From: Octopus vulgaris
Taxonomy: Eukaryota
NCBI GenBank assembly: GCA_951406725.2
Contig: OX597814.1
Location: 211,668,001 to 211,732,000 of the forward strand
Length of the DNA: 64,000 nucleotides
Direction of reading: 5' to 3'
The stretch's first letter is position 1. The number at the start of each line of letters is the position of its first letter. A model generated the notes under the pieces. It had not been told where the DNA came from. It saw only the letters and a list, made by a program, of their open reading frames with translations, and did not search any database. Shown here one piece after another: positions 1-64,000 of this stretch. The translations under genes and the position numbers were made by a program.

Positions 1-487
1 AAAACTGCGCATCCTTCCTAATATACATATCCTTTTCCCAAAATAAATCTGGGTCATTCGTAGTATATTCACTATGAAACACTGAAAAACCTGTGAAAAG
101 AAAGAAAGACATACAAAAATAATTTTATACTTTAAGCAGCCTTATTAAATATAGCTACGATGTGTGAACATGATCGTCAATAATCATAAAGGATTTTCTC
201 TAAAAATTAGTCAGTAATGAAATCACATACACTTACGTAAATACATGCGTGCGTGTGTGAGTATGTGTGTGAGTGTATGTATGTATGTGTGTGTGTGTGT
301 CTGTGTGTCTGGGTGAGTATTCATGCATACGTATGTTTGTGTGGTTATGAGCGTAAGCTTAAGTGACACAGACCATATGTAGGAATAAGTGAAATGTAAT
401 ACAAGTTGTCTATGTTTCAAAGAAACGCGCACACACACACATTTTCACACCTGTGTGTATGTGTTTGTGTGTGTGTGTGTGTACGCG

Positions 488-658
488 CGCGCAGGCGTGG
501 CTGCATGGCGAGAAGCTTCCTTCCAAACCACACTGTTCCGGTTTCAGTCCCACTGCGTGGCATCTTGTGCAAGTGCCTTCTCCTATTGCCGCAGGGTGAC
601 CAAAGCTTTCCCAATGGATTTGGCAGACGGAAACTGAGAGAAGCGTGTCGTATATATA

Positions 659-720
<62 letters not shown>

Positions 721-875
721 TGTGTGTGTGTCTTTTTATGTGTTTTGCCCCCAACACCTTTGCTTGGCACCCGGTGATGGTGTGTTTACATTCACGAAAC
801 AGAAGTTCGGCAAAAAACAATGATACAGTAAGTACCAAGCTTTAAAATAGTAAGCTCTGGTGGCGATACATTCGA
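488..875 (+). mobile_element. tRNA-derived SINE family A (CORE-like), diverged copy
   Basis: Head GCAGGCGTGGCTGCATGG...GGTTTCAGTCCCACTGCGTGGCATCTTG, internal (TA)n, body similar to the copies at 7598 and 26851. Confidence 0.8.
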
Positions 876-1494
876 GCAGCGTATGTTCTCTAATATTTTT
901 AACGTGTTTTTTTATATTGCTTTAATTTTATTTTGGGTTACCTTTATACTTGTTTTATAATATTTATTATCGTTACAGTATTATGATTTTCTGTGTTACG
1001 TGATGTTACTTCATTTTCAGAAATCAGTTTACAAATTCCTTATTAGGATCACGCTACATCTTTCATCATTAAAAGCACTGCTTTCTCTAAAATTTTCACC
1101 CGTCCAAATTACTTTTTTTATACCGTCATACATTCGTAAGAAACTGCTCTAGTGAATTGACATTTGTCCATCAATTTTTACTTAGTTATGCTTAATTCAG
1201 CTATTTCAGAACATGCCCCTCGAGTATTCCGAAGTATATCATTGGCTGTATATTTAATAAAATGTATTTCTGAATAGCTCAAGAGCGGAGTATATACTCA
1301 TTTAAGTCCAATTAACTACAAATATTACCCGAATATCATTCTGCTATTACTTCTGTACAATTTTGGTCTTCATCTATAATTGTGTGTGCATTTTATTCCG
1401 ACCTAACTAGGTGCCTAACCTTTAAGTATCTTGTTCAATTGAATCTTTCTATATTATATACACACACACACACATTTATATACATACATACAAT

Positions 1495-2087
1495 AAGATT
1501 TTATAATAACATATTAACACATTAAGTTATACTAAATATATTATAGTACAGGTAGCCATAGCAATTAAAATAACAAATGCAAAATTAATAAACAAGGATG
1601 CAATATAGCACATAGAAATTGCTAGAAACGAGAACCCAAATTTAACTCATATAACCACCGAAAAGCACTAATCGCATGAAATATTTGGGATCGCGAGTAG
1701 CAAGTCACAGCACCTTTCTTTTGCGAGATACATTCCCAGAATGAAGTAGTGTGGTAAAACATTCTTACGTGATTTCGAAATTTGATTCACAAGATATTGT
1801 TTCTTGTCAGAGGTTTCCACAATTACTCTGGGTTAAGAGATATTCAAAACGGTTAAAATGTATAGTAACATAAACAAGATATTGTAATAATATGTTAATA
1901 TATATTAAACACATTATAATATAGGTGACCATAACAATTAAAACAAAAAATGTAAGATTAATAAATGAGGCTCCAAAATAGCACCTACAATTTCTAGAAA
2001 GGAGAGCCAAAATTTAACTCTAACAGCCATACAAAAAGCAGTAACCTCATGAAATATTCAGGACTGGGAGCAGTAAGCCTCAACATA
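1495..2087. repeat. Old direct duplication (~220-bp units at 1495-1715 and 1872-2087)
   Basis: Collinear shared blocks such as CCATAGCAATTAAAA/CCATAACAATTAAAA, CTAGAAA..AGA.CC.AAATTTAACTC and CATGAAATATT. Confidence 0.65.
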
Positions 2088-2092
2088 TTTCT

Positions 2093-2345
2093 TATTTCTT
2101 TATTACCCACAAGGGGGTAAACACAGAAGGGACAAACAAGGATAGACAAAGGAATTAAGTCGATTATATCGACCCCAGTGCGTAACTGATACTCATTTAA
2201 TCGACCCCGAAAGGATGAAAGGCAATGTCAACCTCGGCAGAATTTGAACTCAGAATGTAACAGCAGAAGAAATACCTACATCTTTACTACCCACAAGGGG
2301 CTAAACACAGAGGAGACAAACAAGGACAGACAGACGGATTAAGAC
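2093..2345 (-). mobile_element. tRNA-derived SINE family B (Meta-domain-like), partial, with a duplicated 3' tail
   Basis: Reverse complement of CCTTTCATCCTTTCGGGGTCGAT..AA and of the tail CCCCTTGTGGGTA.TAAAGA; the tail occurs twice (about 2095 and 2280). Confidence 0.8.
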
Positions 2346-2362
2346 ATTATTCATGTCACTAT

Positions 2363-2620
2363 GGGCATATCACTTAATGGTTAAGAGCGCGGGCTACTAA
2401 CCCCAAGATTCCGTGTTCGATTCCAGGTAGTGACGTGAAAAAAAAAAAAAAATAATAATAATAACAATATCGAAAAATTCATTAGGAAAGAGAACGCAGG
2501 TTCGAAATTTCCCAAAGACACCTGATGAAGGCTGGAGGGTATATCAGCCGAAACGTTGTGTTAACAAAAATCAAGATGAGGACATATCCGTCAAATGTAA
2601 ATAATATAAATAATGTGATC
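2363..2620 (+). mobile_element. tRNA-like head + (A)n(AAT)n + hammerhead-bearing PLE-type 3' end
   Basis: GGGCATAT..TAATGGTTAAGAGCGC...GTTCGATTCC head, A/AAT tract, then a hammerhead. A homologous unit lies on the minus strand at 23561-23800. Confidence 0.75.
2517..2562 (+). ncRNA. Minimal type I hammerhead ribozyme
   Basis: Stem I GACAC/GTGTT; core CTGATGA (2522-2528) plus an extra A; stem II GGCTG/CAGCC; GAAAC (2550-2554); palindromic AACGTT stem III; predicted cleavage triplet GUU. Confidence 0.75.
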
Positions 2621-2959
2621 TTCTATTAGTTTCGAACTTTAGAGATACATTAAATTTGAAGATGTATATAGCATGCCATGCATCTGCAAGCAAGTTTTCA
2701 TACTCAGTTGTATGTTAGCTATATATTTTAAAAACCTGACACTGGTCTGTGACGAAAAATTAGAAAAAACGGGATGAAAAATCCGAAATCAAAGAAAAAC
2801 GCGAAAAGGCTTGATACAAAAATTGAGGAGCGAAAAAAGAACATTTGTGTAAGAAGACCATATATTCCTCTTGTTTTTATTTAGGAACCATAATTAAACT
2901 ACTTTGTGCAGAATAAGATTACAGGAAAGAGGCCAAAATGTGTGAGATAGCTACTCACT

Positions 2960-4240
2960 CTGGAGCGGGTGGTCTTTTCCAGTTCGGCAAAATGAAACTC
3001 TTCCATGTATTTGGATTTTAAAAAATATTTCTGCCCTGGAATTCAGTAATGCTTTGGAATTATTGAACCTAAAATAATGTATGATCTTTCAGCTACGCAT
3101 ATCTTGTATCTCTATGGTCCATTTATATATGGAATAGATTTCTCTACCATTTTCTACATGATTGTATGTGGTACACAGTTCATTTTCAGGTTCCATACAT
3201 GTATTTGCAACTTACGTGCCTTATTTTTTGTCTATGCGTATGAATGAACACTGATGGTTTGAATAAAGGCTTTAACAATATCATTCACCCAAAAAAATGT
3301 CATTTTCCATTTACATTATGTTGCCTTGAAGCACTGCTCTAACTTCTGCTTCTTAAACAACTGTATCACTCAAACACTTCTGATAAAGCAGGCAAGCTTC
3401 ATGCTTTTGAGAGTTACAGCTAGGAATGGGCTTCTGATGTGAGTTACGATTGATAATGTCCATTATATTGGGGCGCAGCTGTTGGAAAGTGAGAATCAAT
3501 TAAAAATCTTCCTGTTTTTGTGGTGTATTGGCAAATAATTGTTTAGAAATGTCATTTATGACACATAGTTCGAACGCTGCCATAGTAGGGGGCTGCTTTA
3601 GCAAACATTTCATTTGAAAAAATAAATTAGATAACCTATTATGAGGTTTTTAACAACTATAGGGGATGCCAAGACAGGTTTTTTTTTTATATATGTGTTT
3701 ATAAGAGTGTGAGTTAAGCCTAAGGAAGCATCTCAAAATTAAATTTGAACAGTTTAGTAGAAAATAATTTTCAGGCCTACTAAGGGTATAAAAGTGCTTT
3801 TCTTTGATTTATCTAGTATATATTCATAATGCACGTAAGTTATGGCCAAACCATCTTGACAATATAAGCCAATGTAATGGGTTGGGAACTTACATCTTAA
3901 AGTGTCTAGTATACAGACGTTCAATATCATGGATGTCTGCATTGTTATGCAATCCCATCGATACTTCAAGCATCGGATCTTTTAACCCATGCCGAGTCGT
4001 TATTGTATAGAAGGTGCTTTTTATGCGCATTCATGTTAAGTTCAAGGTCTATGTGATCAATATTAACTTATGTTTTTGTAGATAATCGGGGGATAATCAA
4101 TGTCAAACTGTAAATCTAGCTCTATGCTTATCTTTTAGATTCCTAAACCAATTTATGAGAATGCTGCAATTTGCTCCTTGTGGTCTGGTAGTCTTCCTAA
4201 TTCTGATATTAATATTCCTAAGTATTTATTTAGCTACTAA
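2960..4240 (-). pseudogene. Penelope-like element RT + GIY-YIG relic
   Basis: Minus-strand peptides LLYNNDSAWVKRSD, IGLYCQDGLA (from GLYRDDGL) and HVWNLK...EKSIPYING..YKICVAE (PLE C-terminus); many stops and frameshifts. Confidence 0.7.
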
Positions 4241-4276
4241 ACCTATTTCAGTTTCGCTGGGTTTAAAATTCTACAA

Positions 4277-4400
4277 GTGGCCTTACTCCTGATATTATGT
4301 CTCAGCAAGGGCTCTGCATGTGTCAAAAGATCCGATACGGATGAATTGTTTGATGTATCCATGGGATGTTTTGAGATATCAGACATAATAAATAAATGCC
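4277..4400 (+). pseudogene. Inverted PLE RT fragment
   Basis: ACVKRSDTDELFDVSMGCF resembles the PLE RT WVKK...FDVTMG motif; same region as the minus-strand piece at about 3950-4010. Confidence 0.6.
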
Positions 4401-5387
4401 TGAGACGAAAATTCAACCCAAAAATATCCAGCGGGAGAGCCAGTTGCATTTCGCAAGTTTTTAGCTTTTCACGCGCACATACACGCAGACACTTTGAAAC
4501 GTAGGCGAGTATTCGTATAGGCGAGTAGTATTCCTATATGGGAAACTTGAATAGAACTTTCTGTGATGTAGTGCATAGACACTATCTGATTAAAAATCTG
4601 CAAGTCGTACACACATGCAAAGATACTCCGCATCCACACACACACATATCTTCCTCACGTATTTATGTATTTAAAGAACGAACTAAATAAAAATCACATC
4701 GAAACATTTCTTAAATATGACTTGTAATGTAGAAATTAAAAAGACATATGCATTTTTTTTATTGCACTTAAAGATTGGCTAAAACAATTTTTGCGTATCT
4801 CTATTCTCTTGGTTATCCTTACAAATGCTTTCGCATTTTTCCTATGCCTGTACTGCACTTGCGATTTCTTTAAAGTGCCCTTTTTCATGTTTCTTGTGAT
4901 GTACTACGAACGTTGCTAAAATATTTTTTTTTCAATTCCCATTTTTGTTACTTAATTCGATTAAATTGTAAATATCGATTGAATACTACAATACACGTGA
5001 AGGAATGATAATTCAAACTAAACTATTGATCAACAAAAGTTTTTAACTAGAGCATGAAACCAGCCTGAGTGTACAACAGAAATGCATTTCACTGTATTTT
5101 AAGTATCTGTGCAAACCTAACCATGTGAAAAGGACAAATAGGGCAAGCGACTGCATTTGAAACATCCTCATTCATTCCTGTTTAGTTAGTATTTCCTTCC
5201 GTTCTCTACTCTCTTCCTCAATATATTATCTCTTACGTTTCATTTCATAAATATACCTGAGTGAATGTGTGTATGTGCGTGTGTGCGTGTGTCTGTGTGT
5301 ATATGCATGTCTTTGTGCATGTATATGTGCGTATCTCTGCCTATGCGCACGCATGTATGAGTATATGCGCATTCATATGTGAGTTTA

Positions 5388-6344
<957 letters not shown>

Positions 6345-6620
6345 GTATATATTAATGTATCCGGGAAGAGTCATTCCCTTTTAGTACATTATAATTTAAT
6401 AGACTCAGTACTAAAAGTTCCACTTATTTCCTTCTTTACATTTCTACACTTTTATTTGCATCTTGCAACTTTTTCAATAGTTTTTACTCAAAACTATTGA
6501 AATGTTTGCAAGACGCAACGAAAATTTTTTTAAAATAAAGAAGGAAATTAGTGGAAATATTTACCGGTGACTGTATTAAATTATGAGGAACTAAAAGAGA
6601 ATGACGCTCCCTAGACACAT

Positions 6621-6683
<63 letters not shown>

Positions 6684-6879
6684 GTACATATATGTATGTG
6701 TGTACTTATATGTAAATACGATATACGTACGTGTGTATATATGTATAAAGGTTTTTTTCTATGTGTAAAATAACTTCTCAGCCAATAATATTCAATTGTT
6801 ATATAGATATATAAAAATAATGATATTGATAATGTAGCGGATATCCTGCGTTGTTCGGGATTAATATGGTATAGTTTTT

Positions 6880-7090
6880 ACTTTTATTCTTTTACCTTTT
6901 CAGTCATTTGAGTGCAACCATGCTGGATAAACGCCTTTGTTCGAGTAAATCTACCCTAAGAGTTATTCTTTGTAAGTCCAGTACTTATTCTATCAGTGTT
7001 TATTGCCATATCGCTAGGGTACGCGGACGTATACACACAAACATCGGTTGTCAACGGATGTTGGGACTAAAAGCACAGACACACACACAA
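6880..7090 (-). mobile_element. SINE family A, 3' half, diverged
   Basis: TTTCAGTCATTTGAGTGCAACCATGCTGGA...AGTACTTATTCTATC...CATCGGTTGTCAA match family A. Confidence 0.75.
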
Positions 7091-7247
7091 ATATATTCAT
7101 GTATTTATGCATATATATAAATATATATATATGCGTGTGTGTGTATGTATGTATATACGTATATAGATGGATATATATATATATATATATATATCTGTGT
7201 GTATATGTCTGTATACGCATATATGTACATATGTGTGTATGTATATG

Positions 7248-7302
<55 letters not shown>

Positions 7303-7597
7303 GGCTAATTCATAAACTCGGAATATAACTTGTAATCAGAAATTAATGTGCGTGAGTTGAAGAGTGAAAGAGGGAGAGTGATAGAAAAAAAAAGAAGCAT
7401 CACAGACTAACAGTGAGGAACTCTTAGAGATGTTAAGGGAGAATATGTTTAAGTAAGAGAAACAGAGAATGAGAAAAAGAAAGAGAAGACATAAAGAAAC
7501 ATATATTAAAGAAGGAGAGTATCGGTTGAAAACTTTAGAAGTACATACGTACGGCACACGTCCACACACACATACGTCCTTTGTTTCATATATATAT

Positions 7598-8007
7598 ACT
7601 CTTTTACTCTTTTACTTGTTTCAGTCATTTGACTGCGGCCATGCTGGAGCACCGCGTTTAGTCGAGAAAATCGACCCCGGGACTTATTCTTTGTAAGCCC
7701 AGTACTTATTCTATCGGTCTCTTTTGCCGAACCACTAAGTGACGGGGATGTAAACACGCCAGCATCGGTTGTCAAGCAATGCTAGAGGGACAAACACAAA
7801 CACAAACATACACACACACATACATATATATATATACATATATACGACAGGCTTCTTTCAGTTTCCATCTACCAAATCCACTCACAAGGCTTTGGTCGGC
7901 CCGAGGCTATAGCAGAAGACACTTGCCCAAGATGCCACGTAGTGGGAATGAACCCGGAACCATGTGGTTGGTTAGCAAGCTACTTACCACACATCCACTC
8001 CTGCGCC
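7598..8007 (-). mobile_element. SINE family A, full-length uninterrupted copy
   Basis: Head GGCGCAGGAGTGG.TGTGTGGTAAGTAGCTTGCTAACC...GGTTCATTCCC, CTTGGGCAAGTG core-like block and (GAGTAAAA)n tail. It carries a single copy of the 17-bp target sequence at 7969-7985. Confidence 0.92.
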
Positions 8008-8149
8008 TATACTCCTATACTCATCATATATATAGATATTATATAGAGCAAAATACATTAGCATAAAATTACTTTTCAGAAAGATTCGATTACAAAAAGC
8101 TGAAATATAAATTTATAGAAGTTTAAATCTAAAATCCCACCCCAAAATA

Positions 8150-9130
8150 ATATATAGATGGCACTAACTCAATAGTGCTGGTCACCCATAAATGATCTAA
8201 CCAGACCCCAAGTAAATTAAACGTTCCTATTGTCTAGCGTCCCACATCATTAATTACTGGCATGCTCGTGCGTCTCCAGATGATGAAATGTCAGCCCATT
8301 GATGGATAAAGTATCCGATAAGTAACCATTCACCGAATTACCTAGCTGATGTCATAGTACATTGCAACAATTGAGGCACAGAAGATTTGACGAAATCAAC
8401 AGTAGTTAGAAAGCCGCCAATTGTTGGTAATGGACCACATCGAAGGCAATTTAATTGATCGAAGTTGATCAGGGCCCCACCAGTGCCAGGTACTTTACCT
8501 ATCCTGTCTATGAGGTATCACATGAAATGTAGGTTCTTGTAGATAGGTCTACTTGAAATAACTCATACTTGCGCAACGCCAGTTCTTCGACAACAACTGC
8601 CATCCATTTCGTTAACACTTAAAGCTAAATTCTGAAATCTGCGTTCCTTATTGTTATGAGCCTGAAATTATATATTTGATCCAACTTGTTTGAGTCTTTA
8701 CTTAGCAGTACAACGGATACTCGAGTACGCTTGTGCCTCTTGTGGTAGATATTTGGAAAACACCCCTGTCATTACTGCTCCCCTCCAGGAGCACAAACTT
8801 TCCCTCTGTGTCAAGAAAATGAGGGTTATTTTGAGATCCAGACCTTTGAAACAACACCGCAGTCCCGACGCCCTTATACCCGATTGGTATGGAGACAATC
8901 AAGTATCATGTCCATGAAAAATTGGCATTAATGCCTTGTCTAAAAACATACAACTCCAATATATAGTGACCTGAGGTCATTGAGTAGTCCATAAGAATTT
9001 ATACTGCCTGTTAGAAGCACGGCCTTGTTTAACAGAGAAAAGGAGAGTGAAGAGAATCACTTACCCTATCTTGATGGAGATGGCGATGATTCCACCCTTT
9101 TTCTCATTGTCCTTCTTTCGTGGCCCTCCT
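8150..9130 (-). pseudogene. Tx1/L1-clade non-LTR retrotransposon ORF2 (RT) relic
   Basis: Minus-strand peptides LHFM*YLIDRIGKVPGTGGALINFDQ (from the LD.SKAFDRV region), WRRTSMPSN and GR*TIGTFNLLGVWLD; locally higher GC. Confidence 0.7.
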
Positions 9131-9809
9131 CATGTGCACGAAAGTTTGTGTTTGTGTAGTCGATCATTGAAAAATAAACTCTGATTATAACAAATATGGC
9201 AAACCTCGTGTATATATTTTATTTCATATGTGATTCAGAGTAAAAGTGTTGCGACACGAAATATGGGTTTAATTGCTTTCAGCACGGTCACACGAGCGTT
9301 AAATAATTCGATCTCTTCTATTATATTACAATACTCATCAGCGTAAATGCACGTCTACATTGATGTCCAATTGCCAAAATAAGCGACGAATTTTACATAA
9401 AAATTGCGTCTATCATCTTAATCGGAAATGTTGTGAGTCTGAATTATTGTAAGTCGACCGTGTAAAGACGTAAGGATGAAGCTTTTCACACAGATATAAA
9501 TATGACTAACCGACACTGAAAATTAAACCGATTAACACCACCAAGAATGTATGAATAGCCAATGTACATGACAAAAAGAAAAAAATAATATGCAATAATT
9601 TTGTCCAAAAATAGTATTTGAACAGCATTGCTTACAGACATACAAACAGAAATCACAATTTGATGAAAATCGCACATAATAAGAACATGAAATAATACAA
9701 AAACAAGAGAAATAAACGATTGGTATTATCTACCTATATAGACTGACATCTCCGCGTTAAACACTGTGAAGAAACGAGAGCAAAGTACTTCTAGCACAAA
9801 ATACAGAAC

Positions 9810-10160
9810 TAAATTATCAAATCAATAACACTTAAACACACCACAAATCTATCTAAACCAATTACAATGAAGTTAGAGAAGCTCTTAGAAACCTAAACAT
9901 TATGAAACAAGTGACTTTCATAGCTATACATAGTTCTAGACGTAAAGATGGAATTTGGAAATCGTATAACGTAGAGCATGACAAATGAAATACTGCTGAG
10001 AGCTTGATGACGTAAACATACTTAAGCATTCGGTACTGACTTTAAATAAACTTTACAAATAATAGAGAATTGCAATGCATTAGAAATGCAAATCATGCAA
10101 ATAATATCAGCCACAAAATTTAAACCAAAACGAATATTTGCATTGATAAATTTAACAATT
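9810..10160 (-). pseudogene. Possible decayed rhodopsin-class GPCR (TM1-TM3)
   Basis: One frame of about 117 codons with 2 stops: IICMICISNALQFSII...LKSVPNA*VCLRHQALSS...YSYESHLF..SNFIVIGLDRFVVC, with class-A-like spacing. Confidence 0.4.
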
Positions 10161-13100
10161 TACTTCTGCATGGATAACACAAATTATACGGCAGGTTATT
10201 CCATATAAGTTTGAGAGGCGACCTAAAGTTCAAATATATCAAAATTATACTCATATTGCAAGAATAACAATTAAAACATTACGAGAATTAAATATATTCT
10301 TAAAATGAGTAAGAGAGATAATGCCTACATTTTCAACAGCTAAATATTCAAATAAATATATGAGCAAAAGGACATGTGGGACATTTCTTAAGTTCTACTG
10401 AAACTTTTGTACACATTCCAATAATACTTGACCTTCTTCTTGAGGTACACTTGACTCACAGGCTGTTGAATAAAAAGAATTCCTTACACACGTAAAATCA
10501 AGTAAAAGCAATGGAAAAGTTCTAAAACTGTCGTGTATATGACTAATTGGAGATAAATCCAGATACTTATAATTTAAGCTGTTTTTTTTTGCTTTGTTTA
10601 TGTTTGTCGAATATACTGAAGCGTTAATGAAAAAGAATAATCTCAATGGGGCAAGAAGATAGAATGTTTGAAATTACAATGAATTAAAAGAAAATAGCAA
10701 TATGCTACAACAAAGTGTGCCTGTTCCACGCGAACTATAGTGACAACTTTCTGCAGGTTTGTTTCTATTTGTATCGCAGTAGAGAAACAGTGATAAATAA
10801 TATGTATTGCAGTTTTAAATGAATGCATATGAATATCAACCTAAATAACGGCCCAAATATTTGAATCAACTGAATACGCACTTATACACCATAATTGTTT
10901 GACGTCTTCAAGAGACTCAGTAATTTATAATATAGACACAAACATGAAACTCAAACTTTAGTATATTAAAACGATTTATCCTGAAAATCCTCATACACAT
11001 GGCATTTTGGTAAAATTACCACAATATTCTTCAGGAACCAGCCTTTCTAAACCTCTATCTATATCAATAACAGAGGAAACATCCTCCAACATATCAGACA
11101 TGAATAACCCGGTGACTTCAGCCCACCATTCGAAAGTCGCAGGGTACTTTTAAAGCATTAAATTTCCTTAATGATTCCCATCAGAGTTTTATTGAATAAA
11201 TATGTATTTATTTTTGTATTTATACATTTGACATTCCTATGCAGAAATTTTGCTTCAATTTTACATATTTTGAAACTAATTACCATTTTCGGAATATGAT
11301 CTTAAATTAATACCCAAAAGAGTTTCTCTAATTCATACATTTATCGAATCATATTTGTCATCTGTTGTGACTGTTGGTAATGCTGCTTTTAAAAAATGCC
11401 AAACATTTGTATCAAGATCATCACAGAACATCTAATACTTTTCCTATATTCATTTGATCTCTATGTTAATTTGCCTGTGTAACCAAAGCTGAAAATATTA
11501 CTCCACAACACTTTGCTAAAGAAACAATTAGATATTTGCATTCCACTCTGTTAATGACCGGATATAAATTATTTCGTATGATAGAAACACCATCTGAGTA
11601 TATCTCACTTTACAATATTTTGAAATTGAATTTCTATTCAAAAATGTTCTCTGTATTTAAGGATGTTATACCAAACTACACAAGTGGATCGTGTTAAATG
11701 ATATCGATGAAATATTTGTCAATTCTTTGTTCAAAAGATCCCCGGTATTCTTTTGTATTTATTCTCAAATATTTGATATTGTAAATTGCGCTTAGATTTT
11801 ACATTATATCACTAAAATTATTGAATGAAAAACACTTTCTTTTTCGTTTTCCTAATGTGTAGCATTCCTTAACGGAAGCAATGAATAAATCCGTTTGCTT
11901 GACAGTATTCCAATTTCTTCCATTAAGTGTTAATTTAAAACGGCTAATGAATCAAAACAAAATTATCAATGAATTCCATTAGTAGCGGAGTATACTCTTA
12001 CGAAGATGAATATTTAACTTCATGATTCCTTTCTGATTGTGAAATATATATGATATTACACCCTACTGATTAAAAAAAATATAGTTAGAGCATATTTACA
12101 TTCAAGGTCGATCTAACACTGGATTAAAAGATCCGAATAATTGCACTTTTGCTGCAATCATAGACTTTTACCTAATATTCAAACACGTTTTTACAGAACA
12201 TTAAATATTATCATCATGATCAAATTAATAACATTGAATTTTCTTTACAAAAGATTCGCTTCAAGAGCCTGATGAATAATAAAATTCCCCATATCGTTAA
12301 TATTAGGGAAAATATACAATAGGAAACATAAGTAATATTACACAAAATTGCTATATTTAGTAATATGGTTTATAGTTTTATTTTCCGAAACACAAAAATA
12401 ATGAAAAGAAGAATGAAAAACAGAGATGCGAAAATATTTTATTTCTCTCGGCTATTTTTATTGTGTGTGCTCGAGGCATATACAACTTCTTTTGAAGTAT
12501 TCATTCAGATTAAACAGATAAAAATGTCAGAAATATTGGTAGGTACAATATATTATATTGAAATCCACTGCTATGTTTTCAAAATTCATTTATGTCTCGG
12601 TAAACTTTAACTTTTTAAACAATTTTTGAAGTGACGTTATTCAGATAAGCTATATTCTCTTGTACATCCAATTAAGGAAAGTTTTATGCATAAACCACTG
12701 ACATCGCCCAACTAGATTGCAAATTAAAACAGCTTTCTTATTGCTTCCGTGTACAATATAAACTTGATTTCTTTAAGTATGATTTGATTATATACTGCCT
12801 CTAAATGTTCAAAACTTTTGTATATCATGCTTGTTGTGATTACGGCTTAACACAAATTAATTACAAACGAAGACATTTGTTATTTTTATATTTTAGCACT
12901 TATGAAACAAATATGAATTCAAAAGAAACTTACCGGGCTTTTAAGTGTGTTATTCAAGGGAATATGATAAGTGCCGTCGAAAAAAAAAACGATATTTCTA
13001 CAGAGTCTTTAAGGTAAGGTGGCGTGTTAGAACAACAGCATTTGCTTTAATTCTAATCTCATTATAATAAGGGTCTTCTGAATCAGCTTTTATAAAAATG

Positions 13101-13859
13101 GAGATAAAATGACGAATTTTGCAGCGATTTTAATCATAGATGCACTGAATGAAAACCGAAATGAATTTGAGCGATAGCAATCTGAATCAAGTAAGTAGTC
13201 GAGCTAATGACCTAGCTTCGATGTACTCACCCAACCAGCTAGATATATCAACAATTTTCCTCGGAATAACACCCCGTTACCATACACAATGAACGACATG
13301 TTGGATAAACCAAAGTTTATTATACAGGATGTAGTAATGAATGAATTTAAGATACAGTTACAAACACTTTCTGCATGTATTGGCTTCATAAGCTTCTGGT
13401 TTTGGTTAGACGCGATCACTTATGTTTGTATGACGCATACTCACTAAATGTGGTTCCTGACAGATGAGTCTGTAATAAATTTCTCAGAAGCCTGCTAAGA
13501 TTCCTAAATATCAACATACGTTGTGCTCTCAGTCTGTTAGTCACTCTTACTTTAAAACATTTAATACCAAAAATAAAATTATTTGACTCAAAAATTTCCT
13601 TATGTAATAAGGAAAATAAGTAATAAACAAAATAAGATATATAAAGTAGCGATAAACCGTCCTGACGGGTTTTCAACCGATAAGATATATTAACTATTGA
13701 ATGACAGGATTGTATTCTCTTAGTTGTGATACCCATTTAAAATGAAAGAAATAATGTTACAGTTGTCACTCACAAAGGTTATGCAGATTAACATCCACCA
13801 TATTTTAGCTAATTCAGTTAGGTATGTATGTAGTCGTGCACATACATATACAGCCTCTC

Positions 13860-14050
13860 GGCTTTCCTTAGCATGTCAAGAATAACATGAAGTATAGCTC
13901 AGCAGGGAAGAGATGAATGCAGCGTCTCACATTTATTTGAGAGGACTGGAGCAAAGTGTTATGAAGTGAACTGTTTACGAATACAATGCACCACCCGCAC
14001 GCCCAGATATTGAATCTATACCTGTGTATTATGACATCAACACCCTCAAA
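13860..14050 (-). mobile_element. Highly diverged tRNA-SINE relic
   Basis: GGACTGGAGCAA..GT...ATGAAGTG...ACAATGCACCACCCG resembles the reversed SINE bodies at 38803 and 40120. Confidence 0.45.
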
Positions 14051-14669
14051 ACACAGTTTACTAAAAATAATTTGAAGTAATAGAAAGAGGAAGATTATGC
14101 CGAGTGGACCATAAAACAGTGCGAATATCTTAGTTTATATCTGATGGAACATTTCATGTGAGATATGCTGTTAAATAGATTTAAGCTACAAAGTCCGAAT
14201 TATATCACTGTCAAGTTTATTGATAAGAATTGCTAATTTTAAGAATACACGTAAATCTAAAAACACAGGACAACAAAAATGAATATCATGATAATAGAAC
14301 TATCTATAGGAACTTTAGGACCGAGCGTAATGTAAAAAGTTTACGAAAACGGTATAGTTTTAGGAATCATTCCTTAAGATATTTATCCAAGAATAACGAA
14401 AAGATGTACATATAACACACAGACCTGCACATATACACACACCAATACACACAAGCAATGCACACACGCACATAGACGCACAAAGACACACACACATACA
14501 CATATACACATTCACACAATGCGCTCACATCCATATAAGCAGAAGTAAAGTACTATCTAGAGATGTATCATTTCATCCACAAGATATTTTTATTAAGTTT
14601 ATGTAAGATAGAATAATAATTCTACTCTTCATTCTGCTATTTAGTCCGTCGGTAATGTTTTCGCTTGAT

Positions 14670-15082
14670 TAGAGAAAGAGGGAGAAAGAAAAGAGGGCGA
14701 GACGAAATAAAGGGGGAGAGAAAAAGAGGGGGAGAGAAAATGGGAGGAAGAAGCGTACATGACGGAATGTAATTGTAATGCTTTCACGTAATTAGTCGAA
14801 GAGAACGAGGGGAGAAAGAAAAAGGAGAGAGCAAAAGATTATAAGGTGAAGAGTGAGGCAGAAAGAGGGAGAGTAAAACGATGGAGGAAAAGATGGAGAG
14901 AGAAGCGTTCATGACCTTAGGTAGGGAGAACGTAAAGTTTATTATGTGATTTAAAAATTAGTTAAATGTGTACATAATATACAGATCTTAAAATATAATT
15001 TAAGCAGAGGGGTGATGATTTTTTGGCGAGTTTACAGAAAGGCAGAGAGTGAAGAGAGAAAGGGGGAGGGCGAGGGGGAGAG

Positions 15083-15114
<32 letters not shown>

Positions 15115-15170
15115 GTGATGATGATGGAGGTGGTGGTATTGGTTGTGGTGGTGGAGGTGGCGGTGATGAC
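14670..15170. repeat. Purine-rich low-complexity tract with (GAT)n/(GGT)n
   Basis: GA-rich runs, then (GAT)n at about 15082-15125 followed by GGT repeats. Confidence 0.85.
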
Positions 15171-15929
15171 TTGATGGTTAAATGTGTATATATCTTAAAT
15201 GAACTAAGTTTTTATATCATGTATTACTTAACACATGTGTATAAGTGCAATTTCGTGATATATTCACGCTTATTTACGTGGCAGATATATGCAAAGTTTA
15301 ACACGAGGTTGTACCATATGTACGGGGTGTTATTTTTGTTTGCTTGTAGGAGAAATGAAAAAAATATGAGTGAATATTTATTTTATGAGTGCTATGTACT
15401 AAGTCTTTAGAATTGTGCATAATGTATATGAAGTGTATATATAAAGTGGATTAAATACTCATCGTATTCCAATTTCTTTAACTTTTCAATGTTTAGCAGA
15501 TGAGCGACTCTTTCCATACAGACACATCACAGGCTACGCCTTCAGACTTTTTGGATAACGTTTTTAGAAATAACCCAAAAGGGTTCATTCCATGAAATAT
15601 CCACTGGTACCGCCAGTTTTTATTAATGATATAATGCCATATACAACGTATAGTAGCGTCCATAATATAAGGGTCTGTAAGAACAAGTGTATTGAAATAG
15701 TTATTACAGAAGATTAACGGCACATTGAGACTAGATATTTTAGACATATTTAGATACTTTTGATAAATATCTTTCGTGAAAATTTCAAGTAAATAGAATT
15801 ATTTTGTATGTTGTGAGGAAATATAAAAAATCCTCCAAATTGCAGCGGCCAAAAGTTTCGCTGCAGTTCAGAAGACTGTTAATGGGCTAACAGTTATTTC
15901 TTATGATCTTTCATTACTGGAACATTCAA

Positions 15930-16935
15930 ATGTCAACATAGCTACTTGTGAGAGACAACCGGTGTCCTGTGATGAAAAACAAAGGATTTTTTCCCTCACC
16001 AAGAGGGAAAAAGTTATGTGATAGCATCTACTATAGGAAGGTCTAGAAGTGTTATGCAACAAATTGTAGCTCGTTTTAAGTCATAAGGATCGGCAGATGC
16101 TAAAGCTAAAACCGGTAGACCTCGTAAAACTTCACCAAGACAGGATCTATTATGGTTAGAATGTCACTGAAGGATAGGTTTAAGAGTGCTGCTGAGACAT
16201 CCCACGAGTTTAGTTCCGCTTTTCGATGTCAGCGTATTGAGCAAAACAGTTTCTCGGAGGTTACGAGCTTCTGGGTTGCTTGCCTGAGTACCGGCAAAGA
16301 ATCCTTTGATCTCCAAGAAGAATCAAAGAGCCCGTCTTCATTTCATTTACGAACATAAATCGAAGTTTCATGTGATTGGTTACGATGGCAGGATGTACGT
16401 CCGATTAAGAAGTGGCGAAAGGTTGTCTCGTGCATGTGTGAAGAAGACAGTGAGATATGGAGGAGGCAGTGTAATGGTATGGAGATCGATGTCTGCTGCT
16501 TATCTTTGTCCACTGATTCGGTTAAAAGGGACTGTCAATTACAAGGGACTGTCAATACTAAAGTCTACAAGTAGATTTTTAGATAGCATTGCCCTTCCAT
16601 ATCTCCGATCCTCATCAGTTGAACCTCATACCTTCGTGCAGGACAACGCCTCCTGTTACACTGCAAAGAGAGTCAAACACTTTTTGATTGATGAAAGGGT
16701 TGATCTCATGGATTGGCTACTTCAAAGTCCCGATTTCCACCCTATAGAAAACGTTTGGAAGATTATTGCAGATGAGGCGCGCGGGAGGAATCCAAAGAAC
16801 CAAGACGAAGTTTGGGAATTATTCAGAAAAGAATGGAACAATATTACTCCATCATGTTGCAAGAAATTAATTCAGTCCTGTGGTAACAGATGTCAGGAGG
16901 TCATTAATAATAAATGGACGTTCACAGAATATTAA
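15930..16935 (+). pseudogene. Tc1 transposase pseudogene
   Basis: TGRPRK linker, KTVRYGGGSVMVW, and QDNASCY...SPDFHPIENVW with 34 residues between D and E. The N-terminal half is frameshifted and the first catalytic D region is degraded. Confidence 0.9.
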
Positions 16936-17334
16936 TACTCTCTTTTACTCTTTTACTCCTTTACTTGTTTCAGTCATTTGACTGCGGCCATGCTGGAGCG
17001 CCGCCTTTAGTCGAGCAAATCGACCCCGAGACTTTTTCTTTGTAAGCCCAGTACTTATTATATCGGTCTCTTTTGCCGAACCGCTAAGTGACGGGGACGT
17101 AAATACACCAGCATCGGTTGTCAAGCAATGCTAGGGGGACAAACACAGACACACAAACATATACACACACATATATATATATATACATATATACGACAGG
17201 CTTCTTTCAGTTTCCGTCTACCAAATCCACTCACAAGGCATTGGTCGGCCCGGGGCTATAGCAGAAGACACTTGCCCAAGATGCCACGCAGTGGGACTGA
17301 ACCCGGAACCATGTGGTTGGTTAGCAAGCTACTT

Positions 17335-19559
17335 TATTTCAAAACATTTGCCATAAAGGCAGTACACAGATTAAGTTAGCTTTGCGGGCTGGACGAGGAC
17401 ATTAATGAGGTGAATGATAATGAAAGAAAGATGATAAGGATGGGAGAAGACAGAAAGCGCCCGCCGACTTTTGCTTCTCTAAAACATTGTTCTTTTTAAA
17501 AAAGATTAACACAAAACGAGGTATTAAACCTCTTACAATTTTTCCAATTTTGGGCTTAGCAGTCCATTATTAATACAAAACGAGGTATTAATCCTCTTAC
17601 AATTTTTCAATTTTTGGACTTAAGTCCATTACTAATAATACATATCGTCCTCGAAATAGCTTGTGCCCGCGCCCTCCACCATCAACCACGCCTCCCTCAG
17701 AACGTAGTCAAGTTCCGAGTTCGCGTCGCCCGGGACCAAGTTATAGTCTTCATTGAGCTCCTTTAGCCCTAGCGTCACGTCGAACGCCACGGCCTCCACA
17801 GCTACCTGCGGAGGCCATTCGGGGTCCTGTGTGAATGCTAAAGGTGCTCCCTTGTAGTGCTCTTCCATCACTTTTTCAATTTCTCCTCCTCTATAGAAGA
17901 GGACCAATACATTCAGTTCTTTCGTTGGCGGCACAGTTTCCGCCAACGGTATTCCTTCTCTTGTCGGTGGCACAACCCCAACCGACGTAGTTCCGCGACA
18001 TTCCGGTGCCACACTGACAGCCGGCAACGTCCCGTTTTTCTTCCTCTTTTTCTTTTTTTTTCCCTTTTCAACTGAGGGAGGGTGCGTCTCCTCCGTGGCT
18101 GGAAGATTCGCCCTCCTCTCCTCATCCCTATTATCCTTTGGTGAGCACCCATTGTTGCTCACCTTCCTCTTTCGGCCTCTGCTTGAGGAGTCCTCTGCTT
18201 TCTCGGCCGTTATCGTTCCCTCTTCTAGAGGGGTTTTACTTAACTGTTCCGGGATCCTATTTTGTTCCCGAGGACAGTTCTTCTTTATGTGGCCGGACTC
18301 CAAGCACCGATGACACTTAGGGGGCGACCCTCAAGCATCACCGGGTACCTGCACCCGGCCATTTTCAAAAAATCTGGAAAAAACAGATTGGCTGATTGGG
18401 TCCACAGGGTCAAAACTGCTTTCGAGCCAACCCAAGCAGCCGCAGGAAGAACTTTTACATTGAGGAGCTTAGTTTCGCTGTCACCCAGACCCCGGCGGAT
18501 AGTCTCCTCTATCCACTCGGGTTCAATGTCGGGTGGCAGTCCGCAGATCCAAGCTTTCATTAAGTTCTTTTTTTTGTAAGTGGGCAGGAATAAGATTTCC
18601 TTACCCTCCAAGGGTTCGCTAGCAAATTTGCAAGCCTCTTCAGGGGTGTCAAACAGCAACCACACCGTTCCATATTTGACACCCCTGGAAATGAATTTAA
18701 TTGTTGGCAAATACTCCTCCAACTCCTCCTCAATTGCCGTTTTTTCGAATAGGGCGATGGTGTCAAGTGCCTTGGAGTAGGTTCTCAACACCACCGTCCT
18801 ATCTTCACGGTCCTTCAACCACTTTTTGGGTGGTATGATTTCCCACTCCAAAACTTTGTTATTTTTCATTGCCATGTTTTTTAAAAAATATATTCAAATT
18901 AGACTCAAAAGCAGGAAGAAAAAAGTTCAAAAGTCTAAATAAATTTGATAGATTTTTGAAAAAACAAAAAGGAGAAAGCACAACAGAAGGGAAGAAATTA
19001 ACGGAAAGTCGCAATAAAGAAAAAACAAAAGGGGGGGGGGGGTAAATGAAGTTCAAAAGAAAGTTAATAAACAGAAAAAACACAGCAAAAATATTCTGCG
19101 GTACTCCCGGCCTGGGTTGAACCTGGAACGCCGCAACTGCAACACAACCTCCACAAAAATGGGTCCGAAAGGTAATCCAATAGTGGCTTATTTTTATACT
19201 TTTCTTGCGAAGTACTCTGACAAGGGAATAAATTCAGCAAACTCAAACACAGCACTGGTTACTGCCAACGGTAATTTTAACAGTAACTGTATTGAATCCT
19301 GAGTATACGCCCCTCCACTGTTTTTTCTTTTTTTTTTTTTTTCAATGAACACAAAAACGGCAGCCGCCTAGCGCAGGCGAAATTGTCTCAGAGTTGGACA
19401 CAACCTACTGAAATAATAATTGGCACGCAATAAATTATGCCCAACTCACAATAAACAAAATCACTTACCTCGACAACTTTCCGTTTTTGGTCTTTTTTCT
19501 TTAGTTGGACTCACGTCCACTCTAGCTCAACAAGAAGCAACCGACTAACTGCGCATGTC
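17335..19559 (-). mobile_element. Non-autonomous ORF1-only (HAL1-like) Tx1/L1-type retroelement inserted in the SINE head
   Basis: Perfect 17-bp TSD TGGTTAGCAAGCTACTT (17318-17334 and 19560-19576); ~680-bp 5' UTR, gag-like ORF, ~300-bp 3' UTR, no RT. Confidence 0.85.
17632..18875 (-). CDS. Gag-like ORF1 protein (~414 aa) with a CCHC zinc knuckle; one frameshift
   Basis: ORFs 18285-18875 and 17632-18303 join if one C is added in the C5 run (18320-18324), giving LEGRPPKCHRCLESGHIKKNC (CX2CX4HX4C). RRM-like ICGLPPDIEPEWI lies upstream; basic NLS-like stretches downstream. Confidence 0.8.
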
Positions 19560-19874
19560 TGGTTAGCAAGCTACTTACCACACAGCCACTCCTGCGCCTA
19601 TCAATAGTAGAGTTTTCTTGTTTGTTCTTGTCCTATTTTCTTTGTATTTTCTAAGTTGCACTTAATATTTGGCTGTGGCAATTTAGCAGGTAATTTTGTT
19701 TATTTCCTCATAATGTACGAAACCATTATTCCATTCATTTGAAATTTTTACGAGGAATAGGTATTAGATATATCTAAGTATACGTAAAATATCTATTCTC
19801 AACATTTTGTTAATCCCCTCTAATAAATATTTCAATACACTTGTTCTTATTGACCCTTATACAATGGCCGCTAC

Positions 19875-19927
<53 letters not shown>

Positions 19928-19942
19928 ATGCATGTATGTATG

Positions 19943-19973
<31 letters not shown>

Positions 19974-21564
19974 GTGGGTGGGTGTCGCTCACTTCGCATC
20001 TACCTTGTTGATTTGTGTTAACAATAAAAGCTACATCACTCAGAGCTCCCAATATAGGAAATTGGAAAATCACATCCTATGCTTCATGTAATTGAAATTT
20101 TTCTGCTGGAATGTGCCTTGTGCAAAAATATTTCAATCAGGTTAGACGTCTTGATAAGGTAGTGCTATTTAATATTATAAAACTTTTAACTTTTAACAAA
20201 GCCAGTGCATATGTAATACCAAAGATATTACATTAATTAAATGTTACATTAATTAAAATATGAATGCACCATTTCCTTCGTAAATTGTAGGTAATTAAAT
20301 TTAGAGGTCTTCTGGATGACATGCTTAAATATCGTTGGCACATTGACATTCAATGCAAGTCCAACATTACCATGTAGATTAAACATGCACTCGACCAAAT
20401 ACCCCTGTTATATGCAGTAGAGTAGTATAATATCTCTAACATCAAACTGGCGTGTGTTTTTATTTCGTTTTCAGCGTCGCATTCGATTCGTACTGTAAGA
20501 AAAACAGGCAAGAATTCACTCGTTTTATGAAGTATAGCTCTGTAATATCAGCGTAAAGCCACATAGAATAAATATTATTAGTAAACCAGGCAGTGAAGCG
20601 ATCAGGACGGCGAAAGAAAATGAAATATAAATTTCTATAACTCTGTGATATGATCGCTATACAATATTTTTCATTATAACAGAAGATTTACGTGGATGAA
20701 ACAACACACAAAAAAATAGAACGCAAAAAGAAAGCAATCCACCAGAATAAATGCATTACGGTATCTTGTTCCATTCTATCGAGGTTATTTGTTTAAATAT
20801 TCTCGAGTAGATTTTTTATATTTCGTAACTCTGGCTACAAGGAAATAGGAACTAGTTTCACTGGCGTCGTTTCAATCAATCATATTCCATTGTGTACTTA
20901 CTTGTTTTACTGCAAGGAATCAATAACTTGCAATACACAGACTAATAGTCCGAAGAGTAAAAGTTAATATCTCGGCGGGGGATATCACAAACGTGGTTTT
21001 TCATTTGCAGTGAATGTCATGTACATATATTTACGTTACTACTCTTTTTGAGTAATGATGAATATCTAAACACATTATCTGCAAAATATATACGACCAGT
21101 GAAAAAAAAAATATCAATATTTTACTTCTGAAGTGCTGATTCTATTCGTGAAAATGACGGGCTTCCCGTCGATATTTGAAACCAATTTTCATCACATATA
21201 TTGTTGAGTCTAAAAAGGACCCTGTCTGTCTCAATATATTATTTTTTTGCCCCTTAAAGTTATATAAACCTGGAAAAATATTTCAATGGAATCCGACTAT
21301 ACATATTTTATTGTATTTATAATATATCTTCATAAAACAGCTGGCAACCCAAGAAGTTTCTTAAGTAAAAACATTAACTTTTAACGTTAAACTATACTTT
21401 GCTGTAATTAATTAGCGCAAGCTTACGCTCTTTAAACAGCAGAAGGATTTCTTTAGTGGCCAAGAATATGAATTGATTACTGCTGAATTCCACAAAACAT
21501 GAACTCACAGAATTCCACATAACTTCCTGCATATTTACATTTGGAAATATATATATGTATATGT

Positions 21565-21873
21565 GGAGGCGCAATTGCCCAGTGGTTAGGGCTGCAGACT
21601 CGCGGTCGTAGGATCGCGGTTTCGATTACCAGACCGAGCGTTGTGAGTGTTTATTGAGCGAAAACACCTAAAAAGCTCCACGATGCTCCGGCAGGGGGTG
21701 GTGGTGATCCCTGCTGTACTCCTTCACTACACTTTCTCCCACTCTTTCTTCTGTTGGCCTGCTCGCTTAGCCAGCGGAGTGGCGTCATTCGAAGGCTAAA
21801 ACAATGCGAACGCATTGTGACCAGTGATGTGTAACAACATCTGATGGTCTGGTCGGTCACGTGATCACGTGAT
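21565..21873 (+). mobile_element. tRNA-derived SINE family D
   Basis: GGAGGCGCAATTGCCCAGTGGTTAGG...GGTTTCGATTACC head; ends in CACGTGAT repeats. Confidence 0.75.
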
Positions 21874-22109
21874 ATATGTATATAATTCAATGATTTGCAA
21901 AATGCATTAGGATGTCGTCAGTTGATCGAGATGTGATTAATTTATTGAATAGTTGCAGTAAACAATTTCATGCTCTTTTTATAGTTGGTCTCATTACTTA
22001 CTCAAACAGGTTGAGTATGTCGCTGGACTAAATTATATAATTTGATTGACCTCAGCTATTACTAACGTACATTTATTTATCAATGAAGTTATAATGATTT
22101 CTTCTGAAA

Positions 22110-22290
22110 TATTGTAGGGACAGGCCAGTCGATTACATTGACAAAGTGCCTGAGTACTTGATATATCGAACAAGAAATGATAAAAAGGTAAATTCGACCT
22201 TGACGGAATTTGGAAACAGACAGTAAAGACGGAAGTAACGATCCTTACCATATTTAACGAGTTCTAATGATACTGCCAACTCATCGCCTT
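22110..22290 (-). mobile_element. SINE family B, diverged
   Basis: GTCGATTACATTGAC...AAAGGTAAATTCGACCT...CTGCCAACTCATCGCC. Confidence 0.6.
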
Positions 22291-22330
22291 TGTCAGGCAA
22301 TTAATGATTATAACAGGTATGTATGCATAT

Positions 22331-23148
22331 ATACGATGCCTGATCAACAAGTATTCGCACTGTTGTCATAGTAACAAAGCTAATGCACAAAGAGTGAAAT
22401 TGCTTGGCAAAGATTGACCTTGAACTCTGTTGTTTATGCGCACTAAGTTTTAGCGTCCTAGGTCACATCCACTGTTTACAACAGTGCATGGAAGGAAGAT
22501 GAGTAGTATTGACTATGACAGAGGAAGATGTCCGAATGCAGGTAAGAAGTACATCAAAATAACGGCATCAAATGTCATTTTGCCTAGGTTTGTAGCGAGA
22601 GAGTAGGATTTTATGGCTCGTTTAATCACCATGTATGAAATTTTACTTCATCATTATGATCCACAGAACAAGCAGCAATGAATTGTATGACTCCACAGCC
22701 GTTCACCTTGTCTCAAGACGTTTCGCACACAGACGTTAGCTGGGAAGATTTTGGCATTAGTGTTCTGGGGAAAAGACGGAGTACTCCTCAAAATATCTAC
22801 CAAAGGGTCGCACCATCAACGCAGAATATTATGTCTCTGCGTAAAGTTTTGAAGCAGAAACTCCCCAGCACATACAACACATGCAACACAGCAGTATATA
22901 GGAGACTTTTGCTTAAAATTGGTAGACCACCTACCAGACTCTCCTGACTTGCCACCCTCCGACACCACTTTTTTCCACAACTGACGAAATATATCTAGGT
23001 GAGGAAATTTCACTCCTTTTCGAAAGTGATCACTGCTACAGAAGCCTGGTGGAAGGCTCAACTTTCCGAGTCCTTTTTACAAGGCTTATAAAAACTGAAG
23101 AGCCACTGCAATACGTGTCTCAATCTGAGAGGGGAATATGTTGAATAA
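22331..23148 (+). pseudogene. Mariner transposase relic
   Basis: LHHYDPQNKQQ, (Y)SPDLPPSD..FF and terminal GEYVE*; starts with a TACGATGCCTGATCAACAAGT TIR-like end. Confidence 0.75.
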
Positions 23149-23169
23149 AAGCATACATAATTAAAGTTT

Positions 23170-23550
23170 GAAAGAAGAAAAATACTCGGAGAAAAATAAC
23201 GGAAAAATCTTATGATACACTTGTATAGCGAAATCATGAGATCGTGTACGTAAAACTATATATGTCATAAATTTTTAATCAATTCAAATATCCTTCCTAG
23301 ATAGTGATAAAATACAAAATTTTCAGATAAGACTTAGAAATATTGAATAGAAAGCAAAGATAAGTTCCACAAATGAGGAATCAATTCGATCTTGATTGAA
23401 CTGGCGGAGGAAGCAAAGGAAAATTATAATGGAAGTCTTTAATGACTACATTCCATCGTAAATTTACGATGGGATATAGCGATCAACAATTTCCATTTCA
23501 CGACATCCTCATTAAGAAATCTTAAAACGAAATAGAAACATACAGTTCTA
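23170..23550 (+). pseudogene. PLE RT fragment
   Basis: HRKFTMGYSDQQFPFHDILIKKS*NEIET resembles the PLE KFTME...LPFLD.L...ET motif. Confidence 0.6.
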
Positions 23551-23560
23551 TATTTAAGAG

Positions 23561-24385
23561 ATGAGGCATTATGTATATTATTTACAATTGACGGATATTT
23601 GTCTTCATCTTGTTTTTTCTTACCGCAACGTTTTAACTAATATACCCTCCAGCCTTCATCGAGTGTCCTGGGAAAATTTCGAACCTGGTTCTCATAAGGT
23701 ATTTTTCGATGTTGTTGTTATTGTTGTTATTATTATTATTATTATTATTCAGGTCCTTGGGGTTAGCAGCCGGCGCTCTTAACCACTACGCCATATGCCC
23801 GTGGGCAATTATGGAGTGCAATTTAGGGCTTATAAATCTAATATTTTCATATCCTTCCTTATTACTGGTTCCCAAATGCTGTTATCTATCTATTATTTTA
23901 ACTTCATCCCACAGGGGAAGGTGGTCTCCATTTTTCCATAAATGATCAACTATACTCGATTTATCAATATTTCCCCGTGTCACAGCTTTGCGATGTTCCT
24001 CTACCCTTATTTTGAGGGGGTGGCATGTTTCGCCTTTGTATAACCTACCACAGCTGCATGGGATGGAGTACACGCACTTCTTAGTCATAGTCCCTTCTAT
24101 TCGAGGCTTTACTCGAATGAGATATTTGCGAAGTGTTGTATTACTTTTGAATACTGTCCTGATGTCATATGGGCCGCATATCTTTTGTAACTTTTCGGGG
24201 AGGCCTTTTACTTAGGGTAGACAGACTGTGAAAAGTTTATCGGTTTCCTCCTCTGTTTTCTTCCTAATTGGAGTGGAGAGAATGCTTTTGGGGTAGTTGT
24301 TGTTTAATAGATTGTTACTGAGCTTGATCGTTTCTTCGTGTTGTGTATCTCGATCGCAACTTATAATCTTTGCTCGATGTTTTAG
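23561..24385 (-). mobile_element. PLE 3' portion: GIY-YIG relic, tRNA-like cassette and degraded hammerhead
   Basis: CVYSIPCSCGRLYKGETCHPLKIRVEEH (GIY-YIG). On the minus strand it is followed by GGGCATATGGCGTAGTGGTTAAGAGCG, (AAT)n and TCGATGAAGGCTGGAGGGTATATTAGTTAAAACGTTG. Confidence 0.85.
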
Positions 24386-24540
24386 TCACTTCTTCCCATA
24401 AACTAGCGGTTCAGCAAAAGCGACCCATAGAATAAACACTAGGCTTAGAAAGAATAAGTTTTGAGGTCGATTTGTTCGACTAAACGCGGTGCTCAAGCAT
24501 GGCCCTAGTCAAATGACTGAAACAAATAAAATAAAAGAAA
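24386..24540 (+). mobile_element. SINE family A 3' fragment
   Basis: TAGCGGTTCAGCAAAAG...CGGTGCTCAAGCATGGCC..GTCAAATGACTGAAACAA. Confidence 0.7.
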
Positions 24541-24618
24541 GAATATATATATGATATATAAATATATATATATATGATATATATATATATATATGTACAG
24601 AGAAAGAGAGAGAGAGAA

Positions 24619-24659
<41 letters not shown>

Positions 24660-24918
24660 AATAAATGTTTTATATATAAAGAACGTGAAATACAGGAAGG
24701 GACAAACACGGAACACAGACAAATCATTCGAAGCCTTCAATCTTCAGTCAGACACCGAATCATCATAGCAAATTTCGGCTGTTCAATTCTGATATTTGCT
24801 CCAACTCGGCCAGCCCCAAGAAAAAAAACTAAGCTGTAAGCATTAGATTTCTTGGTAGAAGACAAGAATGTAAACGCACGAGACGAAAACGAAATTGAAA
24901 ACGGTAACTGTTAAACAG

Positions 24919-24987
<69 letters not shown>
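24919..24987. repeat. (TAGA)n microsatellite
   Basis: Perfect tetranucleotide array. Confidence 0.95.
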
Positions 24988-25627
24988 TACTAGAAATGGA
25001 AATAACAATACTGAGGCGACTATCTCTGTTTATTTCATTCTCAACGTCAATCAATGCTCATTTTTAAAAACATGTTTTTAACTGGCTGCCTCATAAATAA
25101 TAGGAAAATACACTCCTTCAGCTTATGTTTTTGCGGCAGTAGTAGTAAATCACTGCTTGCGAATTTAAAATCAATGTATAACGCACATACCAGAGAATAG
25201 ATACAAAAGTCGCAGTTGTAAATGTTCCTCTTTACATTTGAATGAAACTTCCGAAAGCTACAATCAAGCTTAGAAAGTATCTTAAACAGAAGATACTATC
25301 AATTACTTCTAAAGGAATCACTATTAATTACCATTAACTATAGCTGTTATGTAGTAAATATTAAACATATCTTCTTAATCATTCTGATTAATTACGTTTC
25401 ATACCTTGTTGTAAATACGGACGAAAATCCAGTAATGGCGATATCTTTGTAAGTGAATTCGTTATATATTGGTTTAAAATTTTGGTATAAGGCCAGCAAT
25501 TTCGGCGGAGGGGAAAGTTAGTTACATCGACCCCAGTGCTTAACTGGTACTTATTTTATCGGCCCCGAATGGATGAATGGCGTGTTAATGATTCTGCCGG
25601 ATTGCCGTCACCACAATTTTGATATTT

Positions 25628-26029
25628 ACTCTTTTACTCTTTTACTTGTTTCAGACATTTGACTGCGGCCATGCTGGAGCACCGCCTTTAGTCGAGCAAA
25701 TCGACCCCGGGACTTATTCTTTGTAAGCCCAGTACTTATTCTATCGGTCTCTTTTGCCGAACCGCTAAGTGACGAGGACGTAAATACACCAGCATCGGTT
25801 GTCAAGCAATGCTAGGGGGACAATCACACAAACACATACACACACATATATATATAAACATATATACGACAGGCTTCTTTCAGTTTCCGTCTACCAAATC
25901 CACTTACAAGGCATTGGTCGGCCCGGGGCTATAGCAGAAGACACTTGCCCAAGATGCCACGCAGTGGGACTGAACCCGGAACCATGTGGTTGGTAGACAA
26001 GCTACTTACCACACAGCCACTCCTGCGCC
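25628..26029 (-). mobile_element. SINE family A, full-length; a family B fragment lies just upstream (25470-25610)
   Basis: Near-identical to the copy at 7598-8007; the head is uninterrupted. Confidence 0.92.
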
Positions 26030-26850
26030 TATATATATGATACTTCCAGACTAGGTGTGTTATCACTGTATTTTCTGTCATTACTGGACCAGTTTTAACG
26101 TTAGGAAATTTGAAAAAGATACAAAGTATCGAAATCGAGTGATGCTACGTTTCTTTAAAGCTATTTAATGAAACAAAATACTAGTTGTGAATCTCGTTCA
26201 GCTGGCGGTTAGTGATGTGGCCAGCGTTAATCTAAGAACTTTCCTAAAATCATATCCAGCAACCAAGCTGTAAATATGTATTTTGTGTAGATATCTATGC
26301 GTCGAAAAATATAATTAAAACATATTAAAATTGTAACTGTATAATTCTATACTGTCTAATTATATACTATATTATCATAGCAATGGAGTTTAATTGGTTT
26401 GTTCCTCAATTTATGAATTAAAACTAGTGAGATTTGTCGTTGGATTTTATGGTTAAATTCAGGAGAAAAATGGCTCCTGGTTGTCTAAATTGAATTACAC
26501 AGTGTAGATAAAATGTTAAAAATAATCCGTACCAAAAAATCAGAGGAAAATGAAATGCATAACATACTATACTATGCGTTTTATTGCAACTGAGAAAAAT
26601 GATGAAAGCATAATCCATGATATACAGGGTGCGGCAAAGACACCTCCCATATTTTAAACTTTCACCTATGTGTTGCTAATAAACTTATACAAGTGACAAT
26701 GATATTTTCATTTAGGTAATGAACAAAAACTGTAACACTTTGTTTAAACAACAGAAAAATTAATTTTTCATATATGTTGTTTCTCTTTCCTTTTGTCAAC
26801 TTTTGAAATGTGGGAGGTAGTAATGGGGATAGCAACAAAATATTCATTGA

Positions 26851-27010
26851 AGGAGGAGTGGCTGTGTAGTAAGTAGCTCGCTAACCGGCCACATGGTTCC
26901 GGGTTCAGTCCCACTGCGTGGCATCTTGGGCAAGTGTCTTCTGCCATAGCCCCGTGCCGACCAATGCTTTGTGAGTGGATTTGGTAGACGGAAACTGAAA
27001 GAGGCCTGTC

Positions 27011-27072
<62 letters not shown>

Positions 27073-27292
27073 ATGTGTGTGTATATGTTTGTGTGTCTGT
27101 GTTTGTCCCCCTAGCATTGCTTGACAACAGATGCTGGTGTGTTTACGTCCCCGTCACTTTGCGGTTTGGCAAAAGGGACCGATAGAATAAGTACTGGGCT
27201 TACACCGAATAAGTCTCGGGGTCGATTTGCTCGACTAAAGGCGGTGCTCCAGCATGGCCGCAGTCAAATGTCTGAAACAAGTAAAAGAGTAA
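26851..27292 (+). mobile_element. SINE family A, full-length
   Basis: GGAGTGGCTGTGTAGTAAGTAGCTCGCTAACC...GGTTCAGTCCC head, internal (TA)n(TG)n, GTAAAAGAGT tail. Confidence 0.92.
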
Positions 27293-28362
27293 GAAGATTT
27301 AGTTTATTCGCTTATAAAAGAAAAAGATGCCTTTAGCTCATTCGAAAATATTTTAATTGTAATTCAGAGAAGTTAGATCCCATCAACTGAAAATCGAAGA
27401 TAGAGGACAACTAGGGGTGGGGCAGAGGATATTTGCTACTGAATTATGAAGAAATACCTTTAGGAAAAGGTTATATCAGGATATAGAACAATCGGAGAGA
27501 ACATTTTATGTAATAATTAATTTAAAAGAATGCTAACGACTAATTCGTCAAATTCTCTAGGTGAGCGAATAAATACAAAACATATTAAACCGGTTTCTAA
27601 CTTACATCCAAGACTCCTTCCTTGGAATTTCAACATTAATAAGTTCAAGCCTGGAAATATTTCCTCTATATTGCATTTATATGTCTTTTAAGATGCATCT
27701 TTATGAAGCCTAATGTTTATGAGTGGTTTCAACGAACAGGAATGCAATATTGTGCAACTTATCTGTATGACGCATACATCAGTGCACGATGAAGCAAATA
27801 TCATTCTGTCCACCTCTGCAACACCAGTATTGGCTAAGTTCTCTCGGCTGCGTTGTTACTGTAGCAGAAATAGTAGAATTACAGAAGCAGAACTAGAGTC
27901 TTAAACTTATTCTGTGCAGCCACCTACAAAAGACTCCAAATTCAAGACATACGTATCTTACAGCCACCAAATCCAGTGCATATCTCAAAGGAAAATTCAT
28001 CAAAGGGTGCTTCATACTCATTTACTTATGAAAGTGTATCTACCTCTACAATGAAACGAAGCTTTTAGTATAATTTACTGCAGAGCATCAATCCGAACTA
28101 TTTTATATTTATATATAGATCTACAATGCATCGCTATTCTCTCCCTTCAAACAACGAATGATATTAGCTGAGTGTTAATTTTTTCAAGTATGTCACAAGA
28201 CAATGAAACCGCTAGGAGTCCCATCGGCCAGCTATGGAATCGATAATAAATTCGTGTGAATGTATGTCCGTAAATTTACTTCGTTATTTTGCTCACTGCT
28301 CATGCTGAAGTATTAATGGCAGAGTACGCATAGGTCAAACTTTCCAGCAAATCTAAGTGGCA

Positions 28363-28431
28363 ATACATACATACATACATACATACATACATACATACAT
28401 ACATACATACATACATACATACATACATACA

Positions 28432-28465
<34 letters not shown>

Positions 28466-28804
28466 CATACATAGATACACACATACATACCTACAAAAAT
28501 ACCCTGTTGTTGATGTTGAAATTCCAAGGAAGGAGTCTTGGATCTAGGTTAGAAACCGGTTCTTTCTCTATCGGCAAGAAATCTTGAAATAACCTGAATA
28601 ATGTCATATATACATACGTACGTACATACATTCATATACACACACATGCATACATGCATTCATACATACATACATGCATACATACATACATACATACATA
28701 CATACGTACATACATGCATACATACATACATACGTACGTACATACACACACAAGCATACATACATACATACATACGTACGTATGTACGTACGTACATACA
28801 TACA

Positions 28805-28835
<31 letters not shown>
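28363..28835. repeat. (CATA)n microsatellites flanking a ~110-bp repeat unit
   Basis: ACAT arrays at 28363-28490 and 28605-28835. Confidence 0.9.
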
Positions 28836-28838
<3 letters not shown>

Positions 28839-29859
28839 GAGAATACCACTGTTATTGAATGCGTACACAAATAACAGCACCAGAAGTACCGGTGGAGCAT
28901 CCCCATGGAAACATCAGACAAGTGTAAACACAACAGACGATATATCCTTATTTGGGAGGGACAAGAAAAAGTATGTCCTTTCATAGAGTTCGGCTGGCTT
29001 GCTGATGTAAATAGCTCTTTGAAAATCAAGGAGAGAGAAGAAAATTTTGGACAACTACTCCGAAATCTCCAACTTCCCTATGCGGATTAAAAAATTTCCA
29101 TCTGTACCAATAATAATTAGATTACTTCGTTATGTAATTACGTGCCTATCTGTCAGTCACGATAAGCTTGGATTTTCAGAAAAAAGAAATCAACCACCTG
29201 ATTCGTATATAACAAACACGACTTGTAAGCGAAACGGTAAACTATACTAGACTTCTCTCTGGTTTAGAATGTGATATTGTTTTCCTTACCAACATTCGAA
29301 AGATGAAGAACTTAAAGGATTAAATACGGAAAAAAACACACGCACGCACATACACACACACACACACATACAGTCACACAGAAACACACACACACGCACA
29401 TACAGAAACATATACATATATATACACACATTTGTACATCTGTATGTATGTACGTATGTGTATGTTTGCCGTATGGTTTATTGAGCAAACGCAAGCAAAT
29501 ATTAGAAATCCATGTGTTCGGTTTCCTTTCAAAACTCCTTATTTTGGGAACGGATGCTTTATTATTCCATCTTTCATTCGGTCCTTCTATTCCAATATGT
29601 ATATGCAAACAAGTTCAAGTGTAAAATAAATGGGTAGAAAAAATATTTACGCTTATCGATTATATCTTACAGCTATATCATTATCAATAGCACCTGTTAT
29701 GTAAGGAATACCAGAAAAACAGAATAAATCTTTAATTCATCAGAAATTGTATAACGAACATAATTCGCACCTAAGTTATACATAGCGTTCGAGGAAAATT
29801 TGATGGTTTGCATAAAAGGAAAATAATGCAATATCCAAATAAAAACAAAAGTATTTTAT

Positions 29860-30190
29860 AAAATTAAAAATAAATATCAACTAGATTCTGACTTGTTTAT
29901 ACATCTATTTGGACGTGCAGAATCAGTCAGGCGACTGCTGTGTCCTTTCTTGCTGATCACGGCATAGTAACGTCCGCTGCATCTGTCCATGCCACACCTC
30001 ACTGCCTTTACAGTGTTCGCAACGCATTGAGCAGCAGTCATTGTGTTGGCAGTTTCATACACGGCGCAATTCATGAAGCCAACTTTATCTTAACCACATT
30101 TTCAATCTTTGTACTCTCCAACGCCGTTGTCTCTTCACCAATGCATCAAAGAGACATTTTTAAAAATCGTCAGATTTAGCGCGAACGCCC
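29860..30190 (-). pseudogene. Tc1/mariner-superfamily transposase N-terminal relic
   Basis: AQCVANTVKAVRCGMDRCSGRYYAVISKKGHSSR..SARP resembles an HTH plus linker of this superfamily. Confidence 0.4.
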
Positions 30191-30523
30191 AGTATAATGG
30201 ACATTTGTCAGTGACAAGGCATCAACAAAAATGGTTGTCTTGTTAAAATGGGAAAGGGAGTTTACATAATGAAGTTATGAGGGTAGAGAATGTTTTCTTG
30301 TAGAAGAGAAAAAGAGTTCCTTCAGGTCCACGTTATGACTGTGCTACTGTGTAGAATCAATTCTACATATTAGATATCAGATTTCTTAGCAAATAATGTC
30401 TAGTTCACAGCTAGCTGAAAATTATCACTTATTTCAAGATACCCCTAGTATATACATATCAACGTAAATAAATATCTTATTAATATAAGCATACCTACAT
30501 ATCAATACATCACTCTATGTCTG

Positions 30524-30560
<37 letters not shown>

Positions 30561-31164
30561 ATCTATCTATCTATCTATATATCTATCTATCTATCTATCT
30601 ATCTTTCTATCTGTCTATCTATCTATTTGTTTGTGTGGAACCTCATACATACATACAGGTACACGGGTTCACTTTTCTGACCACCTCGCGTTGCCTATTG
30701 TATAGTTCTCGCTCTCATGACTATGCTCAGTAAAACAACTCATAACATCACCCTTCAGGCAACCTTCCTCACTTCTTTCTTGCCTGAAATCACCCTTACA
30801 TTTCAAATAATTAGGAAGCAAATTAGCCGTTTTTACCGTCATGTTTTTACCGTTGCGTACCAGCGATGACTATAGACAGATCTCCGTCCTGTTAATCAGA
30901 ACTATAAAGTAACATATCTGTATCCTGGCGAATTATAAGAGTTATATGACACTTCGTGTACTTAATGCCACAATGTGTAATAACTATAATAACTACACTA
31001 TAAAAGGAAATACCAACCGGAACAGCTTTTTTCCCACTCCGTGAATAGAATTATGCGGAATTTTCAAAATGTAATAACTGGGAGGTAATCTCCTCATATA
31101 TTTACCGAGAAAATAATTACAAGATATAAGAGGAAAATTACCCCTCTCTCAATGTTATATGATA

Positions 31165-31562
31165 CTAGCAGTGTCGCCCGGCGTTGCTCGGGTTTGTAAG
31201 GGAAATAACTATATAAGCATTTTTAGAGATGTAAAGTATAATAGCCATCTCAATATGGCTAACCAAAAAGGGGGTGGGTGTTACTGTAGCTTTTTACGTT
31301 CTGAGATTTAATAAAAATTGTTTAAAGAGTTACTTCCCTTATATATGCCAAAAATGCATTAAAAATGGGGAAAATGATTGGTAATTTTTTTTTTAAATCG
31401 TAGACTCATCGTAGACGCGCGCTAATACCCAGAAGGGCTCGATATGAATCACGACTATAAGATACCCGGTTTTGGTTAAACTGCACCGCAAAATGTTGGA
31501 GTAATTAGGAATCTAAATCGTAGGAGACAGACAGCACCCAACCTCTCTTTTATATATAAAGG
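31165..31562 (-). mobile_element. Non-autonomous Helitron
   Basis: Minus strand begins CTTTATATATAAAAGAG and ends with the hairpin CCCGAGCAACGCCGGG followed by CTAG|T. Confidence 0.75.
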
Positions 31563-32096
31563 TGAATGAACTTACTCATTCTAAAGATGCGATATGGCTC
31601 TGCATTACGTGAAAGTAATGCAGAATTTGATTAATATTTAATTCTATGCGTATCATATAATGTGATCAAATGATGAGCTTAAAATGGGCACGACTATGAA
31701 AGCCACCGTAATAATTGCCACTCAACAGTTGAGGGGGAAGGTAATATTCATCATCACGCCGAGTTTCGTTCATTTTTACACCCTTTAATTGGACGTTAAA
31801 ATTGTGTTATACAAGCTAGTACTTCGTTAACATCTATAAATGTATTCATATAAACTAAAGTGATGTACATGTTTCTATGGGAAATGATACTTGATAAGTA
31901 TGTTTATGATGTATTAGTACTAGTATTATATTGTGAAGAGTTTATAAAACACAATTTTTTCCCTATATATATATAAGCTTCTGACTTTTAGTGAATTGAT
32001 GTGTTTATCTTCTCATCAACGTTCCTGCAAAAGCAATAATCAATGTGCAATCTTTAATAGGCGTTAGTTCTGAAATGAGCCTTAATATGCCAAGAA

Positions 32097-32112
32097 AATA
32101 ATAACAATAATA

Positions 32113-32209
<97 letters not shown>

Positions 32210-32232
32210 TAATAATAATAATAATAATAATG

Positions 32233-32292
<60 letters not shown>

Positions 32293-32313
32293 GTAATAAT
32301 AATAATAATAATA
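32097..32313. repeat. (AAT)n microsatellite
   Basis: About 70 trinucleotide units. Confidence 0.97.
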
Positions 32314-33482
32314 AAGAATTGGCATGTATTAGGTTTTTCATTGAACAGGACGTAGGTAAAGGGTTAATGTCTTTTTGAAGTAAATGCAAACATTTATTGA
32401 AGTTGGTGGGAGCAATGGCAGAATTTTTTTTTTTTATATATCATGAACTCTGACCATTACGAAGATATAAACTACAACTTTAGAAGAAAAAAAATCGGAA
32501 AAAAAAAAAAGAAAATTAGCATACATGTATTGGTGATTTGTAAGAAACGTTTTCTAACGTCGTGATTTTCTGAGATTAAATGGATACTATTTTCAGTTTG
32601 ATTTCACCTGTTTTTAACACCTTCCTATTTTACATTTATTTTTCGAAGTAGACAAACATAGCCTCTAACTGTTTGACTTCACGCATACTTATTGGTGATT
32701 GATTAAATCTTGTAAGTATTTCACTGAGTACTTATATTAAGGTCAAACGAAAGTCAAGGTAGATTTAAATCTTGAAACTGTCAGGAAAAAAACCGATTCC
32801 GCATTTTATTGTTTTTATTTTTATTTTGCTGATATACTTGGCTTTTATATATTATAACTTTTAGATTAAACTCTCCATCTACTTGATAATAATCAAACTA
32901 CAAACCATTACTTTCTTATCTTCCATTATATTTTCAGGAACTGAAGAATATTCCTTGGCTTAAGGAAACTCACCAACATTAAATACTTTTTTAGTTTCCT
33001 TTCTGTTTTTTGTAGTACATTCTGAGGAAAGTTTTAGAATTTCATTGTTTAAATTCTTCTAACCGAATAGCTTTATATTTCAGAGTAAGGGTTACGCTTT
33101 AATAACTGATATTGTCTGATAATTTCGTTGTTAGCAGATGTCTTATTAGTTCACAATTTTCTGTAATCTTATTGCTAATGTATTACTTGCTAATCACATT
33201 TGGCTTATACTCTAAATATAAAACTCATTACTGTATGTGTGTGAGTCTGTGTGTGTGGGTGTCTGTTTGTGTATGTGTGCCTATCCTGTATGTGTTTGTC
33301 TCTGTGAGTGTATATATATATATATGTTCCGTGATGGTACGATCAACGAAAAAGTAATGCCTGGTGAGAGTTAATTATTGGTTAATGAATACAATATATA
33401 TACTTTTATGGTTTTATGAGGTTTTTGTAGTTTCATGCAGTGATGACTTTCTAACACGTGCTGTATGTGATGTTTACATAAA

Positions 33483-33682
33483 AAAAGACCCCCTTCGGTC
33501 ATGAATGACCATGGGATTGCACCTAGAAAGTTACCCTCCTAGACACAAGTCCGGGCAAGGTTGTTTATGGAAGACCATTAGTCGCCCATGCATACCAGCC
33601 TCCCCTCTCCACACCACCAGTGTTATCCAATGGAAAGACAAAGGTCGATACAGCTTGGCACCAGTGACGTCGCAACTCATTT
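33483..33682 (-). mobile_element. tRNA-SINE family C, 3' part
   Basis: Reverse complement of AAATGAGTTGCGACGTCACT.GTGCCAAGCTG...CCCATGGTCATTCATGACC, shared with 38803-39070. Confidence 0.8.
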
Positions 33683-33964
33683 GATGTTTATATATATATA
33701 TATATATATACGTAAGGTATTTATATAAGCTCAAAGCCTATTGTGGTCACCGTGCAATGACTAAGGAATATAGCGTGATAAAGGGGCCTATAAGCCCTTG
33801 ACAGACAAAAGAAGGTTCTCTTATCCACGTGAGACATGCACTCACAGCCCTTTGTTAACGCGACTAAGTGTCTTACCTTTACACCAGTGAATTAGTCTCC
33901 CTGTTTTTTTTTCACATTTAAGAACTGTATTGGTTCGCATCTGTTTTATATAAACAAACTTTCT

Positions 33965-34324
33965 ATACGCGTTCGGTGCGAATTGTTTCGTTATATGGTG
34001 TCGTGTTTTATAATCCTGTAAAAAATAATAAAGATATTTCTATAAGATTAAAGGTTATAATGATCACCGTGCAATGACTAAGGAAAATAGACTAATAAAG
34101 GGGCATATAAGCCCTGACAGAAAAAAGAAAGCTTTTCTATCTGCATAGGATAGGAAATTGTTTTCCCAGTCGAGGGCTCATATGCCCCTTTATTAGACTA
34201 TTTTCCTCAGTCTTTGCACGCTGATCGTCATAAGATTTAATCTTATATAATTACCATTATCATTATTTACATGATAGTAAAACACGACACCGTATAACAA
34301 TAGCATTCTCACCGTAAGAATATA
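33965..34324. mobile_element. Foldback/MITE-like palindrome, with a partial direct copy of the left arm at ~33720-33830
   Basis: GATCACCGTGCAATGACTAAGGAAAATAGACTAATAAAGGGGCATAT is inverted by ATATGCCCCTTTATTAGACTATTTTCCTCAGTCTTTGCACGCTGATC; centre about 34144. Confidence 0.8.
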
Positions 34325-34353
34325 TATCATATATATATATATATATATATATA

Positions 34354-35469
34354 CTAGCTGGTGTATCCAATAAATCCCGGGGGGTAAAGATGTTATTTTG
34401 AAACGCCTTATTACTCTGATATAAGAAAACAATTTCGTTATAACTACCTCAAAAGTACAAAAAACTGTCAGCTGGAGGAGGGAGAGACGGCTGGGGGCTG
34501 GCGAGAGATGTTTTCAGAGGTTGGCGAGAAAGATTGTTGGGGGCTGGTGAGAGATGTAGGTTAGCGAGAAGCAAATTCATTATTCTGCTTAGCGAAAGCA
34601 TCTGCGGAAAGTACAACTGCTGACATTCACAGGAAAAGCGCTGTTGAAGTGTTAAGCAAAATTTCGCAATCGAGGACCGAATCCACGCTGTGCCTGCATG
34701 AATCCACTACAAATGCTTACAAAATACAAAATTTAGTGACTGTCATAGAAAAAGTGTAACTGTGAAAACGCAGAATTATCGGAGTTATGGGCATTCAAAA
34801 AAGTATGTATGTATAGAAATGTATGAATGAAGTATTCAATGTTTAAGATTCAAATTAAGGAAGTGCAATAATAATGTTTAGCAATTCAAAACTGTGAGTA
34901 GTGAAATGCAGAATTAGGTTGGCTGATCATGAAAATCAAATATTGAACACTTCGCTAATGTCTGCTGATGGTATACGCTATTTCTCTTGGGTTGTTTAAA
35001 TAAAATATTAGTAATTTGTAGTTGCTAGAAGGTCTATTGGAAGGGCCCTATTATCGATTTTTTCATTAGGTTTCCAGTCATGAGTTCTACTCACGTGTCA
35101 AATAAAGTATAAAAGTGATATTGTCTGCAAAATTTAGAAAGAGGACACATTAAAAATAAATATTCAAAGTAATCGAACATAAACAATGGAATGGGTTATT
35201 TCTCTACAATGTTAAAAAAAATATTGTACAGATGCTATGGATTATTTTGCCTTGGATGTTGTAAAAAAATTACTTATATGAGTTAGATATAACGGTCCAT
35301 TCCAGGGGAGATATTAAAGATTTTTTCAACAATCTAAGTATGTCACGTGGTTTCCACACATGGATTCTACCCACGTGTCAAGTTTCATGAAACTCAATAA
35401 AACGATGTAGGAGGAGTTAACTAACAACGCCACAAACAAACACACACCAATTTCAATATATGTAGTAGA
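34354..35469 (-). mobile_element. Non-autonomous Helitron-like element
   Basis: Minus strand starts A|TCTACTACATATATTG..GTGTGTGTTTGTTTG and ends CTAG|T; contains internal short GGCGAGAGA repeats. Confidence 0.6.
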
Positions 35470-35502
35470 TAATGGAATAATTATTATGGATCATTGTGTA
35501 GA

Positions 35503-35825
35503 ATATATTGTATAAAATATCGTGGGTAAGGCCAAAACAATGCGAAATAAATGCAAGGTAAATCACAAGAAAACAAATATGTGAATTAACGTACAGTTAC
35601 CTTTTATTCAATATTTGTGGCTATGAACAATTTTCAACAAATTGACGAATGTTGCCGAAGTGCACATGCACATTCAGCAACATTCGTTAATTTCTTGACA
35701 ATGAGGTCATAACCCCGAAATATTGAATACAAGATAAGTGTTCATTAATTCACATATTTGTTTCCTTGTGATTTACCTTCCATTTACTTTGCATTGTTTT
35801 GGCATTTCCTACGATCATTTAAACA

Positions 35826-35831
<6 letters not shown>
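35503..35831. mobile_element. Foldback/MITE-like palindrome (~330 bp)
   Basis: AAGGTAAATCACAAGAAAACAAATATGTGAATTAA is inverted by TTAATTCACATATTTGTTTCCTTGTGATTTACCTT; centre GTGCACATGCAC at 35660-35671. Confidence 0.85.
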
Positions 35832-35875
<44 letters not shown>

Positions 35876-37286
35876 CAATAATTAAGGGTTTAGCAACAAG
35901 TTGCTTGACCGCATACCGAACATTTTAGAAATAGCAGCCAAAAGACTGCTATTTCTTTTTTTCTACAAAAATATGTATCCACAGATAACAATATTTGTAA
36001 CTCACAATGAAATCAACCAGTCTCATACACACAAAAACACATATACGCATCCACCCATAGCTATGCATAGAAGTTAGTGAGTTAGCCTGAACTTTGCCGC
36101 TTCAGATAATATTCCGCTGTGGGTTGGTTTTTATGTGTACCAATGTTAACAAAGTTAACTCGTTTCTCATTTTAGCAAAAGGCTGGCCTTTTTTTTTTTT
36201 TAGTGTGTGATTAATTAGTTTCACTACATCGACCGCAGTTGTTAATCAGTGCTTATTTCTATCGATCCTGAAAGGAGGTATGGTAAAGTCCACCCCAGCA
36301 ACGTGTTAGGATTAGCCGGTTAAAACCTTCCACATAATAATTGACTTAATAAACGATTGTAGCTATATATGAAACTCAAGCTAGATTACTCCCGTTTTTA
36401 GCCCTCTCTATTTCGAGCTTACTTTGAACTTTATAATTATCATAAATTTTATTAATAGTAATTTTCATTTAAATAATTTAACATTATGCTATCTTCAGAT
36501 TATACGATTTGCAGAATCGATAGAACATCGGAATAAATATTATGTTGTATTAAGTAATCTTATTTTCATTCTCATTTTATTTCACGCCGACGGGCAATTT
36601 GATTTTCATCAGGCATTGGTTTGATAAAGTATTCGTAAGCCGCTAAATCTGCTGTTGTGTGCCAATGCTCTCTTTCGATAATTACAGGTAGCTATTTCAA
36701 AATGCTAGAAAAATAAAGCAATTTGAACGTAGCTTTCGTAAGAAGAAAAATAAGGAAACGCTGAGGGCAGATTTGAAATTGCGAAACTCGATGCAACTCC
36801 TCAGCACCTCATCCGCTCGAAAGTGTCTTGCATAAAGACACAAGAAGTTAACCTGTATCACATTTAACCATAACTTCTCAGCATGAATTTAGAGCTTTCT
36901 ATTATATTGATATTGATGTTATATCTATCGACGCCTTGTAATCTCATGTAGCCTCTATTTCCATACAAGTAAAAGAAACAGCTAGACATTGATTTTCAGT
37001 TCTTCTAACAGTATAATTTATGGTAAATGATTTCCATTGATTTTTTTTTAAATGATTGGATGATAATGAGTACAACAAAATTGAAATTTAATACTAATGG
37101 AAGTTATCTCACCACATTAGACGTATCTACAGAATAAATTAATACAACCATCTTCAGACTACTAATTGTGAACCATATCTCAGTGAAATGAACAATTATA
37201 TAAACAGAAAACAAGATAGACTAGTTTGACTGTTATCGAACTGAATTTGACTGAATAAGAACTAGCAATACTTATTCAGACGTAAT

Positions 37287-37741
37287 ATTGGTTTCAAATT
37301 TTGGCACAATGCCTGCAGTTGCGGGAGAGAAGTAAGTTAATTACATTGACTCCATTGTTTAACTGGTACTTCATTTATCGTCCTCGAAAGGAAGAACGTC
37401 GAAGTCGGCCTTGGCGGAATATGAACATAGTATGATGGACGAAATGCCGTTGAGCATTTTACCTGGTGTGTGACCGATTCTGCCAGCTCGTCGCCTTAAA
37501 CTATATATTAAGTCTTAATATGGCGGCGAGCTGGCGGAATCGTAAGCACAGCAGGACATGATACTTAGTGGCATTTCATCCGTCTTCACGTTGTAAGTTC
37601 AAACACCACAGAGTACGACTTTGTCTGTCATCCTTTCGAGATAGATAAAATAATTACCAGCGGAACAGTGGGGTCGATGTAATCGACTAACCCCTTTACC
37701 CCCGAAAATGCTTGTTTCGTGCCAAATTTTAGAACCAATAT
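37287..37741. mobile_element. Head-to-head pair of SINE family B copies (37287-37497 minus, 37521-37741 plus)
   Basis: CTGCCAGCTCGTCGCC, a ~23-bp spacer, then GGCGGCGAGCTGGCGG; outer ends TATTGGTTTCAAATTTTGGCAC and GTGCCAAATTTTAGAACCAATA. Confidence 0.8.
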
Positions 37742-38573
37742 TAATATACATTCGGCATATTTCTAAGAAAAACCTGTTTTAATCGAATTTACATTTGAAT
37801 CAAATTTTAATCAAATTTACTTTTGAATTCTACTGAAGGAATTGTGCGTTTCCTTTTGATATCAACAAAGAAACCTTTCATTTCTAGATAATTCAGATAT
37901 GGATTTCAATATGACAAGTCAACTAACCTAGTAAACAGTAAAATGTGGAATAGATAATCGAAGAATGTATGTGTTGCATAAACACTTATTTTAACTTTAC
38001 TTGCGGTTCCAGAGTAATGTGGTTTACTACACGGTTTCATTGTAAACCTAGATGCAGTACAAAATCTGATAGTTGTCTTCGAGTAGGATCTTCGTCAACT
38101 TCTACACAAACGAAAGGCCTTCGATTCTTATATGTAAAGACACGGATACACGCAACATGAGATAATTAACAGTTGATATTCTACAGGTTAGTTTACAGCT
38201 TTATAACAAGGAAACACTCTTTTAATAATATAGACTACACTTGAAAATATAGATTGACTATACTTGATAATATAGTTTGAATAAATATGCTCTCAATGTT
38301 CTTCTTCATAGACCTGTGTGAAACAGGCAATTATTGCACATTTATATGCTGTCCTGCAAACTCCTCTAATTTCATAAATTTTACAACGTAAACAATCTCT
38401 CACTCAGTACCACGACATGTCTGTATGTAATATGTACGACATATGACATTTTGCTGCTAGAATACGTTAATATATTCAGGATATTCTCCATACAAAAGAT
38501 CATGCACATGCACAAGGAAATGCACCTGCACAAGGAAATGAACTCACAGTTTTGTTTGTTTGTTTGTGCGTGA

Positions 38574-38607
<34 letters not shown>

Positions 38608-38802
38608 ATAATCATGTGCACCTTTTCATTAAGACGTCTAATTAGACATTTTGTTCTCTTGATGTTTTAATACATGACCTTAATAATTCTGTATGTATAT
38701 GTAAATTTAATAGCGAAATAGCTATACTCAAACTTACTAGTCGAGGATTAACTCGAGATTTCGTCTACACGCTAGGATTTTTTGTTATATTACATTGACA
38801 CC

Positions 38803-39070
38803 AGGAAGTTGCATGGCTCAGTGGTTAGAGCGTCAGATTCACAATCATGAGGTAGTGAGTTCGATTCCGGGACAGGGATGTATGTTAATTTCTTGAGTAA
38901 GACACTTTATTTCAACTTGCTCCAGTTCACTCCGCTGTAGAAATGAGTTGCGACGTCACTAGTGCCAAGCTGCATCGGCATTTGCCTTTCCCTTGAATAA
39001 CATTGTTAGCCTCGTGGTTGTGGGGGACATTCTAGTTGCAAACCCATGGTCATTCATGACCAACTGGAGT
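38803..39070 (+). mobile_element. tRNA-SINE family C
   Basis: A box TGGCTCAGTGG, B box GAGTTCGATTCC, body shared with the copy at 33483. Confidence 0.8.
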
Positions 39071-39741
39071 CATTACACTTGTACATTGATACACAGCAAC
39101 CCAACAAGGGTATCTTACCCAGAAATTTTGGAAGTATCGCCATATACATTTTCTATAGTTCTTTCGGTTGAGTAATCCATAGCGACTATTTCAACGTCAC
39201 CTAATGCTGTCAACTACAATGCATACGGTGTCAAGCTACGAACTGGCAAAAATTCTGCTCATAGTACTAAACTTTAACGAATCTCGATATTGCTAACAGA
39301 GCTTTACATAGCAATGTTGTTGAATTATTGACTTACGTTACTATAGAGTATAATTATGGAAAGAAAAGAACAAAATATTACGAATGGAATATTATGATGT
39401 CCATGCTTTTCAAAGTGAGATTAGTTAAGGGAATTAAAGTGAATTCGCTTCAGTGGACGACTATAAACCTATCGTAACATACTCCAGAAATTCCGAAGTA
39501 TTATTACCAGTACACCCCCGACGCAAAACTAATATCCATAATGATTTCATTTGTACAGCTATAGAATTATTGTTGAAGGGGTTTGATATCGACAATCCGA
39601 TAAACATTATTTCTCATCCCAATTATTCTAGAAACAATGTTGCATCTCATGGGATTTGAACTGGAATTGTCTTGGCTAAAATGTCTTAGTACAATATTGC
39701 TCACTTTTTCCATATATTACGCATGTTACGTTATTCAATAA

Positions 39742-39950
39742 TGCCTCCTACTAAAGGTACAAGGCCTGAAATTTGTTGGGAGGGGTTTAATCGATAATAT
39801 CGACCCCAGTGTTTCACTCATACTCAATTTACTGACCTGTAAAGTATGAAAGGCAAAGTTGACCCCGGAGTTATTCAAGCTCAGAACGTTAAGACGAAAT
39901 ATCGCTGAACATTTCGCCCGGCTTGCTAACTATTCTGCCAGCACACCGCC
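39742..39950 (-). mobile_element. SINE family B
   Basis: ATCGACCCCAGTG...TGAAAGGCAAAGTTGACC...CATTTCGCCCGGC..GCTAAC..TTCTGCCAGC. Confidence 0.75.
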
Positions 39951-40001
39951 ATATTTATCTTGTGTAATAAAATAACTACCATTTATACAAGCAGTCTAAA
40001 G

Positions 40002-40074
<73 letters not shown>

Positions 40075-40119
40075 GAAGGTGCTTGTGTGAGTGTGCGTGG
40101 GGGGGGTGTACACACACTC

Positions 40120-40389
40120 AAACACTGTCGGTTACGACGACAAGCGTTCAAGTGGATCCGATCAACAGAAGTCATTCTTCGTGAAATCAACGTGCAAGTG
40201 GCTGAGCACTAGAGAGACATGCATACTCTTAACCTAGTGTGTCAGAGAAAATCAGCATGACATTGTTGAGTGGTCTGGAGAAACGTGAAATAAAGTGTCT
40301 TGCTCAAAGGCACAATGTGTATCCGGGAATCGAAATGATGACCTTTGGATTGCGCACAGAATACACTGCTCTTTAAACCACGCGCCTTC
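40120..40389 (-). mobile_element. tRNA-SINE (family E), diverged
   Basis: Minus-strand head GAAGGCGCGTGG...TTCGATTCCCGG followed by CTTTGAGCAAGACACTTTATTTCAC. Confidence 0.65.
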
Positions 40390-43199
40390 ACACACACACA
40401 CACACACACACATGCACACACATATACACACACACATAAAAAAACTCACTCTCACACACACGCACGCACCCCCTTCCTTTCTTTGAACCATACTGTCTAA
40501 ACTCACTACCTAACTTCATCTGACACTAACCCGCATGGATTCCAACACCTACACACCTCCCACTTTCAACTGCCCCGGTCCACCTCCACACCGGCACACT
40601 GCCTACCACAGTCGACTCACCACCGTACAAGCACCCATACACACTGTTGAATTCATTGCTCACTTCACGTACCATTACACACACACTCACAGCTACAAAC
40701 ACCTTCCCAATCCACACACATTACTACTGAACAGTTCTCAGTACCCACACGACACACACATAACCACACACATTTTCAATAGCGCCGCCACACCTTCTAC
40801 TATACGAGTAGCCACATACATTTTTTACTCAGTTTAGACACCACAAACTATGAAGCACACACCTACACCCACGCAAGCACATAATATCTGAACACAGACA
40901 ATATATACGCCCACAAACAACACTCATAAACACACGGAACTCGCATAAACAAAGATAACTTTCGCCGATAAACATACGCTAGATACATGAACACTATTTT
41001 GTCACAGACACACGCACACACGCACGTTAGCTACACACATACACACATACACACCTTAGCCTTAAACATAGACACATGTCAGTCACACACACACACACGT
41101 TAGCCCCACACATATACACATGTCCATACGCATGCTCACACTTATGCACACGTGCACACACACACACTCGCCAGCACATACGTATTCACTCGCGCCCATT
41201 CACAAATAGGCACTCACACTCACCAATCTCAAATACACACACACAGGCTTGCTCACCTTAGTTTGTTGTGGTCACCGTTATCCTTATTAAAATAATTACC
41301 TTCGGCCTTTTTTCCAGCCAATTCGCCATGTTGGCCCATTGCATTTTACCCAATTTTTTCACTCTCCGTATTTTTCATTATCCCTCTATTTTTTCTTCAT
41401 AATCCTTTCTATCGAAAAGCGTAGGCTCGAAGCGTAAAAGACTTTTTCATTTGTCCCGAGACTTAAACTAATACGCCTGGCTGTTGTTTCTATATTAGTC
41501 TTAATCTTTCGCTTTCTGTAAAATTGAACTATATATATAGTCAAATCGAACATTAACAGTTGAACATTAATAATTAAACATTAAAACTAAGAAATGATAA
41601 ATCAAAAATACGATGTACGTATGGAATTTATGAGCTTGCTGCTCAGTAAAAGTAGAAAACAATGTGTTTTTTTTTTTTTTGTTTTGAGTATAGTTCTTTG
41701 TCAGAAAGAGAAAAGCAATGTCCAGAGAAAGAAAATCCGGGAAGGTGGTTCTGTGATTATATACTCAAATTTTTGATATTCATGGGAGAAGTGCATACCT
41801 GACTTGTAGACAATGTAGTCAGTCCTATACTAAGAACCTCTAAAAATATGGAACGTTAACGGTTAGAAAATCGTCGGTAATAGATTGAGTTCTTTCATAC
41901 TTGATTTGCAGCTCAGCAACGAATCATTAAGCGACATGTTAATACGAAATGTTCCTAATGTGTATTTTCCATAACAAATAATAATGACCTATTATATTCA
42001 ATTGACGCTTCATCTCTACGTGTGTTATATTTAGGTTGTGATTACTGTTAAAGGAGCAGCGTGTTGAACCATGTAGAAATAAACTGAATTTGAAACGTCC
42101 AATTTATCTATTTAGTGTTGAAGGAGAAATTGATTATAGTTGTTCATAATGTATAACATTCTATAATTTGTTCTATATTTGTTATTCTCCGTAGTTACCT
42201 TAATAATAATTATTATCTTTGCAGACAACATTTATTATTATTATATTATTGTTGTCATTGGAGCATCTATTTTATTTAATTGAATCATACTGCGTCCAAA
42301 TAGAGACGATACCGAAATAATTTGGATTACACCGAATACAAATCAACACTAAAATGTACAAAATTAAGAATTGTTCGTTTAGTTGTTTTATTGCAGATTT
42401 GTTCTTTACGCATTTTATCTGAACATTTAAAATCAAATAATTGGACATAAATTCTCTAATTGTTTGAGATCTTCTATTCTTAAGCGATCTAAAATCTGTG
42501 AAATTAAACTCAATTTTGTTTTTATTTTAATTTTTATATGATAAAAATAAACATAAAGCATGGTTAATAATATACGTTTTTCTTGTTTCACAATTAAATG
42601 TCACACGATTTTGAATTGCTTAACAAATGTCGAGGCATGATTTCGCACACACTCGCATAGACACGCATGCGCGTACAGGCACACACACATATACAGTCAT
42701 ACACACACACAATTTCAGCTTTGTATGCATTCACATACTAGTTCCATGGGGACCAGACTAAACCATAAGTAATACTTGAAAAAAAAAAAGAATGCCAGAA
42801 GCTAATATGATTCTTATAAATAGTAGGTTATATGGAATAGCAAAAAAGAAATTGTTTTGCATATGTGTGTGTGTGCTGTGTGTGTGTGTGTGTCTGTGTT
42901 TGTGTTTGTGTCTGTGTTTGTGTGCGTGCGTGTTTTAAATTTTCATTCACGACAGTGACGATCAAATGAAATTACTTCAGCCATAATGTCATATTATTTC
43001 TTTATAGATTTAAATAAACACATTACATTACATGTGCAGGAACGACAACGTTAACATAAATTTTATATATAACAATGAAGTTGTCAAAAGAACTAATTGT
43101 TTTACTTTACGTATTATTTATAGAGCAGTAAGGTCACGCACAGAACATTAGTTGTCACAGAGTAAACACGATATGTGATCATTATGCTACTGATGTAAT

Positions 43200-43760
43200 G
43201 TCATATGTCATAAGGTCATTTAAGACGGATATAATGTTACTTTTAAAACAATGCGTCGAGAATTTAAGAACGACTGGTTCTACGCAGAGGCATTTCATTT
43301 ATAAAAAGATGTGAAGCGGTAATGTGTTAATGAACTGAGAATGTATAAAAGATAGATCAACAACAATATTTAACATTCTGAAACAGTTTATAGATTCTAA
43401 TATGTAGAAACTATATTGTTCATGATTCTACACATCCAGACAAGCATAAACAAAGGACATTGTGTTAAAATATTGCTCCATATGTAGAGGAATTTATTTT
43501 ATCACGAGACTAGGCAATTCAGAAATAATGCTAAAGACTTTGTTTTCGTGAGTAGTAAAGATAATTTCACAAGTTTAGCGGACAGCTGCCTATACACTAA
43601 CAATAAGTATAAAAACGTTTCCACTTGTAAATTGAATACTCATGAATGTGAATTTATTTCAAAATGTCATTCTTGCATGAAACGTTTATACCTCAAAATT
43701 TTGTCTGTCAAGAATAATTCTATGAAGTGTCAAATATTTCATGATAGTCATAATATATAA
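43200..43760 (+). pseudogene. Possible PLE C-terminal relic
   Basis: CL...KLNTHECEFISKCH resembles the PLE terminal LNKRSE.ISKCRH motif. Confidence 0.35.
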
Positions 43761-44562
43761 TATAACTACTTGACCATGAGCTACAACTTCATTTCGTAAT
43801 CAGTATACAGAAAGCAATATACAGTAGCTTTGATTGCACAAGGGAGAATCAAGGCAATGATCAACATGAATCGGAAACATGAGATGTTTGTAATCCCAAA
43901 GGATGGTCTGTATTAAGTTCCATGTCATTGTTTCTATATCAAAGGGAGATGGCAGAGTTTACATTATACATAGTTTTGAAACGGCGTATACGTCACTTTG
44001 GAGAATATATCAAAAACACATTACTGAATTTCTTGTCATTGTCATCGTTATCGCCGTCATCGTTGTCACAGTTGTCATCATCATTATCATCACGTTTATC
44101 ATCATAATCATCATAGACACCATGTTCACTGTCTTCATCATCACCATCATCATCATGGTTATAGCAACTGTTTTATCTTTCTGACATGAATTAGAAATCT
44201 ACATATCGGCACTCATCTCTGTTAGGTGCTATCTCCAATGCATACGTCAAATAAACTTATCTGATATCCCTATTTCTACCTTTATTCATTTATTTGTAAC
44301 ATAAGAAAATTTATCTAATACCGACAGGAAAATATTGCAATCAGTAACAACTATCTATTCAAAAAACATCGTGGTATGAGCATGGCTTACTCTGCTAAAT
44401 GTATAAACTTTGCATAGGTATCCATTCACATTAGGTAAATAATATTGCGTTCTAAACCGTTTAAGACAACTTTTTAATTAATTCTCATTTATATATATAT
44501 ATCTTTAAGTAGGTGAATGAATTATCCTAGCATGGAAAGTTCGTCTTGTGGCTGAAAGAGGC

Positions 44563-44659
44563 TCCTTATCTTTCCTGATGAGAAGATGGCATAATGCACC
44601 CTTTATTCCTTCGGAATTAAAAGTATGCCGTCTTCGAAACATGTGCCGAGAGTAAAGGA
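44563..44659 (+). ncRNA. Type I hammerhead ribozyme motif with a long stem II; cleavage triplet reads GCC
   Basis: CTGATGA at 44575-44581; 12-bp stem II GAAGATGGCATA/TATGCCGTCTTC; GAAAC at 44636-44640; stem I CTTTC/GAGAG extended by TCCTT/AAGGA. Confidence 0.7.
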
Positions 44660-44699
44660 AATTTGTTAAAATCTTCGTTCGACTCCATTCTTTCATTTA

Positions 44700-44739
<40 letters not shown>

Positions 44740-44746
44740 CAAAATG

Positions 44747-44802
<56 letters not shown>

Positions 44803-45575
44803 CAATTGTCTGCATTATTGAAAAGCCCCAGGCTGGACAAAAGGCGTCTACCTTTCTTATGAGCCACTATTGTGACAATTGGCGATGTCATTGGATTCGA
44901 TTCGCTATATATTGTTTGTTTTTTACACGAAATAACAATGAAGAGATCTTCCCTCAAGTAAAATGCGCTTCAGTATTGCTTTCCTTTGGCGGGTTATACA
45001 CATGGCTCTTTCAATGTAGTGTTTCTTCTCTTACATTCACTGAGTATCGTAGATCTGGCAACCATTCAGAAGTATTGGCGAATGTATTATTCAGTTTTTC
45101 CTCTATATCGAGGTAGGAATTTCGTTTACGCATGGTGAAAATGGGTAAATATTATTGTCAAGCGCCACCAAGTGTGGATAACCTACCTCACGGTCTCTTA
45201 AAACACTGTTGCAAGGAGTTGCTTACGCTTCCATACACATATATTTTTTTAGCCTGTCTTTATAAAGAGATATTGTGTCAGATAAAAGCCACAGCAGCAG
45301 GCCTTTCCGCAGCTTACATATATTGAGCATGATACAGAGAGGCTTAATTGAACATTATTCTGACTCAATCGCATTCACCGATCATATGTATGTAAATATT
45401 TTTGTTTATACCTTTGTGTGTGTGTGTACAAAACATAATAAAGGAGAATTATAGTCATCAATTAAACGTCACTAATGATGTCGAGAGATACTTAGTCACG
45501 TATATCTATATCTATCTATCTATCTATCTATCTAACTCGCTAACTCGCTATATATATATACATATATATATACAT

Positions 45576-45625
<50 letters not shown>

Positions 45626-45950
45626 TTAAGAATATATCTATATTATCAAATCTAACTTTAAATGTCAATCTCATTTTAATTCATATCATGTTAAAATTTA
45701 TGTCAGAGTTTCCAGTAAAATGAATTCACTGTGTAATTTGATTAATACACTTACCATGAAAATCTGTAAGAAGTACGTATGTTTTTTATCTTCTATATTT
45801 CAATTTCCTTGCCTTTTGAATCAAATTGGATACTCTAGGCTGCTGGTATATTGTATGCACGTGACACGCGATAATTCGAAATTATGCGATTTTCAATATA
45901 CTTTACCTCTTTCTTTTGTTAGTATAAATGCAACCATTTCCCCGCTATAA

Positions 45951-47087
45951 ATCAGGTGAGCAAAAATTATTAAACGTTTTGAACCATGAATAATTTGTAC
46001 CGAACTGTCAAAGTGCGATATTCGATTAATTTTGCTATTGAACTTTAAAAAAGGACATAAAGCATCTGAAACTGCTCGCGATATCAACGAAACATTTGGT
46101 GAAGAATTTATCAGTGAGTGGTCAGCTAGAAAATGATTTAAAAGATTTCGCTGACGAGACCAAGGCTTTGAAGATTGTCAGCGTAGTGAACGCCCATCTG
46201 TCATCGATGACGGTCATTTAAAGGCCGTTATTGAGAAACCACTCAAGAACTGGCAAAATAACTGGTAAAAGTCAGCCAGAAATCTGCCTGCAATCATTTG
46301 CATGCGATCAAAAAATTAAAAAATCTTCCACAAATGGGTACCAAGGGAATTGAATGAAAATCAGAAAATAGGCAGATATGAAATTTGCTTATCGTTTCTT
46401 CTCCGTAACCAGATTGATCCCTTTCTCGACCGTATTGTAGCTTTCAATGAAAAGTGGATTCTCTACAATGATAAAAAAACATTCTTCGCAGTGGTTGGAA
46501 CAAAATGAAGGACCGAAAGCTTTCCCTATACCCGAGCTCTTCAAGAAGGATGTTATGGTCACTGTTTGGTGACGTACTGCTGCACTCACGCACTATAACT
46601 TCTTAAAACCTGTAAAAACCATTACTGCAAATACATATTGCCCTGAAATTGCCAAAATGAACGAAAAACTGCAATCTCTCCGTCCTAAACTGTTCAACAA
46701 AAGAAGTTCAATTATTCCTCATGACAATACCAGACCGCACGTTTCTCTACTGACGTTCTAGAAGTTGAAGGGAACTTGGCTGCGCTGTCCTTTTCCTTCT
46801 AACGTATTCCCCTGACCTTTTTCCTAACGACTACCACTTTTTTCAAGCACCTTAAAGGTTTCCTGCGAGAGAAGGAGTTCAAATATCAAGTCGATGCTGA
46901 AAGTGCATTCAAAGAGTTCATCAGTTCCAAAACTCCTGATTTTTATGTTACCGGAATAAACAAACTTGTAACTCGTTGGCAAAAGATGGGTTGATTGTAA
47001 TGGTATTTACTTTGATGAATAACATTTCCAATATAGTATGATTAATTTCATGTTTCAAAACGTTGCTTAATTTTTATTGAACCTGAT
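45951..47087 (+). mobile_element. Mariner (DD34D-type) transposon with pseudogenised transposase
   Basis: TIRs ATCAGGTGAGCAAAAATTATTAAACGTTTTGAACCATGAA and TTCATGTTTCAAAACGTTGCTTAATTTTTATTGAACCTGAT; motifs KWVPREL, EKWILYN, HDNTRPH and YSPDLFPNDYH. Confidence 0.9.
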
Positions 47088-47916
47088 TTTTCTGCCTGGT
47101 AGAATATAAATTTACTTAGATTGTCTCTTAGTTCAGTTAGTTTGAACATTAAATTATTTTATAGATGTGTAGACTGTGTTTGTGGAGGAATGTAGTCAAT
47201 CCACGCTTTAAGATGCATTCTTGATGCGATGGTAATATATGTACTGAATCTAATCATGTGTCTGCTCGATTAGATCTGACCCTATGTTAAACAGTAATAA
47301 CGTCTATATCCACTTTTCGAAATAAACAACCAGTGTCAGTTCATTTCACGTATCTTCCTAATAGTCTGGATAAATATTTGAAACCCACATGAATAATACA
47401 TTTTCCATATATTTTTCGCATAATTATAAGGTTATGGAAAAATTCAATGTAATTGATGTAAGATACATTAACATTAAATGAGTAGCAGAAATGGAAAGTT
47501 GCACGAAAAACAATACTATGATTGAATTTAGTTTGAATAGAAATAAAATACGTTGTAATTCCCTTGTAAAATTGAATGAATAAAAGACATAAACAGATTT
47601 CGTGAAATTATATTTCTGGTACATACTAATCATTTTCATTTTTATGACTGGTGGCTAAGTTTCCTTTCACTCTATTATAATTTATAGAAATTTAATATAT
47701 ATATATCCATTTATCGGACATTCTTCTCATATGCAGACACGTCCCAATATATATATATATATGTGTGTGTGTGTGCATGTGTGTGTGTGTGTGGGTGTGT
47801 GTACCTACAATAAAATATCAATATATAGATTTGAATATACACAAATAGAAATGTATATAGTCCTATGCCAATATGTTATATATATGTGTGTGTATTTGTC
47901 GTTCGTGTATGTAGAA

Positions 47917-47965
<49 letters not shown>

Positions 47966-48704
47966 TGTATGTTTGTGTGTATGTATATGTATGTATCTAT
48001 ATATGAATATATATATATATATATATATAACGGGGAGCTTTATGAAAATAAACAGAATACAAAGGCAGGTGGAGTACAAACAAACAATTGTATTAGTATA
48101 TATATATATATATATATGCATATATCTGAGTGCATTTTAGGGTGTGTATGTTTGCGTGCGTCTAGGTGTGTGCTTTCTTCTGTGTGTATATTTTGTGTGT
48201 GCGCGTATATGTGCTGCATGAAAGAATTTGCAGGCAGCCGGTTTCATCGATATAACAAAACGGCAAATGTGTCTATGATGTTCATTTCTGATGATGGCTG
48301 TTTAAAATTTTGTGTAGTAGTGAGACAAACTCATGGTAAGCATGTTGTGATACTGATATTCTTTGAAAACCTGGCAGAAGAGCGTCAGATATAGTTGTGC
48401 ACTTCATGAATAAAGATCGGTCTGACAATTTCCAGATGTATTACTACGTTCACCTCTCACACATGACGTACATAGATCATAAACACAAACATTTCCGATA
48501 TTGTATCGTAGTTGGAAATATGCCGGGCTGTCTAATATTGTTTTGACCTTATCCAAATAGAAAGAACTGACCTTTTTAGAGGCAAATGTATCCATAAATA
48601 CATACATTCTTACATACAAACACATGAAAATACATACATGTACATATATATATAAATAGATATGTATATATGAATGTATGCGTGCATATATGTATATATT
48701 TATG

Positions 48705-49902
48705 TCTCTTTACGTACTTGTTTCAGTCATTTGACTGCGGCCATACTGGAGTACCGCCTTTAGTCGAGCAAATCAACCCCACGAAGAATTATTCTTTGTA
48801 AGCCTAGTACTTATTCTATCGGTCTCTTTTGCCGCTCAGCTAAGTTAAGGGTTTGTAAACACACCACCATCGGTTGTCATGTGATGTTGGGGGGGGACAA
48901 ACACAGACATACAAACATATACATACACATACAAATATATATATATATATATATATATACACGACGGGCTTCTTTCAGTTTCCGTCTACTAAATCTACTC
49001 ACAAAGCTTTAGTCGGCCCGAATCTATAGTAGAAGACACTTGCCCAAGTTGCCACGTAGTGGGAATGAAGCCAGAATCATTAGCTACTTTATTTCAAAAA
49101 TTTTGCCATAAAGTCATGATACAGATTAGCTTGCGGGCTGGACAAAAACATTGCTGAGGTGAATGATGAAAATGATGATATTAATGGGAGAAGACAAAAA
49201 CGCCCGCTGATTTTTGCTTCTCTAATATATTATTCTCTTCTTTTTTCACAGTAAAAGACAAAACGAGGTAATGAACATCTTACTTCAGTTTTACAATTTG
49301 TGGACTAATAGTCCGTTTAAGAATTGGGGCGTTAAGCCTCTTAAACACAATAACATGCAATAAACATTAAACATTTTACAATAAACATTATAAAACTGAG
49401 GCTTTTCAACTTATTGTCACTATTCCTCCCCAACATCACTTGTGTGTGTATACTCAACCATCTCCTACGCCTCACAATGACAAAAAATTTTCACTTAATG
49501 TGAACACTTGAAATACGGCTTTCCAATAAGAGGTAAATGTTGCTGTAAAAACAAACACTATTAAAACGTGAACAACCTTTGGTTGAAGGATACGCCCCAA
49601 ACTGTACTTCTCACTGTGAGAAAAAAAATCCACTTAATGTGAACAGTATTGCTGAACCACACGCCGACCAACATCCTGAATCCAGTGAAGACTCCTTGTT
49701 TGTAAAAAAATATAACTACAAACAACAACCCCCACTGGACCCAAAAGACAAAAGTCTTACCTTGCAGCAGCTACTTTTGGCAGGCTAAACACCGCCGGCT
49801 ATCTTCCTCAGTGCACAGCACAATGACACATGCTTACACTGACAATAGAGACTCGCGGGAAGTAGGTAAGCAAGCTACTTACCACACAGCCACTCCAGCG
49901 CC
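48705..49902 (-). mobile_element. SINE family A, split by a 0.78-kb insertion at the same site as the 16937 copy
   Basis: Body runs to ...AGCTACTT (49089); the head resumes GGTAAGCAAGCTACTTACCACACAGCCACTCC at 49865. Confidence 0.88.
49090..49864 (-). mobile_element. Non-coding relative of the SINE-targeting retroelement
   Basis: The first ~230 bp (TATTTCAAAA..TTTGCCATAAAG...TTGCGGGCTGGAC...GGGAGAAGAC...CAAAACGAGGTA) align with 17335-17570, and the junction is identical. Confidence 0.82.
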
Positions 49903-49944
49903 TATACATATATATATATATATATATATAGACAATTTTTGTTT

Positions 49945-50230
49945 CAGAATGAGATAAAAAATACAAGTCTGTGAAGGATTTTAGAACATTTATACATAGG
50001 TCTTACAGCTGTTTCCAGGCTATTTATTATATCCCTTTATCAGAGACGGTGTAAAAAAATGTTTAAGCAACAGTTAATTTAGATAAGTTGCGAAACAGAG
50101 TGCAGTGAAGGAATGAAAATAGATGTGAGATATGCAGGAATATTGCATTTGTAGATCCATTATTTAGGTAGAATGGTATACATATAAAATTCCAATACCT
50201 TCTGAGTAAAATCCAATAGAGTTTGTACAC
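49945..50230 (-). mobile_element. PLE-type terminal repeat with a hammerhead motif (50000-50047)
   Basis: Homologous to 59285-59580; minus strand reads GTCT-CTGATAA-stem-GAAAC-AGCT-GTA-AGAC. Confidence 0.7.
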
Positions 50231-50414
50231 AGTGCTATTGAATCAAGTGTTTTAAATATATGCATATATAAGTATATATGCATAGAAAGTTAGAGACAGG
50301 AGAGAGTGATAAATGTAGACATTTACATGTATACACAAACGCACCCATACACATATGTATACAAATATATGTGTATATACATATGTGTATATGTGTGTAT
50401 ATATATGTATATAA

Positions 50415-50545
<131 letters not shown>

Positions 50546-51231
50546 TGTATATTTAAACACATAAGAGATGGCCATAACAGGACATCTGACTCGCTAGAAA
50601 GAGTAGTTAAACTACAAACCACTAATAGCTGTAATTCTGAAAGGGAATGAAAATAAAAACATTTACCCTATTTTTCCTGGACTATGCATAGTTTCAGGCA
50701 ATCTTTTGTAAATAAAATAATTTACAATGGGCGTTGCACTCTTCAGCAGGAAGCCAAGGCTAGCATGTAGATACGAGGCGATAAAGAACACAATTAAGTA
50801 ACGAGAAGATGGATTTGGTATCAAACGACATGCTGTAGAATGTTCGTTTCAGCCAATACCATTCTTGTCCTGTATGTGCGAGACTCAGTTGAACATATCG
50901 TGTTTTATCGATTTTGCAGCCATGGACTCATCAGGTGCATCGATAACTAAAGGTCTTCAGTGTCGGCTGCCAATTTGTTATATGCCCATCTAGTTAGGGA
51001 ATAAGTAAAATGCAAACAAGACTGTAGAAACGCTAAAATTCAAAATATGGACGTGAAAATCTTGCGTTCCTGTTCAGGTAAACTGACCTAATCAGCTTTC
51101 GCATTCATTAACTTCCTAGCGGAAAAGGAAAATAGAAGAAAAGAAAGGAGAAAGAAAAAATAGGAATAACAAGAAAACGATTGCTTATATATACAGATGC
51201 ACCCTCACAGATAATTAAATATATATATATA

Positions 51232-51750
51232 TACATACATACATACATACATACATACATACATACAAACATACATACATACATACATACATACATACAT
51301 ACATACATACATACATACATAAATACATAATGGTTGTCCCCTCGTTATCGACTATGGCCATTGCACGAAGCTTAACTGTTACTGGTGCTATGATTGAATG
51401 TGACTTTTTAGCCCAGCTAAAGATCTACAATGTCTTGAACAGAATTGGCAGCTAAAACCGTTACCGGTAATAGCCGGCTGTAGTTGTAACTGGGCTTCAT
51501 GTACCTTTGCATGTCGTTTAAGTCCTCCTGCCGAATTACACTCTCTTCCACATGCCCGACAGATATGATTAGTATGGTGTGTTACATCACCACCAGTGGC
51601 CAGGTTGTCACTCACCTGTCTCTCTTTATGTCTACGAAGATGACTCTTGAGTCCAGCTTTACTGAGTCAGGGTCTTGCAGGGTCTTGGAAATCACAATTG
51701 TTCTGGCTGATGAAATAGTCACCTCAATGGAGTTTTAACTCTGGTTAGAA
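51232..51750 (-). mobile_element. RTE-like LINE 3' end with tandem C2H2 fingers and a (TATG)n tail
   Basis: LSKAGLKSHLRRH, CRACGRECNSAGGLKRHAKVH and CQFCSRHCRSLAGLKSH, then a short UTR and a tetranucleotide tail. Confidence 0.65.
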
Positions 51751-52571
51751 GGTTAGAATGTTGTTAGATAAAATTCTTTCTCTGTGTGTATTCTTTATTT
51801 TCGCTTCGAAATATCTTTGCATGTATCAATATCTACTTCGGAAACAAATTTCGAAATTCGATATTTTGAATATTCACCTCTCTTCGTCATTCTCAACATG
51901 TGTTACAATTCAACTTTTCTCACTGCTTCATAAGCGGTTAAGAATTTCTATATCAAACTTGAAATCTCGTTTTGCCTGAAATATTACTGTCAGATACAAT
52001 ATTTTCTCCGAAAATTGTAAGGCGGTCTTAGGAGTAATTACAAAACTATAAAGAAACCATAGCTACATCATTATTACTCTCCTCCTATCTTTCAACTTAT
52101 GTATCTATATCTGCATACTTTTCTCTAAACCTCTATAAATATTTTTTATTCTTCTTCTATATCTCTTTATGTTTACTGGTATCGCATTCACTATTTGTCG
52201 GTCTATATTTCTTGCTCTCTTGTTTCCTTTTTCTTCGAGTTCTCGTGATCGGTATCTGTCTATCGCGCTTTTGACAGGGAAACATAAAATTAAATTGAAT
52301 TACAAAGATAGATGCTTGAAACTTTTCAAAGAAACTGTGATTTATACATGCTCAGTACGATGGCATATAAAACATGCATCATTAGAAGGATGCTTATTTT
52401 AATGACTCTAAAAATGCTGGTACACACGAAAAGAAAACGAAGTTATACCGTTAAATACGTATGCGTGTGTGTTCGTGTATATTTACATCAATCCATACAC
52501 ACACACACATATATATATATATACATACATATAAATATTTATGTGGTTGTGTGTGTGGTTGTATATATGTA

Positions 52572-52604
<33 letters not shown>

Positions 52605-53894
52605 ATATATATGTATATATATATATATATGCATATACTAACATACACGTATACATATATATATGATATACGTGTTTATGCGGGTAAATATATTGAACAC
52701 AGGCACAAACATTCATAAACATACATGCGTAAACACACATAATGTGTAGCTTAATAAATGTGTGTAATTTCGTAGAAGTGTGTATGTATTACCTGGTGCT
52801 TTTTAAAAATAATTTTCTACACTTTTACTGTTTCAATACCGTATTTCTAGAAAAGTCATTGTTTTGGGATATAGGTCCCCATAAAAACGGGCAAAATATA
52901 TGTAGTCTAAAGGCAAAAGAGCAAATCAAAATGATGAACAACAGTTGTTTGGAGGTTAAGTAAAATAAATATCCGTATCTTTGTAAACTCCGGAACACTC
53001 TTGTCAGAAATATCCACTTTGTTAAACTTATTATTTTAGGGATGGAAACTAAATTTAATGGTTATTCCATTCTCAAGTTATTATAGGTTGTTGTAATTGA
53101 AATGATATACATTTTAGAGTCTTGTGACTTGCTCTTCGTTTTACGTCATTTATTTTCAATGGTATTATAAAAATCGGATCGTTCAAAGTATTAAATAGTC
53201 AAAGGATTGAGAAGTATATGCTATCATTTTCATGACTTGTATGCTCTAATGAAGCAGAACATTGCACAGCCAGCTCTACTGCTGATACAATTTGCAAAAG
53301 ATACTATTGTCATCCAAAAGACTTTTCTAGATATTTCAAATCGAATCGACTAATCCATAAAATGCACAATGTTGTTTGAACTATTATCGTGCGAAACATA
53401 GCTACGATTTTGACCTGTAGTACATAAAAAAAAGCAATATCCATGAGCGCCAAAACTACCGAAAACAGCGAAAAACAAGTTCTACAGGAATTACTACAAC
53501 ATCGGAAAGATAAATGAAAGCAACAACAGAAGAAATAGACACAATGCCACATCGTCAACAACAATACTCATTACTAGCGATAACATTGTGACACCGGTTG
53601 TCGCTTGAGTTGCAAGAAACTAGAGCTACATTTTTCGTTATGTACACAGGGCATTCATTAGAATGGCGTGTTCGTGAACTTATAATCGTGATAAAAGTAG
53701 TTGAGATGTACCAGATGTTCGGGCAACAGAACCACATACATATAACCATTCCAAAATTCACCAATATCTGCCATCCAGATTAAAGTTACAGTCTCCTCCT
53801 TATCTTCTTCAAAGAAAGAAGAGAGCGGCAAAATAAACATATTCATGAATACAAAAAAATAACCAACAACCAAAACATCAGGATTAATGATTCA

Positions 53895-54105
53895 TTCTAC
53901 TAGAGGCACAAAGCCTGAAAGTTTGTGGGGAAGCGGCTACTAGGTTACAGCGACAACAGGCTTTACTGCTATTTTTTCTATCGACTCCGAAAGGATGAAT
54001 GGGGCAAAGTTGAGCTCGGTGGAATTTGGACTCAGAGCATAAAGACGGACGTAGTGCCGCTAAGTATTTTGCTCGGCATGCTAAAGAGTTTGCCTGTTCA
54101 TCATC
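53895..54105 (-). mobile_element. SINE family B, diverged
   Basis: ATCGACTCCGAAAGGATGAA...GGCAAAGTTGAGCTCGGTGGAATTTG. Confidence 0.7.
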
Positions 54106-55071
54106 TTAACAGCAGGAATAAAAATAAGGAGAATAGAATACTTGAAATCTTAGCCACCACAAGAAAATATGAAAACGACAGAATTCCCTGACCAATAAAA
54201 AAGCAGCAACCCTACAAACAATAACATTAGAAAAGTCGTTCTATTAAGTGGCTGCTGAGGACAAAAGACAACAAAATCTAATTCAGTTTATGTATTCGAA
54301 AATGTGAGAGTATTTCAGATAATGTGGATATACGTAAACCTGGAAAAATCAGCCTCATTTAGAACTGATGCTTTCGATGTTGTCTGCAATAAAGCTAACT
54401 TACTTTTAATGAGCAAAGTCAAGCAAAAGAAAAGTAATCCATTTTTGATGCACGATGGTGAATTCTGTCATCATTTCAATTCTAAGAATCTTACATATAA
54501 ATGTTTCTCGTCTCTGGCAATTTGACAATAACTCTTCATTGTGTAATACGCAATATGTAATATGTAGCTAATAACCATTTTATTAAAATGAAACTTAATT
54601 ACAATGGGATAACTCACCATCCTATATACAAACAATTACTATTTTTTGTTGTTTGTTTTCTTACACCAGCAATATGTAATACACATAAATGAATTTCATT
54701 ACATGCTGTTACACACGAATACCCGTGGACTTCTATAGGTCGGTTATTCAGTCCAGAGAATATACGTATATTTCTGTATTAATTTTAAGGTCATGCAATG
54801 AAACGTATGTTCTTCTCTTTCCAAAGTTTTATTGTAGAAAATCAATAAGATAGCCGTGTCACATTAATATAGCAAATTATGGAAAACTTGTGTAGTTTTA
54901 TTAACATTATTATTTGATAGGGCAAGTAATTGAAGCAGTAACACATTCGTATATGTGGCAATAGGCGTAGTCTGGCATGGGACGTTGCTTTATTTCCTAT
55001 TGAGTCAGAAAAGTATTTGGCTGATGGAAACAGAGAGAAGCCCGTTGTAAATATTATCTATCTATCTATGC

Positions 55072-55102
<31 letters not shown>

Positions 55103-55224
55103 TAGATAGATAGATACATACATACATAAACATATATATATATATATAATATAATATATATATATATATAATATGATATATATATATATATATGTGTGTG
55201 TATATACAGGGTGGTGTATATATA

Positions 55225-56104
55225 CAAGGTGCGGTGAATATATTGTCGTCTAATTTACGCAAAATTGAAATTAACACTGTCATCTCATTTTAACAGATAA
55301 ATTATAAATTTACCAAAATTACATAAAAAATATCTTCAAATACTAAAGAGTAAATTTATTCAATAAAATCGCCATTGGCTTCAACCACGTCCTCCAGGCC
55401 ACTTCGGAATTTTCTGAAACTCTTCTGGATGCTCTTCTTGTTTAAATTCGTGAATGCTGACGTAATCCTTGCTTTCAGTTCATATTTGATAATATAAGGA
55501 ATTTTGTTGGTTTCCCGCTCAACTGGGCTCCACACATAATAAACAAGGGGGTTGCTGTTTGGAGAGTTAGGTAGTCAGATGTCAAGGCTGAAGTGGTCGT
55601 AGAAATTGTCTGACAGTCATGACTGGGAACTCCTGTTTGTGTGGCCAGACAAAGGGTGTTCCAACAGCCACCTTCTTGATCTAGGGCAGCACTACATCCT
55701 TTCGGCACTTGATGTGCGCCTCCGGGTTGATTCTGACGCCGTGTGTGAAAATGAATGGAGGCATAACGTCACTATTACTAGTGATCACTCCAAACAGCAT
55801 AATATTGAAAGGATGTTCGATTGTTATCACTCTACGTACATGTTTTGAGGACACAGTGAGCTTACCGTTGTTCTGTCTGTTGAGCATCTTTTCGTATTGG
55901 AGCTTCCTGTGCGAAAGCCAAGCAGTAAAATATGTTTCCAAATTTTATGGCAGAGTGAATTTCGTCACAGTGTTCTCTTTCTCACAGTCGGTGCCCAACT
56001 CCCCCTACTCTAGTGTGTAGTCTACAAAATGAAAAACAAACATTGCGCAAGCGCGAAATTAAAAATATAAAAATATATGATGACAATCTATCAATCGTAT
56101 CCTG
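55225..56104 (-). mobile_element. Internally deleted Tc1/mariner-superfamily (DD37D/maT-like) transposon
   Basis: TIRs CAAGGTGCGGTGAATATATTGTCGTC and GATGACAATCTATCAATCGTATCCTG, flanked by TA; peptides MLFGVITSNSDVMPPFIF and NFYDH...PNSPNSNPL..YVW. Confidence 0.75.
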
Positions 56105-56141
56105 TAAATATATATATATATATATATACATATATGCTATA

Positions 56142-56550
56142 GGCGCAGGAGCGTCTGCGTGGTAAGTAGCTTGCTTACCAACCGCATGGTTCTTGGTTCA
56201 GTCCCACTGCGTGGCACCTTGAGCTACTATTTTCTACTATAGCCTCAGGCCGACGTAAGCCTTCTGAGTGGATTTGGTAGATGGACACTGAAGGAAGCCC
56301 GTCGTATATATGTATATGTATATATGTGTGTGTGTGTGTGTTTGTCTGTGTTTGTCCCTCTGCCAACATCGCTTGACAACCTATGGTGCTATGTTTACTT
56401 CCCCGTAACTTAGCGGTGCGGCAAAAGAAGCCGATAGAATATGTACTAAGCTTACAAAGAATAAGTCCTACGGTCGATTTCCTCGAATAAATGCGGTGCT
56501 CCAGCATGGCTGCACTCAGATGACTGAAACAAATAAAAGAGTAAAAGAGT
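56142..56550 (+). mobile_element. SINE family A, full-length, diverged
   Basis: GGCGCAGGAGCG..TGGTAAGTAGCTTGCTTACCAACC head and GAGTAAAAGAGT tail. Confidence 0.88.
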
Positions 56551-57005
56551 ATATATATATATATAAACATATTGTATATTTTTAGGTATGTGCATATCAG
56601 TGTGTGTGAGCGTGTGAGCGCTGGTGTTTTTTTGTGTGTTAGTGTGTGCGTGTGTGTGATCATATTCACATATACTTATATGATTAAACATTTGCCTAGG
56701 CCCAATTCAGCTCATTCGATCGTTTAGTGAACCCCTGACTACACAAGTTGCAAGTGCTCAAACCTCAAAAAGGTGATGTAAATTTATATTTTGGACCTGA
56801 CCATTCCATTTCGACCCAATGATCTCACTAATCCGGCGGACTAGAGTTGAGCAGTAACTTTTTATGTGCTATACACTAGACGTAACCAGCACACCAATTC
56901 TGACGCCTTGGTAACCATGGGCTCATTTCATCTCCAAAATTTTCGTGTCCTTCCTCATCAACCTAGCTTGTAAGTGTTAAGCGGAATAGTATGCAAATAT
57001 ACAAC

Positions 57006-57236
57006 GGCGGCGAGCTGACAGAGCCGTTAGCACGCCGGGCGAAATGCGTAGCCGTATTTCGTCTGCCTACGTTCTGAGTTCAAATTTCGCCTAGGTCGAC
57101 TTTGTCTATCATCCTTTCGGGGTCGATAAATTGAGTACTAGTTACGCACTGGAGTCGATATGATCGACTTAATTCATTTGTCTGTCCTTGTTCGTCCTCT
57201 CTGTGTTTAGCTCCTTATGGGTAGTAAAGAAATAGG
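57006..57236 (+). mobile_element. SINE family B, full-length
   Basis: GGCGGCGAGCTGACAG head through GGGTAGTAAAGAAATAG; flanking duplication GTATGCAAATATA. Confidence 0.88.
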
Positions 57237-57359
57237 TATGCAAATATATGCACGTCATACTGCTACACCTATTACTTTTTCTTCCCTCACCCGTAATAAA
57301 TCCAAACAGTACTACCGTCTCCTCAGCACTTCGTCTTTTAGACATTCCCATTAACTTAG

Positions 57360-58080
57360 AAAGTTAGCTTCTCGGTAGCATGAATAACGGTCTTCCACAA
57401 GATTTTGTCGGTGGCTGCACTACTCGCCATCATAGCACTTGTGAATTCCCATAAATACGCGAACCGTTCTTCAAACTCAATTACTTCTTGTTAACTGTTG
57501 ATATCACTCACTATATCTCAAATATGATTATGGATAACCTCTATGCCAAACTTTTATTTTTTTTCCCTTTGACGTACAAATCATAAGTTATGTTATGAAC
57601 TTAATCTCAATCACTAAATCGATTTTATGGACATTTTCTTCGCTTGAGAATCAATCAAATCCACGAACATATTTTTACCAGTTATAAGAGAATTCTGATC
57701 CTCTAATAATCGAAACAGCATTAAATTACAAGAGTTTGACTGAGGGTACTGCAGATGTCAATGTACAAAGATAAAACCTTCCCTGACCGCCAATGCATCT
57801 TCTTTAAGCCCACTGAATCACAATTATATTTCGACTCCATTTATTCTCCTCACCCATACCAAATTCTCCATTCCCTTCATGCGGTTCCTTTGCGTCTGCC
57901 TATCTTGTATTCAAGACCATGATTTTCATACTCAGTCTGAATTCTTGGTTCAATTTTCAAGGCAGCCGATAAGCTTCTATTTTAGTTGCAGTTAACATTG
58001 AACAAACATCCTTTCCAAATGTTATCTACCACTTTTTCAGTTTAGCTATCAAGCATATCATGTGATGCATGTCAATAATT
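57360..58080 (-). pseudogene. RTE-like LINE relic
   Basis: KIG...GEFGMGEEN...IQWA (AP-endonuclease-like) and ATDKILWK (from a terminal A.DR..WR motif). Confidence 0.4.
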
Positions 58081-58154
58081 CTCCAATCCGACCGCACTAA
58101 TTAGGAAGCGTCCGATGCTTCCTAGGGCTAAACAGCGGTGGTGTAATTCCCGTA

Positions 58155-58385
58155 CGGCGAGCTGGCAGAATCGTTAGCACGTTGGGCGAAATGCTTAGCG
58201 GTATTTCGGCTGCCGTTACGTTGTGAGTTCAAATTCCGCCGAGGTCGACTTTGCCTTGCATCCATTCGGGGTCAATAAATTAAGTACCAGTTACGCACTA
58301 GTGTCGATATAATCGACTTAATACCTATGTCTGTCCATGTTTGTCCCCTCTATGTTTAGCCCCTTGTGGGTAATAAAGAAATAAG
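58155..58385 (+). mobile_element. SINE family B inserted in the retrozyme-like repeat
   Basis: Near-identical to the copy at 62445-62675. Confidence 0.9.
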
Positions 58386-58541
58386 TATACAACCACTCTT
58401 CGCTCAGCCACCGCTCATGTCTCTTTGAGACATTTAGAAATTTAATATTTCTGATTACGGTAACCAGTGAATAGATTTCACTGTAAATATATATATATTT
58501 GTGAAGGCTGGACGGGCACCTCAATCAGCAGATCTCACTAT

Positions 58542-58588
58542 CCTGGGCTGATGACGGGTTAAGACCCAGAAACATGCATGTCCTCAGG
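58542..58588 (+). ncRNA. Type I hammerhead ribozyme
   Basis: Stem I CCTGGG/CTCAGG; CTGATGA at 58548-58554; stem II GGGT-TAAG-ACCC; GAAAC at 58569-58573; stem III ACATGCATGT; GTC cleavage triplet at 58580-58582. Confidence 0.85.
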
Positions 58589-59193
58589 TGTGAATCTTGG
58601 CTGGTGTGGGTGCTTGCCTCCCCTTCACAAATATAAGGGCACAGAAAATGTGTCAAAGCCGACAGGAAGCGTTCGATACTTCCTAGGGCTAAACAGCGGT
58701 GTGGCAATTCCCATACGGGACTGTCATGTTAAGTTAATAGTATACAACCACTCTAACCTACCTCTAATTTCTTAAAAAGCGCTATTCATATACAGGCGTA
58801 CTCGTCCAAAAATGCCCCCCCCCCCCTACGAAGAGCCCCTCCTTTCTTCCACACTCGACCTTTCTACTTTAATACCACCAGCTTCGTCAGACACAACCAA
58901 CACATTTGAATATAAGAATTTTCGTTTAAATATTTCTGCTCTCGGGTTCTTCCTTCTTATTTAGTCACAAAACTCAAAACCTATCTATTCAGAATGCATG
59001 GCCAACAGCTACGATCTTCAATAAACGCATGAACTTAATCAAAGTTTGCCTACTATACAAAAAAATATATATATAATATTTTAACTGTATTCGGATTATA
59101 TATAAATATATATACGCAAACATACACAAACATATACATACATATATATATATACACGCAAACACACACACACACACACATATACATACATAC

Positions 59194-59270
<77 letters not shown>

Positions 59271-59284
59271 ATGTATACGCATTC

Positions 59285-61200
59285 TTTGCGTAATGAGATA
59301 AAAAAACAAGGCTGTATAGATATTAGAGCATTTATAAATAGAAGGTCTTACAGCTGTTTCTAGAATATTAATAAATAATACCCCTTCATCGGAGACGGTG
59401 TGAGATGAAAAATTAAGACAGAGTTAGTTTTGATGTGATACAAATAGAGAGTGAGGTGGAGGAAAGAAAATAGATGTAATATGTGTATGTGTATTGAGTT
59501 CGTAAATCCGTTTTATAGGCATAATGGTATATATGTGTAATATTTGAGTAAGATCCAAAAGTCCAATAGAGTTTAACATGAGTCCATCCAGATGTAGAGT
59601 TTATAAGCAATGTAAGATTCCCTTAAAATTGGTCATTCCCAACAGGGAATTTATATATAGCGTAGCAGATTCAAGTTTTGTGTTTAAACTGGCCTAGAAA
59701 TAGGGAGTGGGTTAGTATGGTCAAATTGAAAACAAGAAGAGATGAATGGCAACAACAAAAAAAGGAAAAAAGGGAGGAGATAAAAGAGGAGAGAAAGAAA
59801 GAATTAAAGAGAAAGAAGGAGATTAGTAAAAACAAAGAATAAAATAAAGATAAAGAATAAAACCCATGAAGGTATGAATAAAGGGAATAAGGAAAAGAAA
59901 AAAGAAAAGTTAAGATATAGGTTGGTCAGTGGTCTGTGAAGATAGTTTAAAAGTAGAAGGGGGGATAGAGAGAGAAAGGTATTATTGTATAAATGATAGA
60001 GGAATGGGGGTGTTAAGAGGTAGAGGAAGTACTAAGTGTAGTAGTATCTTTTAATTGTGAGGCAAATATATGAAGAATTAAGAATTAAGCAAATAGCAGA
60101 GTTAATTATTCTGAGAAAGTATTTATGGGAAAATATTTATGTGAAGATGTATATACACGTATATATCAGATAAGTTACAAATACAATCCTCGTGTATCAT
60201 CGTTCCCACATATGCAGTTATCTATAATTTGCATGTGTATAAATGTTTACATAAACTCACATGCATACCCTCACTCGTACATATATACGCGCGCATGGGT
60301 GTGTGCGTGTATATATGTAAATGAAAATATATTTCTTTATTGCCCACAAGGGGCTAAACATAGAGGGGACAAACAAGGACAGACAAAGGGATTAAGTCGA
60401 TTACATCGACTCCAGTGTGTAATTGGTACATAATTTATCGACCTAGAAAAGGATGAAAGGCAAAGTCGACCTCGGCGGGATTTGAACTGAGAACGTAGTG
60501 GCAGACAAAATACCGCTAAGCATTTCGCCCGGCGCGCTAACGTTTCTGCCAGCTCGCCGCCTATGTAAATGAATATAATCAGATGGTTGCATATGTGAGA
60601 AACTAGGGGTTTTATTCTTTATCTTTATTTAATTTTTTGCTTTTACTAATCACCTTTCTGCTTTCTCTTAATTCTTTCTTTCTCTCCTCTATCTCTCCCC
60701 CTTTTTTTTCTTTTTTTTTTTGTTGCCATTTCTCTCTTTTTGTTTTCAATTTGACCATACTAATCCACTCCGTATTTCTAGGCAAGTTTCAACACAAAAC
60801 TTGAATCTGCTACACTATATATAAATTCCCTACTGGGAATGACCAATTTTAAGAGAATCTTACATTGCTTATGAACTCTACATCTGGATGGACTCATATT
60901 AAACTCTGTTGGATTTTGGATCTTACTCAAAGGATATTGGAATATTATACATATATACCATTATGCCTATAAAACAGATTTTCGAACTCAATACCCATAC
61001 ATATCTTACAACTATTTTCTTTCCTCCATCTCACTCTCTATTTGCATCACATCAAAACTATGACTTAATTTTTCATCTCACACCGTCTCCAATGAAGGGA
61101 TATTATTAATTAATATCCTAGAAACAGCTGTAAGGCCTTCTATCTATAAATGCTCTAATATCTATACAACCTTTGTTTTTTTTATCTCATTACGCAAAAA
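59285..61200. mobile_element. Inverted PLE-type terminal repeats (59285-59865 versus 60607-61200), each with a hammerhead motif
   Basis: ~585-bp inverted arms; hammerhead motifs at 59345-59396 (minus, CCGATGA) and 61085-61136 (plus, CCAATGA), both followed by GAAAC-AGCT-GTA. Confidence 0.8.
60330..60561 (-). mobile_element. SINE family B, full-length
   Basis: Reverse complement of the 62445 copy; TSD TATGTAAATGAA. Confidence 0.9.
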
Positions 61201-61339
61201 ATACATATATACACACGTTGACATAGAACCAACGTTGAACCCTTCATTCACAATAATAGCGAATCTGGAACTTAACTATGGTCTGTCTATAGCACATGTT
61301 CAGCATTACCTGACACCTTTGGGTCTCAATTACACCATT

Positions 61340-61613
<274 letters not shown>

Positions 61614-62444
61614 GGCAACCAATATTTATTTTTATATACAGACCTATAATCTTCGTAATTTTGAAAAATCTTTAAATCATTTCTTTTCGCTAATTCTATT
61701 TCTTCACTGCATTTCTGATATTCTTTGATAATTCCTTTTCGCTGCTAATATGTGGACTTTATCGTTATTGAAGCAATTCTATTTTCTTATTAATAAGCTT
61801 TCATTGTGTTCTTTTGTAATATCTGCATTAATAACTATGTCATTATATAAAAAAGAAAAACTTGGGAATTAAGTTAATACAAAACTATTTTGTGTCTCTT
61901 TATTGACTTCAGATTAACACTTAACAAAGGCGTCTCGAAATTTGAAAGAAACCTAAAAGTTTACAGTTTACAAAAGAATGTACGTTGAGTGAACGTTATA
62001 TTAATGTGAAATCCACAATAATAATGTTTGTCTATTTACTGAGATTTGTATTTGCATTATACTTTCTTTTAAAACGCTTGCATTCTCGAAATACATTTAA
62101 AGAATTGTTTTCCTAATTGAAATTGGATTAAGTTTTCAACTATCGTACTTTAGATAAAATCAATTAGAATAGGCGTAGAAAGCATTATTTTGGAGAACTA
62201 TTTATATGTTACAATTATTAATGCTTTAAACGAAATTATCATTATAAATAAGTCATAGTCATTGATGTTTCACAAAGAATAATCTCTAATCGCCATGTTT
62301 ATGTGACGGAACGCTTATTGAAGTACATATTGCATTGGATTATGAGTAAATCAATTAAAATTGTTCCGTTTCGTGACCGATGAACTGTGGTTTTTGAAAA
62401 TGGTATTAGATAGTGTTTGCTTCTATTGAATATATTATTTTTAA

Positions 62445-62675
62445 GGCGGCGAGCTGGCAGAATCATTAGCGCGCCGGGCGAAATGCTTAGCGGTATTTCG
62501 GCTGTCGTTACGTTGTGAGTTCAAATTCCGCCGAGGTCGACTTTGCCTTTCATCCTTTCGGGGTCGATAAATTAAGTACCAGTTACGCACTGGGGTCGAT
62601 GTAATCGACTTAATACCTATGTCTGTCCTTGTTTGTCCCCTCTATGTTTAGCCCCTTGTGGGTAATAAAGAAATA
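62445..62675 (+). mobile_element. SINE family B, full-length young copy
   Basis: A box AGCTGGCAGAATCATTAG, B box GAGTTCAAATTCC, GCCTTTCATCCTTTCGGGGTCGATAAATTAAGTACCAG central domain. Confidence 0.92.
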
Positions 62676-62879
62676 GATATTAAATAGGATTTGCTTCTAT
62701 TGAATTTATTATTTTTAAGGCTGCGAATGGAAAAGAATATACCATTATTGGATATATACAACAGTGCAAGAAATATAGCGTCCCAATTTCTGTTTCAAGA
62801 AGAGCATTCCACAAGTATATAGAACTGATGTTATGCAATTAATATTATTGTCATATTAAATATTCTACATTATACCGAG

Positions 62880-63530
62880 CTTCTGCATTTTATATGAGGA
62901 AATATAATTATATATAAAAGAAAATTCATGTTTGATTTTCCCTTCTTGCACATATGTAATACACTATTTATCAACAGCGTATTTAGACACGCACTAGTGT
63001 AAATCTAATTTATGACATGAGTGCTAACGTAACTCATTGTACCTATTGCCACAGTTTCTTTCCAAATTATTTGGAAATTTAATTTTATACTGATGAGATT
63101 TTGAACGATTCTTTATTTAAATCAGATTGCGTTGCTAAAATCTATTGACTGCCATAAGTTCAAAGTTATTTGCTATTAGTCATACTGAGATTTGTATGCA
63201 TTTTCGATAGCAACGCATTTATATGTTGATGGGTTTCTGTAATGTGGATTGACAAAAGCTACATTAAACCAATTCACATTTAATTTGTCTAGCCAAAGTT
63301 TGAATATTCACCAGAAGATACATTGTTAAGATCAAGAGGTTCGCAGTGAAATTGAATTTTCTCTCAGAAATCGTCTCTCAATATTTTAATGCAACAGAGG
63401 AATATTTATCATCAGTAATATCATAATTGCACTTAATTATATGGTAGTTCGAGCGTAAGTCATTGATTTAAGGTTAGAAAGCAGCATTAAGAGTGGGATG
63501 TTGCAGATTTTGATGAGGTCAAACAATTAG
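62880..63530 (-). pseudogene. Possible decayed rhodopsin-class GPCR (TM3 end to TM7)
   Basis: LFDLIKICNIPL...YARTTI*LSAIMILLMINIPLL; AFVNP...NALLSKM; KSNMNFLLYII, in the correct order across frameshifts. Confidence 0.33.
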
Positions 63531-64000
63531 ATTTCAAAGCTCAGAACCAACTGTTTGTTATATCAGGTTCAACTGAAGATGGTAGAATTTACTAGTATTT
63601 AACTGTAAATAACTTTGTGGACGTAATTCTGCTTACCAACGAAATATTATGCGGTTCGTACCGTATCACTGATGCTGTACTGAAACTGTAGTCAATATAT
63701 GTGAATTCCAAATAGTTACACATTACAATATAATTGGCAATACGGACGGATGGAATTCCCTCAGATCGTACAGAATATTTTCGTTACCGGAAACTTTTAT
63801 AGCGAGATTAAAGATCGTACAGGTTTGCACTGTACATGCTGATGTAGCTCCCATAAACGCAGTATGAGAAAACATGTTCACACAATTTGACTATAAAAAC
63901 ACACCGAACCTGACAGATAGTGCCAGGATATGCAGAGTTCAGTAAACATATAAATATGCAAAATGTATCTGTTGCGAGACATGCTACAGAGAGACAAAAA

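Follow-up and report, generated by a model that had tools for sequence, protein, structure and literature searches.

Two SINEs within 64,000 nucleotides of Octopus vulgaris DNA (contig OX597814.1; this whole stretch is hereafter the window) are interrupted at the same nucleotide by related inserts of different structure, one of 2.2 kb at 17335–19559 (minus strand; locus 1, hereafter the 17335 element) and one of 775 bp at 49090–49864 (minus strand; locus 2). In our judgment these are probably non-autonomous copies that inserted independently at one SINE nucleotide by means of a sequence-specific, probably Tx1-type LINE enzyme acting in trans, with the 775-bp copy representing a one-off internal deletion within an ORF1-bearing sister family. 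Neither insert contains an ORF2, and we infer both the Tx1-like clade and the autonomous partner.

The 18-mer AGCTACTTTATTTCAAAA, which spans the junction, occurs exactly twice in the 64-kb window (at 17327 and 49082), confirming an earlier claim by the first-pass annotation that two SINEs are split at the same nucleotide; no third copy was present in the window at up to three mismatches (shuffle mean, 0.19). At locus 2 the minus-strand host SINE breaks after AGCTACTT (49082–49089) at 49089 and picks up again at 49865 with GGTAAGCAAGCTACTTACCAC, and both inserts are oriented as their host SINE. By simple arithmetic, the chance that two random insertions in a 416-bp SINE coincide in both position and direction is ~1/830. 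Locus 1 has a perfect 17-bp target-site duplication (TSD; 17318–17334 and 19560–19576) with TTAG in both copies, which is the host's own variant and is also found in two of three young empty SINE copies. The right copy at locus 2 (49865–49880) has 16 bp matching the SINE and the older TAAG variant, as in an older empty copy, and the left copy is a remnant of 8 bp (49082–49089) next to a 13-bp gap relative to the other SINE copies in the alignment, in agreement with the partial deletion proposed at first. Each TSD was also to be checked against its own host variant: both copies at locus 1 and the right copy at locus 2 fit their hosts, but the test is incomplete at locus 2 because the deletion in the left copy removed the diagnostic base. 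Overall, a host-matching TSD (17 bp at locus 1, with 8 bp left on the left side of locus 2) and a 3′ end common to both inserts are the features of target-primed insertion.

The two hosts belong to different SINE subfamilies. Host 1 is of a young subfamily, with its body at 16960–17334 (minus strand) and its head continuing at 19560–19599, and host 2 is of an older subfamily, with its body and tail at 48713–49089 (minus strand; the 13-bp deletion lies just left of 49081) and its 5′ end at 49881–49903 (minus strand). The latter holds an A-box-like motif (49881–49892), and the insertion lies directly 3′ of it. We assigned this label, and that of a degenerate B-box-like motif at 49061–49072, by eye against the pol III consensus; the host SINE may be one of the published octopus OK/OR SINEs. 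ARAGORN predicted no tRNA genes and Rfam gave no tRNA match in the whole window or in one empty head; the other Rfam matches on the whole window (miRNA, snoRNA, scaRNA) were microsatellite-driven and below the gathering score, and we discarded them. With the central microsatellite excluded, the identity of host 1 is 96.1, 94.9 and 94.6% to three of the empty copies and 86.6% to host 2; host 2 has several older states in common with the empty copy at 56537. The SINE alignment thus agrees with the initial description of the host at 49082 as a more diverged variant, and it contains no column that unites both hosts against all four empty copies.

Because the two hosts are of different subfamilies, we regard the insertions as independent, as had been suggested from the outset; the missing shared column and the host-specific TSD variants also support this. 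Target specificity would not be needed if a single SINE-plus-insert composite had been copied, or the junction spread by gene conversion, with the interior replaced later; the copied composite was one of the refuters that the first-pass annotation had named for itself. The junction is indeed identical at both loci, and the occupied share, two of seven heads in a single window, greatly exceeds the crude genome ratio given below. Nevertheless, host 1 groups with the empty young copies, host 2 shares its older states with 56537 with no derived column in common, the right-hand TSD copies differ in variant with each fitting its own host, and the common insert end (75–80%) is more diverged than the hosts (87%). 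Given this misfit to host subfamilies and TSD variants, we consider an ancestral composite very improbable.

Public DNA runs provided further copies of the insert. Part of it was present in 8 of 24 listed runs (three organism labels, five studies), and we aligned the four best to 48962–50050 at 80% likeness, the best of which may be the window's own source. In all four, contigs with a non-window majority letter reach left to 49080–49081, through AGCTACTT to the edge of locus 2's own deletion, and right to 49893–49895, through the TSD and the SINE head. Assuming that end distance is measured on the aligned part, this reach implies one or more on-target paralogs in each run and does not give a fraction of paralogs. 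Four of the listed pieces extend to the 3′ junction: three align 6–8 bases into the target and one (X2 record 10) only 2; this last piece may be off-target or bear an A tail. So far, both complete loci and three of the four listed junction pieces are on target, for comparison with the Kojima criterion of more than 20% of flanks in one repeat. The target preference claimed initially is therefore supported by the same junction occurring twice and by paralogous contigs aligning into the target at both ends in 4/4 runs, and we regard site specificity of the insertions as likely, with good confidence. Patterns for the junction and the 3′ end had no matches in viral contigs and none in one metagenome search; a second metagenome search returned one match (L001), which we rejected as chance (24% GC and otherwise unlike the window).

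The window contains seven head-bearing SINE copies, one of which (510–926) is only 68–73% like the others. Two are occupied, so the count given at first was right for the window, but it cannot be taken as typical occupancy given a crude depth ratio of ~1:700–1:1100: summed contig depth of SINE versus insert end was 676:1 to 1072:1 across the four runs, a quantity that differs from copy number and is to be read as an order of magnitude only. At an occupancy of 0.1–1%, the probability of two occupied among seven heads is 2e-5 to 2e-3; local clustering or the choice of an unusual window may account for the 2/7. Joints that skip the insert, and hence represent empty sites, are present in all four runs. 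Among SINE loose ends in the runs, the most frequent consensus (places 49069 and 49080) has GGGAAG and GCTTCTT, versus GGTAAG/GGTTAG and GCTACTT in the occupied hosts, and the differences between this consensus and both occupied hosts fall inside the duplicated target. Occupancy may depend on SINE subfamily.

The 17335 element consists of a 684-bp 5′ UTR, ORF1 only and a ~300-bp 3′ UTR that holds a tandem duplication (17505–17575 and 17569–17637). ORF1 (17632–18875, minus strand) is a single ORF split by a frameshift into two overlapping frames (18875–18288 and 18330–17632), with two predicted RRM folds and one CCHC knuckle; a 74% identical protein, P0002, reads through to the knuckle. An AlphaFold model of P0002 (30 aligned sequences; pLDDT 80.8) resembles tandem-RRM proteins (Foldseek E about 1e-4; VIA best Z 8.7, rmsd 2.5, 75 residues). 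The zf-CCHC family was found in 7 of the 30 aligned ORF1 members and an endonuclease or reverse transcriptase family in none of the 30, and a profile search of 6512 proteins of 1092–3115 aa gave no match. Seven of ten ORF1 relatives looked up are Octopus proteins, and the C-terminal part of ORF1 matches none of 33 proteins and nothing in the Atlas. RRM(s) followed by a CCHC knuckle, as found here, make up the type I ORF1 of the Tx1 clade, a type not exclusive to Tx1; in the accessible part of one survey, RRM/zf-CCHC ORF1s in non-mammalian animals are consistent with this clade (PMC5203782). We rejected two other candidate affiliations. P0001, a model from Octopus that includes an integrase domain, might have pointed to an LTR element, but only about its first 46 residues are alike and we read it as a chimeric gene model. 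Helenus/Ajax TRIMs have TSDs of 4–5 bp, as far as the available text of PMC10886601 goes, and the inserts have no LTRs.

Locus 1 is a triple nest (15649–19878), with its SINE sitting within a Tc1/mariner-type element that has a DDE_3 match at 16288–16932 and a 77% inverted repeat at 15649–15853 and 19668–19878. Elsewhere in the window, a 109-aa frame at 23882–24211 (minus strand; no Pfam match) resembles by eye what we take to be the GIY-YIG end of a Penelope-like element. A second dispersed repeat of ~240 bp, 70–95% alike, is found at 2091–2350, 37283–37743, 39781–39953, 53945–54094, 56997–57243, 58155–58392, 60324–60581 and 62427–62681. A further repeat lies directly right of host 2 (49903–50224) and at 59250–59865 and 60607–61209, with 59274–59865 and 60607–61209 forming an inverted pair (88.5%).

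From its 3′ end, the 775-bp insert begins with a segment in common with the 17335 element (49090–49317, minus strand), with 74.9% identity between 49090–49316 and 17336–17568 and 203 of 253 aligned columns identical. This segment ends in GAAATA, which together with the first two target bases makes AATAAA, without a poly(A) tract. Its folding was no better than that of shuffles (z −0.18 and +0.32), and the two-sequence consensus has a 6-bp G–C helix that never varies and is hence uninformative. There follows a family-specific part of the 3′ UTR (49318–49423, minus strand) that is multicopy in all four runs, with 15–49 contigs carrying a non-window letter at 49394 and 49413, and then a probable, though weak, remnant of the last ~17 ORF1 codons (49424–49473, minus strand). 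The remainder (49474–49864, minus strand) is a multicopy 5′ untranslated part with a 36-bp internal repeat (49471–49506 and 49610–49645, 83%). When 49471–49864 was compared with the 5′ part of the 17335 element (18876–19559), the local score was 13, against 12.6 ± 1.6 for shuffles, of which 142/300 were as good; no stop-to-stop ORF exceeds 79 aa in the insert; and tblastn with the 33 ORF1 relatives gave one match to it under E 0.5, at E 0.44. The 5′ part is accordingly unrelated and non-coding, as first described. The companion statement that the inserts overlap only in a ~230-bp 3′ end is correct for that end but overlooks the weak extra match at 49424–49473.

Both inserts carry a splice-donor-like AGGTAAG on the minus strand (19464–19470 and 49756–49762), at 90 and 103 nt from 5′ ends that are unrelated in other respects; this was noticed post hoc, and the 7-mer occurs six times in the window on both strands. 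An acceptor-like tract in the 775-bp insert ends at 49614; searching the 17335 element's 5′ UTR with the same pattern yielded none. It would be unusual for an intron to be retained in a 5′ UTR.

Supporting a remnant of ORF1, 49424–49473 aligns without gaps to the last ORF1 codons of the 17335 element (17645–17694) at 33 of 50 positions (BLAST E 0.022), with the next best in the window at 26. None of 1000 shuffles reached 33, for a 50-mer that was picked after the BLAST, and the run-majority letter at 49438 is the letter of the 17335 element. The segment also aligns loosely to the insert's own 49571–49609, and at the protein level the ORF1-tail match scored 23, which 724 of 1000 shuffles equalled. 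This likeness ends at an anomaly in the runs. The whole insert is covered by many contigs, 6 to 74 of them with a non-window letter per tabulated site, except at 49473, where depth was 60, 39.4, 60 and 0 in the four runs versus 441–7587 at 49438 and 49517; relative to these adjacent sites, depth drops 36- to 110-fold in three runs, and the fourth has no coverage there. Pieces from paralogs break off at 49452 or 49474 and, among the pieces listed, two plus-strand contigs end at 49452 with 136 and 141 unaligned letters (overhangs of minus-strand pieces were excluded, as their direction is ambiguous). Because depth collapses and paralogous pieces stop there, the join at 49473 appears close to unique and paralogs likely have extra sequence at this point, with the caveat for single-locus depth that contigs drop rare variants. 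We thus place a putative deletion breakpoint at 49471–49476, a near single-copy join of two multicopy halves with a 3-bp CTC microhomology. The 775-bp insert would then comprise the 5′ UTR, ORF1 tail and 3′ UTR of a sister family from which most of ORF1 was deleted here, and we think this probable.

A multi-tier system had been proposed initially, consisting of an autonomous LINE, an ORF1-only element and a non-coding element. This did not hold up: no autonomous LINE was seen and the 775-bp form appears to be single-locus. For the 775-bp form to be a mobile non-coding family, a third tier beside the other two, is in our view unlikely. Both of its halves are multicopy and without an ORF, rare forms can be dropped from contigs, and a precedent exists in SINEU-3, described in the available portion of PMC4494074 as the short non-coding partner of a target-specific Tx1 LINE. 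However, a SINEU-3-like element would have its short form at many loci, and here the join has roughly single-locus depth in three runs and is absent from the fourth, whereas the majority letter is found in as many as 47 contigs at 5′-part sites; the breakpoint also falls where the 50 bp that resemble ORF1 end. A deleted copy is therefore likely to be the better reading. Equally unlikely, we believe, is that the targeting was the same but the parent of the 775-bp copy was an autonomous LINE with ORF1 and ORF2, in which case the likeness to the ORF1 tail would be chance and 49318–49473 would be 3′ UTR. The ORF1-tail match is not significant as protein and the length of the piece deleted at 49474 is not fixed. 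Also in its favour, the 13 recently active L1-Tx1 families of O. vulgaris comprise 421 insertions and 2.29 Mb (PMC13282606 Table 1, from the accessible part of the paper), an average of about 5.4 kb per active insertion. Against this, the DNA alignment is colinear and needs no gaps, no other non-self match in the window scores as high (33 versus 26 for the next), and the majority letter at 49438 agrees with the 17335 element. An ORF1-only parent therefore remains our preferred reading, with a HAL1-like layout (ORF1 then 3′ UTR, without ORF2) present at locus 1 and weakly indicated at locus 2. The 775-bp copy is old, in that the listed paralogous pieces mostly differ from it at ~8–17% of sites; the 17335 element is younger and agrees with the run majority at 9 of the 11 3′-end sites tested.

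Target-primed reverse transcription is an established mechanism, and under the deleted-copy reading it would act here as follows. The partner's ORF2 would bind the conserved ~230-nt 3′ end and nick just 3′ of the SINE's A-box-like motif, reverse transcription would be primed in place through the two-base overlap of the AATAAA end with the target, and a second, staggered nick would give rise to the target-site duplication. Insertion would part the A and B boxes and so silence that SINE copy, and later losses at locus 2 would have removed the bulk of ORF1 and some of the left duplication. Candidate partner LINEs exist, because O. vulgaris has the 13 recently active L1-Tx1 families; the words 'target' and 'nested' are absent from the available text describing them (PMC13282606).

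Known site-specific LINEs hide in rRNA, snRNA, microsatellites and DNA transposons, and the SINE head would offer very many harmless sites, with each insertion disabling the pol III promoter of a competing element. If a partner LINE were found, its endonuclease would add to the known specificities and make it possible to examine whether SINE targeting evolved from the targeting of tRNA genes. Repeat annotation of octopus genomes would split or mislabel such nested copies. A more speculative scenario, which we hold to be possible though rather doubtful, is a long-lived ORF1-only lineage that swapped its 5′ UTR, kept its 5′ splice donor and trailed the most abundant octopus SINE through subfamily turnover, always beside the A box. 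It would be a hyperparasite that switches off SINE promoters, maybe giving ORF1 to its partner LINE as HeT-A does at telomeres.

Finally, we compared the octopus inserts with known systems, as these are described in the accessible parts of the cited papers. Dada DNA transposons likewise target tRNA-type sequence near the A box, with families that insert in tRNA genes, many within the A box itself (PMC8869645), and the inserts could on that ground be a Dada-like derivative directed to tRNA-type promoters. Dada elements differ, however, in having a DDD/E-type transposase, a TSD of 6–7 bp and sites at tRNA nucleotides 8–13 or near the anticodon (PMC8869645), compared with a TSD of 16–17 bp, a site just 3′ of an A-box-like motif and a sole ORF of RRM-RRM-CCHC type here. 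TSD length and ORF type contradict membership, and we rejected this candidate as extremely improbable. ORF1- or Gag-only non-autonomous elements include HAL1 (half-L1) and Drosophila HeT-A (PMC5753468, PMC5537684), but HAL1 derives from mammalian L1 without a named target and HeT-A targets chromosome ends, whereas the octopus ORF1-only layout occurs at a fixed SINE site. As proposed for the octopus inserts, SINEU-3 of crocodilians is a short non-autonomous element sharing the target preference of a Tx1 partner, with 313 of 347 copies flanked by Mariner-N4_AMi (PMC4494074); it is multicopy and U2-derived, in contrast to the 775-bp form, which looks single-locus and LINE-derived. Within the open-access literature, including the available text of PMC9115989, PMC12988792, PMC8967140, PMC4758252, PMC3531059, PMC3747384 and PMC10886601, we found no report of an octopus LINE targeting a SINE head or A box. 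Precedents thus exist both for ORF1-only derivatives and for LINEs directed at other transposons, and what we did not find described is the SINE A-box target in octopus. Targets of the Tx1 clade include Tx1D, Mariner-N4_AMi, Harbinger, LTR elements, U2, U5 and 5S genes, satellites and microsatellites (PMC4494074, PMC1950540). Among its members, Tx1L in Tx1D (Xenopus) and Tx1-Mar in Mariner-N4_AMi (crocodilians) resemble the octopus inserts in occupying a preferred position inside a high-copy mobile element, and their ORF1 is of the RRM/CCHC type, as in the 17335 element. The targets named for the clade do not include SINEs, whereas the octopus inserts lack ORF2, belong to the Tx1 clade only putatively and occupy the head of a SINE.
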